A stretch of 54,023 nt of DNA from Blastocatellia bacterium (lineage in GTDB: Bacteria; Acidobacteriota; Blastocatellia; RBC074), in contig JAYVRW010000291.1 of NCBI GenBank assembly GCA_043775925.1, forward strand, positions 1 to 54,023, written 5' to 3'. Positions 1-54,023 of this stretch are shown here, one piece after another. The notes below the pieces were generated by a model. That model made no database searches, was not told the origin of the DNA, and was given only the letters and a program-made list of their open reading frames with translations. Position 1 is the first letter of the stretch; each line of letters begins with the position of its first letter. The position numbers and the translations under genes were made by a program.

Positions 1-667
1 GTCTTTCCAATCTCAAGCGGACGATTGCGCCTGAATCCAGACGAACTTCCTTGCCTTTGGTCAGGAGGATTCCGGTAATGATGCCTCCTCCCATGACTCC
101 AGCGGCGGCGGCGGCACTGCCTCCGCTAATTCCTCTTCCATAGCCTGAATAACCGCTATCGCGTCCGGCGAGGATAATAATCATGGCGGCGGCGCTGCTG
201 ATGCCAATGGCTGTACTCGCGCCGCGTAAAACATCTCCACCGCTCCTGGTTCCTTTCAATGAGCCTTCGCTATTCGTTTTGATTTTTTCATCACGGGCGA
301 AGTCAGTGGCGGATTGCACAATCGCGGAAATCTTTTTGATGCCATTGTCGAGACGAACATGGTCAAAGCTGATGTGGAGTTGTCCGCCCTTGAATGGACG
401 TTTTGCGCCTTTCGCAGCGGTGATGCGCCCAATGACTTCAGTCCCGGCGGGCAGCAGCACGACGCCATCAACTTCGACATCCTTCTTGATCGTCGTAATG
501 ACTTCATCGCCAACGTCGCTGAGCTTGGAGCTGATAGGTTCGTGGATTTTTAGTTGAATGACAGTTCCTTCAGGAATGATCACTGGTTTTGAAGAGGCAG
601 TTTGCGCCGGTAACAGTGAAGACAGCAGCGCCAACAGACAAAGGGAAACGATCATTTTCTTTTTCAT
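1..667 (-). CDS. Secreted TrbI/VirB10-like beta-barrel protein (3' end runs off the window; absent from the ORF track)
   Basis: Hand translation from ATG at 667 (GAGGTG RBS upstream) stays open to the window edge: MKKKMIVSLCLLALLSSLLPAQ (signal peptide), IIPEGTVIQLKIHEPISSK..VGDEV..KDVEVDGVVLLPAGTEVIGRI.., a Gly/Ala-rich segment, then LLTKGKEVRLDSGAIVRLRL. Confidence 0.75.
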   Translation of the reverse strand, partial: MKKKMIVSLCLLALLSSLLPAQTASSKPVIIPEGTVIQLKIHEPISSKLSDVGDEVITTIKKDVEVDGVVLLPAGTEVIGRITAAKGAKRPFKGGQLHISFDHVRLDNGIKKISAIVQSATDFARDEKIKTNSEGSLKGTRSGGDVLRGASTAIGISSAAAMIIILAGRDSGYSGYGRGISGGSAAAAAGVMGGGIITGILLTKGKEVRLDSGAIVRLRLER

Positions 668-725
668 ATAACACCTCATTGCAAATTTAATACTGAATTG
701 CACAGTGAAAGGGGTAATAGTATAA

Positions 726-959
<234 letters not shown>

Positions 960-1037
960 TGCAGGGGGAGCCATTGGCTAAAGCTGAAAACGAGGACTCT
1001 GGCAAAGAATCCTCGTTGATTGATAATTCACTAACTA

Positions 1038-1562
1038 TTAATGGCCTGCGGTAGCGAAAGCGGCGCGATGCTTGTTGCAGGCACCATCAAGCGCAGCATC
1101 CACTTTGGGTTCAACCTTTGTTTCGGGAACTCCGCCGACGGAAGCGAGTTCGCTGATAATTAATTGTCGGGCTTTTTCCAGCATGCGCTTTTCCCGGAAG
1201 GAAAGCGGTTTTTGCTGATTTAAATACGTCAAAGTTTTCAAGACTTCGGCAATTAAAAATAAATCACCACTGCGCATCCGGTCGGAAAAATCCTTGAAGC
1301 GATTTTTCCAATCCATATCCGGCATTGATAAATCTTCAGCCAGAACTTTAAGCAATTCATTGCATTGCTTGTTGGCAATGGGAGAGCGTAAGCCGACTTC
1401 CAAAGCATTGCGAACAGGAACCATCACGGTCGAGTTGGTCGAAGCCAACCGTAACAAATAAAATTCGTTACTTTCACCATTAATCTGATGTTTGGCAAGT
1501 TGTTCGATGATTGCGATGCCGTGATTCGGATAAACCACTTTATCACCAATATTGAAATTCAC
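1038..1562 (-). CDS. carD: CarD family transcriptional regulator
   Basis: N-terminus FNIGDKVVYPNHG, MVPV..VGLR, conserved Trp in DWKNRFK, LSFREKRMLEKA. Confidence 0.9.
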   Translation of the reverse strand: MNFNIGDKVVYPNHGIAIIEQLAKHQINGESNEFYLLRLASTNSTVMVPVRNALEVGLRSPIANKQCNELLKVLAEDLSMPDMDWKNRFKDFSDRMRSGDLFLIAEVLKTLTYLNQQKPLSFREKRMLEKARQLIISELASVGGVPETKVEPKVDAALDGACNKHRAAFATAGH

Positions 1563-1695
1563 TGTTTTCTCCTCTGTAAGCGAAGCGCCCTGGCCGGTAT
1601 GTGATCTCGTGCTTTGCTTTGTCTAAAAAACTTAGTTCAAAGTACTTCCATTAATTTGAAATAGTAACATCACGCTCGCCACATCGCAAACTTGC

Positions 1696-2874
1696 TTAAC
1701 GCGACTGAACGCTAGCTTGCTTGATTTTACGACTCGCCCACTGCCTGGCCCATTTGTCGGCCTGCAAAACAGTCTCAAGCTCATTGACTGGTTCTGCCTG
1801 GTGAGCTTCGCACGCGGCGCGAATTAAATTCGGGATTTGTCCAAACTTTATTTCTTCGTTGAGGAACGCGGCGACGGCGATTTCATTGGCGGCGTTTAAG
1901 ACTGCGGGCATCGTCCCGCCAGTGCGCAAAGCCTCATACGCCAGCGCAATGCACGGGAAGCGGTCAGGATCAGGATCGTGAAATTCGAGGTTGCCAGCAG
2001 TGGTGAGATTCAGCGGTGGCAGCTCAGCCGCCTGCCGCGCCGGATAGGTCAACGCGTATTGAATCGCGTGGCGCATGTCGGTGACGCCGAGCTGCGCAAT
2101 GATTGATCCATCCACAAATTCCACCATCGAATGCACGACGGATTGCGGATGCACAATGATGTCAATTTCATCAGCGCTGCGATTGAAAAGCCAACGCGCT
2201 TCGATGACTTCCAGGCCTTTATTCATCATCGTCGCGGAATCAATCGTGATCTTATCGCCCATCCGCCACGTGGGATGTTGTAAGGCTTGCGCCGGAGTTG
2301 CATGGTCAATCACTTCTTTGCTGGCAGTTCTGAAGGGACCGCCGGAAGCAGTTAAGATTAAGCGTTTGACTTCAGATGAATGTTCGCCGCGTAAACATTG
2401 ATGCAAAGCGTTGTGCTCGCTGTCGACGGGTAATAATTCAGCCCCGGATTTTTCGGCGGCGCGCTTCATTAATTCACCCGCAATGACGAGCGTTTCTTTA
2501 TTGGCGAGGGCGACGCGGCGTCCGGCTTCAAGTGCGCGATAAACAGGTAATAAGCCCAGTGCGCCAACGACTGCGCCGATCACAATTTCGACGTTTTCAT
2601 ACAATGCGACTTCGCATAACCCTTCGACTCCGGTTGTGATGCGCGGAATTTCTGAGAGATTGTAGCCTGATAGAATTTGGCTTAATTTTTCGGCGTGCGC
2701 TTCATCGGCGACGGCGACTAAATGCGGATGAAATTGACGGATCTGCTCGGCGAGTAATTCAACATTGGTTCCGGCTCCGAGTGCGGCGACCGTGAATTGG
2801 TCACGCAACGAATCCACCACACGCAAGGTGTTACAACCAATCGAACCAGTAGAACCAAGAATAGAAATTTGCAT
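1696..2874 (-). CDS. dxr: 1-deoxy-D-xylulose-5-phosphate reductoisomerase
   Basis: ILGSTGSIG, LANKETLV, LPVDSEH, HPTWRMGDKITIDSATMMNKGLE. Start placed at MQISIL (2874) because the upstream extension is repeat-derived. Confidence 0.97.
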   Translation of the reverse strand: MQISILGSTGSIGCNTLRVVDSLRDQFTVAALGAGTNVELLAEQIRQFHPHLVAVADEAHAEKLSQILSGYNLSEIPRITTGVEGLCEVALYENVEIVIGAVVGALGLLPVYRALEAGRRVALANKETLVIAGELMKRAAEKSGAELLPVDSEHNALHQCLRGEHSSEVKRLILTASGGPFRTASKEVIDHATPAQALQHPTWRMGDKITIDSATMMNKGLEVIEARWLFNRSADEIDIIVHPQSVVHSMVEFVDGSIIAQLGVTDMRHAIQYALTYPARQAAELPPLNLTTAGNLEFHDPDPDRFPCIALAYEALRTGGTMPAVLNAANEIAVAAFLNEEIKFGQIPNLIRAACEAHQAEPVNELETVLQADKWARQWASRKIKQASVQSR

Positions 2875-2880
2875 GTTAGT

Positions 2881-2960
2881 TTTGAGTTTCGCGTTTCGGG
2901 TTTCGAGTTTTTGGGAATCCATTAACCTGGTCTTCCTCGAAACCCGAAACGCGAAACTAC
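2881..2960. repeat. Inverted heptamer tandem-repeat hairpin, GTTTCGA family
   Basis: GAGTTTCGCGTTTCGGGTTTCGAG ... CTCGAAACCCGAAACGCGAAACT. Confidence 0.8.
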
Positions 2961-3766
2961 CTTAAAAACAGGGCGTAGTAATAATACAGCACCGGAGCAT
3001 TGAATAATATGCTATCCAGCCGATCAAGGATGCCGCCGTGTCCGGGAATAATATTGGCGGCGTCTTTGACATTGGAACCGCGTTTCATCATTGATTCACA
3101 TAAATCACCGATGATACCGAGCGATCCCATAATCAATGCCAGCGGAATCGCCGTGACTAAATTCAGCTCAGGGAAAAAAGTGAAATGCGCGATGACGACT
3201 GCGAGGACATTGGCGACCAGTCCGCCGATGGAGCCTTCGATAGTTTTTCCAGGGCTGATACGCGGAGCCAGTTTATTTTTCCCCAGCGCTCGTCCGGTGT
3301 AATACGCTCCGGTGTCTCCGGCGAAAACGATCAGGAAAAATAGTGAAATTAATTTGGCGGAAAGCTGAATTCCGTGATCGTCTACGAGTCGTAACCAGAT
3401 TAAATATCCGCCGAGGATGGCGACATACGCGACGCCGAAGACCGCTCCGGCTGCGCCTGCCAAAGCTTTCGTCAAATCCTGAACCGTGAAAAGCTGTACC
3501 GTTAATTCGACAATGACGAGAGCTGCAAGAGCGGCTACGATGAGGTCGGGGCGATGAAAATAAAAACTGGATAAAATGGCGAGAGCAGCAATGAAGACAG
3601 GGCATGAACTGGCTTTTAATCCGACCTGTTCGGCAATATTTTTGTATTCAAGCAAGCCGAGAATCGCTGCAACAAAAATTAAGCCTGAAAAATAAATTGG
3701 TGAAGCTCGCCAGATAATGAGCAGTAAAATGGGGAGAAAAATAATTGCGGAAAAAACTCGGGACAT
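2957..3766 (-). CDS. cdsA: Phosphatidate cytidylyltransferase
   Basis: Multi-TM protein with DTGAYYTG, ISPGKTIEG, GDLCESMMKR..VKD..IPGHGGILDRLDS; uppS-cdsA-dxr synteny. Confidence 0.95.
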   Translation of the reverse strand: MSRVFSAIIFLPILLLIIWRASPIYFSGLIFVAAILGLLEYKNIAEQVGLKASSCPVFIAALAILSSFYFHRPDLIVAALAALVIVELTVQLFTVQDLTKALAGAAGAVFGVAYVAILGGYLIWLRLVDDHGIQLSAKLISLFFLIVFAGDTGAYYTGRALGKNKLAPRISPGKTIEGSIGGLVANVLAVVIAHFTFFPELNLVTAIPLALIMGSLGIIGDLCESMMKRGSNVKDAANIIPGHGGILDRLDSILFNAPVLYYYYALFLR

Positions 3767-3768
3767 AA

Positions 3769-3850
3769 AAGTTTCGAGTTTCGAGTTTCGAGTTTCGAGA
3801 AATCAAGGAATTGGTTTTCCTCGAAACTCAAGACCCGAAACCCGAAACTA
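3769..3850. repeat. Inverted heptamer tandem-repeat hairpin, GTTTCGA family
   Basis: (GTTTCGA)4 ... CTCGAAACTCAAGACCCGAAACCCGAAACT; overlaps the uppS 3' end. Confidence 0.85.
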
Positions 3851-4610
3851 TTTCACTGATACCGCCATATCGGCGGTCACGTTTTTGGTAATCAATGATG
3901 GCGGCAAAAAAGTTCGGACGGCGAAAATCAGGCCAGAAAACATCGGTGATATAAATCTCGGCGTAGGCCAGTTGCCACAATAGAAAATTGCTAATCCGAA
4001 ATTCTCCACTCGTGCGAATCATCAAATCAGGGTCAGGCAAATCGTGCGTGTACATATATTTTGAGAGTTCGGCTTCGGTGATTTCTTCCGGCGGAGTTCC
4101 AGCTTTCATCAGTGAACGTACCGCATCAACAATTTCGACTCGTCCCCCATAATTCAACGCGACATTGAGAACCATGCCAGTATTTTTAGAAGTTTGCTGA
4201 ATTGCGCTGGCTAATTCAACTTGTACGGATTCATCTAAATCGTGAGTTCTGCCAATCGTTTGAAAGCGAATATTGTTGCGATCCAGATTATCAATTTCCT
4301 TGCGGAGATACTCTTTCAAAAAAGTCATCAACGCTTCGATTTCGTAAGCGGGGCGCTTCCAGTTTTCGACTGAAAAAGCATAGAGGGTCAGTGCTTCAAT
4401 GCCGAGTCTGGCAGCAGTGTCTACGCTGTCGCGGACGGCTTCGACGCCGGCGCGATGTCCGGCAATGCGCGGCAGAAATCGTTTTTTCGCCCAACGTCCA
4501 TTGCCATCCATAATTACTGCGACGTGACGCGGCAGGCGCGACGGATCAATTTGCGCCAGCAATTTTGCTTCGTCTGATCCGGTCTTGATGATGGTTGCAA
4601 AATTAGACAT
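3828..4610 (-). CDS. uppS: Undecaprenyl/isoprenyl diphosphate synthase
   Basis: HVAVIMDGNGRWA, YAFSVENWKRP, DPDLMIRTSGEFRISNFLLWQ. Confidence 0.97.
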   Translation of the reverse strand: MSNFATIIKTGSDEAKLLAQIDPSRLPRHVAVIMDGNGRWAKKRFLPRIAGHRAGVEAVRDSVDTAARLGIEALTLYAFSVENWKRPAYEIEALMTFLKEYLRKEIDNLDRNNIRFQTIGRTHDLDESVQVELASAIQQTSKNTGMVLNVALNYGGRVEIVDAVRSLMKAGTPPEEITEAELSKYMYTHDLPDPDLMIRTSGEFRISNFLLWQLAYAEIYITDVFWPDFRRPNFFAAIIDYQKRDRRYGGISEIVSGFGS

Positions 4611-4645
4611 TGAGCGACGTTGATGATACGGAGCCTGAAATTTTT

Positions 4646-4739
4646 AGCCACGAATTACACGAATTTTCACGAATGAAGGAAATAAGAATTGACTGTTTGA
4701 GTCGAGAAAATTTGTGAAAATTCGTGTAATTCGTGGCTA
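4646..4739. repeat. Inverted nonamer/decamer repeat hairpin (CACGAAT family)
   Basis: TAGCCACGAATTACACGAATTTTCACGAAT ... ATTTGTGAAAATTCGTGTAATTCGTGGCTA. Confidence 0.85.
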
Positions 4740-4773
4740 CTATCAGAGCTTCTCTTCAATCCAGAAAATCATA

Positions 4774-5502
4774 CTAATATTCGACTGACATCAGCGTCAA
4801 CCCTTTCGCCGGAGCGGTTCCACGAATCAGGCTTCGTTGCTGACTGAGAATCAAATCTTTCATACTCATCGGGATTCTTCCGCGATTGATTTCGACCAGC
4901 GCTGTGACCATCGTTCGCACCTGATAACGCAGGAATCCGGTTCCCGTAAAAAAGAATTGTAACAAGGCTCCGTCAGGTTTTATTTGAAGGTTTGTAATTG
5001 TCCGAATATGAGTTTTGGTCATGCACGAGCTGACCGTAAAAGCTGAAAAATCGTGCGTCCCGATTAATGATTGTGCTTCCCGTTGCAGGCTCTCATCGTT
5101 AATCGGATATGGAAAATGCCACGTCATCGGTTCAAGCAACGGATGCCAGACCTCGGAATTATAAATTTGGTAACGGTAGGTTTTGGAGTGGGGGGAAAAT
5201 CGTGCGTGAAATTCCTCATCCACCGGAATTGCTTCGGTGACGCGAATGTCGGAGGGCAGATTTCCATTCAGTGCATTGCGGAGTTTTCGCGGCTCCCAAG
5301 GGTGAGCTAAGTGGCAGGAAACGACCTGCCCTTCGGCGTGGACTCCGGCATCGGTGCGTCCGGCGGCTTGGATGATGACGGGCGCGCCTTCGATTTTGCT
5401 GGCGGCGTTGGTTAAAGCTAACTGAATAGTGGGCTTTTCGCGCTGCATCTGCCATCCTTCATAATTTGTGCCGTCGTAAGCAAGCGTAATTTTATAATTC
5501 AT
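4774..5502 (-). CDS. truA: tRNA pseudouridine(38-40) synthase
   Basis: AYDGTNYEGWQ, AGRTDAGVHA, GFLRYQVR, TAPAKGLTL. Confidence 0.95.
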   Translation of the reverse strand: MNYKITLAYDGTNYEGWQMQREKPTIQLALTNAASKIEGAPVIIQAAGRTDAGVHAEGQVVSCHLAHPWEPRKLRNALNGNLPSDIRVTEAIPVDEEFHARFSPHSKTYRYQIYNSEVWHPLLEPMTWHFPYPINDESLQREAQSLIGTHDFSAFTVSSCMTKTHIRTITNLQIKPDGALLQFFFTGTGFLRYQVRTMVTALVEINRGRIPMSMKDLILSQQRSLIRGTAPAKGLTLMSVEY

Positions 5503-5632
5503 ACAAGCAGTCAGAATAGCTTACAAATGCGAGGTGGTACAGCCGCCGGAAGCCTCATTGCCGACCACAAAAACATGATATTCGTGGAACCTTTTTTGTG
5601 ATATAACGTGTCTACAATGTGTGTGGTTTGTG

Positions 5633-5680
5633 TGAGGTGGTCGGGACTCTATAAACCGAGGAAGGCCGCCTCCTTTTTTT
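5633..5680 (+). terminator. Intrinsic terminator-like hairpin (GAGGTGGTC...GGCCGCCTC plus T-run) upstream of pilN
   Basis: 9-bp stem with two G-U pairs followed by CTTTTTTTT. Confidence 0.45.
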
Positions 5681-5797
5681 GCCACCTGCTATTTTTGAGA
5701 AGGGGAACCGACAATATGTTATATTCCTCGCGTTTATCGCCCCTGAAATTCATACTTTTGTTCTGTTTTTTTCCATCAACCCGACGTTAGAGCCAAT

Positions 5798-6427
5798 ATG
5801 AAACCACTGCTTAATTTAGCCAGCGAACCGTTCCGCAATCGGCGACTATTCTGGTTACTGATGACCGGATTAATTTTCGCTACGGCGATGTTTGGATTGA
5901 ATACGCTCAGCCAAAAATCACAGCTTCAAATGCAGGCAAATATGTTGGAGCCGCAAGTCAAAAAACTGGAAGAAAAAGTGAAAGGCGGCGATGTTGCCGA
6001 TTTTGCAGGCTCGACGTTAAGCTCTGTCCAGAATATCGCTTTGATTGCCGCTGACGATTTGATTTTGCGCAAGAGCTTTTCGTGGTCGCAATTGCTCAAC
6101 GATTTAGAACGCTACATTCCTTCCAGTGTGCGTGTGACGCGGATTGCGGTAGACAAAGTAGGTAAAAAAGCTGGCAATAAAAATTCTGATTCGGCTGATC
6201 GCCCCGTCTTGCTTTCGTTTGAAGTGGTGGGAAAGCAGGCGACCGATGTGACGCAACTGATTGCAGATTTGAATCATTCTGCGCGATTCACGGCATCTCC
6301 GGTTTCGCAAAAAACAGTTGAAGAAACCAACGAAGTGTTGTTCCAACTAGAAGTTGAATATCGCGCTTCAACGTTATCCAGCGCCAGCGCACCTGCGGCC
6401 CAGGTTGCTGAAGGAGGCAAGAAATAA
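5798..6427 (+). CDS. pilN: PilN-like type IV pilus/T2SS alignment protein
   Basis: N-terminal LNLASEPF, single TM helix, coiled coil, WSQLLNDLERYIPSSVRVTRI. Confidence 0.75.
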   Translation: MKPLLNLASEPFRNRRLFWLLMTGLIFATAMFGLNTLSQKSQLQMQANMLEPQVKKLEEKVKGGDVADFAGSTLSSVQNIALIAADDLILRKSFSWSQLLNDLERYIPSSVRVTRIAVDKVGKKAGNKNSDSADRPVLLSFEVVGKQATDVTQLIADLNHSARFTASPVSQKTVEETNEVLFQLEVEYRASTLSSASAPAAQVAEGGKK

Positions 6428-7278
6428 TGAAGACTCCTGATTTTTCAAATCTTAGTAATACCTTCAAAGGCTTAAAGCTGAGCATCGTCGAAATCGTAGC
6501 CCTGGTTTCAACGCTCGTTTTTGCAGGCATCGTGCTGGCGCTTTATTTCAATAATATTCAGCCGATCAAAAATAAAATTACTGAACTGGAAACGCGCAAG
6601 AAACAATTAACCAGTCAGGTCGTGACAAAAATTGAACAGGACACAGCCGTGACTAATCAGCGTACCAACGCGCAGAAAATCCTTGATAGTCTGGAAAGTT
6701 TTGAATCGCATTTGCGCCATCGTAAGCAGGGAATTTCTGATGTTATTGTTGAGGTGAACCAGTTAGCGCATACCAATCATGTTCGCGCTGGAGACATTTC
6801 CTACCACACAGATTCGCCGGATCAGTTGGCTACGAATGGTCAACCGGGCGCGAACCCTACACCAGCTCCGGCGATTACGCGGCGCGATAAATTGCCCAAC
6901 GTCTATGAAGGTTTAGGCATTGATACGACGGTAGAAGGTGATTATCACGATCTGCGCAGATTTATTTCGGCGCTCGAACACAGTCGAAATTTTGTGATTA
7001 TTAATGCGATTTCGCTCCAGAGTGTTGACGAGAAAAAAAGGCAGAGAGCTTCGGTCGCTGATGTCCCTGAAAATATCCCTGGGCAACCGCCAATGCCAAG
7101 AGGAGCCAGAGGCGCACCGCCTAATGCCGCTCCGGTAGCGTCGGCTCCAACTTCGTTTCCGACCAAAGTAACAGTCTCGTTAAAAATTGAAATGGAAACG
7201 CACTTTGCCCGTGACGGCGGCGTAGATACGACGTTGGCAAAACCAATTCCGGCGGTAGCTCCACCTGTGAGCAAATAA
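6427..7278 (+). CDS. pilO: PilO/GspM-like alignment protein
   Basis: TM helix plus coiled coil; VEGDYHDLRRFISALE motif; TAATG coupling to pilN. Confidence 0.75.
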   Translation: MKTPDFSNLSNTFKGLKLSIVEIVALVSTLVFAGIVLALYFNNIQPIKNKITELETRKKQLTSQVVTKIEQDTAVTNQRTNAQKILDSLESFESHLRHRKQGISDVIVEVNQLAHTNHVRAGDISYHTDSPDQLATNGQPGANPTPAPAITRRDKLPNVYEGLGIDTTVEGDYHDLRRFISALEHSRNFVIINAISLQSVDEKKRQRASVADVPENIPGQPPMPRGARGAPPNAAPVASAPTSFPTKVTVSLKIEMETHFARDGGVDTTLAKPIPAVAPPVSK

Positions 7279-7299
7279 GGTAATCCTGACTGACAGTAG

Positions 7300-8154
7300 G
7301 TGAGTATGACTTTGAATAAAGACCAAAAAAAACAAGCCGCTGCTATAGCACTGGCGTGTCTGGCGGCAGCATTGATTGTCTATAATGTTTTCTTTGCCAA
7401 CAGCGCACCTCCACCGACGAAGAGGACTTCCGGTAAGAAGGGCATTCCCGTGCTAAGCACTTCGATTTACAGTACGGATACACCTGACGAAAAACGTGCA
7501 GAAGTTCTGCTGGTGAGTCAGCCGCTGGATATGGGGGGACTCGGTGGTAGCGTTTCTCCGGTGATGGGGCGCAATATTTTTATTTATCCACCGCCGCCGC
7601 CAGTCATAATACCACCGATAAAGGACGTGAAGATTCCAACTCCGACCCCAGCACCGCCGCCGCCGATTACTTTAGGTGGGGCGAATCCAAACAGTGTCAC
7701 GGCGCGTACCAAAGGTTTTGAGATGACGATTTACGGCGCGAAATTCCCGGCAGACGCGCAGGTGCTGATTAATGGCAGTCCCTTACAAACGACTTTTTTG
7801 AACGATACGCAATTGAAAATTAATATGCCGCAGACGGCGATAGCCAATCCCGGCGCACTTCGCCTTGAAGTCAAGAGCGCGAGCGATCCGGTCAAAATGT
7901 ATTCCAATCCGTTGAATTTTACGGTCAATCCGGCTCCGATTCCTGAGTATGTTTATACAGGAATTGTGGTCAAAAATGGAGTTAGCACGGCGGTGATTCG
8001 GGATAAGAACGAAACGGAATTGCAGAACGTCCGCAAAGGACAAAAGATCGGCCCGTGGCAAATCATGAATATCAATCCGAATACGATTGAGATACTGGAT
8101 ACGCGCATTGGCGTTACCCATAGCATTCAATTTACCGGAGATAGCGGCGGTTAA
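7300..8154 (+). CDS. Membrane-anchored Pro-rich protein with an IPT/TIG-like Ig domain and a PilP/GspC-like C-terminal beta domain
   Basis: TM helix, GRNIF plus poly-Pro linker, PNSV..MTIYGAKF..VLING..TTFLNDTQL, then YVYTGIV..TAVI..VRKGQKIG. Confidence 0.6.
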   Translation: MSMTLNKDQKKQAAAIALACLAAALIVYNVFFANSAPPPTKRTSGKKGIPVLSTSIYSTDTPDEKRAEVLLVSQPLDMGGLGGSVSPVMGRNIFIYPPPPPVIIPPIKDVKIPTPTPAPPPPITLGGANPNSVTARTKGFEMTIYGAKFPADAQVLINGSPLQTTFLNDTQLKINMPQTAIANPGALRLEVKSASDPVKMYSNPLNFTVNPAPIPEYVYTGIVVKNGVSTAVIRDKNETELQNVRKGQKIGPWQIMNINPNTIEILDTRIGVTHSIQFTGDSGG

Positions 8155-8160
8155 TGCAGA

Positions 8161-8228
8161 GGCAGAAGCCCGACTGTGAAGGAGGGCTTTTCTTCACTGA
8201 CACCCTTGTTAACACGCGGGCTTCTGCC
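8161..8228. repeat. REP-like palindrome, family B
   Basis: GGCAGAAGCCCGACTGTGAAGGAGGG...CCCTTGTTAACACGCGGGCTTCTGCC. Confidence 0.7.
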
Positions 8229-8245
8229 GGATAGGATGACGAAAC

Positions 8246-9178
8246 ATGAAACAACGAAAAAAACAATCTAAAGAATCAGGTTATGCGCTCCTGGCGTTGC
8301 TGGCAGCCATGACCATCATCACTATCGGTGTCGTTTCACAGCTCTCGAAGCCAACCGTTCGTTTTCAATCGCAACGAGAAAACGAAGAAGAGATGATCTA
8401 TCGCGCCGAGCTGGTAACGAATGCGATCCAAAGCTATGCGAACATTAAAGGTGGTTTCTCGCCGCAAAATTGCCCGATGAAACTGGAAGAATTGTTACGG
8501 GAATATCAGGTTCCTACGTCGGGCGGATTGCAACGGCAACATTTGGTTCGTAAATTTGCGATGACGGATCCGATTACCAATCAGGATTGGGTTCCGGTTC
8601 GTTTGGGTGATCCGAAAATTGCTGAGTTTTATCGAACGTATGATCGTTATGTGAAAGCACAACAAGCGGCAGCGGCGTTGAATGGCGGAGGTGCAGGCAA
8701 TGCGCAGGAAATGCAGCGCATGATGCAATCAGCGGAATTCCTGCGTCAGGCGGCGATTTACTCAGGCGTAGACATCAACAAGCCATCAGATGATGAACAA
8801 GCCAAAGACAGCACCTCTACTCCGACGAGTAGTACGAGTCAATCTCCTACTCCGATTCGCCAACAGCAGTCTTCAACGCCAACTTTTAAATTGAGTGATG
8901 ATCTGGATGGCAGGCCAATTATTGGAGTCATCAGTAAATCAAAATTGGCGATGGTTAAGAATTATTACGAAATTGCGAGTTTAGATAAGGCCTTGTTTAT
9001 TCCGGGAATTGTGAATCCCACGAATCCGCAATCAGGCGGCGTTATTGGCGGAGGTGCGCCAATTATTGCAAATCCTGATGACCCAACAGATCGGCGCGCA
9101 AAAATTATTCCTGGTCAATGTCCGCCGACCGGCCCGCTCAAGCCAGGATGTCCGCCGCGTGGTGGACAGGTTCCGTAA
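8246..9178 (+). CDS. Prepilin-like (minor pseudopilin) protein
   Basis: Basic leader KQRKKQSKESG followed by hydrophobic YALLALLAAMTII; RENEEEMIYRA; DPIT..DW. Confidence 0.7.
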   Translation: MKQRKKQSKESGYALLALLAAMTIITIGVVSQLSKPTVRFQSQRENEEEMIYRAELVTNAIQSYANIKGGFSPQNCPMKLEELLREYQVPTSGGLQRQHLVRKFAMTDPITNQDWVPVRLGDPKIAEFYRTYDRYVKAQQAAAALNGGGAGNAQEMQRMMQSAEFLRQAAIYSGVDINKPSDDEQAKDSTSTPTSSTSQSPTPIRQQQSSTPTFKLSDDLDGRPIIGVISKSKLAMVKNYYEIASLDKALFIPGIVNPTNPQSGGVIGGGAPIIANPDDPTDRRAKIIPGQCPPTGPLKPGCPPRGGQVP

Positions 9179-9200
9179 AGAATTTGCCGATGTAATTTTT

Positions 9201-9232
9201 AAGGCCGTAGAAATTGGTTCTGCGGCCTTTTT
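9201..9232. terminator. Bidirectional intrinsic terminator between convergent genes
   Basis: AAGGCCGTAGAA-attgg-TTCTGCGGCCTT followed by a T-run. Confidence 0.7.
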
Positions 9233-9896
9233 AATTTTTCATCAAATGCTGGTCGTAGCCGAGCGCTACTAATTTTTCATACGCCTGCCAGACTTCATTG
9301 GGAATTTCCTGCTCAATCTGAAAACCAAGACTTGGATAAAATTTTATGCGCTGCAAATCTCCAACCATAATATTGATGACTTTTTCCAGCGGCAGAATTT
9401 CGTTGGGATAGTCAGCCAGGGAAATCGGCGGAGAGGCTACAATAAGATTTTTCTCCGGCCACCGTTTGCGAAACGTAGCGAAGGCGCGTCGCTCCATATA
9501 CGGTTTTTGTAGGAGAATAAAATTCTGTGGATTGATCCCGCGAGCGGCAAGAATTCGCCGACTGAAATCAATATTCTCGCCCGTATTCGTGGATTCCGCC
9601 TCTAAAATAATGGCTGTTTCTGGGATACCTTTTTGTCTGGCGATCTCCGCAAAAACTTCCGCTTCAGGTTTCGTGAATTGATCTTTCGTGAGTGCGCCAA
9701 CATTTCCTGAAAACATGAGAAGCGGCGCTAAGCCCTGCAAATACAGGTCAGCGGCATATTCTGCGACACGAATGTCATTGCTGCCGAGTGCGAGGATAAG
9801 GTCAGATTTTTGGAGCGTGTGGTTGAGGTGATGATAGTCCCAGATGATTTGGGCGAGTTGCGTAATGCGCATAGTTTCCATAGTCACAAAATCCAC
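9231..9896 (-). CDS. YdcF/DUF218 family protein
   Basis: DLILALGS, LMFSG, EAEVFA, ILEAESTNTGENI, QKPYMERRA; true start may be at 9881 or 9872. Confidence 0.85.
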   Translation of the reverse strand: MDFVTMETMRITQLAQIIWDYHHLNHTLQKSDLILALGSNDIRVAEYAADLYLQGLAPLLMFSGNVGALTKDQFTKPEAEVFAEIARQKGIPETAIILEAESTNTGENIDFSRRILAARGINPQNFILLQKPYMERRAFATFRKRWPEKNLIVASPPISLADYPNEILPLEKVINIMVGDLQRIKFYPSLGFQIEQEIPNEVWQAYEKLVALGYDQHLMKN

Positions 9897-9966
9897 AGAG
9901 CTTGTATATATCCTTGCAGTAAAGTAAATTTAAGGCGACGGAAATATTTAAAGGTGCAAGAACAGA

Positions 9967-10821
9967 ATGAATATCTTACGACCAACCTTGATTAATTCAA
10001 TTCAGCAAGCGGACTCCTTACAATTAACAGAGGCATTGCCGGAAGAGTGTATTGATTTAATTATTTGCGACGGTCCATATGGTGTCACTGGTCACGATTG
10101 GGATAACATTCAGGATATTCAACATTTTAATCTTTTATTGCTTCAGAAATTCTTTCGTATCCTCAAGCCAGGTGGCGCTCTTTATCTTTTTGGCAAGTCA
10201 GATTGCATTGATTTTATTGATTATCGGCCCTATCTGGATTTACAGTCAAAAATTATCTGGTATCAGCCTAGTCGCTTAGCGCAAGGACGAAAATCCTATA
10301 CGAACAACTATGACGTCATTTGTTATTTCTCCAAAGGTAAGCCAAAGACTTTCAATCTTGAAGACATCCGCGTCCCACAATTAGTTGAACTTGAGCATCG
10401 CCGCCGCTGTGAAAATGTTCCTTCGGTGAAAAATGGACGGTATGGGAAAACAGTTTTTAATGAAAACGGCAAGAACCCTGGCGATGTTTGGGGTGACATC
10501 AAACAACTAACCTATAAATCAAAAGAACTCGTCAGCCGCGAATTACTCAACACGATTCAGAAACCTGAAAAGCTGATTGAACGATTGGTCAAAGCCAGTT
10601 CTAATCCCGGAGATTTAGTTTTTGACCCGTTTACAGGGAGTGGTACAGTCCCCGTTGTCTGTCAACGCTTGCAACGCCAGTTTATCGGTTGTGAGCTTAA
10701 TCCAGAGTATGTTGCAATTGCTCAGGAACGGCTAAGTAATTTCGAGGAAGAACAGACCAAACAGCCTGAACTCTGGATGGTGGCGAATTCAAATGGAGTC
10801 GTTCAAGAATCTTTCCTATAA
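9967..10821 (+). CDS. Site-specific DNA amino-methyltransferase (N6A/N4C, beta class)
   Basis: Motif IV variant IDLIICDGPY near the N-terminus; KNPGDVW, QKPEKLIERL; motif I FDPFTGSGT near the C-terminus. Confidence 0.9.
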   Translation: MNILRPTLINSIQQADSLQLTEALPEECIDLIICDGPYGVTGHDWDNIQDIQHFNLLLLQKFFRILKPGGALYLFGKSDCIDFIDYRPYLDLQSKIIWYQPSRLAQGRKSYTNNYDVICYFSKGKPKTFNLEDIRVPQLVELEHRRRCENVPSVKNGRYGKTVFNENGKNPGDVWGDIKQLTYKSKELVSRELLNTIQKPEKLIERLVKASSNPGDLVFDPFTGSGTVPVVCQRLQRQFIGCELNPEYVAIAQERLSNFEEEQTKQPELWMVANSNGVVQESFL

Positions 10822-11290
10822 ACTACCGCGCCATTTCTCTCACACCACTTGATTGTTAGCCCAACATGGCTGATGTTGTTACTGCTTGCATCCAGTTGGC
10901 GTTCGACTTCTTGTAAAACGACAGCAATAGGCAGTTGATAAATTATGCTCACTGTTAATGGATTGTCTTCTTCAAAAACTGCACAGTAAAGAGCCGTATT
11001 GCGCGTGACACGTTCAAGAGATTTGGCTCGTTTATGCGAGGGGCTTTTGAACATTCGATCAAGTTGAAAAGTTCCTTTTTCCAAACAACTCAGGTACTCA
11101 TACTTGAGTTCAGGATTATTTGGATCCCAAGCATCGGCGTCGTGTTTTGTTCGATGAACCTCATGACCAAGAAGATCACCAATAATTAACTCTTTAACCA
11201 ACCCTGGCTGAAGCAAATTTTTATATCCATACCGAGTTGCGATCTCTTGGGCTTTCTTTACATATTCAACAATTTGAGAAATATAGCTCA

Positions 11291-11291
<1 letters not shown>
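10803..11291 (-). CDS. PvuII-fold type II restriction endonuclease-like protein
   Basis: 162 aa, convergent with the MTase. Resembles R.PvuII as I recall it: AQEIATRYGYKNLLQ, DAWD..KYEYLS, C-terminal IKWCERNGAVVY. Confidence 0.6.
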
Positions 11292-12909
<1,618 letters not shown>

Positions 12910-12910
<1 letters not shown>

Positions 12911-14052
12911 TATTTCCCGTAGCTGACGCGATAGATGAATCCTTTGTTGTCGTCCGAAATATACAGCGCACCGTCGGCTCCCGTAGCGAGTCCAGCGGGG
13001 CGTCCAGAGAATTGCTCTTTTTTCAGCCAGCCCGTTACGAAATCTTCTGTGCCAACAGGCTTACCGTCTTTCATGAGAATACGCACAACTTTGTAGCCGA
13101 TTTTTTCTTTTCGACTCGCTGCACCGGAGCCGTGAACCGCTACTAACATTGCTCCGCGATAGGCGGCGGGAAATTTCTTACCCGTGTAAAATTTTAAATC
13201 AATTGGCGACGAATGGGCTGGAAATTCAAACGCAGGCGGCGTCGCGTCTGACGCTTTCAATGAACCTTTAGGATTTTCAAGTCCAGTGTTCGGAATATTT
13301 TTTCCAATGTAATAAGGGAAGCCATAATTCTTGCCTTCTTCGATTAGATTAATTTCGTCAGGTGGCAGGTCTTCGCCGAGCTTATCCTGTCCCATATCAT
13401 CCGACCAGAGCTTGTTGGTCTTCGGATCGAAATCAATCCCAATTGCATTGCGCAGGCCTTTGGCGAAGTGTTTTCCGCCGCTGCCGTCTTCGTTGTACAC
13501 CATAATCGAAGTGCGGCGATCATCGGCTTCTTCGCACACATTGCACGATGATCCAATCGAAACATAAAGCCGATTATCTTTGCCCCACGCAATGGAACGC
13601 GACCAATGCGAAGTCGTCGAAACGGGCAAGTCAATAAATTTTTCCGGTGTTCCAGCTTTGCCATTTTCATATTTCACCCGCATCACCGCAGGCATGGTAG
13701 CGATATACAAATAGCCTTTGTGAAATGCGAGGCTGTGGGAACGATTGAAGCCGCTGGCGATGACCTCGATTTTGTCGGCTTTGCCATCTTTGTTGAGGTC
13801 GCGGAGTACAACGACTTCGCCGCCCGTATCAGGTTTGCCCATTCGCGCCACGAAGAGCGTTCCATCAGGAGCGACAGCCATCAAACGTGAAGTAGGTAAA
13901 CCTTCGGCAAAGACTGAAATCTTGAATCCGGCAGGGACTTGTAAATCGCCGAGTGGGGCAACAGGCGGAGCCGCAGGCGCTGGAGTGTTTTGCGCACTGA
14001 CTTGCAACGAAAAAGCTAAGGTGCTCATCAAAAAGATTGTTCTTATTTTCAT
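12910..14052 (-). CDS. Secreted PQQ-dependent sugar/sorbosone dehydrogenase family beta-propeller
   Basis: Signal peptide; VPAGFKISVFA, LYVSIGSSCNVCEE, GLRNAIG, AHSSP, GRPAG..DGALYISDD. Confidence 0.88.
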
Positions 14053-14161
14053 TGGCGAGATTCCTTTGGAGTTGAATTCTGAAATTAAGGTTAATTTAAA
14101 TATTTCTTTACACGAGGTGAAGATGGATCAAGTATACTCCAACGAATGGAGCGAGAAAAAA

Positions 14162-14341
14162 ATGTCACGAAGAGTTGATAACGAATGCGCTTACTGCGCC
14201 GAAGAATTTGATGAAAGCCGCGCCAACATTGGCGATGATTATAAAGTCTATTGTTCAGAGTATTGTGAACAGCAAGGTGAATTATTGTCTGCCTACGAAG
14301 CCGCTCAGCCTTATCTCAATCAATTTCCATTAGCCGCATAA
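14162..14341 (+). CDS. 59-aa metal-binding (TRASH/zinc-ribbon-like) small protein
   Basis: ATG at 14162 after GGAG; MSRRVDNECAYC...KVYCSEYC...FPLAA. It is the 3' part of track ORF 13745..14341. Confidence 0.6.
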   Translation: MSRRVDNECAYCAEEFDESRANIGDDYKVYCSEYCEQQGELLSAYEAAQPYLNQFPLAA

Positions 14342-14355
14342 TTCGAAAAAACACA

Positions 14356-14437
14356 AGACAGGATTTTCAAGATTGAAAACAGGATTTACAAAAAATCATT
14401 CCTGTTAATCTTGAAATAAATCTTGTGAATCCTGTCT
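14356..14437. repeat. Inverted CAGGAT/ATCCTG repeat hairpin
   Basis: AGACAGGATTTTCAAGATT..CAGGATT ... AATCTTG..AATCTTGTGAATCCTGTCT. Confidence 0.75.
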
Positions 14438-15215
14438 AGGCGTTTTCTTCTGGAAACCGTTTGCCCACGAACAAATCATAGATAAATGTTCCGGCAATCC
14501 CTCCTAGAATCGGCCCAACAATTGGAACCCAGAAATAATAATTTCCCGCGCGGAAAACTTCTGATCCCCAACCTGCGACAAACGTAAATAATCGTGGGCC
14601 TATATCACGCGCCGGATTGATCGCGTAGCCTGCATTCATCCCCATACTCGCGCCGATCACAATCACTAATAATCCAACCATCACTGGCCCCAGATTTCCC
14701 AGCGTAGCGTTGTTGCGTGCATCGCTAATTGCAGAAATCACCAGCATCAACATCGCCGTGCCGATGAATTGATCTACGAAGCCGCCGAACGTCGAGAGAT
14801 ACGGCGCAGGATACGTCGCAAAAATTCCGGCTGTGCCTAAATCTCCGCTGACTTGTCGTACACCTTTGTCGAAATTATTGAAGGCTTCGTGATAGACAAA
14901 AAATGCAGTCGCCGCACCGCAAAAAGCTCCGGCAACCTGCGCCGCGCAGTACGGTAAAACCTTGCTCCACGGCATGCCGCGATGGACGGCATTGGAAAAT
15001 GTGACAGCCGGATTCAGGTGTGCGCCGGAGACTCCGCCCGCCACCATAATTCCCATCATCACAGCGATGCCCCAGGCAATATTGATTGAAAGGTACACGC
15101 CATTTTTTTCGTGACCAATTAATACTTGGGTCACGTTGGCGGCTCCAAAAGCGATCAAGACAAATGTGCCGAGGAATTCGGCAAGGAGTTCACGGGTCAG
15201 GGTATCTCGGTTCAT
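14436..15215 (-). CDS. glpF: Glycerol uptake facilitator (MIP aquaglyceroporin)
   Basis: SGAHLNPAVT and GYAINPARD (the D after the second NPAR marks glyceroporins). Confidence 0.93.
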   Translation of the reverse strand: MNRDTLTRELLAEFLGTFVLIAFGAANVTQVLIGHEKNGVYLSINIAWGIAVMMGIMVAGGVSGAHLNPAVTFSNAVHRGMPWSKVLPYCAAQVAGAFCGAATAFFVYHEAFNNFDKGVRQVSGDLGTAGIFATYPAPYLSTFGGFVDQFIGTAMLMLVISAISDARNNATLGNLGPVMVGLLVIVIGASMGMNAGYAINPARDIGPRLFTFVAGWGSEVFRAGNYYFWVPIVGPILGGIAGTFIYDLFVGKRFPEENA

Positions 15216-15322
15216 AGTGGTTAGTTGGTTTTTAAGAAGATAGTGAACCGCAAAAGGCACCGAAAGCGCAAATACAATACAAGGAGTTTTTTGTGCGTTT
15301 TGAGCTTTTTGTGGTTATAAAT

Positions 15323-16096
15323 TTATCGAACTACGCCTTCAATTGGACTGCTGGCGCTCGCGTAAAGTTTCATCGGCATCCGTCCCGCCAGGTACGACAT
15401 TCTTCCTGACTTCACAGCGAGGTTCATCGCCTCTGCCATCAAGCCGGGATTTTTCGCTTCAGCAATCGCGGTATTCATCAGCAATCCGTCAATCCCAAGC
15501 TCCATCGCAAAGCAGGCATCTGATGCAGTGCCGACGCCTGCGTCTACAATAATCGGGACGGAAGTGATCTGCTCGCGCATAATTCTCAAGTTGTTAGGAT
15601 TCTGAATACCAAGCCCTGAACCAATTGGCGCGGCGAGCGGCATCACTGCCGAAGCACCCGCGTCAATCAGCTTCTTAGCCATAATCAAATCATCGCTGAA
15701 ATAAGGCAAGACCGTGAAGCCTTCTTTGACTAATATTTTTGTCGCCTCAAGTGTCGCTTCGTTGTCAGGGAACAACGTTTTCTGATCGCCGATGACTTCC
15801 ACTTTGACCCAATCGGACATGCCGACTTCACGCGCCAGCATAGCAGTTCGTACCGCTTCATCAGCGGTGTAGCATCCTGCCGTATTCGGCAGCAACGAAA
15901 ATTTCTTGAGATCAATGTGATCCAGCAACGACCCCTGCGAACGATCCGTAATGTTGACACGGCGCACCGCGACCGTAATCATTTCGGCTCCGCTGTGCGC
16001 AAAGGCGTCAATCATTTCTTCGTTGGAGCGATATTTCCCCGTGCCAATGATGAGGCGTGAATTGAATTCGCGGTTGGCGATAATAAGTTTGTTCAT
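15323..16096 (-). CDS. thiG: Thiazole synthase
   Basis: [39 protein letters not shown]. Confidence 0.97.
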
Positions 16097-16106
16097 AAAA
16101 ACAAGG

Positions 16107-16370
16107 CTATCCAAAATATTTTTCGTACTCGTCGTGAGAGCCAATCCAAAACCAAGTGACAGTATCTTTATCTAAAACTCCCACTGCTCGAAAGGCAATG
16201 GTGATTCGGACAGACCAAATATTTTCTTTCTGATTGATACACTTAAAATGTAGAGATGGATGGAACGGGTTTTCTTCCCAGAGTTTATATGCTTTTCGTG
16301 CTCTGTCTTTGGTTGATTGATCAAGCTTATGATATGCGTCCCAGAAGAGTTGTAATGTTTGAGAGTTCAT
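16107..16370 (-). CDS. RelE/ParE-superfamily toxin
   Basis: 87 aa; [30 protein letters not shown]. Confidence 0.85.
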
Positions 16371-16438
16371 TAGAACGACCTAAGCACGGATTTTTAGATT
16401 GTCAACTTTTGCCCTAAAGGAGTTTATGACTTGAGAAT

Positions 16439-16669
16439 TCATAGTTTCTCAAAATCCATTGCCTGTGCTTTCCCTTCGGCAATCTCGTGTCTCGCTTGTC
16501 GTGCAGCTTCGATCAGCTTAGAAGAAGTTTTTTTGAAAGACTGATCCCATTTCATTTCATCGCGCAAGGTTTCGATATAATCGCGCAAATGCTCAACGAC
16601 GCGGTCTTGTGCCAATTCAGGCAATGATTCCAGCATCTTTGTCACAGTTGAAATCGTTGTAGATGACAT
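16439..16669 (-). CDS. Cognate antitoxin (76 aa)
   Basis: Small ORF upstream of the toxin; MLESLPE..QDRV..HLRDY..WDQSF..ARHEIAEGKA. Confidence 0.75.
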   Translation of the reverse strand: MSSTTISTVTKMLESLPELAQDRVVEHLRDYIETLRDEMKWDQSFKKTSSKLIEAARQARHEIAEGKAQAMDFEKL

Positions 16670-16797
16670 ACCACTTTCCTCTAGGCTTAATTTCAGGAAT
16701 GAAGAAAAACAAATCCTACTATAACTGCAAACCAGCGGCAATGAACCGACCACCGCCCACTGACAACCGCCCACCAAAGTTGTATGATGAATTTTCT

Positions 16798-17529
16798 ATG
16801 CACATTCCAACCGCCGCCATTTTAGTGATCGGAAATGAAGTCCTCAGCGGAAAAACTGAGGAGCAGAACGCCCGTTTTTTAATCGGCGAATTGCGCGAAC
16901 TTGGCGTCGCGTTGCAGTGCATTCTGACGATTCCTGATGAGCCGGAACACATCGCTGCGGCGGTCAAAGATTTGTCCTCGCGCTTCGATTATGTTTTTAC
17001 TTCCGGCGGAGTCGGCCCTACGCACGACGATGTAACGATTACGAGCATTGCCAAAGCCTTCGATAAACCCATCGTGCGACATCCAGAATTGGAAAGTTTG
17101 TTGCGCAGACATTTTGGTGAACAAGTTGACGAGACGCGGTTGCGTATGACAGATGTGCCGGACGGTACGGAATTGCTTTACGGCGAAAACTTGAAATATC
17201 CAGTGCTGGCCTGCGCGAACGTTTTTATCTTCCCCGGCGTGCCGGAAGTGTTTCGCCAAAAATTCACGGCGATTCGTGAACGCTTTCGCGTCGCGCCGTT
17301 TCACCTGCGTGTCATTCACACGCTCGAAGACGAATTCGATATTTCGGATCGTTTGCGAATCATCGCCGCTGCGCATCCAACCGTAGCCATTGGCTCGTAT
17401 CCAAATTTCCTGGCGCCTGAATATCGGGTGAAGCTGACGCTGGAATCGAAGCATGAAATCGAAGTAGATGCGGCACATCGGGCATTGTTGGAAATTTTGA
17501 ATGAAGTGCAAATCGTTCGGATTGATTAG
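16798..17529 (+). CDS. CinA N-terminal-like molybdopterin-binding domain protein
   Basis: ILVIGNEVLSG, TSGGVGPTHDDVT, FPGVP, IGSYP. Confidence 0.88.
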   Translation: MHIPTAAILVIGNEVLSGKTEEQNARFLIGELRELGVALQCILTIPDEPEHIAAAVKDLSSRFDYVFTSGGVGPTHDDVTITSIAKAFDKPIVRHPELESLLRRHFGEQVDETRLRMTDVPDGTELLYGENLKYPVLACANVFIFPGVPEVFRQKFTAIRERFRVAPFHLRVIHTLEDEFDISDRLRIIAAAHPTVAIGSYPNFLAPEYRVKLTLESKHEIEVDAAHRALLEILNEVQIVRID

Positions 17530-17547
17530 CACTATTCTTTATTTTTC

Positions 17548-17724
17548 TTCGCGGCTCCGCCGCTTCGATGTGTGGAAAGGCTGTGCTTTTCCAAGTACTC
17601 GTCAATCAATCTGGGCTACGCCCGTTGGTTGACTTTCGCTAATGTGCGGGCGTAGTCCAAAACAAAAGATGAAGCTTACGGTTAGGCGGAGCCACAACCG
17701 CACATCAGGCGGCAGAGCCGCGAA
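17548..17724. repeat. MITE/REP-like palindromic element, family A copy 1
   Basis: Terminal inverted repeats TTCGCGGCTCCGCCGC..GATGTG / CACATCAGGCGGCAGAGCCGCGAA with internal TGGGCTACGCCC..GGGCGTAGTCCA; a related copy lies at about 46898-47044. Confidence 0.7.
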
Positions 17725-17751
17725 GGGGCATATTTAAAAACGCAAAAAATC

Positions 17752-18237
17752 ATGAATTCTGTTTACGAAACTCCATCGCCCTTTCACGTAGCATTAATTG
17801 AGCCGGAAATTCCTCCGAATACGGGGAATATCGCACGCACGTGCCTGGCGACGTTTACGCCTTTGCATTTGGTTGGCAAGTTGGGCTTTCGTACCGATGA
17901 ACAGGCGGTCAAACGTGCAGGCTTGGATTACTGGTACGACACGGAAATCCACTATCATCGAAGCCTTGAAGACTTACAAGAAAAGTTATCGAACGCGCGA
18001 TTTTTGTACTTCACTACGAAGTCAAAAAAATCTTACACAGATTTTCAATTTGCCGTCGGAGACGTATTTGTTTTTGGGCGGGAGACGCGCGGTTTACCGG
18101 AAGATTTATTAAACGCAAATCCTGAAAATTGTCTGACGATCCCGATGCCGAATGAAAGAGTACGTTCACTGAATCTGGGGAATTCGGCGGCAATTGTGCT
18201 GTACGAAGCATTGCGACAGGTGGGAGATAGTCTGTAG
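17752..18237 (+). CDS. trmL: tRNA (cytidine/uridine-34-2'-O)-methyltransferase
   Basis: EPEIPPNTGNIARTC, RAGLDYW, FGRETRGLP, IPM..VRSLNL. Confidence 0.95.
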   Translation: MNSVYETPSPFHVALIEPEIPPNTGNIARTCLATFTPLHLVGKLGFRTDEQAVKRAGLDYWYDTEIHYHRSLEDLQEKLSNARFLYFTTKSKKSYTDFQFAVGDVFVFGRETRGLPEDLLNANPENCLTIPMPNERVRSLNLGNSAAIVLYEALRQVGDSL

Positions 18238-18275
18238 AGTTCATAAAGTCGAGAGAGTCTTTTGACTCAATAGAC

Positions 18276-18785
18276 TCAATTGACGATATATTCTTCTTTC
18301 AACTCAATATAAGCTTGCCAGAAATGGTCAAGCTGTTTCACTTCATTTTCAGAAAGAGTTTTCTTGATGACGCCGGGGACGCCTACTATCATTGATCGCG
18401 GAGGCACTTTCATTCCCGGTGGGACGACCGCTCCGGCGGCAATAATGGATTCGGTTCCAATCACTGCGCCATCTAAAATTACGGAACCCATGCCAATCAA
18501 GCAACGATCTTCAATGGTGCAGCCGTGAATGACGGCACTATGTCCGACGGTCACGTAATTACCAATGGTCGTCGTCGCCAATCCGCCCGTGACATGCACC
18601 ATGCTCAGGTCCTGGATATTCGTATGATGACCAATCGTGATTTTATCAGCGTCTCCGCGAATGACTGTACCGAACCACACGGAGGAATGTTCGCCAATCG
18701 TGACATCGCCAATCACCATCGCTGAGTCGGCGATGAAGCAATGCTCAGCGATAGTTGGTGTAATGTTGCGGAATTTTCGAATCAT
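18276..18785 (-). CDS. Gamma carbonic anhydrase family protein (YrdA-like)
   Basis: VIRGD, TNIQD..H, VTVGHSAVIHGC hexapeptide repeats. Confidence 0.93.
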   Translation of the reverse strand: MIRKFRNITPTIAEHCFIADSAMVIGDVTIGEHSSVWFGTVIRGDADKITIGHHTNIQDLSMVHVTGGLATTTIGNYVTVGHSAVIHGCTIEDRCLIGMGSVILDGAVIGTESIIAAGAVVPPGMKVPPRSMIVGVPGVIKKTLSENEVKQLDHFWQAYIELKEEYIVN

Positions 18786-19056
18786 CGGTTAATTATAGTT
18801 GACAGTATTTTCAGACTGCGATAATTTGCAGCTCTCCCCAAGAGTAATTTCAATCTTTAACTTGTAACAGTCAAGCTGACTGAACGGTTTTGCTGGTTTA
18901 GGGCAATGATTAGTACCCTCGCATTCTCAGCTACGCAGCAGAATTGTGAAGAAAGAATTGATTGTTTGATGTGACAACTCCCCGGCATCTGAAGTTAGTA
19001 ATTTCACAACAGTAAACGCAAGCTTACTCTCATCAGTCCAAAGGATATCAACACTT

Positions 19057-20703
19057 ATGCCTCTAGTAGACCCAGCAACAATTATAGCGGTACGCGGAAA
19101 CGTAGATATTGAGTTTGACAAAATTCAGGGAAATAGCTTTGGTGGATTTTCCAAGGATGATCAGTCTTTCATTTTATTGGAAATCACCAATGCCGCAAAA
19201 GCAAAAACGACACTTGGGAAAGGTGAAATCTACAATCATGTTAAGCACAGTAGTAGTGAAGCTGTCATCGCCTTCAACGAACAGTTTCGGGCTTTAAGAA
19301 GAAAAGGTGCGTCAGAAGGCACTATTAAAGCAACCTGGACAAATCTTGTCTTCACTAAATCAGGAATCCAAAAATTGGGTGGAAGCGACCTGCATAAATT
19401 TCCAAAAGCATTCAAAGAGGGGATGGCCGCGCGGGCTGCGAAGATTGGAGACGTGAATGACAATAAGCCTGCGAATTGGAATGATGGGATGGCGGTCAGT
19501 GTCGAATGGGAAAAAGTAGATGCGATGGTTTTAGTTGCTTCTGACGATCCGTCTCAGCTTAATGAAAACCATCTCGGAGGTCGGTTACAACGCTATCTTA
19601 AAAGTTTGAAGTCAGGTTCATCTGGTTTGAAGGTTCTTGGCGTGATTCGCGGTGAAACCCGCAGGGATGATGTTGGACACGAACATTTTGGTTTTAAGGA
19701 TGGTGTTTCTCAGCCTGGAGTTCGCGGAGTAGACGGCCCGGATGATCCCATTCATAATCCAGACCAAGGTAATCCAGGGCAGGATTTACTGCATCCGGGT
19801 GAATTTGTCCTTGGTTATCCACGTCAAATCCCCATTCCTGAAACTACTGGCTTCGAGGGACCCAACCGTTGTCAGGGAGCCAGGGCAGGAAAGGATTATT
19901 ACCCGACTGATCCGGCTGACTCGCAAACTGAATTACCTGATTGGGCTGTGAATGGCTCGTTTCTGGTGTTCCGGCGATTAGCTCAGGATGTCAAAGGATT
20001 TCGTGATGCTGTTGACGATACTGCTTTCGATTTAGGCATCACACCTGACTTACTGGGAGCTAAAATTGTTGGACGTTTCAAAAGTGGCGCACCGCTTGAA
20101 CCACTGAGTTTTCAATCTGGTATTGGTGAATACCACGTGCCGATGACGGATCCAGGTATTGCTCATCCAGCCTTAGCTGGCAGTGATGATATTAATAATC
20201 ACTTTGAATATGGTGACGATAAAGATGGCAAAATAGTTCCATTGGCTTCTCATATTCGTAAAGCCTATCCCCGTGACCAAGAGCCGACAAATGAAAAAGG
20301 AACACTTCATCCTAATGCACCTGGTGCAGAAAGCCGGACACAGACACATCGCTTACTCCGACGTGGAATTCCTTTTGGGGATTCGCTGGGAGCTGCTCAA
20401 AATGGTGGTGTTAATGATCCGAGAGGGTTACTTTTTGTAGCTTATCAAACTGATATTGAGCGGCAGTTTGAGTTTGTCCAGGAATCGTGGGTGAATGACC
20501 CAGACTTTCCAGAGAACGGAGCAGGACAAGACCCCATCATTGCCAACAGCACTCCTGCCGGTCCGATTAGCGGGTGCCCTTTTCATCAAAGCGCCAACGC
20601 TGCAAAATGTCCGGTAAGCTTCAAGCACTTTGTGAAAACGCGCGGAGGGGGATATTTCTTCTCACCTTCGATAGAAACTCTGGCGAAGTGGTTAGGACTA
20701 TAA
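19057..20703 (+). CDS. Dye-decolorizing (DyP-type) heme peroxidase
   Basis: HEHFGFKDGVSQP (GxxDG), NGSFLVFRRLAQDV, SHIRKAYPR (proximal His), LLRRGIPFG, GLLF, QFEFVQ..W. Confidence 0.93.
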   Translation: MPLVDPATIIAVRGNVDIEFDKIQGNSFGGFSKDDQSFILLEITNAAKAKTTLGKGEIYNHVKHSSSEAVIAFNEQFRALRRKGASEGTIKATWTNLVFTKSGIQKLGGSDLHKFPKAFKEGMAARAAKIGDVNDNKPANWNDGMAVSVEWEKVDAMVLVASDDPSQLNENHLGGRLQRYLKSLKSGSSGLKVLGVIRGETRRDDVGHEHFGFKDGVSQPGVRGVDGPDDPIHNPDQGNPGQDLLHPGEFVLGYPRQIPIPETTGFEGPNRCQGARAGKDYYPTDPADSQTELPDWAVNGSFLVFRRLAQDVKGFRDAVDDTAFDLGITPDLLGAKIVGRFKSGAPLEPLSFQSGIGEYHVPMTDPGIAHPALAGSDDINNHFEYGDDKDGKIVPLASHIRKAYPRDQEPTNEKGTLHPNAPGAESRTQTHRLLRRGIPFGDSLGAAQNGGVNDPRGLLFVAYQTDIERQFEFVQESWVNDPDFPENGAGQDPIIANSTPAGPISGCPFHQSANAAKCPVSFKHFVKTRGGGYFFSPSIETLAKWLGL

Positions 20704-20725
20704 GCTTCTTTCATTTATTTTGAAA

Positions 20726-22081
20726 TTAGAGTATTTCGACGACAGGCGCGACTTCTGATTTTGGAATCAGGGCGGGCCAATACGCGACGATCTCTTCAAC
20801 TTTTGGACGACCTCCGGCGAAACCTGTTACCGTCGGAGGCCCGTTCAAAACTAACGGCGCTAGCTCTTTGGTGAAGCGTTCGATGTCGCTTTTGGATTGC
20901 CCGCGCACTCCGATGCGGAACGTTACTTCCGCTAAATTTTCGGTCGGCTCGCCGGATAGCGCAGTTCCGTGACAGGCGTTCACTCCCACAAATTCAGTCA
21001 GGATTTCTTCAAATTTCAATCCTAAACTTTCTAACCGCTTCCGCATAATTTTGTCAGCGGCTTGCGCTTTTTTGTAGGCGTCAGGCCACGAGTAAACTAA
21101 TGATCCGACGGCTTTGAAGCCGGATGCATAGCTGATCGAAACTTTATAAAATTCAGTCTCAGGATAACCTTTGATGCCGTGAAATTTGACCCGATTTTCG
21201 CCGTCTTGTTCGAGCTGAATGGTGGTGAAATCGGCAACGCAATCCGGCGTAATGTAGCATTTCGGATCACCCATTTCGTACACCAATTGTTCCTTGATTC
21301 CGGGAACGTTGATACGTCCTCCGGTATTGGCGTGTTTGGTGATAACAAAGGTTCCGTCTTCGTAGCCTTCGACTATGGGGTAGCCGATAGTCGCTAACTC
21401 AGGAATGCTTTCCCAATCAATCTGGCAATTGCCGCCAGAGCTTTGCGCGCCGCATTCGATAGTGTGTCCAGCGATGGTTCCCGCCGCGATTTTGTCCCAA
21501 GCGTCAAGGCTCCAGCCGAATTCATGGATCATCGGAGCCAGCGTCAAACCCGTATCCGTACACCGCCCCGTAATGACGATTTGCGCCCCTTGTTGCAGCG
21601 CTTCAACGATAGGCGCGGCTCCGAAATAAATGTTGGCGCTTTGAATAGTTGGACGCACCGACGAAAGCGGCTCGCCCGTATCCATGCTGTTGAGTTCGAT
21701 GCCGCGTCCGATGAAATTATCCAGCCGATCCATGATGTCATCTCCGGCAACGATAGCGACTTTAACGTTAAGGTTTAATTTACGCGCAACAGCGATGACA
21801 GCTTCAGCACAGCCACGTGGATTGACGCCTCCGGCATTGGCGATGACTTTGATGTTGCGCTCAACGCAGGTGGGGAGAATCCGCTCCATTAACGGCACAA
21901 AATCACGCGCGTAACCTGCCAACGGATCACGCGCCTTTTGTTTTTGCATAATAGACATCGTGACTTCGGCAAGGTAATCAAGCATCAGGTAATCAATGTC
22001 TCCGCCGTTGACCTGATTGACGGGAGCTTCAAGCGAGTCTCCCCAAAAACCTTGTCCTGCTGCGATGCGAATTGTTTTCAT
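20726..22081 (-). CDS. AtuA-like / DUF1446 protein
   Basis: [49 protein letters not shown]. Confidence 0.9.
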
Positions 22082-22096
22082 GAGATTTAAAATGCT

Positions 22097-22187
22097 TTAC
22101 CGCAAAGGGTCAAAGGGGCAAGGGTTCAAAGAATAGAAATGCAAGTATTCACTTTGATTCATTGCCTCTTTGACCCTTTGCGGTGAA
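22097..22187. repeat. Inverted nonamer repeat hairpin (CGCAAAG family)
   Basis: ACCGCAAAGGGTCAAAGGGGCAA ... TTGCCTCTTTGACCCTTTGCGGT; a related degenerate copy lies at about 15246-15317. Confidence 0.8.
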
Positions 22188-22198
22188 AATGCTTACGC

Positions 22199-22738
22199 TT
22201 ATCCTACCAATTCCACTTTCTTTTCATTATACAAATCAATGCTGCGTTCGATGATATTGCAAGCGTCAATTCTGCCCATAAATCGTTCGACTTTGACCTT
22301 TTTATTTTCCAGCGCTTTGTAATCTTCAAAGAAGCGTTGCACGGATTTCAGGCGGTGTTCCGGCAGTTCTGAAATGTCACGATAGTGCCTGTATTCAGGG
22401 TCATCGGCGTGAACGGCAATGATTTTGTCATCTTCTTCATTCTCGTCAATCATCTGCATGACGCCGATGGTTTTGGCACGAATGATGCACAGCGGAACGA
22501 CTTCGGTTTGACCTAAAACCAATACGTCTAACGGGTCATTATCATCGCAATACGTGCGCGGCAAAAAACCGTAGTTGGCGGGATAATGCACGGCGCTGAA
22601 CAGCACACGATCTACGCGTAACAATCCGGTCACTTTATCCATTTCATATTTGACGTTGGAGCCAATCGGGATTTCAATCACTGCATTAAAATATTCGGGA
22701 CAATCCTTACCAAGCTCAACATCGTGCCAGGGATTCAT
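22199..22738 (-). CDS. ppa: Inorganic pyrophosphatase (family I)
   Basis: [42 protein letters not shown]. Confidence 0.96.
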
Positions 22739-22754
22739 TCATTCTCCTTAAATG

Positions 22755-22890
22755 CAGTTCGCAGTAAGAAAAGTTCGCGGTTCGCAGAAAAAGTAGTTCG
22801 CAGTCTTCTGATGACAACTAAATTCCTGCGAACTGTGAACTACCAACTGTGAACTTTCTTACTGCGAACTGCGAACTATTAACTGCGAAC
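22755..22890. repeat. Inverted GTTCGCA/TGCGAAC repeat array
   Basis: AAGTTCGCGGTTCGCAG (identical to 12825-12841) ... CTGCGAACTGTGAAC..CTGCGAACTGCGAAC. Confidence 0.8.
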
Positions 22891-23394
22891 TAATTGCTTT
22901 GGTGTCATCATCCACCGCATTATACCGTTTCCACGCGATGGTAAGCCATCAATTTCAATCGAACAGAGCGTACCTTTTTTGAATTCAAAGTGCGTATTCA
23001 TTTCACCCGTCAATAAAATCGAAGCCATCTCAGACATATCCGGCATGTGACCTACGATCAACGCCTTGGCAAAATCGTAGGCTCCGATGTCAATGAAGAC
23101 TTGAGGCTTACGATAAGGCGGCTGCGCGAAGGGCTTACCCGCTGCGAGATTTTCAATCGTAATAATATTGTCGGCATCAAATTTATAAACTTCAGCGACA
23201 GCCTGTGCGGTCTGCTGTGTGCGCAAATAAGGACTCGTAAAAATCTTGTCGAATTCGATGCCGAGTTTCTGCATGCCGTGCGCTTCGTCGCGTATTTTTT
23301 TCCATCCCTCTTTGGTCAAAGGACGATCTGCGTCACGCATCATCCCTGCGCTGAAATCGGCTGCGATGCCGTGTCTTAATAAATACAAATGCAT
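22879..23394 (-). CDS. sixA: Phosphohistidine phosphatase SixA
   Basis: YLLRHG, DRPLT, TSPYLRTQQTA, VGHMP. Confidence 0.88.
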   Translation of the reverse strand: MHLYLLRHGIAADFSAGMMRDADRPLTKEGWKKIRDEAHGMQKLGIEFDKIFTSPYLRTQQTAQAVAEVYKFDADNIITIENLAAGKPFAQPPYRKPQVFIDIGAYDFAKALIVGHMPDMSEMASILLTGEMNTHFEFKKGTLCSIEIDGLPSRGNGIMRWMMTPKQLVRS

Positions 23395-23395
23395 A

Positions 23396-24724
23396 TCAGT
23401 TATTGGTGTTCATCTTCGCCAGACGATAAATCAAAGCCCCTAAAAATCCTACTGCAATCACAATCACCGACCATAACCAGATAGGATTTCGCGGACTCTC
23501 GGCTGTTTTAATTTCTGATATTAGCTCCAATTTTGTTTCATTGCCAAGCTGGAGTTTTGTCAAATTAGTAGTTTTCAAATACGCCGAAAGTTGCGCCAGA
23601 TCGTACTGCGGAGATGTCGCTTTTTCATTGCCGTACATCAACTTGTAGCTTCTACCCGCTTCGCGTTTGAAAAGCAACAGACGCGGGTAGCCACTGACTT
23701 TGACGCCACGAATTTTCAACGGTTGATCGTCATAGTTATAAATTTTGATGCGGAGCAAACCGGAATGTGCTTCGGTATATTCAATGGTCAGATTACGTGC
23801 TTTGACACGATCAATGTTGATGTCGAAGATGTTGCCGGAAGTAATACTATTACACCGTAAGTCATTATTTTTAGGTGTTGAGATGCAACTCTCGATTTCT
23901 ACACGGCGATGGAAGCTTATATGATCACCGGGAATATCAACATTATAAGCTGGCAAGTTTAGCCGCAAATCGGTGTTTTGAGGAAAAAACTCAACTTGAG
24001 AGCTTGGCATTTTCGAGTGGTCAACTTTGACCGTTATGACAGTGGCACGCAGTCTTGCATCTTGCGTCTGAGAAATTATTTCTGACGATAGAAAGCTGGG
24101 AGAATGAATTAACTGTTGAGTTGGTATTAGTTCAATTGACGAGATCGAAAGCGGCGCTTCATTTTTATCAAAAATCGTGACGCGCAAATAACGATAACTC
24201 GTAGATTTGAAATTTACCTTGAGAGACTGCGCCGTTTCATCACGGCTGAAATCCATCACGTAGCCGTCATCGCGCAACATCTCCCAGACGCCGTTGTTAC
24301 TACCTTCGACTGTGACACGCCGCGAGAAATTTCTTGACTCAGTTGAAATCTGAAGCCCGTTGTAATTGTCGGTTTCACCAGCGTCTACGGTATAAATCGA
24401 ACGTCCTTTTTCTACCTGATGATTAATAATTTTGGCTTGGAGCGGTGCGTGAACTTCAGAAGAAATTTGTTGCACCATAGAAGCGACTTCGATACCACGA
24501 TCATCAATAATGCGCAAATCATTCAGCGAAGTCGGCGCGTGTTCATACACCTGACCATCCAATTCTATGGTTGCATATTCGTCAGGCGCATTAGAATTCG
24601 GTACAATGATGTCACGTGAGTAAGCCCATTTTCCGAGGGTAAAATCCGCTGCCGCAAAAAATGGCAAATAACACAGAGCCATCATCAGTCCAACGATGCC
24701 AATTGTAATTTTCCTATTTCTCAT
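23396..24724 (-). CDS. DUF3999-like exported protein with C-terminal TM anchor
   Basis: Signal peptide; DLRIID, LLRIKIYNYDDQPL, YKLMYGN..PQYDL, C-terminal WLWSVIV; coupled to the DUF2339 gene. Confidence 0.75.
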   Translation of the reverse strand: MRNRKITIGIVGLMMALCYLPFFAAADFTLGKWAYSRDIIVPNSNAPDEYATIELDGQVYEHAPTSLNDLRIIDDRGIEVASMVQQISSEVHAPLQAKIINHQVEKGRSIYTVDAGETDNYNGLQISTESRNFSRRVTVEGSNNGVWEMLRDDGYVMDFSRDETAQSLKVNFKSTSYRYLRVTIFDKNEAPLSISSIELIPTQQLIHSPSFLSSEIISQTQDARLRATVITVKVDHSKMPSSQVEFFPQNTDLRLNLPAYNVDIPGDHISFHRRVEIESCISTPKNNDLRCNSITSGNIFDINIDRVKARNLTIEYTEAHSGLLRIKIYNYDDQPLKIRGVKVSGYPRLLLFKREAGRSYKLMYGNEKATSPQYDLAQLSAYLKTTNLTKLQLGNETKLELISEIKTAESPRNPIWLWSVIVIAVGFLGALIYRLAKMNTNN

Positions 24725-27089
24725 TCTTCTTCTGCCAGTGTTGATACATAAATGAAACTCCCAACAAAATCGCGCCCAGCACAATAAACGAGACGATGCG
24801 GTAGATTTTATCAAGTGACGATAAATCCAACAGAAAAACCTTGAGCGTCGTGACAGCCAATAAAATCAAGCCCATCAGTCGCAACAGCTTGCTGGATCGG
24901 ATGAGTCCGGCGACTAACATTGCACCTCCGTACAGCATCCAGATAATTGAAAGCGACAGTCGTTGCGACAAAATATAATCGCGTACACCTTCGACAATCG
25001 CAGGATTACGCGTCGGAGAATAATATCCCGAAGCTTCCAACGTAAGCGCCGCCAAAGCCAGAACATTCGCCGCAATCGTCAATACATGATAAGCGTCATT
25101 TGATTCTTTTGGATTGAGTCCTTCGCTCTTTCGTGAATAAAAGTAACGCCCGATGAAAAGGGCTGCGACCAGTGCAGCAAAGGCGAAAAATGTTTTATTC
25201 AAAAATATTGTATGACTCGGATCATCGAAGTATGGAGCATTAACTACGATCAATTTTACGGTGGCGAGCGCCAATAAAATTAACCCACCGACGCGCATCC
25301 AGAAGTTTTTGCGAATCACTCCCAAGCACAACGCAACTCCCCCATACAAGGTGAAGAGCAACGATAGCGCCAACTGCTTTGACTCTTCAAGAGGATGATT
25401 GTGAGCATCAAGCGTAGCCCAATCAATTACTTGTGATTCTGTCGAATCAAGCTGGCTATAATTCGGGACGATTCTCTTTTGCTCAAAGAAATCATTGATG
25501 TCCATTGATAAAAAGAGAATCACCAGCACATTCGCTGCAGCTAGAAAAACCGCGCGAAGAGTTTTGGATTCAGCTTCATCATTTTCTTCTCTGGAATGTA
25601 GCCACGAAGCCACGATCAACGAAATAACCAATGCGACTGCGGAGAACGCCCGACGATTAAAGAGAGGCGTAAAACTGCTACCAGAAATGTAGCCAAAATC
25701 CTGAGCATCAAACATCAGCCAATGCACCGCCGCAATCGTGAAGATGACAAAGGCGGCGCGATACGTGGTGCGGTCTTTGGCTTGCAATCCAATCCACGTC
25801 AGAATCACTCCCTCAATGGCCCACGCCATTGTGACCCAATGCTGATCTAATTGGATCGGAATCGCTAAGGTCAAAAACAAACTGGCGAGTCCTAGAAATG
25901 TCAAAATTAAGAATTTATCTTCGCGGTCGCGGCTATACGTCAGATAGCCCAAACCCAGATAAAATGCTGATAAGACGACGGCGAATAGTCCGAGATACGG
26001 ATGAAATTTCGGTGATAATAAACCGTAGCTCGCGCCGAAATACATAAAGGCATTCGAGAAGATCAACGAGATTTCAGGGTATTCAATCGGACGGCGATGG
26101 ATGATGTTATGAAAGACGGCGAGCAATGCGAAAATCACAAACAACACCGTGAAGAAAAAGATCGTCGTACCTAATTTTTCCGGTTTGTACCATTCGATGT
26201 ACCACGCCGCGCTCATCAAAATTGTTGCGCCGTAGGTCAAATAATTCATGATGCGCCACTGTTTGAAATACGCGACAGCCAGCACGCCAAGATTGAGCAA
26301 CGTGATGTAGCTGAATAATCCAACCTGATTATCTACACCGGTCGAAAGCATCACGGGAGTCAGGAATCCGCCGATGATTCCGAGGATGGCAATGGCAATC
26401 GCGTTGTAACGCGCAGCCAATAAAACCGAAGTCATCGTGACCATTGTCATTAAAGCAAAGGCAGGGAATTGCCCGATAATTCCGTAGCGGGCAAACGCCG
26501 CAAAAAACGTCAAATACAAAATCGCTATGCCGCCGCCGGAGAGTCCTTGCGCGTAATGTTTATAATCAAATGAGCGAAGTTTTTCTCCGCCGATGAGAAA
26601 GCCAATACCGATGATGACGCCAAGGGCAACACGTCCGGTTGGCCCAATCCATTCGCGCTCAAACGCCAGCTTTAAAAAAAATCCAATGCCAATCACAATG
26701 GCTAAAATACCAATTCGGTTGAACCAATTCGCGCCGATTAACGATTCAAGATTGACGCCGTCAAGGTTGATCGCAGATTTTTCTTCAGGGAGGAATTGCG
26801 GCGCACGGGGTTCAACAGGTGGAGGCTTTGGCGCTATATTGACAGGCTCTGGCGCGATTTCTTCAACTTTTGCAATAACTGGTTCTGTTACTAAAGGAGC
26901 AGGTATAACTTCAGGTGGAGCTACAACTGGTTCAGGTTCAATTGGCTGCGGAGCCTGGTATTTTTGCGCGAGTCCGAGGCGTTCTTCAATGGTGTAGATG
27001 CGCTGTGTTTGTTCGCGCAAATGTCGCTCAATGAAATCCAGCCGTTGCCATAATTGTTTGTTCATTGGTTGCGATTGCTCTTCATTCAT
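24714..27089 (-). CDS. DUF2339 polytopic membrane protein
   Basis: LESLIGANWFNRIG, GGFLTP, KVFLLDLSSL..YRIVSFIVLGAILL. Confidence 0.88.
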   Translation of the reverse strand: MNEEQSQPMNKQLWQRLDFIERHLREQTQRIYTIEERLGLAQKYQAPQPIEPEPVVAPPEVIPAPLVTEPVIAKVEEIAPEPVNIAPKPPPVEPRAPQFLPEEKSAINLDGVNLESLIGANWFNRIGILAIVIGIGFFLKLAFEREWIGPTGRVALGVIIGIGFLIGGEKLRSFDYKHYAQGLSGGGIAILYLTFFAAFARYGIIGQFPAFALMTMVTMTSVLLAARYNAIAIAILGIIGGFLTPVMLSTGVDNQVGLFSYITLLNLGVLAVAYFKQWRIMNYLTYGATILMSAAWYIEWYKPEKLGTTIFFFTVLFVIFALLAVFHNIIHRRPIEYPEISLIFSNAFMYFGASYGLLSPKFHPYLGLFAVVLSAFYLGLGYLTYSRDREDKFLILTFLGLASLFLTLAIPIQLDQHWVTMAWAIEGVILTWIGLQAKDRTTYRAAFVIFTIAAVHWLMFDAQDFGYISGSSFTPLFNRRAFSAVALVISLIVASWLHSREENDEAESKTLRAVFLAAANVLVILFLSMDINDFFEQKRIVPNYSQLDSTESQVIDWATLDAHNHPLEESKQLALSLLFTLYGGVALCLGVIRKNFWMRVGGLILLALATVKLIVVNAPYFDDPSHTIFLNKTFFAFAALVAALFIGRYFYSRKSEGLNPKESNDAYHVLTIAANVLALAALTLEASGYYSPTRNPAIVEGVRDYILSQRLSLSIIWMLYGGAMLVAGLIRSSKLLRLMGLILLAVTTLKVFLLDLSSLDKIYRIVSFIVLGAILLGVSFMYQHWQKKNEK

Positions 27090-27175
27090 AGAAATTGCTC
27101 CTCAACTAACAACTGTACGCTGAGTTTTGAAAAGGGGGAATGAGATTGTGACAGTTACTGTATTGTCACAGCCAG

Positions 27176-29128
27176 CTAAATTCGCTGAAAGGCTTTATCA
27201 ATTTCTTTGGCTGTCATTCGTAAAATAATTGGTCTGCCGTGCGGACACGTCGCCGGATTATTGCATTTCAATAATTCATCTATCAACCAACGCATTTTTT
27301 CCGGCGTGAGGTTCATGTTGATTTTTATGGCAGCACGGCAGGCGAGTCCGGCGGCGATTTCGGCGCGGATTTCATCCATCGTCAGCCCGCGTCGTTCCTG
27401 CTCTATGGCTTCGAGCAGGGAAATTAACAATGCTTTCGCGGCTTCCTGCGGAATGGCGGCAGGGATGGATTTTACGGCAATCGTGCGACCTGAAAGTTGT
27501 CCGATTTCAAATCCGTTATTTTCAAATTCAGAAGAAAGTTGATCGAACGCCGAAGCCTGCGCCGGAGTCAGATCAATTGTTTCCGGTATCAACAAACGCT
27601 GCGATTGAATTTGTTTGCTGTTCAGGTTGCGCCAATGCTGCTCGAATAAAATTCGTTCGTGCGCGACGTGCTGGTCAATCAGCATAAAACCGACGCGATC
27701 AACGGCAATGATGAAGCTGTTGTGCATTTGACCCAGCGGTTTGATGTCGTCAGGAATTAACGAAAGATCGTTTGCGGGTTTGAGCGGAGAGTGCGAAAAA
27801 TCCGAACCTTTCGTGCCCAAACAACCAATCCGAACGCCGTAACGAATCTGCGCCGCGTCTGGATTAATTTCAGGCGCGATTTCAATTTCAGTTAAATTAA
27901 TGCGCTGTTGTTCTGAAGGCGACGGTGCTGATGTCACTTCAATTGAAGGAACTTCTTCCTGCTGTGAACTGCCTGCTGCGAACTGAAGAGCCGACAACAT
28001 TTCTTCCCGCGAAAGCTGCGGCGGTTGATAGGCTCCGATGGATGGACTAGCTGGCTGACCAGTGAAATCAGGTCTTTCGTGAACTTTTGGAATTATCAAG
28101 CTCGCAGGTTCAAGGCTCATCATTGGCGTGACTGCGGCTTTGGCTCCGCCGATGGAAGCTCGAATCGCATCGCGGACAGTGTCGTGAACAATGGTTGAGC
28201 GCACAAAACGAACTTCGGTTTTTGCCGGATGAACATTGACATCAACTTCATCTGGTGGAAGTTCGACGAAGATCATGGCGGACGGGTAAACTCCTGCGGG
28301 CATCATCGCACGGAAGGCTTCAGTCAACGCTCGGCTTAAAACTTTATCGCGGACGAAGCGACCATTGACGAAAAAATATTGTGAGTCACGCGTGGTGCGG
28401 ACTACGGATGGCGAAGAGACAAAACCACTGACGCGAATGGAACCGACTTCGCCGAAGACTTCGATAAGGGCGTCTACAAAATCTCCGCCGAACAATTGAT
28501 AAGCACGTTCGCGCAACGTTTCTACCGGCGAAGCGCTAATGCTTTCGCGTCCATTATTGGTCAGCGTGAACGCAATTTTCGGATTTGCCAGCGCGTAGTG
28601 CGTGACTAAATTCGCAATGTGAAAACTTTCCGTCGCTTCGGATTTTAGAAATTTCAAACGCGCCGGAACATTGAAAAACAAGCTGCGAATTTCAAATTCT
28701 GTCCCGCGTGTAAAAGCGACTTCTTTGACGTTGAGCAATTTTCCGCCATTGATTTCGACTTGCGCGCCGACGACATCATCTTTAGTTTGCGTGATTAATT
28801 TTACTTTACTGACCGAAGCGATGGACGCGAGCGCTTCGCCGCGAAAGCCGAGCGTGACGATTGCGCCTAAATCTTCCGCCGTTTTTATTTTGCTGGTCGC
28901 GTGACGTTCAAAGGCCAGAATCGCATCATCGCGGATCATCCCTTCGCCGTCATCGGAAATTTTTATCAGGCGACGCCCACCGGATTCAATGTCTACACGG
29001 ATGTTTGCAGCTCCGGCGTCCAAAGAATTTTCGATGAGTTCTTTGACAATGGAAGCGGGTCGCTCGACGACTTCTCCGGCAGCGATTTGATTGGCAAGTT
29101 GATCTGGCAGTACGCGGATTTTTGACAT
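27176..29128 (-). CDS. mutL: DNA mismatch repair endonuclease MutL
   Basis: IAAGEVVERPAS, TLGFRGEALASI, VDVNVHPAK, endonuclease motif DQHVAHERILFE, ACR, CPHGRP. Confidence 0.98.
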   Translation of the reverse strand: MSKIRVLPDQLANQIAAGEVVERPASIVKELIENSLDAGAANIRVDIESGGRRLIKISDDGEGMIRDDAILAFERHATSKIKTAEDLGAIVTLGFRGEALASIASVSKVKLITQTKDDVVGAQVEINGGKLLNVKEVAFTRGTEFEIRSLFFNVPARLKFLKSEATESFHIANLVTHYALANPKIAFTLTNNGRESISASPVETLRERAYQLFGGDFVDALIEVFGEVGSIRVSGFVSSPSVVRTTRDSQYFFVNGRFVRDKVLSRALTEAFRAMMPAGVYPSAMIFVELPPDEVDVNVHPAKTEVRFVRSTIVHDTVRDAIRASIGGAKAAVTPMMSLEPASLIIPKVHERPDFTGQPASPSIGAYQPPQLSREEMLSALQFAAGSSQQEEVPSIEVTSAPSPSEQQRINLTEIEIAPEINPDAAQIRYGVRIGCLGTKGSDFSHSPLKPANDLSLIPDDIKPLGQMHNSFIIAVDRVGFMLIDQHVAHERILFEQHWRNLNSKQIQSQRLLIPETIDLTPAQASAFDQLSSEFENNGFEIGQLSGRTIAVKSIPAAIPQEAAKALLISLLEAIEQERRGLTMDEIRAEIAAGLACRAAIKINMNLTPEKMRWLIDELLKCNNPATCPHGRPIILRMTAKEIDKAFQRI

Positions 29129-29135
29129 TGGGAAA

Positions 29136-29654
29136 TTATTTTTGTGGAGCTACACCATATTTTGATCGCTCTATCAAAATTAATGATCTTGATCCATCAA
29201 GCTGTTGATAAATATCAAAGCCCATTCTAATCAGCATTGCGATTAAAAGTAAGGAGCCGAGAACGAAAAAAATTGCTCGGCAAAGTTTCAAGATGTTGTC
29301 TAACCAGTATCTGGCTGGCTTCAAATCTATATCCATAAACATCCCACGATGAATCGTCGTTAGAGCGAAAAACGGAAGTAAGAAAGCGACTGAAAACTGG
29401 ATCCAATCTAATGATTTTCCCACGACAAAAGAATCCAAATATTCTCCACCTATCGAAAGAAAGATAACATCCGTCAACTTTTTCACCCAACGTAAGCGTA
29501 AGCACCAAATGCTTTGCGCATCAGTATCCGGGCAAATTCCAGTTGCGACTGTAGCTGCTCTCGCCGCGAGTAAGCAATAAAAATTGAAAAAGACCGCGTG
29601 AATTACATACGCAGTCTCTTTCGATGGTCTGTATTCAAGAATTTTCATTCTCAC
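29136..29654 (-). CDS. Hypothetical membrane protein
   Basis: 172-aa ORF filling the gap between vapC and mutL on the operon strand; several hydrophobic segments; no family recognised. Confidence 0.45.
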   Translation of the reverse strand: MRMKILEYRPSKETAYVIHAVFFNFYCLLAARAATVATGICPDTDAQSIWCLRLRWVKKLTDVIFLSIGGEYLDSFVVGKSLDWIQFSVAFLLPFFALTTIHRGMFMDIDLKPARYWLDNILKLCRAIFFVLGSLLLIAMLIRMGFDIYQQLDGSRSLILIERSKYGVAPQK

Positions 29655-30092
29655 TCAAGTTGCCCAATCTTCGACTTTCAATCCTGTTACTTTACTGAAG
29701 TCTTTCAGATTGCGCGAAAGCAGCGTCGCGTTATTGGCAATGGCAATCGCCGCGATTTTCAAATCCATTGTGCCGATGCGGATACGAGCTTTCAGTAAAG
29801 CCTGAAATTGCAGCGCAGATTTTTCGTCAAAATCAATTACTGTGATTGTTCGATAATTTTCCAATAGTTGATTCAGTTTTCTGTAATCAACAACTTGCTG
29901 GGAAATGGTTTTCGCTTTCGCTAACCGAGCCATCCATCCACGAACTTGTTCTTCAAAAGTCACAACGGTTGTTACGGCTGAATTAGTAACAGATAATCGC
30001 TGATCCATCTGATTACGGATTTGATAACCTGCCTGGCTATCAAATCTTTCCAGCAAGCTCATGTGATCTGTATCAAGAATGTAAAGACTCAT
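29655..30092 (-). CDS. vapC: VapC PIN-domain toxin
   Basis: YILDTDH, TFEEQ, MDLKIAAIA, LSRNLKDF, VEDW. Confidence 0.92.
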   Translation of the reverse strand: MSLYILDTDHMSLLERFDSQAGYQIRNQMDQRLSVTNSAVTTVVTFEEQVRGWMARLAKAKTISQQVVDYRKLNQLLENYRTITVIDFDEKSALQFQALLKARIRIGTMDLKIAAIAIANNATLLSRNLKDFSKVTGLKVEDWAT

Positions 30093-30331
30093 GAATTACT
30101 CTTCGTGACAGATTTCCTGTTGGCTTTAGTAACAGATTTGGGGCGTAAGGATTCACGGTATTTGCGCCCTAATTTCATGGCGTCAGCATGCGCTGGATCA
30201 TTGGCAAATGTGCCAGAAATCTTATGCCACCATGGAATAGTAGTTGACTGAGTGCTGGAAATTTGAGCTTTTAAATTTTCTATTTCGGCTTCAATATTTG
30301 AAAGCCTTGCTTGAGTTTTTGATACTGCCAT
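30089..30331 (-). CDS. Antitoxin (VapB-like)
   Basis: 80 aa with ATGA overlap to vapC; coiled coil plus PWWHKISGTFANDP..AMKLGRKYRES. Confidence 0.8.
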   Translation of the reverse strand: MAVSKTQARLSNIEAEIENLKAQISSTQSTTIPWWHKISGTFANDPAHADAMKLGRKYRESLRPKSVTKANRKSVTKSNS

Positions 30332-30339
30332 AATTCCTC

Positions 30340-32121
30340 CTACAAAAATTGTACAGTCTTGATCTTCAATTCATCAAGCTGCTTCTTGTCCACTTCGCTG
30401 GGGCTGTCGGTCATCAAGTCGGAACCACTGGCGACTTTCGGGAACGCGATGACATCGCGTAAGGATTTCGCTCCTGCAAATAACATCACCATTCGATCAA
30501 GACCGAGCGCGATTCCTCCGTGCGGAGGTGTGCCGTAGCTTAATGCTTCTAAGAAAAATCCAAATTTTTCTTTGGCTTCTTCATCGCTCAAGCCTAACGC
30601 TTTGAAGATTTTTGTTTGAATATCAGAACGGTGAATTCGGATGGAACCGCCGCCGAGTTCGCTGCCATTCATGACTAAATCGTAGGCTTTGGCGCGGACT
30701 TTTCCTAAATCGCCTTCGAGCTTGTCAAGGTCTTCGTCAATCGGCGAAGTGAACGGATGGTGCATTGCGTAGTAGCGTTTGTCTTCGGGATGAAATTCAA
30801 ACATCGGGAAGTCTACGACCCACAGCATTTTGTGTTCGGCTTCGTTGATGAGATTTTCGCGGCGTGCGATTTCAAGGCGGACTTGTCCCATCGCGTTGCA
30901 GGCTACGTCCCACTTGCCGCCGATCATCAGAATTGAATCGCCAGCTTTCGCGCCTGTCAATTCAATCAAAGAATTCATGCCGTCTGCGCCTAAGAATTTT
31001 GTCAGCGCGGATTTATTTTCGTTCTCTAAAACTTGAATGTATGCGAGTCCGCCCGCGCCATGACGCTTCGCGTGTTCGCCAATTTCATCGTAGGTTTTGC
31101 GCGACCACGTAGCCGCGCCTTTCACGACGATGGCTTTGACTGCGCCGCCTTTGTTGACGGCCTCGGCAAAGACCGGAAAGGCGCTGCTGGCAAATTGCTC
31201 AGACAAATCCATCATCTCCAATCCAAAGCGCAAATCTGGTTTGTCAGAGCCGTATTTGTTCATTGCTTCGCTGTACGGCATGCGTTGAAATGGACGCGCC
31301 GGTTCAGCGATTCCCGCAACTTTGAAGCATTCACACACCATCGGCTCCAGAATGTCAAAAACATCGTCGGGCTGGACGAAGCTCATTTCCATATCAATTT
31401 GCGTGAACTCCGGTTGACGGTCGGCACGCAAATCTTCGTCGCGGAAACAACGCGCAATTTGAAAATATTTGTCATAGCCGCCGACCATCAACAGTTGTTT
31501 GAAGAGCTGTGGTGATTGCGGCAATGCATAAAATTTGCCTGCGGCGGTGCGTGCCGGAACTAAATAATCACGCGCGCCTTCTGGTGTAGATTTCGTCAAA
31601 ATCGGCGTTTCGATTTCAAAGAATCCGCGTGTGTCGAGATATTGCCGAACTGCTAAAGTCAGCTTATGACGCAGGCGAAAATTCTTTTGAATTTCGACGC
31701 GGCGCAAATCAAGGTAGCGATATTTCAGGCGCAGTTCTTCACTGGCGACGCAATTTTCCAGTTCAAATGGAGGCGTCTGCGCGTCGTTGAGAAATTTGAT
31801 TTCGGTCGCAGCGACTTCGACTTCGCCGGTTGCCATGACTGCGTTGAAATTCGCTTCATCACGTTTGACGCAATTGCCTGTGATGGAGATCACAAATTCA
31901 CGGCGCACCTGCTTGGCTTTGGCTAATAATTCGGCATTGACGCTCTCGTCAAAAACGATTTGCGTAATGCCTTCGCGGTCGCGCAGATGGATGAACAGCA
32001 ATTGCCCCTGATCGCGGTAGCTGTTGACCCAGCCCATCAAAGTGACGGTGTTTCCAGTGTGTTCCTGACGGAGTTCTCCGCAGTTATGAGTTCGTTTGGT
32101 TGATCCTAAATGGTCTAACAT
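30340..32121 (-). CDS. aspS: Aspartate--tRNA ligase
   Basis: RTHNCGELR, LKYRYLDLRR, STPEGARDYLV, FRDEDLRADRQPEFTQ, PPHGGIALGLDR. Confidence 0.98.
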   Translation of the reverse strand: MLDHLGSTKRTHNCGELRQEHTGNTVTLMGWVNSYRDQGQLLFIHLRDREGITQIVFDESVNAELLAKAKQVRREFVISITGNCVKRDEANFNAVMATGEVEVAATEIKFLNDAQTPPFELENCVASEELRLKYRYLDLRRVEIQKNFRLRHKLTLAVRQYLDTRGFFEIETPILTKSTPEGARDYLVPARTAAGKFYALPQSPQLFKQLLMVGGYDKYFQIARCFRDEDLRADRQPEFTQIDMEMSFVQPDDVFDILEPMVCECFKVAGIAEPARPFQRMPYSEAMNKYGSDKPDLRFGLEMMDLSEQFASSAFPVFAEAVNKGGAVKAIVVKGAATWSRKTYDEIGEHAKRHGAGGLAYIQVLENENKSALTKFLGADGMNSLIELTGAKAGDSILMIGGKWDVACNAMGQVRLEIARRENLINEAEHKMLWVVDFPMFEFHPEDKRYYAMHHPFTSPIDEDLDKLEGDLGKVRAKAYDLVMNGSELGGGSIRIHRSDIQTKIFKALGLSDEEAKEKFGFFLEALSYGTPPHGGIALGLDRMVMLFAGAKSLRDVIAFPKVASGSDLMTDSPSEVDKKQLDELKIKTVQFL

Positions 32122-32123
32122 AA

Positions 32124-32152
32124 GTGGTCGGTGGTCGGTGGTCGGTGGTCGG
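32124..32152. repeat. Heptamer tandem repeat (GTGGTCG)4 between hisS and aspS
   Basis: GTGGTCGGTGGTCGGTGGTCGGTGGTCGG. Confidence 0.85.
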
Positions 32153-32204
32153 TAATCTTCAGTTCCAAGCGAAGATCAAAACCCTAAAACCCATGACCAA
32201 TTTT

Positions 32205-33473
32205 TTATTTCAGTTTTAATTTAATTGACTCTATGTCTAAAGTTTCCTGCTCGCCTGTTATTAAATTTTTCAAGCCGAATGCTTCTTGAGCGACTTCATC
32301 GTCGCCAATAATCAAAGCATATTTTGCTCGTGCTTTGTTGGCTTGCGCCATCGCCTTTTTCATTTTACGTTCTTCAAATTCCAGCGCAACTGATAAGCCT
32401 GCGCTGCGCAATTCGCGGGCGATGAGTAATGATTTCTGCCGCGCCGCTTCGCCTAAATACACGATAAAAACATCAGGCGCGGAGGCGTTGCGAATTCGTT
32501 CGGCTTCGTCAGGCGGAATTGACAGCACCATTCGATCAAGCCCAAAAGCAAAGCCAAAACCCTTCGTAGCTGGCCCCTCAAGAATTTCGGCGAGTCCGTC
32601 GTAGCGGCCTCCGCCCACGATGGTGTTTTGTGCGCCTAAACTTCCGCCAATAATTTCAAAGGCGGTGCGCGTGTAATAATCAAGCCCACGCACCATGCGC
32701 GGATTCACGGTGTACGCGATGCCTCGTGCGTCAAGATGCGCTTTGAATTGCTCAAAGTGAGTTTTTGAAGCTTCGTCCAGAGAATCGGTAATCGTCGGCA
32801 AGTCAGCAATTAACTTTTGACAATTCGGATTTTTGCAATCGAAAATTCTGAGCGCATTCGTTTCATAACGATGCTGACAATCTCCGCAGAGTTGATCTAA
32901 TTTGCTCGCCATTTCGGTGCGCAGTTTTTCCAAATACGCTGGACGAGAATTTGAATCGCCGACCGAATTAATTAATAACGTCGTATCGTTGATGCCTAAT
33001 TCTTTCAGCATCCAATTCAGCATTTCGATGATTTCCGCTTCGATGGCGGGATCATCGCTCGTGCCTAAAACCTCGGCTCCGATTTGATAGAACTGGCGAA
33101 AGCGTCCGGCCTGTGGACGTTCGCGGCGAAACATTTGTCCGACGTAATACAGCTTCGTCATTTCGCCCTGCGTTTTGTCGTTATAGAGCTTGTGCTGAAT
33201 ATACGCGCGCACGACCGAAGCCGTATTTTCAGGGCGCAACGTCAGCGAAGTCTGATCGCTGTCTTTGTCAATGAACGTGTACATTTCTTTGTGTACGATG
33301 TCGGTAGCTTCGCCGACGCCCCGCGCAAAGAGTTCAGTTTTTTCAAAAATCGGTGTACGAATTTCATCAAATCCGTACCGACGAAACGCTTCACGGGCGA
33401 CCGCTTCGACGCGCAACCAAAGCGGCATGTCTACGGGTAAAATATCTCTCGTGCCTTTAACAGTTTGAATCAT
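32205..33473 (-). CDS. hisS: Histidine--tRNA ligase
   Basis: KGTRD, LRPENTA, FRRERPQAGRFRQF, VRGLDYY, GGGRYDGL. Confidence 0.98.
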   Translation of the reverse strand: MIQTVKGTRDILPVDMPLWLRVEAVAREAFRRYGFDEIRTPIFEKTELFARGVGEATDIVHKEMYTFIDKDSDQTSLTLRPENTASVVRAYIQHKLYNDKTQGEMTKLYYVGQMFRRERPQAGRFRQFYQIGAEVLGTSDDPAIEAEIIEMLNWMLKELGINDTTLLINSVGDSNSRPAYLEKLRTEMASKLDQLCGDCQHRYETNALRIFDCKNPNCQKLIADLPTITDSLDEASKTHFEQFKAHLDARGIAYTVNPRMVRGLDYYTRTAFEIIGGSLGAQNTIVGGGRYDGLAEILEGPATKGFGFAFGLDRMVLSIPPDEAERIRNASAPDVFIVYLGEAARQKSLLIARELRSAGLSVALEFEERKMKKAMAQANKARAKYALIIGDDEVAQEAFGLKNLITGEQETLDIESIKLKLK

Positions 33474-33477
33474 AAAA

Positions 33478-33563
33478 AGTTGGTTTCGAGTTTCGGGTTT
33501 TTCGTTTCGAGTTTTTGTAGTTAGTAAGGGAAGCTCGAAACCCAAAACTTGAAACTCGAAACT
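33478..33563. repeat. Inverted heptamer tandem-repeat hairpin, GTTTCGA family
   Basis: GTTTCGAGTTTCGGG..GTTTCGAG ... CTCGAAACCCAAAACTTGAAACTCGAAACT. Confidence 0.8.
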
Positions 33564-33658
33564 CCGCCAGCGGCGGGCTAAATCGAATCGCAGATTTTAG
33601 CACAACGACCCAAAAGCCGTCTTGCTACTTTCGTGACTGATCAAAAAGTTAAGAGAAT

Positions 33659-36130
33659 TCAGGCAGATAATTGATGGTTGGTACTTAACCGGGTAGCATG
33701 GCTGGCCTGTAAGCTGAGCTGTGCGGTTTCCAGTGCTTTATTGAGTTTCAGATTTTCACCTTCAACGACAGCAGCGCCGATACTTATTCCGAGCAAAGCA
33801 TCTTCGGCAGAAATGAGCAGGGGGCGCGATTCAATCACCGTGCTTTGGAATCTCGCTACAATATCAAGCAACATTTCTTCGGGAGCGTCATGAATTAACA
33901 CCACGTACTCATCACCGCAGTAGTGAATGATTTTATCATTTTTGCGAATTTGCTTCTTCAGCATTTTGGCCAGATCGCGGGTCGTAGCTTCGACGGAAAG
34001 CGGCTCAATGTGCTCCAACAACTGACGAAAAACACGTAAATCTACCAGCAGCAGTCGCAAGGGGTTAATTTCGTCGGCAGCGATTTCAACTTCACGTGAG
34101 AAATGTTCGTGTAAAAATCTGGCATTGGGTAAGTTCGTGACAACATCCCGCATGGAAGCTTCGTTGACAATCGCAAAGCGTCTGGCGTTGAGGAAGGCAT
34201 CTGCGCAAAGAGAGGCGAGACGGCTAAAATTCTCGGTTTGTTCTTCAGTAAATTCTTTTCGTGATTTGGAATAAACGACCGCAGCTCCAAACTGATGGTC
34301 ACCTTTTTTGAGTGGCATCGCGTTCATCGTCAGGTATTTGCTGAAACAGAAGGATTCATCTTTTTGCTGCCAGAGATGGAAGATTTCATTGTCAGGATTG
34401 CAATTTATCTGCTGTTCGTTACTCATCAAAAGATAACCCGTGACGCCTTCCTCCAATTTTATTGTACAGCCCTGAAAGTGCATGGCATCCAATCCGTGCG
34501 CAAATACTATTTCGGCTTTGCCGGAGTTCTCGTTTAATTCGTAAATGACAAACGAATCAAGTTTTTCCTGAAAAGGGATGATGCGATGTAAGTCATTCGC
34601 CAGAAAATTGTAGTAATCGTGGATATTCATTGAACTGGCGATGTTTTCTGCCAGATTCAGCAAGCCATAATTTACCTGGCTGGACATCCGCGATTCCTGA
34701 ATGGCCTGGACGAAAGACGGGGTGGCTGGATTTTCGCTACCTGCAACAGGTTGATTTATTGGCAGAGAATCAGCGGCTGAAACTTCGATTTCTTTGAAGG
34801 GTAAATTTTCCAGGTTAAGTTCAGCAAATTTTCCCTCGCAAATAGATAAATTATTGATGAACAAATCTACCAGTTGCGGATCGTAGCGCCGCCCCTTATC
34901 AATCTGTAGTTCCTGAATCGCAGCTTCGCGGGAAAGCGCTTTACGATAATGTCGTTCTTCACGCATGGCATCGAAACAATCAACAATCGAAAGAATTCGC
35001 GCTGTCAGTGGTATTTCTTCACCTTTTAAACCTTCGGGATAACCTGTGCCGTCCCATCGCTCATGGTGATGCCTCACGATTTCGACCAGCGGGTAAGGGA
35101 AGTCAATTTGCTCCAGAATCTGCGCACCAATGACGGTATGCTGCTTCATCCGATTGAACTCGTAAGCTGTTAATTTACCGGGCTTCGTCAGAATGTAATC
35201 AGGGACAGCCACTTTACCGATGTCACGTAACAATGCTCCGGCGCGTAAAGCTTTGACTTCCATTTTGGAAAGGTTTAGTCGTTGCGCCATTTCTTCGGCG
35301 TAAACCTGCACACGGCGGACGTGCTCATGGGTGATTTTATCTTTAGCATCAACTGCTGCGGCAAAGGCTTGGAGCGTCCGATCATGAAGGTCATCCATCT
35401 CTTTGGCATGACGGCGAGCTTCTTCAATATTTTTTACATACGGAAGCGACACAGCATAAGCGAGACCAATTAATGGAATGGTCATGAGCACCATCCAAAA
35501 TCCAAAGTAAAAAATCAACGCGTTGACAATCGCTGCGATGACAGCGCCGGAAAGTGATGTGAGCAGAATCCAGAAATTGCTACTGATCCAGGTTTTAGCG
35601 AAGCGTAGATCATTTTTGAGCGCGAAAAAGACTCCGAGAAGAAATAGATTTGTTATTCCCTGCAAGGATGACAAAAGAATTAGCGCAAAGCTGTAGATGG
35701 GGAATGTTTTGCTTTGATGGGCTAATTGTGAAAGTGGCCCGAAGCCTTTCGTGATCAGGGACATTGCCAGAAAAAACGACAGGCTTGTAAAGCCAACATT
35801 GGAGAAACGGACTAATGACCTTTTTGTATAACGTAATGACTCTGAATATGTAATCAACCCCATGATCAATGTGGCGATTTCGGCTCCATATAAGAGAAAT
35901 CCAAGGAAAATAAAGGCATCTGAGTTAGTAATGAAGTAGGCAGATGACGAAGGAATGAGCTTGGCGATAGTCCAGGCTAAAAGCAAGGGAATCGAAAGAA
36001 TCACTAGCCAGTGATAGGTTGGTTTGCTCGAATAGGCGCCATAAATCGCTTGCCCAAACAGCAGAATCCCAAAGAAGGCAATGAGAAATCTGTAATGCTC
36101 TGAATAGTTTTTATTCTGCTCTGTGATCAT
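33659..36130 (-). CDS. Membrane sensor with HD-GYP, GAF and GGDEF domains (degenerate catalytic motifs)
   Basis: About 7 N-terminal TM helices; ALLRDIGK (HD replaced by RD), HHHERWDGTGYP; GAF (EGVTGY); RKND-x5-CGDEY. Confidence 0.88.
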   Translation of the reverse strand: MITEQNKNYSEHYRFLIAFFGILLFGQAIYGAYSSKPTYHWLVILSIPLLLAWTIAKLIPSSSAYFITNSDAFIFLGFLLYGAEIATLIMGLITYSESLRYTKRSLVRFSNVGFTSLSFFLAMSLITKGFGPLSQLAHQSKTFPIYSFALILLSSLQGITNLFLLGVFFALKNDLRFAKTWISSNFWILLTSLSGAVIAAIVNALIFYFGFWMVLMTIPLIGLAYAVSLPYVKNIEEARRHAKEMDDLHDRTLQAFAAAVDAKDKITHEHVRRVQVYAEEMAQRLNLSKMEVKALRAGALLRDIGKVAVPDYILTKPGKLTAYEFNRMKQHTVIGAQILEQIDFPYPLVEIVRHHHERWDGTGYPEGLKGEEIPLTARILSIVDCFDAMREERHYRKALSREAAIQELQIDKGRRYDPQLVDLFINNLSICEGKFAELNLENLPFKEIEVSAADSLPINQPVAGSENPATPSFVQAIQESRMSSQVNYGLLNLAENIASSMNIHDYYNFLANDLHRIIPFQEKLDSFVIYELNENSGKAEIVFAHGLDAMHFQGCTIKLEEGVTGYLLMSNEQQINCNPDNEIFHLWQQKDESFCFSKYLTMNAMPLKKGDHQFGAAVVYSKSRKEFTEEQTENFSRLASLCADAFLNARRFAIVNEASMRDVVTNLPNARFLHEHFSREVEIAADEINPLRLLLVDLRVFRQLLEHIEPLSVEATTRDLAKMLKKQIRKNDKIIHYCGDEYVVLIHDAPEEMLLDIVARFQSTVIESRPLLISAEDALLGISIGAAVVEGENLKLNKALETAQLSLQASHATRLSTNHQLSA

Positions 36131-36342
36131 TCTTACTCAATGGGAAAACTAGGGGGAGAAGGAGTGCACTTCAATCCGCGAGGATCTGATGTCGAAGTCT
36201 AACGAGGATTCGTCACAGAATTGTTGTACTTTGATGATGCGGGAAACATGCGGCTGACTGGAATACAAACGACGAAATATTTTACAGGCTTTTGCTTGAA
36301 TAAAAAAACACAGTTTTTCGCTTGTCAAGTTTGCCCGGATGT

Positions 36343-36357
36343 TGTAAATATATTACA
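36343..36357. promoter_or_regulatory. Palindromic operator-like box TGTAA-N5-TTACA
   Basis: TGTAAATATATTACA in the divergent intergenic region; a near-identical box lies at 39167-39181. Confidence 0.45.
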
Positions 36358-36500
36358 TACAGCTTGCTAATTAGTTTTTTTGTTGGTGTGTTCAGCTATT
36401 TTGATTATTTAGCTAACAAGCAATGTAATCAATTTCTGTTTCTTTAATAACAACCCATTGATCAATGATCAGTGCTAACTTTGTAAAAGGAGAAACCACC

Positions 36501-36575
36501 ATGAGCGAAAATATTGTACTCACAGTTGAGGAAGTAGAAGAAGTCATTGCCCCAGGCGTTGGTCTGGCTGACTAG
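36501..36575 (+). CDS. Unannotated 24-aa peptide MSENIVLTVEEVEEVIAPGVGLAD (RiPP-precursor or signal-peptide-like)
   Basis: Strong RBS AAAGGAG 8 nt before the ATG; in-frame TAG; terminator 17 nt downstream; AT-rich promoter region upstream. Confidence 0.75.
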   Translation: MSENIVLTVEEVEEVIAPGVGLAD

Positions 36576-36592
36576 TACATTCAACCGTAATT

Positions 36593-36630
36593 AAAAAAAG
36601 AGCGTATTTTACTAAATACGCTCTTTTTTT
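36593..36630. terminator. Bidirectional intrinsic terminator
   Basis: AAAAAAAGAGCGTATTT-tact-AAATACGCTCTTTTTTT, a perfect inverted repeat. Confidence 0.85.
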
Positions 36631-36657
36631 GTTTGCTTGAGATTCAAAGCATTTTAA

Positions 36658-37671
36658 TTATCCTTCACAATTCAAAATAATTTTACCGAATTGTCCGGCT
36701 TCTTCCATGCGGTGATGCGACGCGGCGGCATCACGTAACGGGAAGACTTTATCTACGACTGGTTTGAGCTGCGCCTCATCGTAAAGTTTCAGCATCGCTG
36801 CAAATTCTTCCTGTGTTCCCATCGTAGAACCGCAAATATCCAACTGCTTCCAAAAGATTCGACGCAAATCAACCGTTTGCGGTAAGCCTGTAGTGGCACC
36901 ATAAAGAGCAATTCTACCGCCAGGTTTCATGATCTCGATACATTTCGCCAGAGTCTCTCCGCCCACACTATCAATCACAACATCCGGGCCATCGCCATCG
37001 GTCATACCGACGACCATTTTCCCCCAATCTTCAGTTTTATAATTGGCTCCGCCATCGGCTCCGATTTCGCGGGCGCGTTCAATTTTTTCGTTACTGCCTG
37101 AAGTCACAAAAACTTTTGCGCCGAGTTGCATGGCGATTTGCATGGCGAACGCCGAGACTCCACCACCGATTCCGGTGACTAAAACATTGTCTCCGGCTTT
37201 GACACGGGCGCGGGTGACGACTGCGCGGTAGGCTGTTAATCCAGCCAATGGTAGCGCTGCTGCTTCTTCCCAACTGAGCGACGCAGGTTTGAGGTGGGCG
37301 TAGTCAAAAGGACAGGCAACATATTCAGCGTAAGTGCCGTCTTCAGGGAGTCCAAGAATCTTGAAGTATTTATGCTGAACTCGCGGGTCATTGCCCCAAT
37401 CCATGCCGGGGTTGATGACGACGGCTTGTCCCAGCAATTCTTTGGGCACGTCATCACCCAGCGCGACAATTTCCCCGGCTCCGTCAGAACCAAGGATGAC
37501 CGGAAATTTCAGTCCGGCGTACATCCCTTTGCGAATCCAGACATCACGGTGATTCAAGGCAGCGGCTTTAAGTTTGACGACGACTTGTCCGGCAGCGGGT
37601 TCAAGATCGGGAACGTCTTCGTATTTGAGATTTTCCGGTTCACCTTTTTCGTGTAAGACAATTGCTTTCAT
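36658..37671 (-). CDS. MDR-family NAD(P)H quinone oxidoreductase / zinc-binding dehydrogenase
   Basis: AAALNHRD, ILGSDGAG, DGTYAEY, VLVTGIGGGV, GSTMGT, QFGKIIL. Confidence 0.9.
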   Translation of the reverse strand: MKAIVLHEKGEPENLKYEDVPDLEPAAGQVVVKLKAAALNHRDVWIRKGMYAGLKFPVILGSDGAGEIVALGDDVPKELLGQAVVINPGMDWGNDPRVQHKYFKILGLPEDGTYAEYVACPFDYAHLKPASLSWEEAAALPLAGLTAYRAVVTRARVKAGDNVLVTGIGGGVSAFAMQIAMQLGAKVFVTSGSNEKIERAREIGADGGANYKTEDWGKMVVGMTDGDGPDVVIDSVGGETLAKCIEIMKPGGRIALYGATTGLPQTVDLRRIFWKQLDICGSTMGTQEEFAAMLKLYDEAQLKPVVDKVFPLRDAAASHHRMEEAGQFGKIILNCEG

Positions 37672-37712
37672 AATTTCTCCTGAGAATTACTCTGATGAGT
37701 CCACTGTATTTT

Positions 37713-38099
37713 TTAGTCAGATAAGGCTGCTCGCAATTCAGCCGGAAGTTCGTGTGATTGACCATCTTTGGTGAAGACGACAGTCATGGAACCTTCAGCG
37801 GCTAATTCCTGTGCCGTGTCAAAGATTTGATATTCGTAGCGGATGGAGCTGCGTCCCAGCTTACCAATGGAAGCTCGCATCGTAAATTCGGCATCCAGCA
37901 TCAGCGGCTTTTTGAAAGTACATTCCGAATGGACACGCGGCATTCCGTATCCTGCCTGATGATCGAAGGCGATGCCACACGAGCGTAGCAATTCAGTTTC
38001 ACCTTCTTCAAAATATTCAAAGTAGCGCGGGAAATTGATCCGTAACGCTGGATCAGCATCTGCCCATCTGACGCGCCGTTTAAGTTCAATCGTTGGCAT
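37713..38099 (-). CDS. Acyl-CoA thioesterase (4HBT/YbgC hotdog fold)
   Basis: RVRWADADP..INFPRYFEYFE, LGRSSIRYEY. Confidence 0.88.
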   Translation of the reverse strand: MPTIELKRRVRWADADPALRINFPRYFEYFEEGETELLRSCGIAFDHQAGYGMPRVHSECTFKKPLMLDAEFTMRASIGKLGRSSIRYEYQIFDTAQELAAEGSMTVVFTKDGQSHELPAELRAALSD

Positions 38100-38108
38100 T
38101 AAATTTCC

Positions 38109-38181
38109 GTGTCAGTACCACCTGCGGTAGCGGGTGGATTCATCGCCAAAGCTACTCACCCGCTACCGCAGGTGGCTGACA
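38109..38181. repeat. REP-like palindrome
   Basis: GTGTCAGTACCACCTGCGGTAGCGGGTG...CACCCGCTACCGCAGGTGGCTGACAC. Confidence 0.75.
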
Positions 38182-38311
38182 CCAAGATCAGTTGTAAAGA
38201 GGAAGGATCATAACGAAATCGCAGGCGGGCGTCTATTGGTCGAGGTAAAAATAAACCGAGCCGCCCTGATACATTGTCAGAGCGGCTCGGTGCTTTTTCG
38301 GCTGGTAACTG

Positions 38312-38950
38312 TTAGCTATTCGTTGAATCTTTTTTCTGGTCACGCTTGCGCATCATGGCAGCGACTCCGGCGAGTCCGGTTCCGAGCAGTGCGAGGCTGG
38401 CAGGTTCGGGAACTTGTGAAGCGGGGAGGCGGGCGATAAATTCCTGCGGGCTGGCTGCGCTTGGGTCAGTCGGCGTATACACGCGGAAGTTAGAAAAATT
38501 ATAGTTATTAAGATTTTGCGATTTCGCCAAATTGATCCAGCTCAGTGAGCCAGCGGTGGCAGGCGAACTGGGAGTCAGCAGGCTCCACATCGCAAATTGT
38601 AAATCGCCAGTCGCATTGGGGTTCGCCGCAAATTGATCGAACAGCCACGCTACTTGTTGATATTTAGTGAATGAATCCGCTTGTCCCGCAAAGCGTGCGC
38701 CGCTCAAATCAGTGAAGGAATTCGTCGTTGCCGTCCAGGTCTGACCGACTGAAACGTGATGCGAAAAATCAATGCAGACCATTGAAACTGGTAGTCCGCC
38801 AACTGTTCCCGAAGCCGGGCCAACATAATATCCACCTTGATTAGCTCCGGTTATACCCGTCAACTGCATCGTCACGGAATCAGCCTTAACAGCAGTTGAA
38901 AAGCAAAAACAAACCAGCAGGAATCCAATCAATGCCAAACTCTTTTTCAT
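38312..38950 (-). CDS. PEP-CTERM sorting domain protein (exosortase substrate)
   Basis: Signal peptide ending AVKA-D; MVCIDF; C-terminal VPEPASLALLGTGLAGVAAMMRKR. Confidence 0.93.
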   Translation of the reverse strand: MKKSLALIGFLLVCFCFSTAVKADSVTMQLTGITGANQGGYYVGPASGTVGGLPVSMVCIDFSHHVSVGQTWTATTNSFTDLSGARFAGQADSFTKYQQVAWLFDQFAANPNATGDLQFAMWSLLTPSSPATAGSLSWINLAKSQNLNNYNFSNFRVYTPTDPSAASPQEFIARLPASQVPEPASLALLGTGLAGVAAMMRKRDQKKDSTNS

Positions 38951-39166
38951 AGTAGCTCCCTAGTTTCTTTTTTGTGTGAAGCCTCGTCACGTTGGGTTGT
39001 GGTGGGGAGCCTCCCACCACAGCGGCGTTAAGGGCAGACGAAGACCGGTCAGCATTACAGCTTTCATTTCAGCCGTAAGCCGTGAAATAAAACGAATCGG
39101 GTGATAATTCCAAAATTCTTGCAATACGGCGATGTTTCAGGTATTCGCCGAATCGGTCAGGTTAGC

Positions 39167-39181
39167 TGTAATTAATTTACG
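39167..39181. promoter_or_regulatory. TGTAA-N5-TTAC box upstream of the PEP-CTERM gene
   Basis: TGTAATTAATTTACG about 220 bp upstream of the start codon. Confidence 0.4.
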
Positions 39182-39316
39182 GTGGAGCTTTCGCGTAAAT
39201 CTTATAGAACTATAGCAATTCGATTTTGACTGGAAAGTTTCAGAATGATTCTTCATCTTCCTGACCGAAAAAAATGAATTCGATCAAATAGGAAGGAAAA
39301 AAATTAAGGGTTTGGG

Positions 39317-39437
39317 GCTTTGATTTTTGGTCTTTGATTTTGTTTTGAAATTATTTAGGTTGATTCGAAGTCGGTAATTGCTGAAGCCAAATTACTAACA
39401 TAGGAACTCAAAGACCAAAATCCAAGGATCAAAGACC
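39317..39437. repeat. Inverted degenerate heptamer repeat (CTTTGAT/TCAAAGA)
   Basis: CTTTGATTTTTGGTCTTTGA ... TCAAAGACCAAAATCCAAGGATCAAAGACC. Confidence 0.6.
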
Positions 39438-39482
39438 TGAAAAAATACAATGTTGTAGGGGGAAAATATCTGGCAGGCAGAT

Positions 39483-40988
39483 TTATTGGTTTGACCAGCG
39501 GAGTGAAAAAGTCTGAGGTTTGTTATCGCTTTTTCCTTCACTACCGACGCGGACAATGGTCGTGAAATTATTGGCTGCGGAGGGTTGCTGAACAATACGG
39601 GCGGGTGCTTTTCCACTGGCAGCGACTAATCGCACGCTGATGGGAGCATTGGGAATGGGTGCGCTGAAAGTAGCGCGAACACCGTTGGCGACATCGCCGG
39701 AAACATGATTGATCGAAGCTGATGCGCCGCGAATGACAATATCTTCGACTCCTTTGACGGTTCCAACCCAGGTCACCGTACCGGAGCGCAATTCAGCTAC
39801 CACGGGAGGTGCTTGCTCTCGTGCTTTCCGTGCCGCGTCAGCTTTGGCAGCTTCCGCTTCACGTTCTCGCAGTTTGTCTTCGGCGATTTGCCGCTGCCGG
39901 GCAAGTTCTTCATTTTGCAGAGCAGCAGATTTTTTCCGTGCTTCCGAATCGTCTGCCTTGACAGTTTCGACTGGAGCTACAGGAGCTGGCGGAGGCGATA
40001 ATCGCAACTGACTATTTGAATTATTGAGTTTATTGGCTAATTCATCAGCATTTTTAGCACCTGCGGCTAATTCTTTTTTGAGCGCTTCTTCTAATCGCTT
40101 TGCTTCGACCGGATTCGTAATCGGATACATGACCGGAGTGTTGGCTCCGCCGCCTTGCGCCATAACATTGCCTGGGGAAGCAGCAGCCATCAAGCCGCGA
40201 ACAGTCAGATTGTTGACGATCTTCTGGATGCCATTCAAGGGGCGCAAAACATTTTCGGCCCCCTCTTTTTCCATCTGCGTCTGCGCTTCGCCACTCAGTG
40301 TAATGACTCCATCTTTGACAGTGATTTTGTACCGTGAATCAACTGCCGTTGGATTATAAGCGGTCAAAATTTGCCGGACGTTATTACCCAATAATTCATC
40401 AGGCGTGCCGGATGTTGTTTCAGGGAGATCTTCAGTCGAGGTTGGAGTAGCGGGCGAATCTTCAGTCTTCGTTTGAGGGGCGGACGCTAAATACATTTCT
40501 TCCGAAGTTGGGGACTTCGCGTGGGCTTCGTCTTTCTTTTGTTGTTGCCAGAGAAGGTAGCCAATCGCTGCGAAAACCAGCAGCATGACGACCCCGATCA
40601 ACATCAACCGTTTTTGTCCTTCAGTAAAGATCGGGAAGCGCCGACGTGGAGTTTCATTTTCGTCTTCGGCGACAAACGCTACGTCTGCGCCTGACCATTG
40701 CGGGATAGTTTCGTCACTGGAAGCCGAAGTAGATTTTTTCAGTTCATTGATCGCTTTAGTAAAAAGTTCCTTCTCGCTATTGGTGACGGTGGTTTCTGAT
40801 TTTATCGCTGTTTCTTGTAATTGGATTTTTTGAATGGGAGAAATCTCAGCCGCGTCTTTTTCCTCTAATGAATGAGAGGTGACCTGAGTCGAAGAAAACA
40901 AATCCAATGCTTCTTCCAACTGTGCCAGCGACTCATCCAGCGATGGTATGGGAACGGGAACTTTTCGTTCACCGACTTGATTCGTCAT
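39483..40988 (-). CDS. Membrane-anchored BON domain protein with TolA-like coiled coil
   Basis: Single TM helix; ITVKDGVITLSG..LNGIQKIVNNLTV (BON); Ala/Glu/Lys-rich helix; C-terminal beta domain. Confidence 0.8.
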   Translation of the reverse strand: MTNQVGERKVPVPIPSLDESLAQLEEALDLFSSTQVTSHSLEEKDAAEISPIQKIQLQETAIKSETTVTNSEKELFTKAINELKKSTSASSDETIPQWSGADVAFVAEDENETPRRRFPIFTEGQKRLMLIGVVMLLVFAAIGYLLWQQQKKDEAHAKSPTSEEMYLASAPQTKTEDSPATPTSTEDLPETTSGTPDELLGNNVRQILTAYNPTAVDSRYKITVKDGVITLSGEAQTQMEKEGAENVLRPLNGIQKIVNNLTVRGLMAAASPGNVMAQGGGANTPVMYPITNPVEAKRLEEALKKELAAGAKNADELANKLNNSNSQLRLSPPPAPVAPVETVKADDSEARKKSAALQNEELARQRQIAEDKLREREAEAAKADAARKAREQAPPVVAELRSGTVTWVGTVKGVEDIVIRGASASINHVSGDVANGVRATFSAPIPNAPISVRLVAASGKAPARIVQQPSAANNFTTIVRVGSEGKSDNKPQTFSLRWSNQ

Positions 40989-41101
40989 GTTAGCAACCTC
41001 TAAGGGCGTGGGGGGACTAATTGATGATGCCTTTTCGTTCCGCTTCGATCTGATAAAGAATATCCGATTTCGTCGTATTCGTAACTAAAAAAATTCAGAT
41101 T

Positions 41102-41791
41102 TCAGGCAAGATTTTGCTTGAAGAATGCCAGCACCTGCTTCCACGCGTCCGCCGCCTCATTCGCACTGTAAACTTCTGGGCGCGTATCATTAAAGAAAGC
41201 GTGATCGGCTCCGGCATAAATTTTGACTTCTCCCTGTTTATTATTATTTTGCAGCGCTTCTGTCAGTTTACTCATTTTCTCAACCGTGATCCATTGATCT
41301 TTTTCACCGCCAATAAACAGCAGCGGGCAGCCCAGGTTGGCGATGGCAGAAAGTTCGTCCGGCATCCCGTAAAACGGAGCTACCGCCTCAATTTTGTTCT
41401 GACAGGCAGTCAGCAAAGCTAAGACTCCACCCAGACAAAATCCGGTCACGCCGACGGAAGTCACGCCTTCCAAATTACGCAAATATTCTACCGTGGCTTT
41501 TAATCGTTCGAGCGCTCGCGGGAAATCAAGACTGTTCATGAGCCTGGTCGCTTCACCGGAATCTTTGGTCGTCACTCCGTCGTATAAATCCACTGCCACC
41601 GTAATAAAACCTTCGGCTGCGTAGCGACGCGCAATATCTTTGATGTGGTCGTTTAATCCCCACCATTCGTGGATCAGGATGATGGCGGGTGCGCTGGCGG
41701 TATTGGTCGGACGCGCCAGATAACCTTGCAGCGAAATTCCGTTCGATGAAAACTCAGCCGCCTGAGCCGTAATTGATTCGTTAGTTGTCAT
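41102..41791 (-). CDS. Dienelactone hydrolase family protein
   Basis: IHEWWGLN, GFCLGG, PFYG, ADHAFFND. Confidence 0.93.
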   Translation of the reverse strand: MTTNESITAQAAEFSSNGISLQGYLARPTNTASAPAIILIHEWWGLNDHIKDIARRYAAEGFITVAVDLYDGVTTKDSGEATRLMNSLDFPRALERLKATVEYLRNLEGVTSVGVTGFCLGGVLALLTACQNKIEAVAPFYGMPDELSAIANLGCPLLFIGGEKDQWITVEKMSKLTEALQNNNKQGEVKIYAGADHAFFNDTRPEVYSANEAADAWKQVLAFFKQNLA

Positions 41792-41964
41792 AATGGATTT
41801 TTCCGTAATCGTGTTATAGCCAATAAAACTAATATATCCGCAATCAAGGTAGGATCGCAAGCGGTCTTGATTTCAGATCAGTTGCCTCGCATAATAAATT
41901 TCGCGTTCGACTTGCCCCTGCATTTTTTCCCCTGCTGCCGTAAATTACCGATAGGTCTGTTTTT

Positions 41965-42963
41965 ATGCTTCACATTACGAATGGTGATTCGGCTGCCGGA
42001 TTGATTCAGTCAGCGGTTTTTTCCGGGAGCATCATGGCGTGGCGCGATGTGCTGCACGAAGGCCCCGTCCCGTCAGGACTTTCTTTGCAGAAGCTCAGCC
42101 GGATTCGCGCCAAGTGGATGGCTTCGCAAGGTTGGGGCGAACTTGAAGTTATTACAAACAGCTTCGCTGAACGTGATGAACTGTTGATGTCGTTTCGTGA
42201 ACACGACGAAATTGTTCTGTGGTTCGAGCACGACCTGTACGATCAATTACAACTCATCCAAATTCTTGACTGGTTTCATGATCGGCAACGCGGAGCGACC
42301 AAACTCAGCCTGATTTGTATCGGAGAATTCACGGGGATCAATCCATTTCACGGGCTGGGGCAATTGAACGGGCAGCAGATGGCGTCACTCTTTCCAATGC
42401 GTCATCGCGTGACACCAAAAGAAATGCTGACGGCACATTATGCGTGGCAATCGTTCACTTCTCCAAATCCGATTGACCTGAGTGATTTGCTTGAAAACGA
42501 GCTAAAAGCGCTTCCGTTTTTACGCGTAGCGATACAAAGACACTGCGAACAATTTCCTTCGACTTTCAATGGATTGTCCAGAACCGAGCGTCAAATCTTA
42601 GCTGCCGTAGCGAATGGGCAAACCACGCCGTCACAAATTTTTCAGTATGATCAAGCGCAGGAAGAAGCTGTGTTTATGGGCGATTCGACCTTGTGGTTGT
42701 ATGTCAAGCGGCTTTGCGAATCCAACGAACCGTTATTAAAAACGCAGGATGGAGTCTTTTTTGATATTCCCGAAGAATTGACCAAAGAATTTCTCACCCA
42801 AAAACTAAGCCTGACGGAAGCCGGAAAATCTGTAGTGGCGGGAAGTGCTGATAACCTCCAACTCAACGGTATTAACCGATGGCTGGGCGGCGTTCATCTG
42901 CAAGGCACGGAAGCTGAATGGCGATGGAATGGCGCGGCGTTGATACCGTATGGCGAGTCGTAG
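41965..42963 (+). CDS. DUF1835-like protein
   Basis: MLHITNGDSA, WRDVLHEGP, LWFEHDLYDQLQL, GLSRTE, RWLGG. Confidence 0.8.
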   Translation: MLHITNGDSAAGLIQSAVFSGSIMAWRDVLHEGPVPSGLSLQKLSRIRAKWMASQGWGELEVITNSFAERDELLMSFREHDEIVLWFEHDLYDQLQLIQILDWFHDRQRGATKLSLICIGEFTGINPFHGLGQLNGQQMASLFPMRHRVTPKEMLTAHYAWQSFTSPNPIDLSDLLENELKALPFLRVAIQRHCEQFPSTFNGLSRTERQILAAVANGQTTPSQIFQYDQAQEEAVFMGDSTLWLYVKRLCESNEPLLKTQDGVFFDIPEELTKEFLTQKLSLTEAGKSVVAGSADNLQLNGINRWLGGVHLQGTEAEWRWNGAALIPYGES

Positions 42964-43149
42964 CGAGCTGGTTTTCCATCCACCCGCGTCGCTACTGCTC
43001 CGGGTACTGCACCCTTGATCTTCTGACCAGTTTAATTCCTTATAAATCCTATTTATAGTCTTAATATTTTCATAAGTTGCAAATACCAGCCGGGCAACTT
43101 ATGATTTTGGATTGTAACAATTGACCGTAAATTTTGGAGGCTATACTCA

Positions 43150-44223
43150 GTGGAAATCAAAGATATTCAAAACCTGCTTGGCGCAGAAGCTGATGGTTTG
43201 CTCAACCATGAATGCAAAACCATTGCGAAAGAAGATGTTCATTTACCTGGTCCCGATTTTATTGATCGGGTCTGGATTGATTCGGATCGGACGCCGAACG
43301 TCCTGCGCAATATGCAGGAACTCTACAATCACGGACGCCTGGGCGGAACCGGCTACGTTTCGATTTTGCCCGTAGATCAGGGCATCGAACATTCAGCTGG
43401 GGCGAGCTTTGCGAAAAATCCGATTTATTTTGATCCTGCCAATATCGTCAAACTCGCCATCGAAGGCGGATGCAATGCCGTCGCTTCGACGCTGGGCGTG
43501 CTTGGCTCAACCGCTCGTAAATACGCGCATAAAATTCCGTACATCGTCAAATTGAATCACAACGAATTCATGTCGTACCCGAACGCTTTCGATCAAATTA
43601 TGTTTGGTCAGGTCGAGCAGGCTTTCGATATGGGAGCGACCGGAATCGGCGCCACGATTTATTTTGGTTCGCAGGAATCGCGTCGCCAAATCGTTGAAGT
43701 CAGCCAGGCCTTTCGTCGCGCTCACGAATTAGGTCTGTACACTGTGCTGTGGTGCTACCTGCGCAACGAAGCCTTCAAGACCAAAGAAAAAGATTTTCAT
43801 GTTTCGGCGGATTTAACCGGACAGGCGAATCACCTGGGCGTGACCATCGAAGCCGACATCATCAAGCAAAAACTGCCGGAAAATAACGGCGGATATTTGG
43901 CGTTGAATACGGGCGAAAGTGCCTACGGCAAAACCGACAAACGCATCTACACCGAACTCTGCACCGATCATCCGATTGACCTGACGCGCTACCAGTTGGC
44001 GAATTGCTATATGGGACGTTCGGGATTAATCAATTCCGGTGGTGCTTCCAGCGGAGCCAGCGATCTGAAAGAAGCGATCACGACTGCGATCATTAACAAA
44101 CGCGCCGGAGGCATGGGCTTGATTTCAGGTCGCAAAGCCTTCCAACGCCCGATGGCAGAAGGCGCTGCGTTGTTGCAATCCATTCAGGATGTGTACCTGG
44201 CGAAGGAAATTACGATTGCGTAA
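43150..44223 (+). CDS. fbaB: Class I fructose-bisphosphate aldolase (DhnA type)
   Basis: [40 protein letters not shown]; GGAGG RBS before the GTG. Confidence 0.96.
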
Positions 44224-44253
44224 TTGATGTAACGCAACTTTGTACGAGAAACG

Positions 44254-44296
44254 AAAACCCCCATCACTACGGTTGAAAGTAGTGATGGGGGTTTTT
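44254..44296 (+). terminator. Intrinsic terminator after fbaB
   Basis: AAAACCCCCATCACTAC-ggttgaaa-GTAGTGATGGGGGTTTT. Confidence 0.88.
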
Positions 44297-44319
44297 CTTA
44301 ACCTGCAACGCAGGTGTCA

Positions 44320-44486
44320 GCCAGTAGCCCCGTGCGTAAGCGCGGGGTGACGAGTTGATAATTTTTTAGCCCGCGAAGTGGGCGACAGACATTCTGCCGC
44401 CCACTTCGCGGGCTTATCTTTTCTGGCATTTACAACCCCGCGCTCACGCACGGGGCTACTTGCTACCGCCCGACTTCGCGGGCTAA
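44320..44486. repeat. Nested REP/BIME-like palindromic element
   Basis: AGTAGCCCCGTGCGT.AGCGCGGGGT ... ACCCCGCGCTCACGCACGGGGCTACT enclosing AGCCCGCGAAGTGGGCG...CGCCCACTTCGCGGGCT. Confidence 0.75.
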
Positions 44487-44699
44487 TTCCTAACCTGAGA
44501 TTTACTGGTCGCCACGTTCTTACATTCTGGAATTTATCGGCGGAGCCTTTGGAGTGCTGCGACCCGTCGCAGCTTTTCGTTCGTTACCAAAAACATTGGT
44601 GTACCGATAACGATCTTCGGCGAACACAGCGACAAGCCTGTCACGCTCCATAATCAATATTCCGGCTTTGATATGAAACAAACGTTTCCAGAATAGAAG

Positions 44700-46853
44700 C
44701 TACTCCTCGCCCCGAAAGTTGGCTAAATTCTTGCGCCAGATTTCAGCCCTTGGACTCTGAATTTCCGTATGAATCCTCAACGCCGCTTCTGTGAGGGTAA
44801 TCGCTTTTTTACGTTCCCCAAGCTTGTTGTAAGCAAGACCAAGATGACCAAGACGATTGCCTTCACCCCGACGGTCACCGATCTCACGTGAAATGGGAAT
44901 TGCCTGCTCGTAAAAAGAAATGGCTTGGGACAGGTCGCCGAGATGGTCGTAAGCAAGACCAAGATTGCAAAGGTTATTACCTTCGCCTCGATGGTCACCA
45001 ATCTCACGTGTGATAACGAGAGCTTGCTCGTGGAAGGAAATAGCTTTGTGCGCGTCGCCAAGGTTGTCGTAAGCAATACCAAGATTGCCGAGAACAGCGC
45101 CTTCGGCGCTACGGTCACCGATTTCACGTGCGATGATGAGAGCCTGCTCGTGAAATGAAATAGCACAGGGTAAGTCGCCAAGGTTTTTGTTGGCGATACC
45201 AAGATTGCCTAGGTGATTGCCTTCGCTCCGGCGGTCACCGATCTCACGTGCGATAACGAGAGCCTGCTCGTGAAAGAAAATGGCTTTGTGCGTGTCGCCA
45301 AGGTTTTCATACGTGATACCTAGATTGCCGAGCCATATACCTTCGTTTCTACGGTCGCCGATCTCGCGTGAGATGATGAGTGCCTGCTCGTATGAAGAAA
45401 TAACTTTGGGTACGTCGCCGAGATTGGCATAAATGTTACCAAGGTTGCCAAGGTGAGCGCCTTCGCTTGCGCGGTCGCCGATTTTTTGCGCGGCTTTGAC
45501 AGCCGCTCCAATAATCGGAATTCGTTCGCTTGGTATTATTCGCATGTACATCAGGTTAATGAAAGAGTAGCCATACAGATTACAAATTCGTGAGGCTTCC
45601 TCATCTTGCGCTAGTCGCTTTTCTACCCATTGTTGTCCTGCAAAGATGTTCTCACGCTCAGTCTCAAATCGTTTGATAGCAGCAAGCTGAAGTGCGTGAT
45701 TGCTGCCCATAAATTCATCATCGGCATTGCTCGCCAAGACAAGGTAATACCGAGCAAACCGCATCTCTGCGGTATAGTTTTCACCTTCTGCGCTCTTGTC
45801 TTTCGCATACACGCGCACGAGGTCGTGCAGGCGGTAGCGTTTTGTCTCAAGGCTGTAATTGACCAGGCTGCGTTTGAGCAATTCAGAGAGGGACTGGTGT
45901 TTTTCGTCTGCGCAAATCGCTTCTGCCGCTGCCGCATCGAACGAAGCAGGGAAGGCGGACAGGTTGCGAAACACGCGCTGTTGCGCTTCGCTCAGCCGCG
46001 CATAGCTCAGATTGAACGAAGCCGTCACGCTTAAATCTTCATCGTTGACGCGCTCAATTTCCTTTAGACGATTTTTCTCATCGCGCAATTCGTTCAGGTA
46101 ATCGGCTGCGTCAAGATCAATTTCTACGTCGAGCAACGTCGCTGCGGCACGAATTGCCAGCGGCAAATATCCGCACAATTTACAAATTTCATTGGCGATG
46201 TCAGGAGCTACGCCGGACTTGATGGCGTTGAATAATTCGCGGGCTTTATCCGGCGGCAGCGTTTCCAGATCAAGGTGCGTCAGCCCCGGCAATTTGATTG
46301 GATGCCGCGACGTAATCAGCAATGCGCAATTGGGCGGCGGCAAAAATGGACGTACCTGTTCGGGTCTGTGCGCATTATCGAGCAGGAGCAGGACAGGCTT
46401 ATTGCCGAGCGTGTGCAGGTACAATTGCGTGAGTTCGGCAAGTGAATCTGGCAACTTGATTTCATCTTTGTAAAAAGCGCGAATGACGAAGCCGAGCGCA
46501 GTTTCTGGCGAAGTCGGATGGTCGGAAGTCCCTTGTAAATCTACGCGAAGTTGCGCGGGAAAATCTTGCATGAGTTCGTGTGCGACTTTGAGCGCGAGTT
46601 CCGTTTTGCCGACACCACCCATTCCCTTAATGCCACCAATCGCCGCGCCGGCGCCGTTCCTGATTGCTTTCACGAGATCGGCTATTTCACGTTCGCGTCC
46701 AACGAAATCACTGACAGGCGCACGCATCTGTAAGGTTCGCTGCGGAGAGAAATAAATCGTATTGCCATCGCCAGTAACGATGACGCCAGTATTATTTACT
46801 GCATAGACGTTGCGGTTGCCGGATTGTGTGGTGTGAGAATTGGGTTGTTCCAT
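44700..46853 (-). CDS. NLR-like STAND ATPase (NB-ARC plus TPR) with an N-terminal amyloid-like signalling motif
   Basis: FVGRE, Walker A GMGGVGKT, Walker B LLLLDNA, LITSR, GYLPLAI, LHDLV; six 40-aa LGNLG TPRs; N-terminal QSGNRNVYAVNNTGVIVTGDGN. Confidence 0.92.
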   Translation of the reverse strand: MEQPNSHTTQSGNRNVYAVNNTGVIVTGDGNTIYFSPQRTLQMRAPVSDFVGREREIADLVKAIRNGAGAAIGGIKGMGGVGKTELALKVAHELMQDFPAQLRVDLQGTSDHPTSPETALGFVIRAFYKDEIKLPDSLAELTQLYLHTLGNKPVLLLLDNAHRPEQVRPFLPPPNCALLITSRHPIKLPGLTHLDLETLPPDKARELFNAIKSGVAPDIANEICKLCGYLPLAIRAAATLLDVEIDLDAADYLNELRDEKNRLKEIERVNDEDLSVTASFNLSYARLSEAQQRVFRNLSAFPASFDAAAAEAICADEKHQSLSELLKRSLVNYSLETKRYRLHDLVRVYAKDKSAEGENYTAEMRFARYYLVLASNADDEFMGSNHALQLAAIKRFETERENIFAGQQWVEKRLAQDEEASRICNLYGYSFINLMYMRIIPSERIPIIGAAVKAAQKIGDRASEGAHLGNLGNIYANLGDVPKVISSYEQALIISREIGDRRNEGIWLGNLGITYENLGDTHKAIFFHEQALVIAREIGDRRSEGNHLGNLGIANKNLGDLPCAISFHEQALIIAREIGDRSAEGAVLGNLGIAYDNLGDAHKAISFHEQALVITREIGDHRGEGNNLCNLGLAYDHLGDLSQAISFYEQAIPISREIGDRRGEGNRLGHLGLAYNKLGERKKAITLTEAALRIHTEIQSPRAEIWRKNLANFRGEE
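44745..45480 (-). repeat. 120-bp tandem repeats encoding TPRs
   Basis: GGTC(A/G)CC(G/A)AT recurs at exactly 120-bp spacing (about 44873, 44993, 45113, 45233, 45353, 45473). Confidence 0.9.
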
Positions 46854-46897
46854 ATCAAATCCATGTCATGTAATTGTCCCTGTAAAATTGCGGAGCT

Positions 46898-47044
46898 TTG
46901 TGGCTTTGCTACCGGATGTGCGGAAGGTCTGTGACCTTCCGAGGGAATGTTCTGTATTGGGCTACGCCCGGGCGTAGCCCAATACAGAGAGAATCGTTTT
47001 CGGTCAGGCACAGCCTAACCGCACATCAGGCGGCACAGCCGCAA
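46898..47044. repeat. MITE/REP-like palindromic element, family A copy 2
   Basis: GATGTGCGG ... ATTGGGCTACGCCCGGGCGTAGCCCAAT ... AACCGCACATCAGGCGGCACAGCCGC, matching 17548-17724. Confidence 0.7.
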
Positions 47045-47100
47045 TACAAGAGTCGTAGTATTTACAGAAAAATTAAGGTAGTGGGTAAATTGGGTGGGAT

Positions 47101-47190
47101 GTGTCAGTAGTCCGACGGTGAAGGAGGGCTGGCTTCGGCACTACGCCCATTGAGAGGCAGCCCTCGCTGACGCGCGGGCTACTGACACAC
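47101..47190. repeat. REP-like palindrome, family B
   Basis: GTGTCAGTAGTCCGACGGTGAAGGAGGGCT...AGCCCTCGCTGACGCGCGGGCTACTGACAC; related to 8161-8228. Confidence 0.75.
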
Positions 47191-47219
47191 CGCCTCACCT
47201 GATTGCACCACTACCAAAA

Positions 47220-47630
47220 TTATTTCTCAATCTTGTTCTTATCGCCCGTCATAATCGTGCCGGAATTGCTACCGCCGATATTCACATTGCGATCACCGGA
47301 TTGAATGACGGTGTTGCCTGATTGCAACTGCTTGAATTCTTCCAGCAATGACGGATGTGCGGCTAAGACTCTGGCTAATTCTTCCTGCAACGTGATTTTG
47401 CTGCCATTGGATTCAGGTTTGTTGATGACGGCTTCCGCTGCCTTCACAGCTTCTTCGTCGTCAATCACTTTGAAAAAATATTTCTCGACAAAAGCTTTTC
47501 CGTTGGCAGTCGCTTCGCCAAACAACTTTTTTGAGGCTTCGCCAACAACGGTGTCTCCGGTTTTGGTGACGATGAATTTGGCAATATCGGGTAAGAGCGA
47601 AACCAACGGGGCTAAGGCGGTCATGTCCAT
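47220..47630 (-). CDS. Bell/HeLo-like helical effector with a C-terminal amyloid-like (BASS/RHIM-like) motif
   Basis: 136 aa from the ATG at 47630 (GGAGA RBS); hydrophobic N-terminal helix, GEASKKLFG, AAEAVINKPES, LQEELARVLAAHPSL, then QSGDRNVNIGGSNSGTIMTGDKN. Confidence 0.85.
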   Translation of the reverse strand: MDMTALAPLVSLLPDIAKFIVTKTGDTVVGEASKKLFGEATANGKAFVEKYFFKVIDDEEAVKAAEAVINKPESNGSKITLQEELARVLAAHPSLLEEFKQLQSGNTVIQSGDRNVNIGGSNSGTIMTGDKNKIEK

Positions 47631-47952
47631 ATTTTCAATCTCCAAATCAAGGGGCAACGATTGTCGGTTACTTACCCGTCAATGGTTTTTGGACAACGCT
47701 GCGAGAAATACTGCTGAGTCTGTGGGTAAGCAGCGTCATCTTATGAAATTGTTGTAATGGACGGCAAGAAAAATATTAGTGTTGCCGAAATGGTTCGTTG
47801 TTCAGAGTCCACGCTTCAGCGTGCTTTCTGCCGACCGCGAAGCGCTGAACCCTTACACTCTGAAATAAAAAAAGGGGGCGCAGTACAATGCTGCGCCCGT
47901 AATCAGTTCTCCTACTTGTGAAAATATCCGATTCATTCTTCGGACAAGCTTG

Positions 47953-50900
47953 TTACCGAATCTTGACGGAGAACCCGACTTCTCCAGTATGGTTCGGTGA
48001 AATTTGACTTAGCGTTCCTGCGCTCACCCTCCATCTGACGGCTTTGACGTTGCGGTCGTAGCCGGTGTCTGCACTGCCACCACCGCTCACCGGAACATAA
48101 GTCCAAGTCGCGGTGGCAGGTGTGGCGGCTACAAAATCATTGGAGAATTCAGCCACCATTGTGAGTCCGGTCGTCCCCAGCGTCATGGTTTGAGACCCTA
48201 ATTTATAATCCGTATCATTCGGGATGGGATCAAAGATCACGAGTTGTTGCGCGGCGGCATTACCTGTATTGGTGAAGACGATCTGGTAGGTCAAATCGGT
48301 TCCCGGTTGTTTATCGCCAGTGGGCGTGACTGCTTTGACCAGCGTCACGAGGGGGAGACCTGTAATCGTGAAAGTGGTGGGATCAACTGAAGCCGTGATG
48401 GTCTGCGAGACGGAAGTGACGGGAATCGTCAAGTTGTAAGGAGCGGCAGCAATTATCGCCGAGAGGTCAGCGGTCGCGCCAGCGTTGTCAGTGAGAACAC
48501 CAGCGGCAAGTAATTCCGTGCCAGTGCCTTTTGCCTGATTGCTGAGAATTCCGGTAGTTCCGGCATTGATGGTGACAGGAATGGTGACGGTGATGACACC
48601 ACCAACTTTCAGGACTCCACCAGCTGAAAGCAAATTACTGACTGCGCCTGCCGCTGCGCCCGTGTAACTCCCGTTAACGCTTGCCGTTGTGCCGGTTCCG
48701 GCAACTGTCACCGTTGGCGCACCGGCTAAGGTCAATCCAGTTGGGATTTGGTCATTAGCTTGGAAACTATTGATATTTGTGACACCCGTATTGAGATAGT
48801 TGATTGTGTAAGTCAAAGTATCGCCCGGATCAACGACGCTGTTTCCGCTGACATCGGTTGTTAGTTTGACCGATTTGTAGGCGGTAACCGCTTCAAATGT
48901 TGATGTCGAAGTTTGAATCGTTGAATCGGGTGAAAATTCGGAAGTGTTTCCGACTGCATCCGTTGCCGTCATCGTGATTGCATCGCCGGCAGCAAGCCCT
49001 GTTACTGCCAAGCTCGAATTAAATAACCCGTTTCCATCGGCAGTGATTGTTCCAAGATAGGTTTTACCTTCGCCGTGTGGGTTGCTTAAACCATCGCCTA
49101 AAATCACTTCGCCATCCTGGTCGGCTGGTGAGTTATCCGCTTTGTAAATGTCAATGGTCGCATTGGCAAACGCTACATTTCCAGCACCTGCGTTACCAAT
49201 AAAACCCTTCAAAGTAAGGTTTCCACCGCTCAAAACAGCACTGGTTGCAATTGGATAATCTATTCCATTGTTTGCTCCTGAACCAATCGAACCATTATTT
49301 GGGCTGACCAAATTATAATCTAAATCAATTCCTAATGAACCATTTTTGAAAATAGAATTACCACGAATCGTGTTATTTGTTCCGCTTGCCATATTAACCC
49401 CTGTCACAGTTGAAAAGGCAATCACATTTTTTTGTCCGGGAGCGATCCCACCAATAATGTTATTTGAGGCGGCTGAGGCTATATTGAGTGCAAAAACACC
49501 AAATTTGTTTGGTAAGGCTGAAACACCTGTTTTTTCAGTTCCAATTAAATTGCCATAGAAAGTATTTGTGTTGGCAGATGCGTCCAGATAAATACCTTCA
49601 TTTGTATTTCCTGAAATTAAATTACCTTCGCCGGAATTGCTACCACCAATTTGATTGTTTGAGGTAGAAGCTAGATAAAAACCTTGATTGTTTGGAATAG
49701 CACTCGTGCCATTGATGTCAGTCCCAACATAGTTACCCTGCACAGTGTTATTGGTGCTATTAGTATTGATTACAATCCCTATCACATTACCGCTGACAAT
49801 ATTTCTCGCGGTGGCGGTTGCTCCACCAACTAAGGTATTTGTTGAGGTGATAATTGCTATTCCGTGTCCGTTTGTATTGCCAAGTCCGGCTAAACCATCG
49901 GCGGTAGTTCCAATTAAATTCCCTTGAATCGTAGTGCCTGCGGTAAGTCTGATTTCAACTCCGGCTTCTGACGCGTTACCACTAATCAAATTACCTGCAC
50001 CGGTTGCCGTTCCACCAATTAAATTATTACTTCCTGCACTGACCAATCTAATTCCGGAACTAATCTGCCCCAGAATTGCCGTGCCGGAAATATTTGTTCC
50101 AATATAATTTCCCTGCACAGTATTGTTACTCGCGGCTGAATTTCTAAAATCAATACCTTTGTAGTTACCAACTACTAAATTACGGTCTGCTCCTGTTGTG
50201 CCGCCAATTTGATTACTAGAACCAAAGACGAGGATACCTGCACCCATTCTTCCAACGAGAGCAGTTCCGGCAGGATTACTACCGATATTGTTACATTGGA
50301 TTGTATTGCCGGTAGAGGTAGAGTTGATTCTTATCGCAAACATATTGCCATAGAGTGCTGCTAAAGAGTGATTCATATTGATAGTCAGCCCACGCACAAT
50401 ATTATTATTACTGTTGATGCCAAACATATTTGTGCCATCAGGTAAACTTGGTCCGGAAACCTGAATTAACAAATTACGCGGCGAGGCAGAAGCACCGGGT
50501 TGGGTCGTGCCATCAACGGCTGTATTGTTATCCGTGATAGTCGTTCCCGCAGAAGTGAATGTTACTGTTGCAATACCGCTACTTGTATAATCAAGCGATG
50601 AACGCAATCCCGCCGCAGCCGTGCCATTACTAATCATAAAGATTGAGGTTTCTTTTCCGGCAGTTTGCCCGACTTGGGCAAGTCCGGCGTTGGTTAAAGT
50701 GTTTGAATTTGTGATGAATTGACGCAACGAGCCTTGTCCGCTGTCGTTAGTATTAACAATCGTATCGAAGTTGAATCCAAAATCTACTCCTGTAATATTT
50801 GAAGCTCCAACTGTTACCGGAGCAATTGATTCGGCTGTTGTTGATGCTGTCGTTAATGCGGCAAGCGTTGTTGAGCCATTTCCGGCATCTGCTAAACTTG

Positions 50901-53900
50901 GTGTTTCTCCGCCAACTCTCGCTGTATCCGCGACGGCTGTTCCGGTTGATGCGTTTGTTCGATATGTTTGAACAGGCAATAATCCCGCAATTGAACCCGG
51001 TCTTGATGACGTTACGCTTGAATTTACAACTCGAACAGTATAATTTCCGCCGGCTAAACCCGCGAATGAATAATCGCCAGTCGCGTTTGTGGTTGTAAAT
51101 GAAACGAAGTTTCCTGCCGAATTAAATAATTCAACTCTCGCATTCGCACGAATTACGCCACTCGAAGTGGCTAAATCGCGTCCGGCTCCGCCGCCATAAT
51201 TGACATCTTCAAACACTTTACCGCCCAGGCTTAATGTGGCGGCGGCAATGGGGACAGTGGTGGGGTCAATCGTCGCGGCAATCGTCTGCGAGACGGAAGT
51301 CGCAGGAACAGTTAAATTGAAAGGAGCCGTGGTCACCGTGGCAGGTAAATCAGCGGTCGTGCCAGCATTGTCGGTAAGCACACCAGCGGCCGGTAATTCC
51401 GTACCTGTACCTTTGGCCTGATTGCTGAGACTGCCAGTGGCGCCGGCATTGATGGTGACCGGGATGGTGACGGTGATGACACCACCGATTTTCAGGACGC
51501 CACCAGCGGCGAGTAAATCCGAGACGGCGCCAGCGGCGGCTCCGGTGTAGGAAGCATTGGCAGTTGCGACGGTTCCCGTGCCCGTTGGCGTGACGGTGAT
51601 AGCGCCGGCTTTGGTGAGTCCGGCTGGCAACGCATCATTGATCTGGAAGGCATTGATATTGACGACGCCGGTGTTGGCATATTGCAAGGTGTAGGTCAGC
51701 GTATCGCCGGGCGTGATGGAACTGCTGGTGTCCGCATCGGTCGTCAGCTTGACGGATTTGAAGGCAAGGACGGAATTGTAGTTCACGGTGAAGTCGGCAC
51801 TGAATTCCGAGGTGTTGCCGAGACTGTCGGTGGCGGTCATCGTGATGGCGTCACCTGCGGCGAGTCCGGCCACGGCGAGGGAGGTATTGAATAAGCCATT
51901 GGCATCGGCGGTGATGGAGCCTAAATAGGTTATACCTTCGCCGTGTGGTTGGCTTAATCCATCGCCGGAAATCACTTCACCATTTTGATTGGCAGGTGAG
52001 TTATCTGCTTTGAAGATTTCGATGGTGGCATTGGCAAAGGTGGCATTTCCCACTCCCGCGATGCCGATGAAGCCTTTCAAACTTAGATTTCCACCGCTCA
52101 AGACGGCACTTGTGGCGATTGGATAATCCATATTATTATTTGGGAATGCTCCGAATAATAATCCGTTATTTGCTGTTACATTGTCTTCCGAATAATCTAT
52201 GGACAATCCAGCATTATCAAAGATGCTATTTTGACTAATTTTATTGCCTCTTCCTCCAAAAACGACAATGCCTGCTCCAGGTTTCCCCGGAGTGCCTGTT
52301 GTCTGGCTGATTATATTCTTTTCCAATAATGAGTTGTCGTTGCCAACAGATGCGCCAAGCTTGCAACCCCTTGTCATTGTATTGTTAAGAATTGTTGTTG
52401 TGGCAAGGATTTCAATAAAAGATCCGCCGGCGGCGTTAGGCGGATAAACGCTACAATCGTAATCGTGGAAAAGATTTCCGGTTACAGTTGTCGAAGCCTG
52501 CAAACTAAGAAAGTCACCATCAAGCGACGAATGATTGCCATGGTCGGTTCCGTTAAAAGCAAATTCGTTATTAGTAAATTGACTGCCTGCAGCGGTCGAT
52601 GCAATTGCTGCCGCGTAAAAGTTATACGCGAAATAATTATTTGAAAAAGATGAAGGACTATACATTAAAAATCCGCCTTGAGCGTTTTGTAACGCTCCTC
52701 CAGGATTTGAACCGTCTGCCAGGGTTCCAGCAAATAGTTGTTGATATTGTCCGTTGGTTGCCGATGCGTTAGCTATAACTCCATAGAAACTGCTATCGTA
52801 AAACGCAAATCCTTTCATAAAGACGTTGCTACCATCTACATACATTATCGTATCTGACATCGCTATCACAATTTCAGGCTTAGGAATGGTTGAAAGACTC
52901 AATCCGTCAACGCCAACCGTTCCGCCTGTGCCAACTGTTCCAGCATTCGTGTTGCCAACATTGACAGTTTGCGTGGTCGCATCAATCGAGGTATTTGAAT
53001 CTGAGATGACTGGCAAGGCTGATGCTAATGTAATTACTGCCGCACTAGTGTTTCCGCCCGTTCCATTAATTCCACTCGTCAAACCAGATCGCAATCCGGC
53101 GTGAGCCACGCCATCAGGAATCATAAAGATTGACACTTCTTTGCCGGAAGTTTGTCCCACTTGCGCAAGACCAGCATTCGTCAGAGCGTTTGAATTGGTG
53201 ATGAATTGGCGCAATGAACCTTGTCCAGTGTCGTATTTGTTGACAATGGTGTCGAAGTTGAAGCCGAAATCCAGTCCGGTGACATTGGTCGCGCTGAGTG
53301 TGACGGGAGTGATGGATTGGGTGGCGGTGACTAAGGTCGTCAACGATGACAAGGAGGCACTGGTGGTATTGGCGGCCGCATCCTGAAGGTCAGGCGCTTC
53401 GCCGCCAACTCTGGCGGTATCCGCGACCGCCGTTCCGGTGCTGGCATTGGTGCGGAAAGTCTGCACGGGCAGCAGTCCGGCGACATAACCTGAACGTGAA
53501 GAGGTGACGGATGAATTCACGACACGAACGGTGTAATTGCCAGCAGTTAAGCCCGTGAAGGAATAATCGCCAGTGGCATTGGTCGTGGTGGAACTGACAT
53601 ACGCGCCCGTAGCGTTATAAAGTTCGACGGTGGCATTTGGACGAACCACGCCGCTTGAAGTGGCTAAATCGCGTCCGGCTCCACCGCCGTAGTTGACATC
53701 TTCAAATACCTTACCGCCCAAACTGTATGTGGCGACAGCGGCAACCGTGACAGTGGTGGGATCAAGGGTGGCAGTAATCGTCTGCGCGACGGAAGTCGCG
53801 GGAATAGTTAAATTGTATGGAGCACCTGTAACCGTGGCGGGCAAATCAGCGGTCGCACCAGCATTGTCGGTGAGCACGCCAGCAGCCAGTAATTCCGTAC

Positions 53901-54023
53901 CAGTGCCTTTGGCTTGATTGCTGAGACTGCCAGTGGCGCCGGCATTGATGGTGACCGGGATGGTGACGGTGATGACGCCGCCGACTTTCAGGACGCTCCC
54001 GGCGGCGAGTAAATCAGAGACCG
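47953..54023 (-). CDS. Very large repetitive surface protein/adhesin (DUF11, SdrD-B-like and right-handed beta-helix modules); 5' end outside the window
   Basis: More than 2000 aa open to the window edge; repeated GKVFEDVNYGGG, VNxxDxGQGSLRQFITNSN, GNTSEFS, KSVKL..PGDTLTYT; GN-rich parallel beta-helix repeats. Confidence 0.9.
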   Translation of the reverse strand, partial: VSDLLAAGSVLKVGGVITVTIPVTINAGATGSLSNQAKGTGTELLAAGVLTDNAGATADLPATVTGAPYNLTIPATSVAQTITATLDPTTVTVAAVATYSLGGKVFEDVNYGGGAGRDLATSSGVVRPNATVELYNATGAYVSSTTTNATGDYSFTGLTAGNYTVRVVNSSVTSSRSGYVAGLLPVQTFRTNASTGTAVADTARVGGEAPDLQDAAANTTSASLSSLTTLVTATQSITPVTLSATNVTGLDFGFNFDTIVNKYDTGQGSLRQFITNSNALTNAGLAQVGQTSGKEVSIFMIPDGVAHAGLRSGLTSGINGTGGNTSAAVITLASALPVISDSNTSIDATTQTVNVGNTNAGTVGTGGTVGVDGLSLSTIPKPEIVIAMSDTIMYVDGSNVFMKGFAFYDSSFYGVIANASATNGQYQQLFAGTLADGSNPGGALQNAQGGFLMYSPSSFSNNYFAYNFYAAAIASTAAGSQFTNNEFAFNGTDHGNHSSLDGDFLSLQASTTVTGNLFHDYDCSVYPPNAAGGSFIEILATTTILNNTMTRGCKLGASVGNDNSLLEKNIISQTTGTPGKPGAGIVVFGGRGNKISQNSIFDNAGLSIDYSEDNVTANNGLLFGAFPNNNMDYPIATSAVLSGGNLSLKGFIGIAGVGNATFANATIEIFKADNSPANQNGEVISGDGLSQPHGEGITYLGSITADANGLFNTSLAVAGLAAGDAITMTATDSLGNTSEFSADFTVNYNSVLAFKSVKLTTDADTSSSITPGDTLTYTLQYANTGVVNINAFQINDALPAGLTKAGAITVTPTGTGTVATANASYTGAAAGAVSDLLAAGGVLKIGGVITVTIPVTINAGATGSLSNQAKGTGTELPAAGVLTDNAGTTADLPATVTTAPFNLTVPATSVSQTIAATIDPTTVPIAAATLSLGGKVFEDVNYGGGAGRDLATSSGVIRANARVELFNSAGNFVSFTTTNATGDYSFAGLAGGNYTVRVVNSSVTSSRPGSIAGLLPVQTYRTNASTGTAVADTARVGGETPSLADAGNGSTTLAALTTASTTAESIAPVTVGASNITGVDFGFNFDTIVNTNDSGQGSLRQFITNSNTLTNAGLAQVGQTAGKETSIFMISNGTAAAGLRSSLDYTSSGIATVTFTSAGTTITDNNTAVDGTTQPGASASPRNLLIQVSGPSLPDGTNMFGINSNNNIVRGLTINMNHSLAALYGNMFAIRINSTSTGNTIQCNNIGSNPAGTALVGRMGAGILVFGSSNQIGGTTGADRNLVVGNYKGIDFRNSAASNNTVQGNYIGTNISGTAILGQISSGIRLVSAGSNNLIGGTATGAGNLISGNASEAGVEIRLTAGTTIQGNLIGTTADGLAGLGNTNGHGIAIITSTNTLVGGATATARNIVSGNVIGIVINTNSTNNTVQGNYVGTDINGTSAIPNNQGFYLASTSNNQIGGSNSGEGNLISGNTNEGIYLDASANTNTFYGNLIGTEKTGVSALPNKFGVFALNIASAASNNIIGGIAPGQKNVIAFSTVTGVNMASGTNNTIRGNSIFKNGSLGIDLDYNLVSPNNGSIGSGANNGIDYPIATSAVLSGGNLTLKGFIGNAGAGNVAFANATIDIYKADNSPADQDGEVILGDGLSNPHGEGKTYLGTITADGNGLFNSSLAVTGLAAGDAITMTATDAVGNTSEFSPDSTIQTSTSTFEAVTAYKSVKLTTDVSGNSVVDPGDTLTYTINYLNTGVTNINSFQANDQIPTGLTLAGAPTVTVAGTGTTASVNGSYTGAAAGAVSNLLSAGGVLKVGGVITVTIPVTINAGTTGILSNQAKGTGTELLAAGVLTDNAGATADLSAIIAAAPYNLTIPVTSVSQTITASVDPTTFTITGLPLVTLVKAVTPTGDKQPGTDLTYQIVFTNTGNAAAQQLVIFDPIPNDTDYKLGSQTMTLGTTGLTMVAEFSNDFVAATPATATWTYVPVSGGGSADTGYDRNVKAVRWRVSAGTLSQISPNHTGEVGFSVKIR

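Follow-up and report, generated by a model that had tools for sequence, protein, structure and literature searches.

A pair of adjacent genes in a Blastocatellia genome (Acidobacteriota) probably forms an amyloid-signalling module of the Bell/BASS type, with one effector gene and one NLR gene. The pair was found in a contig of 54,023 nucleotides (JAYVRW010000291.1) that was analysed over its whole length, hereafter the window, and consists of a small helical effector, which ends in a short motif, and an NB-ARC/TPR protein with a matching motif at its N-terminus (Table 1). Support for this reading comes from the motif match, its conservation and co-variation in related loci, a fusion protein in a genome of the same phylum, the predicted effector fold, the wider effector family, the composition of the motif and published precedent. 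The Bell/BASS-type NLR-effector layout is thereby extended to Blastocatellia-like Acidobacteriota. The type of system, its logic and its experimental basis were published before, and nothing fundamental is changed by the new locus.

Table 1. Features of the effector-NLR locus, in window coordinates
Feature	Position	Strand	Basis and remarks
NLR gene, 717 aa (N-terminal motif, NB-ARC, TPR array)	44700..46853	(-)	ORF and Pfam
TPR array	44818..45482	(-)	similar 40-aa (120-nt) units, 5.3 copies, 73-76% DNA matches
NB-ARC NTPase domain, Pfam residues 64-259	46077..46664	(-)	29.4 bits against a cut-off of 23.5
NLR-side signalling motif, residues 8-33, TTQSGNRNVYAVNNTGVIVTGDGNTI	46755..46832	(-)	alignment to effector tail, profile search
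Spacer between effector and NLR genes, 366 nt	46854..47219	.	two long hairpin-forming repeat elements
Perfect palindrome within spacer, 38 nt	46951-46988		part of the repeat elements
Repeat element within spacer, ~140 nt	47077-47215		on three other contigs (blastn against own genome)
Effector gene, 136 aa	47220..47630	(-)	ORF, stop codon inside coordinates
Effector-side signalling motif, residues 108-134, VIQSGDRNVNIGGSNSGTIMTGDKNKI	47229..47309	(-)	aligns to NLR N-terminus
Bell-like helical domain, residues 1-105	47316..47630	(-)	AF2 prediction, six helices
Terminator-like hairpin and T-run 3' of the upstream giant gene	47876..47898	(-)	consensus scan; counts no higher than in shuffles

Genetic organization of the pair

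Both ORFs and both motif peptides quoted in an earlier, sequence-only reading of this DNA were recovered, as was the Bell/BASS layout that it proposed. The NB-ARC domain of the downstream protein begins at about residue 50-64 and is the sole NB-ARC match across the genome. It contains a Walker A motif (GMGGVGKT, residues 77-84) and, as read from the sequence, a Walker B-like LLLLD followed by LHD, while TPR_12 matches the protein at E 1.5e-36 in Pfam. With an NB-ARC domain above the curated cut-off, a Walker A motif and a C-terminal repeat array, the protein has the features of a bacterial NLR. The Pfam scan revealed no further N-terminal domain, in agreement with the claim that this NLR has no other N-terminal effector domain.

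The effector start codon, an ATG at position 47630, is preceded on its 5' side by GGAG, and the M[DS]I start of the effector is also N-terminal in all 11 effector homologues found. In the AF2 model, six helices extend over residues 3-105, with block-mean pLDDT values of 80-96 for residues 1-100, and the tail from residue 107 onwards falls below a pLDDT of 50 and is predicted to be disordered. The model is a confidently predicted small helical bundle, followed by a disordered 27-residue tail rich in N, G, T, V and I. The first helix (residues 3-22) is the most hydrophobic of the six, with a mean Kyte-Doolittle value of 1.49. The N-terminus reads MDMTALAPLVSLLPDIAKFIV, residue 2 being Asp; Bell proteins are described as having just such a hydrophobic first helix, with an acidic side chain at position 2 or 3. 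Its length is within the published Bell range of 120-140 aa, of which the helical domain takes up about 100.

The helical domain is a putative homologue of Bell proper, indicated indirectly by the relatives of like length and architecture and by the nearest Atlas clusters, both described below; Pfam, NCBIfam and PADLOC hold no Bell model, and the Bell domain search described by Dyrka et al. 2020 (bioRxiv 10.1101/2020.01.06.895854) used HMMER starting from ONI86675.1. HetE-N (PF20701, gathering cut-off 25 bits) did not match the effector at E<=1 in the Pfam scan, and close homologues scored 14.2-14.8 bits (E 0.03), below this cut-off; a precomputed PF20701 tag, from another version of the model, is attached to 9 of 11 close homologues. 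The helical bundle expected by the sequence-only reading was predicted, and a HeLo or MLKL match was not obtained within the scope of two fold searches. Foldseek searches of the Protein Data Bank with the effector model gave no match at E<=0.001. VIA-align comparisons with 48161 chains reached a best Z of 5.1, and both HeLo and MLKL folds were absent among the best 50 matches listed; nor was a HeLo sequence match detected in Pfam. The Bab domain (9h9v) ranked 27th, with a Z of 4.2, an rmsd of 3.2 A and 76 of its 85 residues aligned, which is level with many unrelated helical chains (Z 4.0-5.1), and a profile run against the sequences in the Protein Data Bank did not match Bab.

The motif shared by the two proteins

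BLASTP analysis of the effector tail against the NLR N-terminus revealed 15 identities in 32 positions with one gap (E 9e-5 as a single comparison). The Smith-Waterman score of the motif pair was 61, a value that 20000 shuffled versions of the NLR N-terminus never reached (mean 22.1, sd 4.5, maximum 50). The 5.7-Mb genome contains 7678 ORFs of 100 aa or more; when each was scored over its first 45 aa against the effector motif, the adjacent NLR ranked first, the next N-terminus scoring 43. In whole-ORF scoring, a neighbouring N/G/T-rich repeat protein of 1974 aa reached 63, so composition alone can yield scores of about 60 in very long proteins. A profile built from 12 close effector homologues and searched against the six-frame genome matched the effector and the NLR N-terminus only (E 0.0023). 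The pair thus shares a motif of about 25 aa between the C-terminus of the small protein and the N-terminus of a collinear NB-ARC protein within 5 kb, as in Bell/BASS pairs.

The sequence-only reading had likened the motif to the RHIM-like BASS3 type, an assignment that has to be abandoned. The BASS3 core is given as G-phi-Q-phi-G in the Discussion of Dyrka et al. 2020, and neither the effector nor the NLR over its first 60 aa contains this pattern, or even phi-Q-phi-G, the sequence at that place being V-I-Q-S-G. No RHIM or Ses_B/PP family of Pfam matched the motif peptides at E<=10, and a full-text literature search with the motif strings found no match. Judged from its sequence, it represents a widespread motif type, G-x-R-[SN]-V ... 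T-G-D-x-N, in a local variant. Its composition agrees with that described for BASS motifs (Q, N, G, V and I raised; K, P and L lowered), with N at 3.7x, G at 2.3x, V at 1.7x, I at 1.8x, K at 0.7x, and neither P nor L, although Q, at 0.95x, is not enriched.

The two copies differ slightly in length. Between NV and TGD there are 10 residues in the NLR motif, compared with 11 both in the effector and in P0110 and P0111, the nearest relatives of the NLR, and 12 in the NLR of a related locus described below (L003). The NLR motif also lacks the I-[EG]-G present in P0110 and P0111, and the one-residue deletion together with this loss could upset the register required for templating.

Genomic context

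The spacer is filled with repeat elements and has a strongly folded predicted RNA (-168 kcal/mol, z -11.45), for which no Rfam family reached its gathering score. A consensus scan found no terminator-like site between the genes on the coding strand. The terminator-like hairpin and T-run after the upstream giant gene suggest that the pair is transcribed apart from that gene, with the caveat on shuffles given in Table 1. The neighbourhood is made up of housekeeping genes and a giant surface protein; PADLOC matched none of 10 neighbour genes, and the locus lies outside any prophage or defence island, as the sequence-only reading had suggested for the latter. The pair had also been described as apparently intact, which holds for the full-length ORFs and has to be qualified for the NLR motif, one residue short, and for the long repeat-filled spacer.

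Related pairs and the wider effector family

A search of the species-level genome collection yielded a single related locus, L003, which is also the closest one; it belongs to a Blastocatellia MAG and encodes an effector 61% identical to that of the window, followed by an NB-ARC/TPR gene carrying the motif. Its spacer is 137 nt long and its NLR motif has a one-residue insertion; spacer and motif length thus vary naturally. Beyond the window's own genome, matched pairs were found in this MAG and in two genomes of the same phylum sample (G016 and G137). Six pairs from 4 genomes fall into three motif types, with effector and partner co-varying: as far as their sequences tell, related loci retain both copies and alter them in concert, so that the co-occurrence and co-variation asked for by the sequence-only reading were both found. 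In G016, effector and partner have 19 of 21 aligned residues in common, in another variant of the motif, ITASGDRSVAAQNINAPVII. Tail against N-terminus scores were 38-86 within a motif type and 18-44 between types; because cognate and non-cognate partners score alike within a type (the window effector reaches 61 against its own NLR and 62 against that of L003), specificity is seen only between types. The three motif types in one effector family, spread within and between closely related genomes and including one NLR-side motif with a natural one-residue deletion, make the locus a small, naturally occurring set on which motif specificity can be tested.

Partners are not all NLRs. Two further pairs in the window's own genome (C236 and C212) have coiled-coil/TPR partners without an NTPase, and such partners also occur in G137. 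In G266, from the same phylum, the Bell-like domain of the effector family (E 1.9e-25) forms the N-terminus of a 966-aa NACHT/FGE-sulfatase protein.

The effector domain has 97 relatives at E<=1e-3, with a median length of 142 aa; 72 of them have D or E at position 2-3, and 58 have a G-x-R-[SN]-V...TGD tail. At the same threshold, the domain is rare in the phylum, occurring in 11 of 401 sampled genomes. The nearest Atlas clusters contain cyanobacterial proteins of 137-153 aa, and HetE-N is found on 12% of the members of one neighbour cluster. Among 80 metagenome loci of the family, picked via the effector-side motif, 51 had both a usable motif-bearing effector tail and a downstream ORF, and in 35 of these the downstream N-terminus matched the effector tail at SW>=50. 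The gap between the genes was at most 10 nt in 31 of the 35 matched pairs (median 6 nt, maximum 313 nt), and Walker A was present in 19 of 24 matched partners with at least 300 aa visible.

Proposed mechanism and alternative explanations

Published work reports that BASS motifs form prions and fibrils and that the NLR side converts the Bell side. With fungal NWD2/HET-S, bacterial Bell/BASS and E. coli Bab/Agp as models, we infer by analogy that the pair acts through amyloid templating and cell killing. A ligand would be sensed by the TPR array, upon which the NB-ARC module would oligomerise and gather several N-terminal motifs. These could then take a cross-beta fold and template the effector tail, and the hydrophobic helix 1 would leave the effector bundle and damage the membrane. 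The death of the cell would amount to regulated cell death or abortive infection.

Each of the two proteins might instead carry the motif as a small folded alpha+beta module, a non-amyloid homotypic adaptor that recruits the effector stoichiometrically to the activated NLR without cross-beta templating, much as Kaur, Burroughs, Iyer and Aravind conceive effector-associated domains (EADs). Such an adaptor, which we regard as unlikely, would fit a match of EAD10 (PF19954) at the right place, on effector residues 95-132; its score of 15.8-16.5 bits (E 0.009-0.014) is nevertheless under the gathering cut-off of 24.1 bits, none of 48 effector-family members matched EAD10 at E<=0.01, and the tail is predicted to be disordered rather than folded. 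EAD10 is reported by Kaur et al. to be fused to TPR-GreA/B-C-PIN proteins, the architecture of Agp, yet the N-terminal motif shared by Agp, BASS11, is experimentally amyloid (Ibarlosa et al. 2024, bioRxiv 10.1101/2024.11.07.622273), so that the EAD and amyloid descriptions may be one and the same thing. A chance resemblance between low-complexity N/G/T-rich stretches of unrelated adjacent genes is highly improbable: the biased composition and the raw score of the 1974-aa neighbour somewhere along its length would allow it, but the shuffling and N-terminus ranking speak against it, the motif is terminal in both proteins, and this explanation is already contradicted by the comparative data, the motif being kept in L003, co-varying in five other pairs and arranged in the same way in the matched wider-family loci.

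The pair could also be a decaying or uncoupled remnant, in which repeat insertion and the NLR motif deletion broke co-expression or templating, with loss of signalling. The long spacer with its two hairpin elements, one of them copied on other contigs, the short gaps in most matched pairs elsewhere and the shortened NLR motif are what such a remnant would show. Decay is nonetheless quite improbable, as neither gene is truncated and Walker A, the Walker B-like motif and LHD are intact, nine metagenome homologues share 83-88% identity with the effector, which shows no sign of decay, L003 departs from the usual spacer and motif length in its own way, and the genes are not separated by a terminator-like site on the coding strand. 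The amyloid-signalling module is retained as the preferred explanation.

More tentatively, it is conceivable, if somewhat doubtful, that these Blastocatellia-like genomes possess a small repertoire of amyloid-motif pairs, in which one Bell-like executioner family is combined with varied sensors through distinct, co-varying motif "addresses". The sensors would be the NB-ARC/TPR NLR and, in each genome, at least two NTPase-free coiled-coil/TPR proteins. If the NTPase-free partners template the effector, bacterial amyloid signalling would not need a STAND oligomerisation engine; and such a repertoire would place amyloid signalling in acidobacteria that are not known as filamentous, at housekeeping loci and not in defence islands.

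Comparison with known systems

Sub-threshold matches at the expected places connect the effector tail to EAD10 and, in close homologues, the helical domain to HetE-N; all scans run here remained under the curated cut-offs. As in the fungal NWD2/HET-S and HELLP/PNT1 pairs, an NLR with an N-terminal motif stands beside a separately encoded helical effector with a C-terminal motif, membrane targeting being presumed here; in contrast to these systems, the effector gave no HeLo match in the Pfam scan or among the fold matches listed, and it carries a single motif copy as opposed to the two pseudorepeats of HET-s.

Bell/BASS pairs resemble the locus in effector length, helical domain, hydrophobic N-terminal helix and acidic residue 2, in the C-terminal motif that recurs at the start of a collinear NB-ARC/TPR protein, in composition bias, in internally similar TPR units and in the all-in-one fusions found in related genomes. 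They differ in the spacer (366 nt here, compared with a gap of at most 10 bp in 57% of collinear pairs in Dyrka et al. 2020), in the motif, a putative BASS motif that is not BASS3, and in the phylum. Matched pairs are named in Actinobacteria, Cyanobacteria, Archaea, Bacteroidetes and Chloroflexi in the text of that survey, where Acidobacteriota are not named among them, although its supplementary tables may list some; the acidobacterium Granulicella is shown there (Fig. 1C) with a Bell-domain protein only. With this protein published and matched pairs in three further genomes, the sequence-only reading overstated how notable an acidobacterial pair is.

Bab/Agp of E. coli ECOR25, an abortive-infection system acting through BASS11 (Ibarlosa et al. 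[quoted passage not shown] In both systems the effector is small and helical, its helix 1 is hydrophobic and its C-terminus holds an amyloid motif, putative in our case; it adjoins a TPR-containing sensor that begins with the same motif, and the NTPase-free TPR partners of the two other pairs in the window's own genome are reminiscent of Agp.

Organization of the effector/NLR gene pair

The pair consists of two genes on the minus strand, a small effector followed by an NB-ARC/TPR protein (NLR), whose features and those of related pairs are collected in the table. Both peptides quoted in the sequence-only reading are present, one near the effector C-terminus and one near the NLR N-terminus, and Pfam detected no domain between motif and NTPase, in agreement with the claim that this NLR carries no other N-terminal effector domain. 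Besides Walker A, the NLR translation displays a Walker B-like LLLLD and an LHD motif, and its TPR array is encoded by a 120-nt unit in 5.3 copies with 73-76% DNA identity. Apart from this NLR, the genome (95% complete) has no NB-ARC match, and it has no NACHT match at all. The effector matched no family in PADLOC and NCBIfam.

Features of the effector/NLR pair and of related pairs
Feature	Position	Strand	Description
Effector gene	47220-47630	minus	136 aa; start MDMTALAPLV...; GGAG before ATG; upstream ORF of the pair
NLR gene	44700-46853	minus	717 aa; downstream ORF, co-oriented with the effector
Effector-side motif	effector residues 108-134	minus	read in translation
NLR-side motif	NLR residues 8-33	minus	read in translation
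NB-ARC	NLR residues 64-259		Pfam, 29.4 bits (cut-off 23.5)
Walker A, GMGGVGKT	NLR residues 77-84		read in translation
TPR	NLR residues ~460-700		strong Pfam matches
Spacer	46854-47219		366 nt; two long hairpin-forming elements, one with a 38-nt perfect palindrome
Pair on contig C236, same genome	G000:C236:4059-6400 (L008)		126-aa effector, 571-aa partner
Pair on contig C212, same genome	L006 1471-2868		close paralogue of the C236 pair, cut by the contig end
Pair in genome G137	L024 2545-4403		130-aa effector; 4-nt overlap with 489-aa partner
Pair in genome G016 (same family as the window's genome)			156-aa effector, 913-aa partner

The spacer RNA is predicted to fold at -168 kcal/mol (z -11.45). 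A spacer element of about 140 nt (47077-47215) has copies of 89-95% identity on three other contigs (C229, C398 and C416), about nine contigs carry a shorter piece (47006-47044), and these elements look like small palindromic mobile repeats of the MITE/REP kind. Rfam recognized no family in the spacer, where only sub-threshold microRNA-hairpin and sRNA rows occurred that were taken as chance. No terminator-like site was found on the coding strand between effector and NLR; one follows the upstream giant gene. This giant ORF (47953-54021, minus strand), just upstream of the pair, exceeds 2022 aa and runs past the window end. Its segments are N/G/T-rich, beta-helix-like and repeated, with only a weak DUF7619 match on the stretch scanned, and its product is probably a surface or adhesin-like protein. 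The surroundings are otherwise housekeeping (AspRS, HisRS, an HD/GGDEF protein, a dehydrogenase, a dienelactone hydrolase and an aldolase), and none of 10 neighbours was matched by PADLOC. The GC content is about 0.50 and even over the pair and its flanks, and there is thus no sign of recent transfer.

A motif shared by the effector tail and the NLR N-terminus

The link between the two proteins was established both statistically and by comparison with relatives. BLASTP of the termini aligned 15 identities over 32 positions (E 9e-5 for this single comparison). Their Smith-Waterman score is 61, whereas the NLR N-terminus, when shuffled 20000 times, scored at most 50. The 5.7-Mb assembly has 7678 ORFs that reach 100 aa; with each represented by its first 45 residues, the adjacent NLR came top of the ranking, and the second-ranked N-terminus, with a score of 43, belongs to the partner of a paralogous effector. 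As a caution, scoring of whole ORFs gave 63 somewhere along the length of a neighbouring 1974-aa N/G/T-rich repeat protein. In a six-frame search of the genome, a profile of 12 close effector homologues (A1) matched only the effector and the NLR N-terminus (the latter with E 0.0023), which was also picked up by a wider family profile, A2 (E 0.0046).

Alignment of 12 effector tails with four NLR N-termini gave the common core Q-x-x-[ND]-[RH]-N-[VL]-x-[IFY]-x-x-x-[NA]-x-x-x-x-x-T-G-[DN]-x-N. From NV to TGD, the window NLR is one residue shorter than the effector and the metagenome NLR fragments P0110 and P0111, and it reads YAV in place of the I-E-G stretch of its NLR relatives, which in most effector tails is I-G-G.

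The motif had been likened to the RHIM-like BASS3 type, a label that does not hold. The G-phi-Q-phi-G core, common to RHIM, PP and BASS3 according to Dyrka et al. 2020 (bioRxiv 10.1101/2020.01.06.895854), occurs in neither protein, the sequence being V-I-Q-S-G instead; the Q is replaced by A in most relatives, and the motif search gave no match to the RHIM and PP Pfam families at E<=10. The effector tail scored 16.5 bits against Pfam EAD10, below the cut-off of 24.1. According to Kaur et al. 2021, EAD10 occurs in fusion with TPR-GreA/B-C-PIN proteins; Agp has this architecture too, and its N-terminal BASS11 motif proved to be amyloid in Ibarlosa et al. 2024 (bioRxiv 10.1101/2024.11.07.622273). 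These data hint at a kinship with the EAD10/Agp type, short of membership. A full-text literature search returned no match to the motif strings, and the accessible passages of Dyrka et al. 2020 contain no BASS1-10 consensus. Since this motif type is common in the effector family, we expect it to belong to one of the described BASS classes.

Predicted fold of the effector

The AlphaFold2 model of the effector (12-row alignment, pTM 0.70) has six helices over residues 3-105, with block-mean pLDDT of 80-96 for residues 1-100 and values below 50 from residue 107 on, so that a folded domain precedes a disordered tail. Hydrophobicity is highest in helix 1 (residues 3-22; mean Kyte-Doolittle 1.49), and position 2 is Asp. 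When 1.84 billion representatives were searched exhaustively by HMM, 97 relatives emerged at E<=1e-3 (median 142 aa); 72 have D/E at position 2-3, and 58 have the tail G-x-R-[SN]-V...T-G-D. The closest language-model clusters comprise cyanobacterial hypothetical proteins of 137-153 aa.

Pfam, NCBIfam and PADLOC contain no Bell model; by the traits that Dyrka et al. 2020 give in their text for Bell-domain proteins the effector is Bell-like, its homology to Bell proper being putative. Foldseek returned nothing from the PDB at E<=0.001, only generic helical bundles. In a wide fold search with a best Z of 5.1, the domain of the E. coli Bab protein (9h9v, the 'BabyBass soluble domain' crystal structure) ranked 27th (Z 4.2, rmsd 3.2 A, 76 of 85 residues), on a par with many unrelated helical chains, and neither HeLo nor MLKL was among the matches listed. 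Searched against the PDB, the A2 profile found no Bab, HeLo or MLKL, and only weakly matched the C-terminus of ankyrin-repeat proteins (E 6e-4).

Conservation and co-variation of the pair

A word-index search identified 11 effector homologues, nine metagenomic at 83-88% identity and two at 59-61%. Across 401 phylum genomes, A1 matched only the window's own genome, and no match was confirmed in JGI metagenome contigs. The species-level genome collection contained one related locus, L003, from a Blastocatellia MAG (G401), in which an effector of 61% identity and, 137 nt further downstream, an NB-ARC/TPR protein are encoded, the latter with the N-terminus ...SNMGNRNVHIEGDATDTIIITGDGNKVI. Its flanks are sulfatases and a peptidase, unlike those in the window, and the pair therefore travels as a unit. 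For NLR residues 1-45, the word-index search found no protein of near length, and two N-terminal fragments among shorter proteins; these, P0110 and P0111 (85-89% identical overall), read ...TQSNNRNVSIEGDNYGIIVTGDGNTI.

Two side observations concern the same MAG. The first 50 residues of the L003 NLR (5549-5695) exceed the Pfam cut-off for Gp5_C (22.1 bits vs 20.4), the beta-helix repeat with an 8-residue unit known from phage T4 gp5; the match is probably composition-driven and fits a beta-solenoid-like propensity of the motif. Elsewhere (C150:40247-40894), the motif part of the family profile has another two matches (E 2.8e-8 and 2.8e-7), close to each other, in open frames that span 339 and 442 aa and may be other effector types with the same motif.

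With the A2 profile, another two Bell-like genes came to light in the genome to which the window belongs and others in phylum genomes, and the neighbourhoods of these matches yielded the four additional pairs of the table. Co-variation, suggested as a check by the sequence-only reading, was found: the matrix of six effector tails by six partner N-termini resolved into three blocks, with higher scores overall within blocks (38-86) than between them (18-44). The window and L003 form one block (59-62), the G016 pair another (86), and C236, C212 and G137 the third (38-58); within a block, cognate and non-cognate partners were not distinguished. In the G016 pair, 19 of 21 aligned residues are identical in a different variant (ITASGDRSVAAQNINAPVII). 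The motif thus alters jointly on both genes, as a recognition code predicts.

Neighbours with a matching motif, the other comparative check, were common in metagenomes. From 80 loci obtained with A4, a narrower alignment of relatives, we excluded seven without a complete effector frame and nine without a reachable downstream co-oriented ORF; 13 of the remaining 64 were dropped by script as mis-framed or motif-less in the tail. In 35 of the 51 usable loci (21 non-redundant at 90%), all chosen via the effector-side motif, the downstream N-terminus matched the tail at a Smith-Waterman score of at least 50; scores with 7678 unrelated N-termini peaked at 43-50. The gap is at most 10 nt in 31 of the 35 matched pairs (median 6 nt, maximum 313 nt), and Walker A occurs in 19 of the 24 partners for which 300 aa or more can be seen. 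With an identity to the window effector of only about 36%, these loci speak for the habit of the family, not for the window locus.

Diversity of partners

In G016 the partner is of the NACHT/FGE-sulfatase type. Those of C236 and G137 combine a coiled coil with TPR and have no NTPase domain in Pfam; inspection by eye found no Walker A in the former. The C236 and C212 effectors (125-126 aa) are accompanied by partners starting with a matching motif that differs from the window's (e.g. VTQTGDNNQAAQDIHGSTIN vs ISQDGSFNIGIQNVTNSPIN), followed by coiled coil and TPR and lacking an NTPase domain; such a partner may be an NTPase-free sensor in the same kind of signalling. A 966-aa protein of G266 (C138; L022 2615-5515) unites an N-terminal Bell-like domain (E 1.9e-25), NACHT and an FGE-sulfatase-like region. 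In the same genome, a second Bell-like gene 3 kb downstream (174 aa, G/A-rich tail) adjoins another protein, of 952 aa, with an FGE-sulfatase-like end. In G064 (C15; L023 6262-9003), a 151-aa Bell-like gene is divergent to a neighbour for a P-loop protein exceeding 715 aa, and the two have no terminal motif in common; the Bell-like gene is a family member without the collinear paired wiring.

Proposed function and comparison with known systems

We consider the pair a probable amyloid-signalling NLR/effector module of the Bell/BASS type. By analogy with published systems, the TPR array would sense a ligand and NB-ARC would oligomerise, whereupon the clustered N-terminal motifs could adopt a cross-beta fold and template the effector tail, and helix 1, once released, would damage the membrane. 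Most of the remaining, smaller probability is shared by a non-amyloid adaptor mode and a locally uncoupled module. A predicted peptide complex of two NLR(1-45) and two effector(97-136) chains, using alignments A3 and A1, scored 0.23 against a mark of 0.32, which speaks neither for nor against the reading. The spacer is longer than the gap in all 35 matched metagenome pairs.

The feature noticed in the sequence is real and well observed, and the kind of system is already known. A literature search combining amyloid signaling and NLR with Acidobacteri(ota) found no paper; a Bell protein of Granulicella is already depicted in Dyrka et al. 2020, and besides the window's genome three others have matched pairs, namely the Blastocatellia MAG and, from the same phylum sample, G016 and G137. 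The occurrence in this phylum is a modest extension. The more interesting by-product is the pairs whose partner has no NTPase. Fusion in one genome and motif pairing in another reproduce the alternation that has been reported for fungal and bacterial NLR effector domains.
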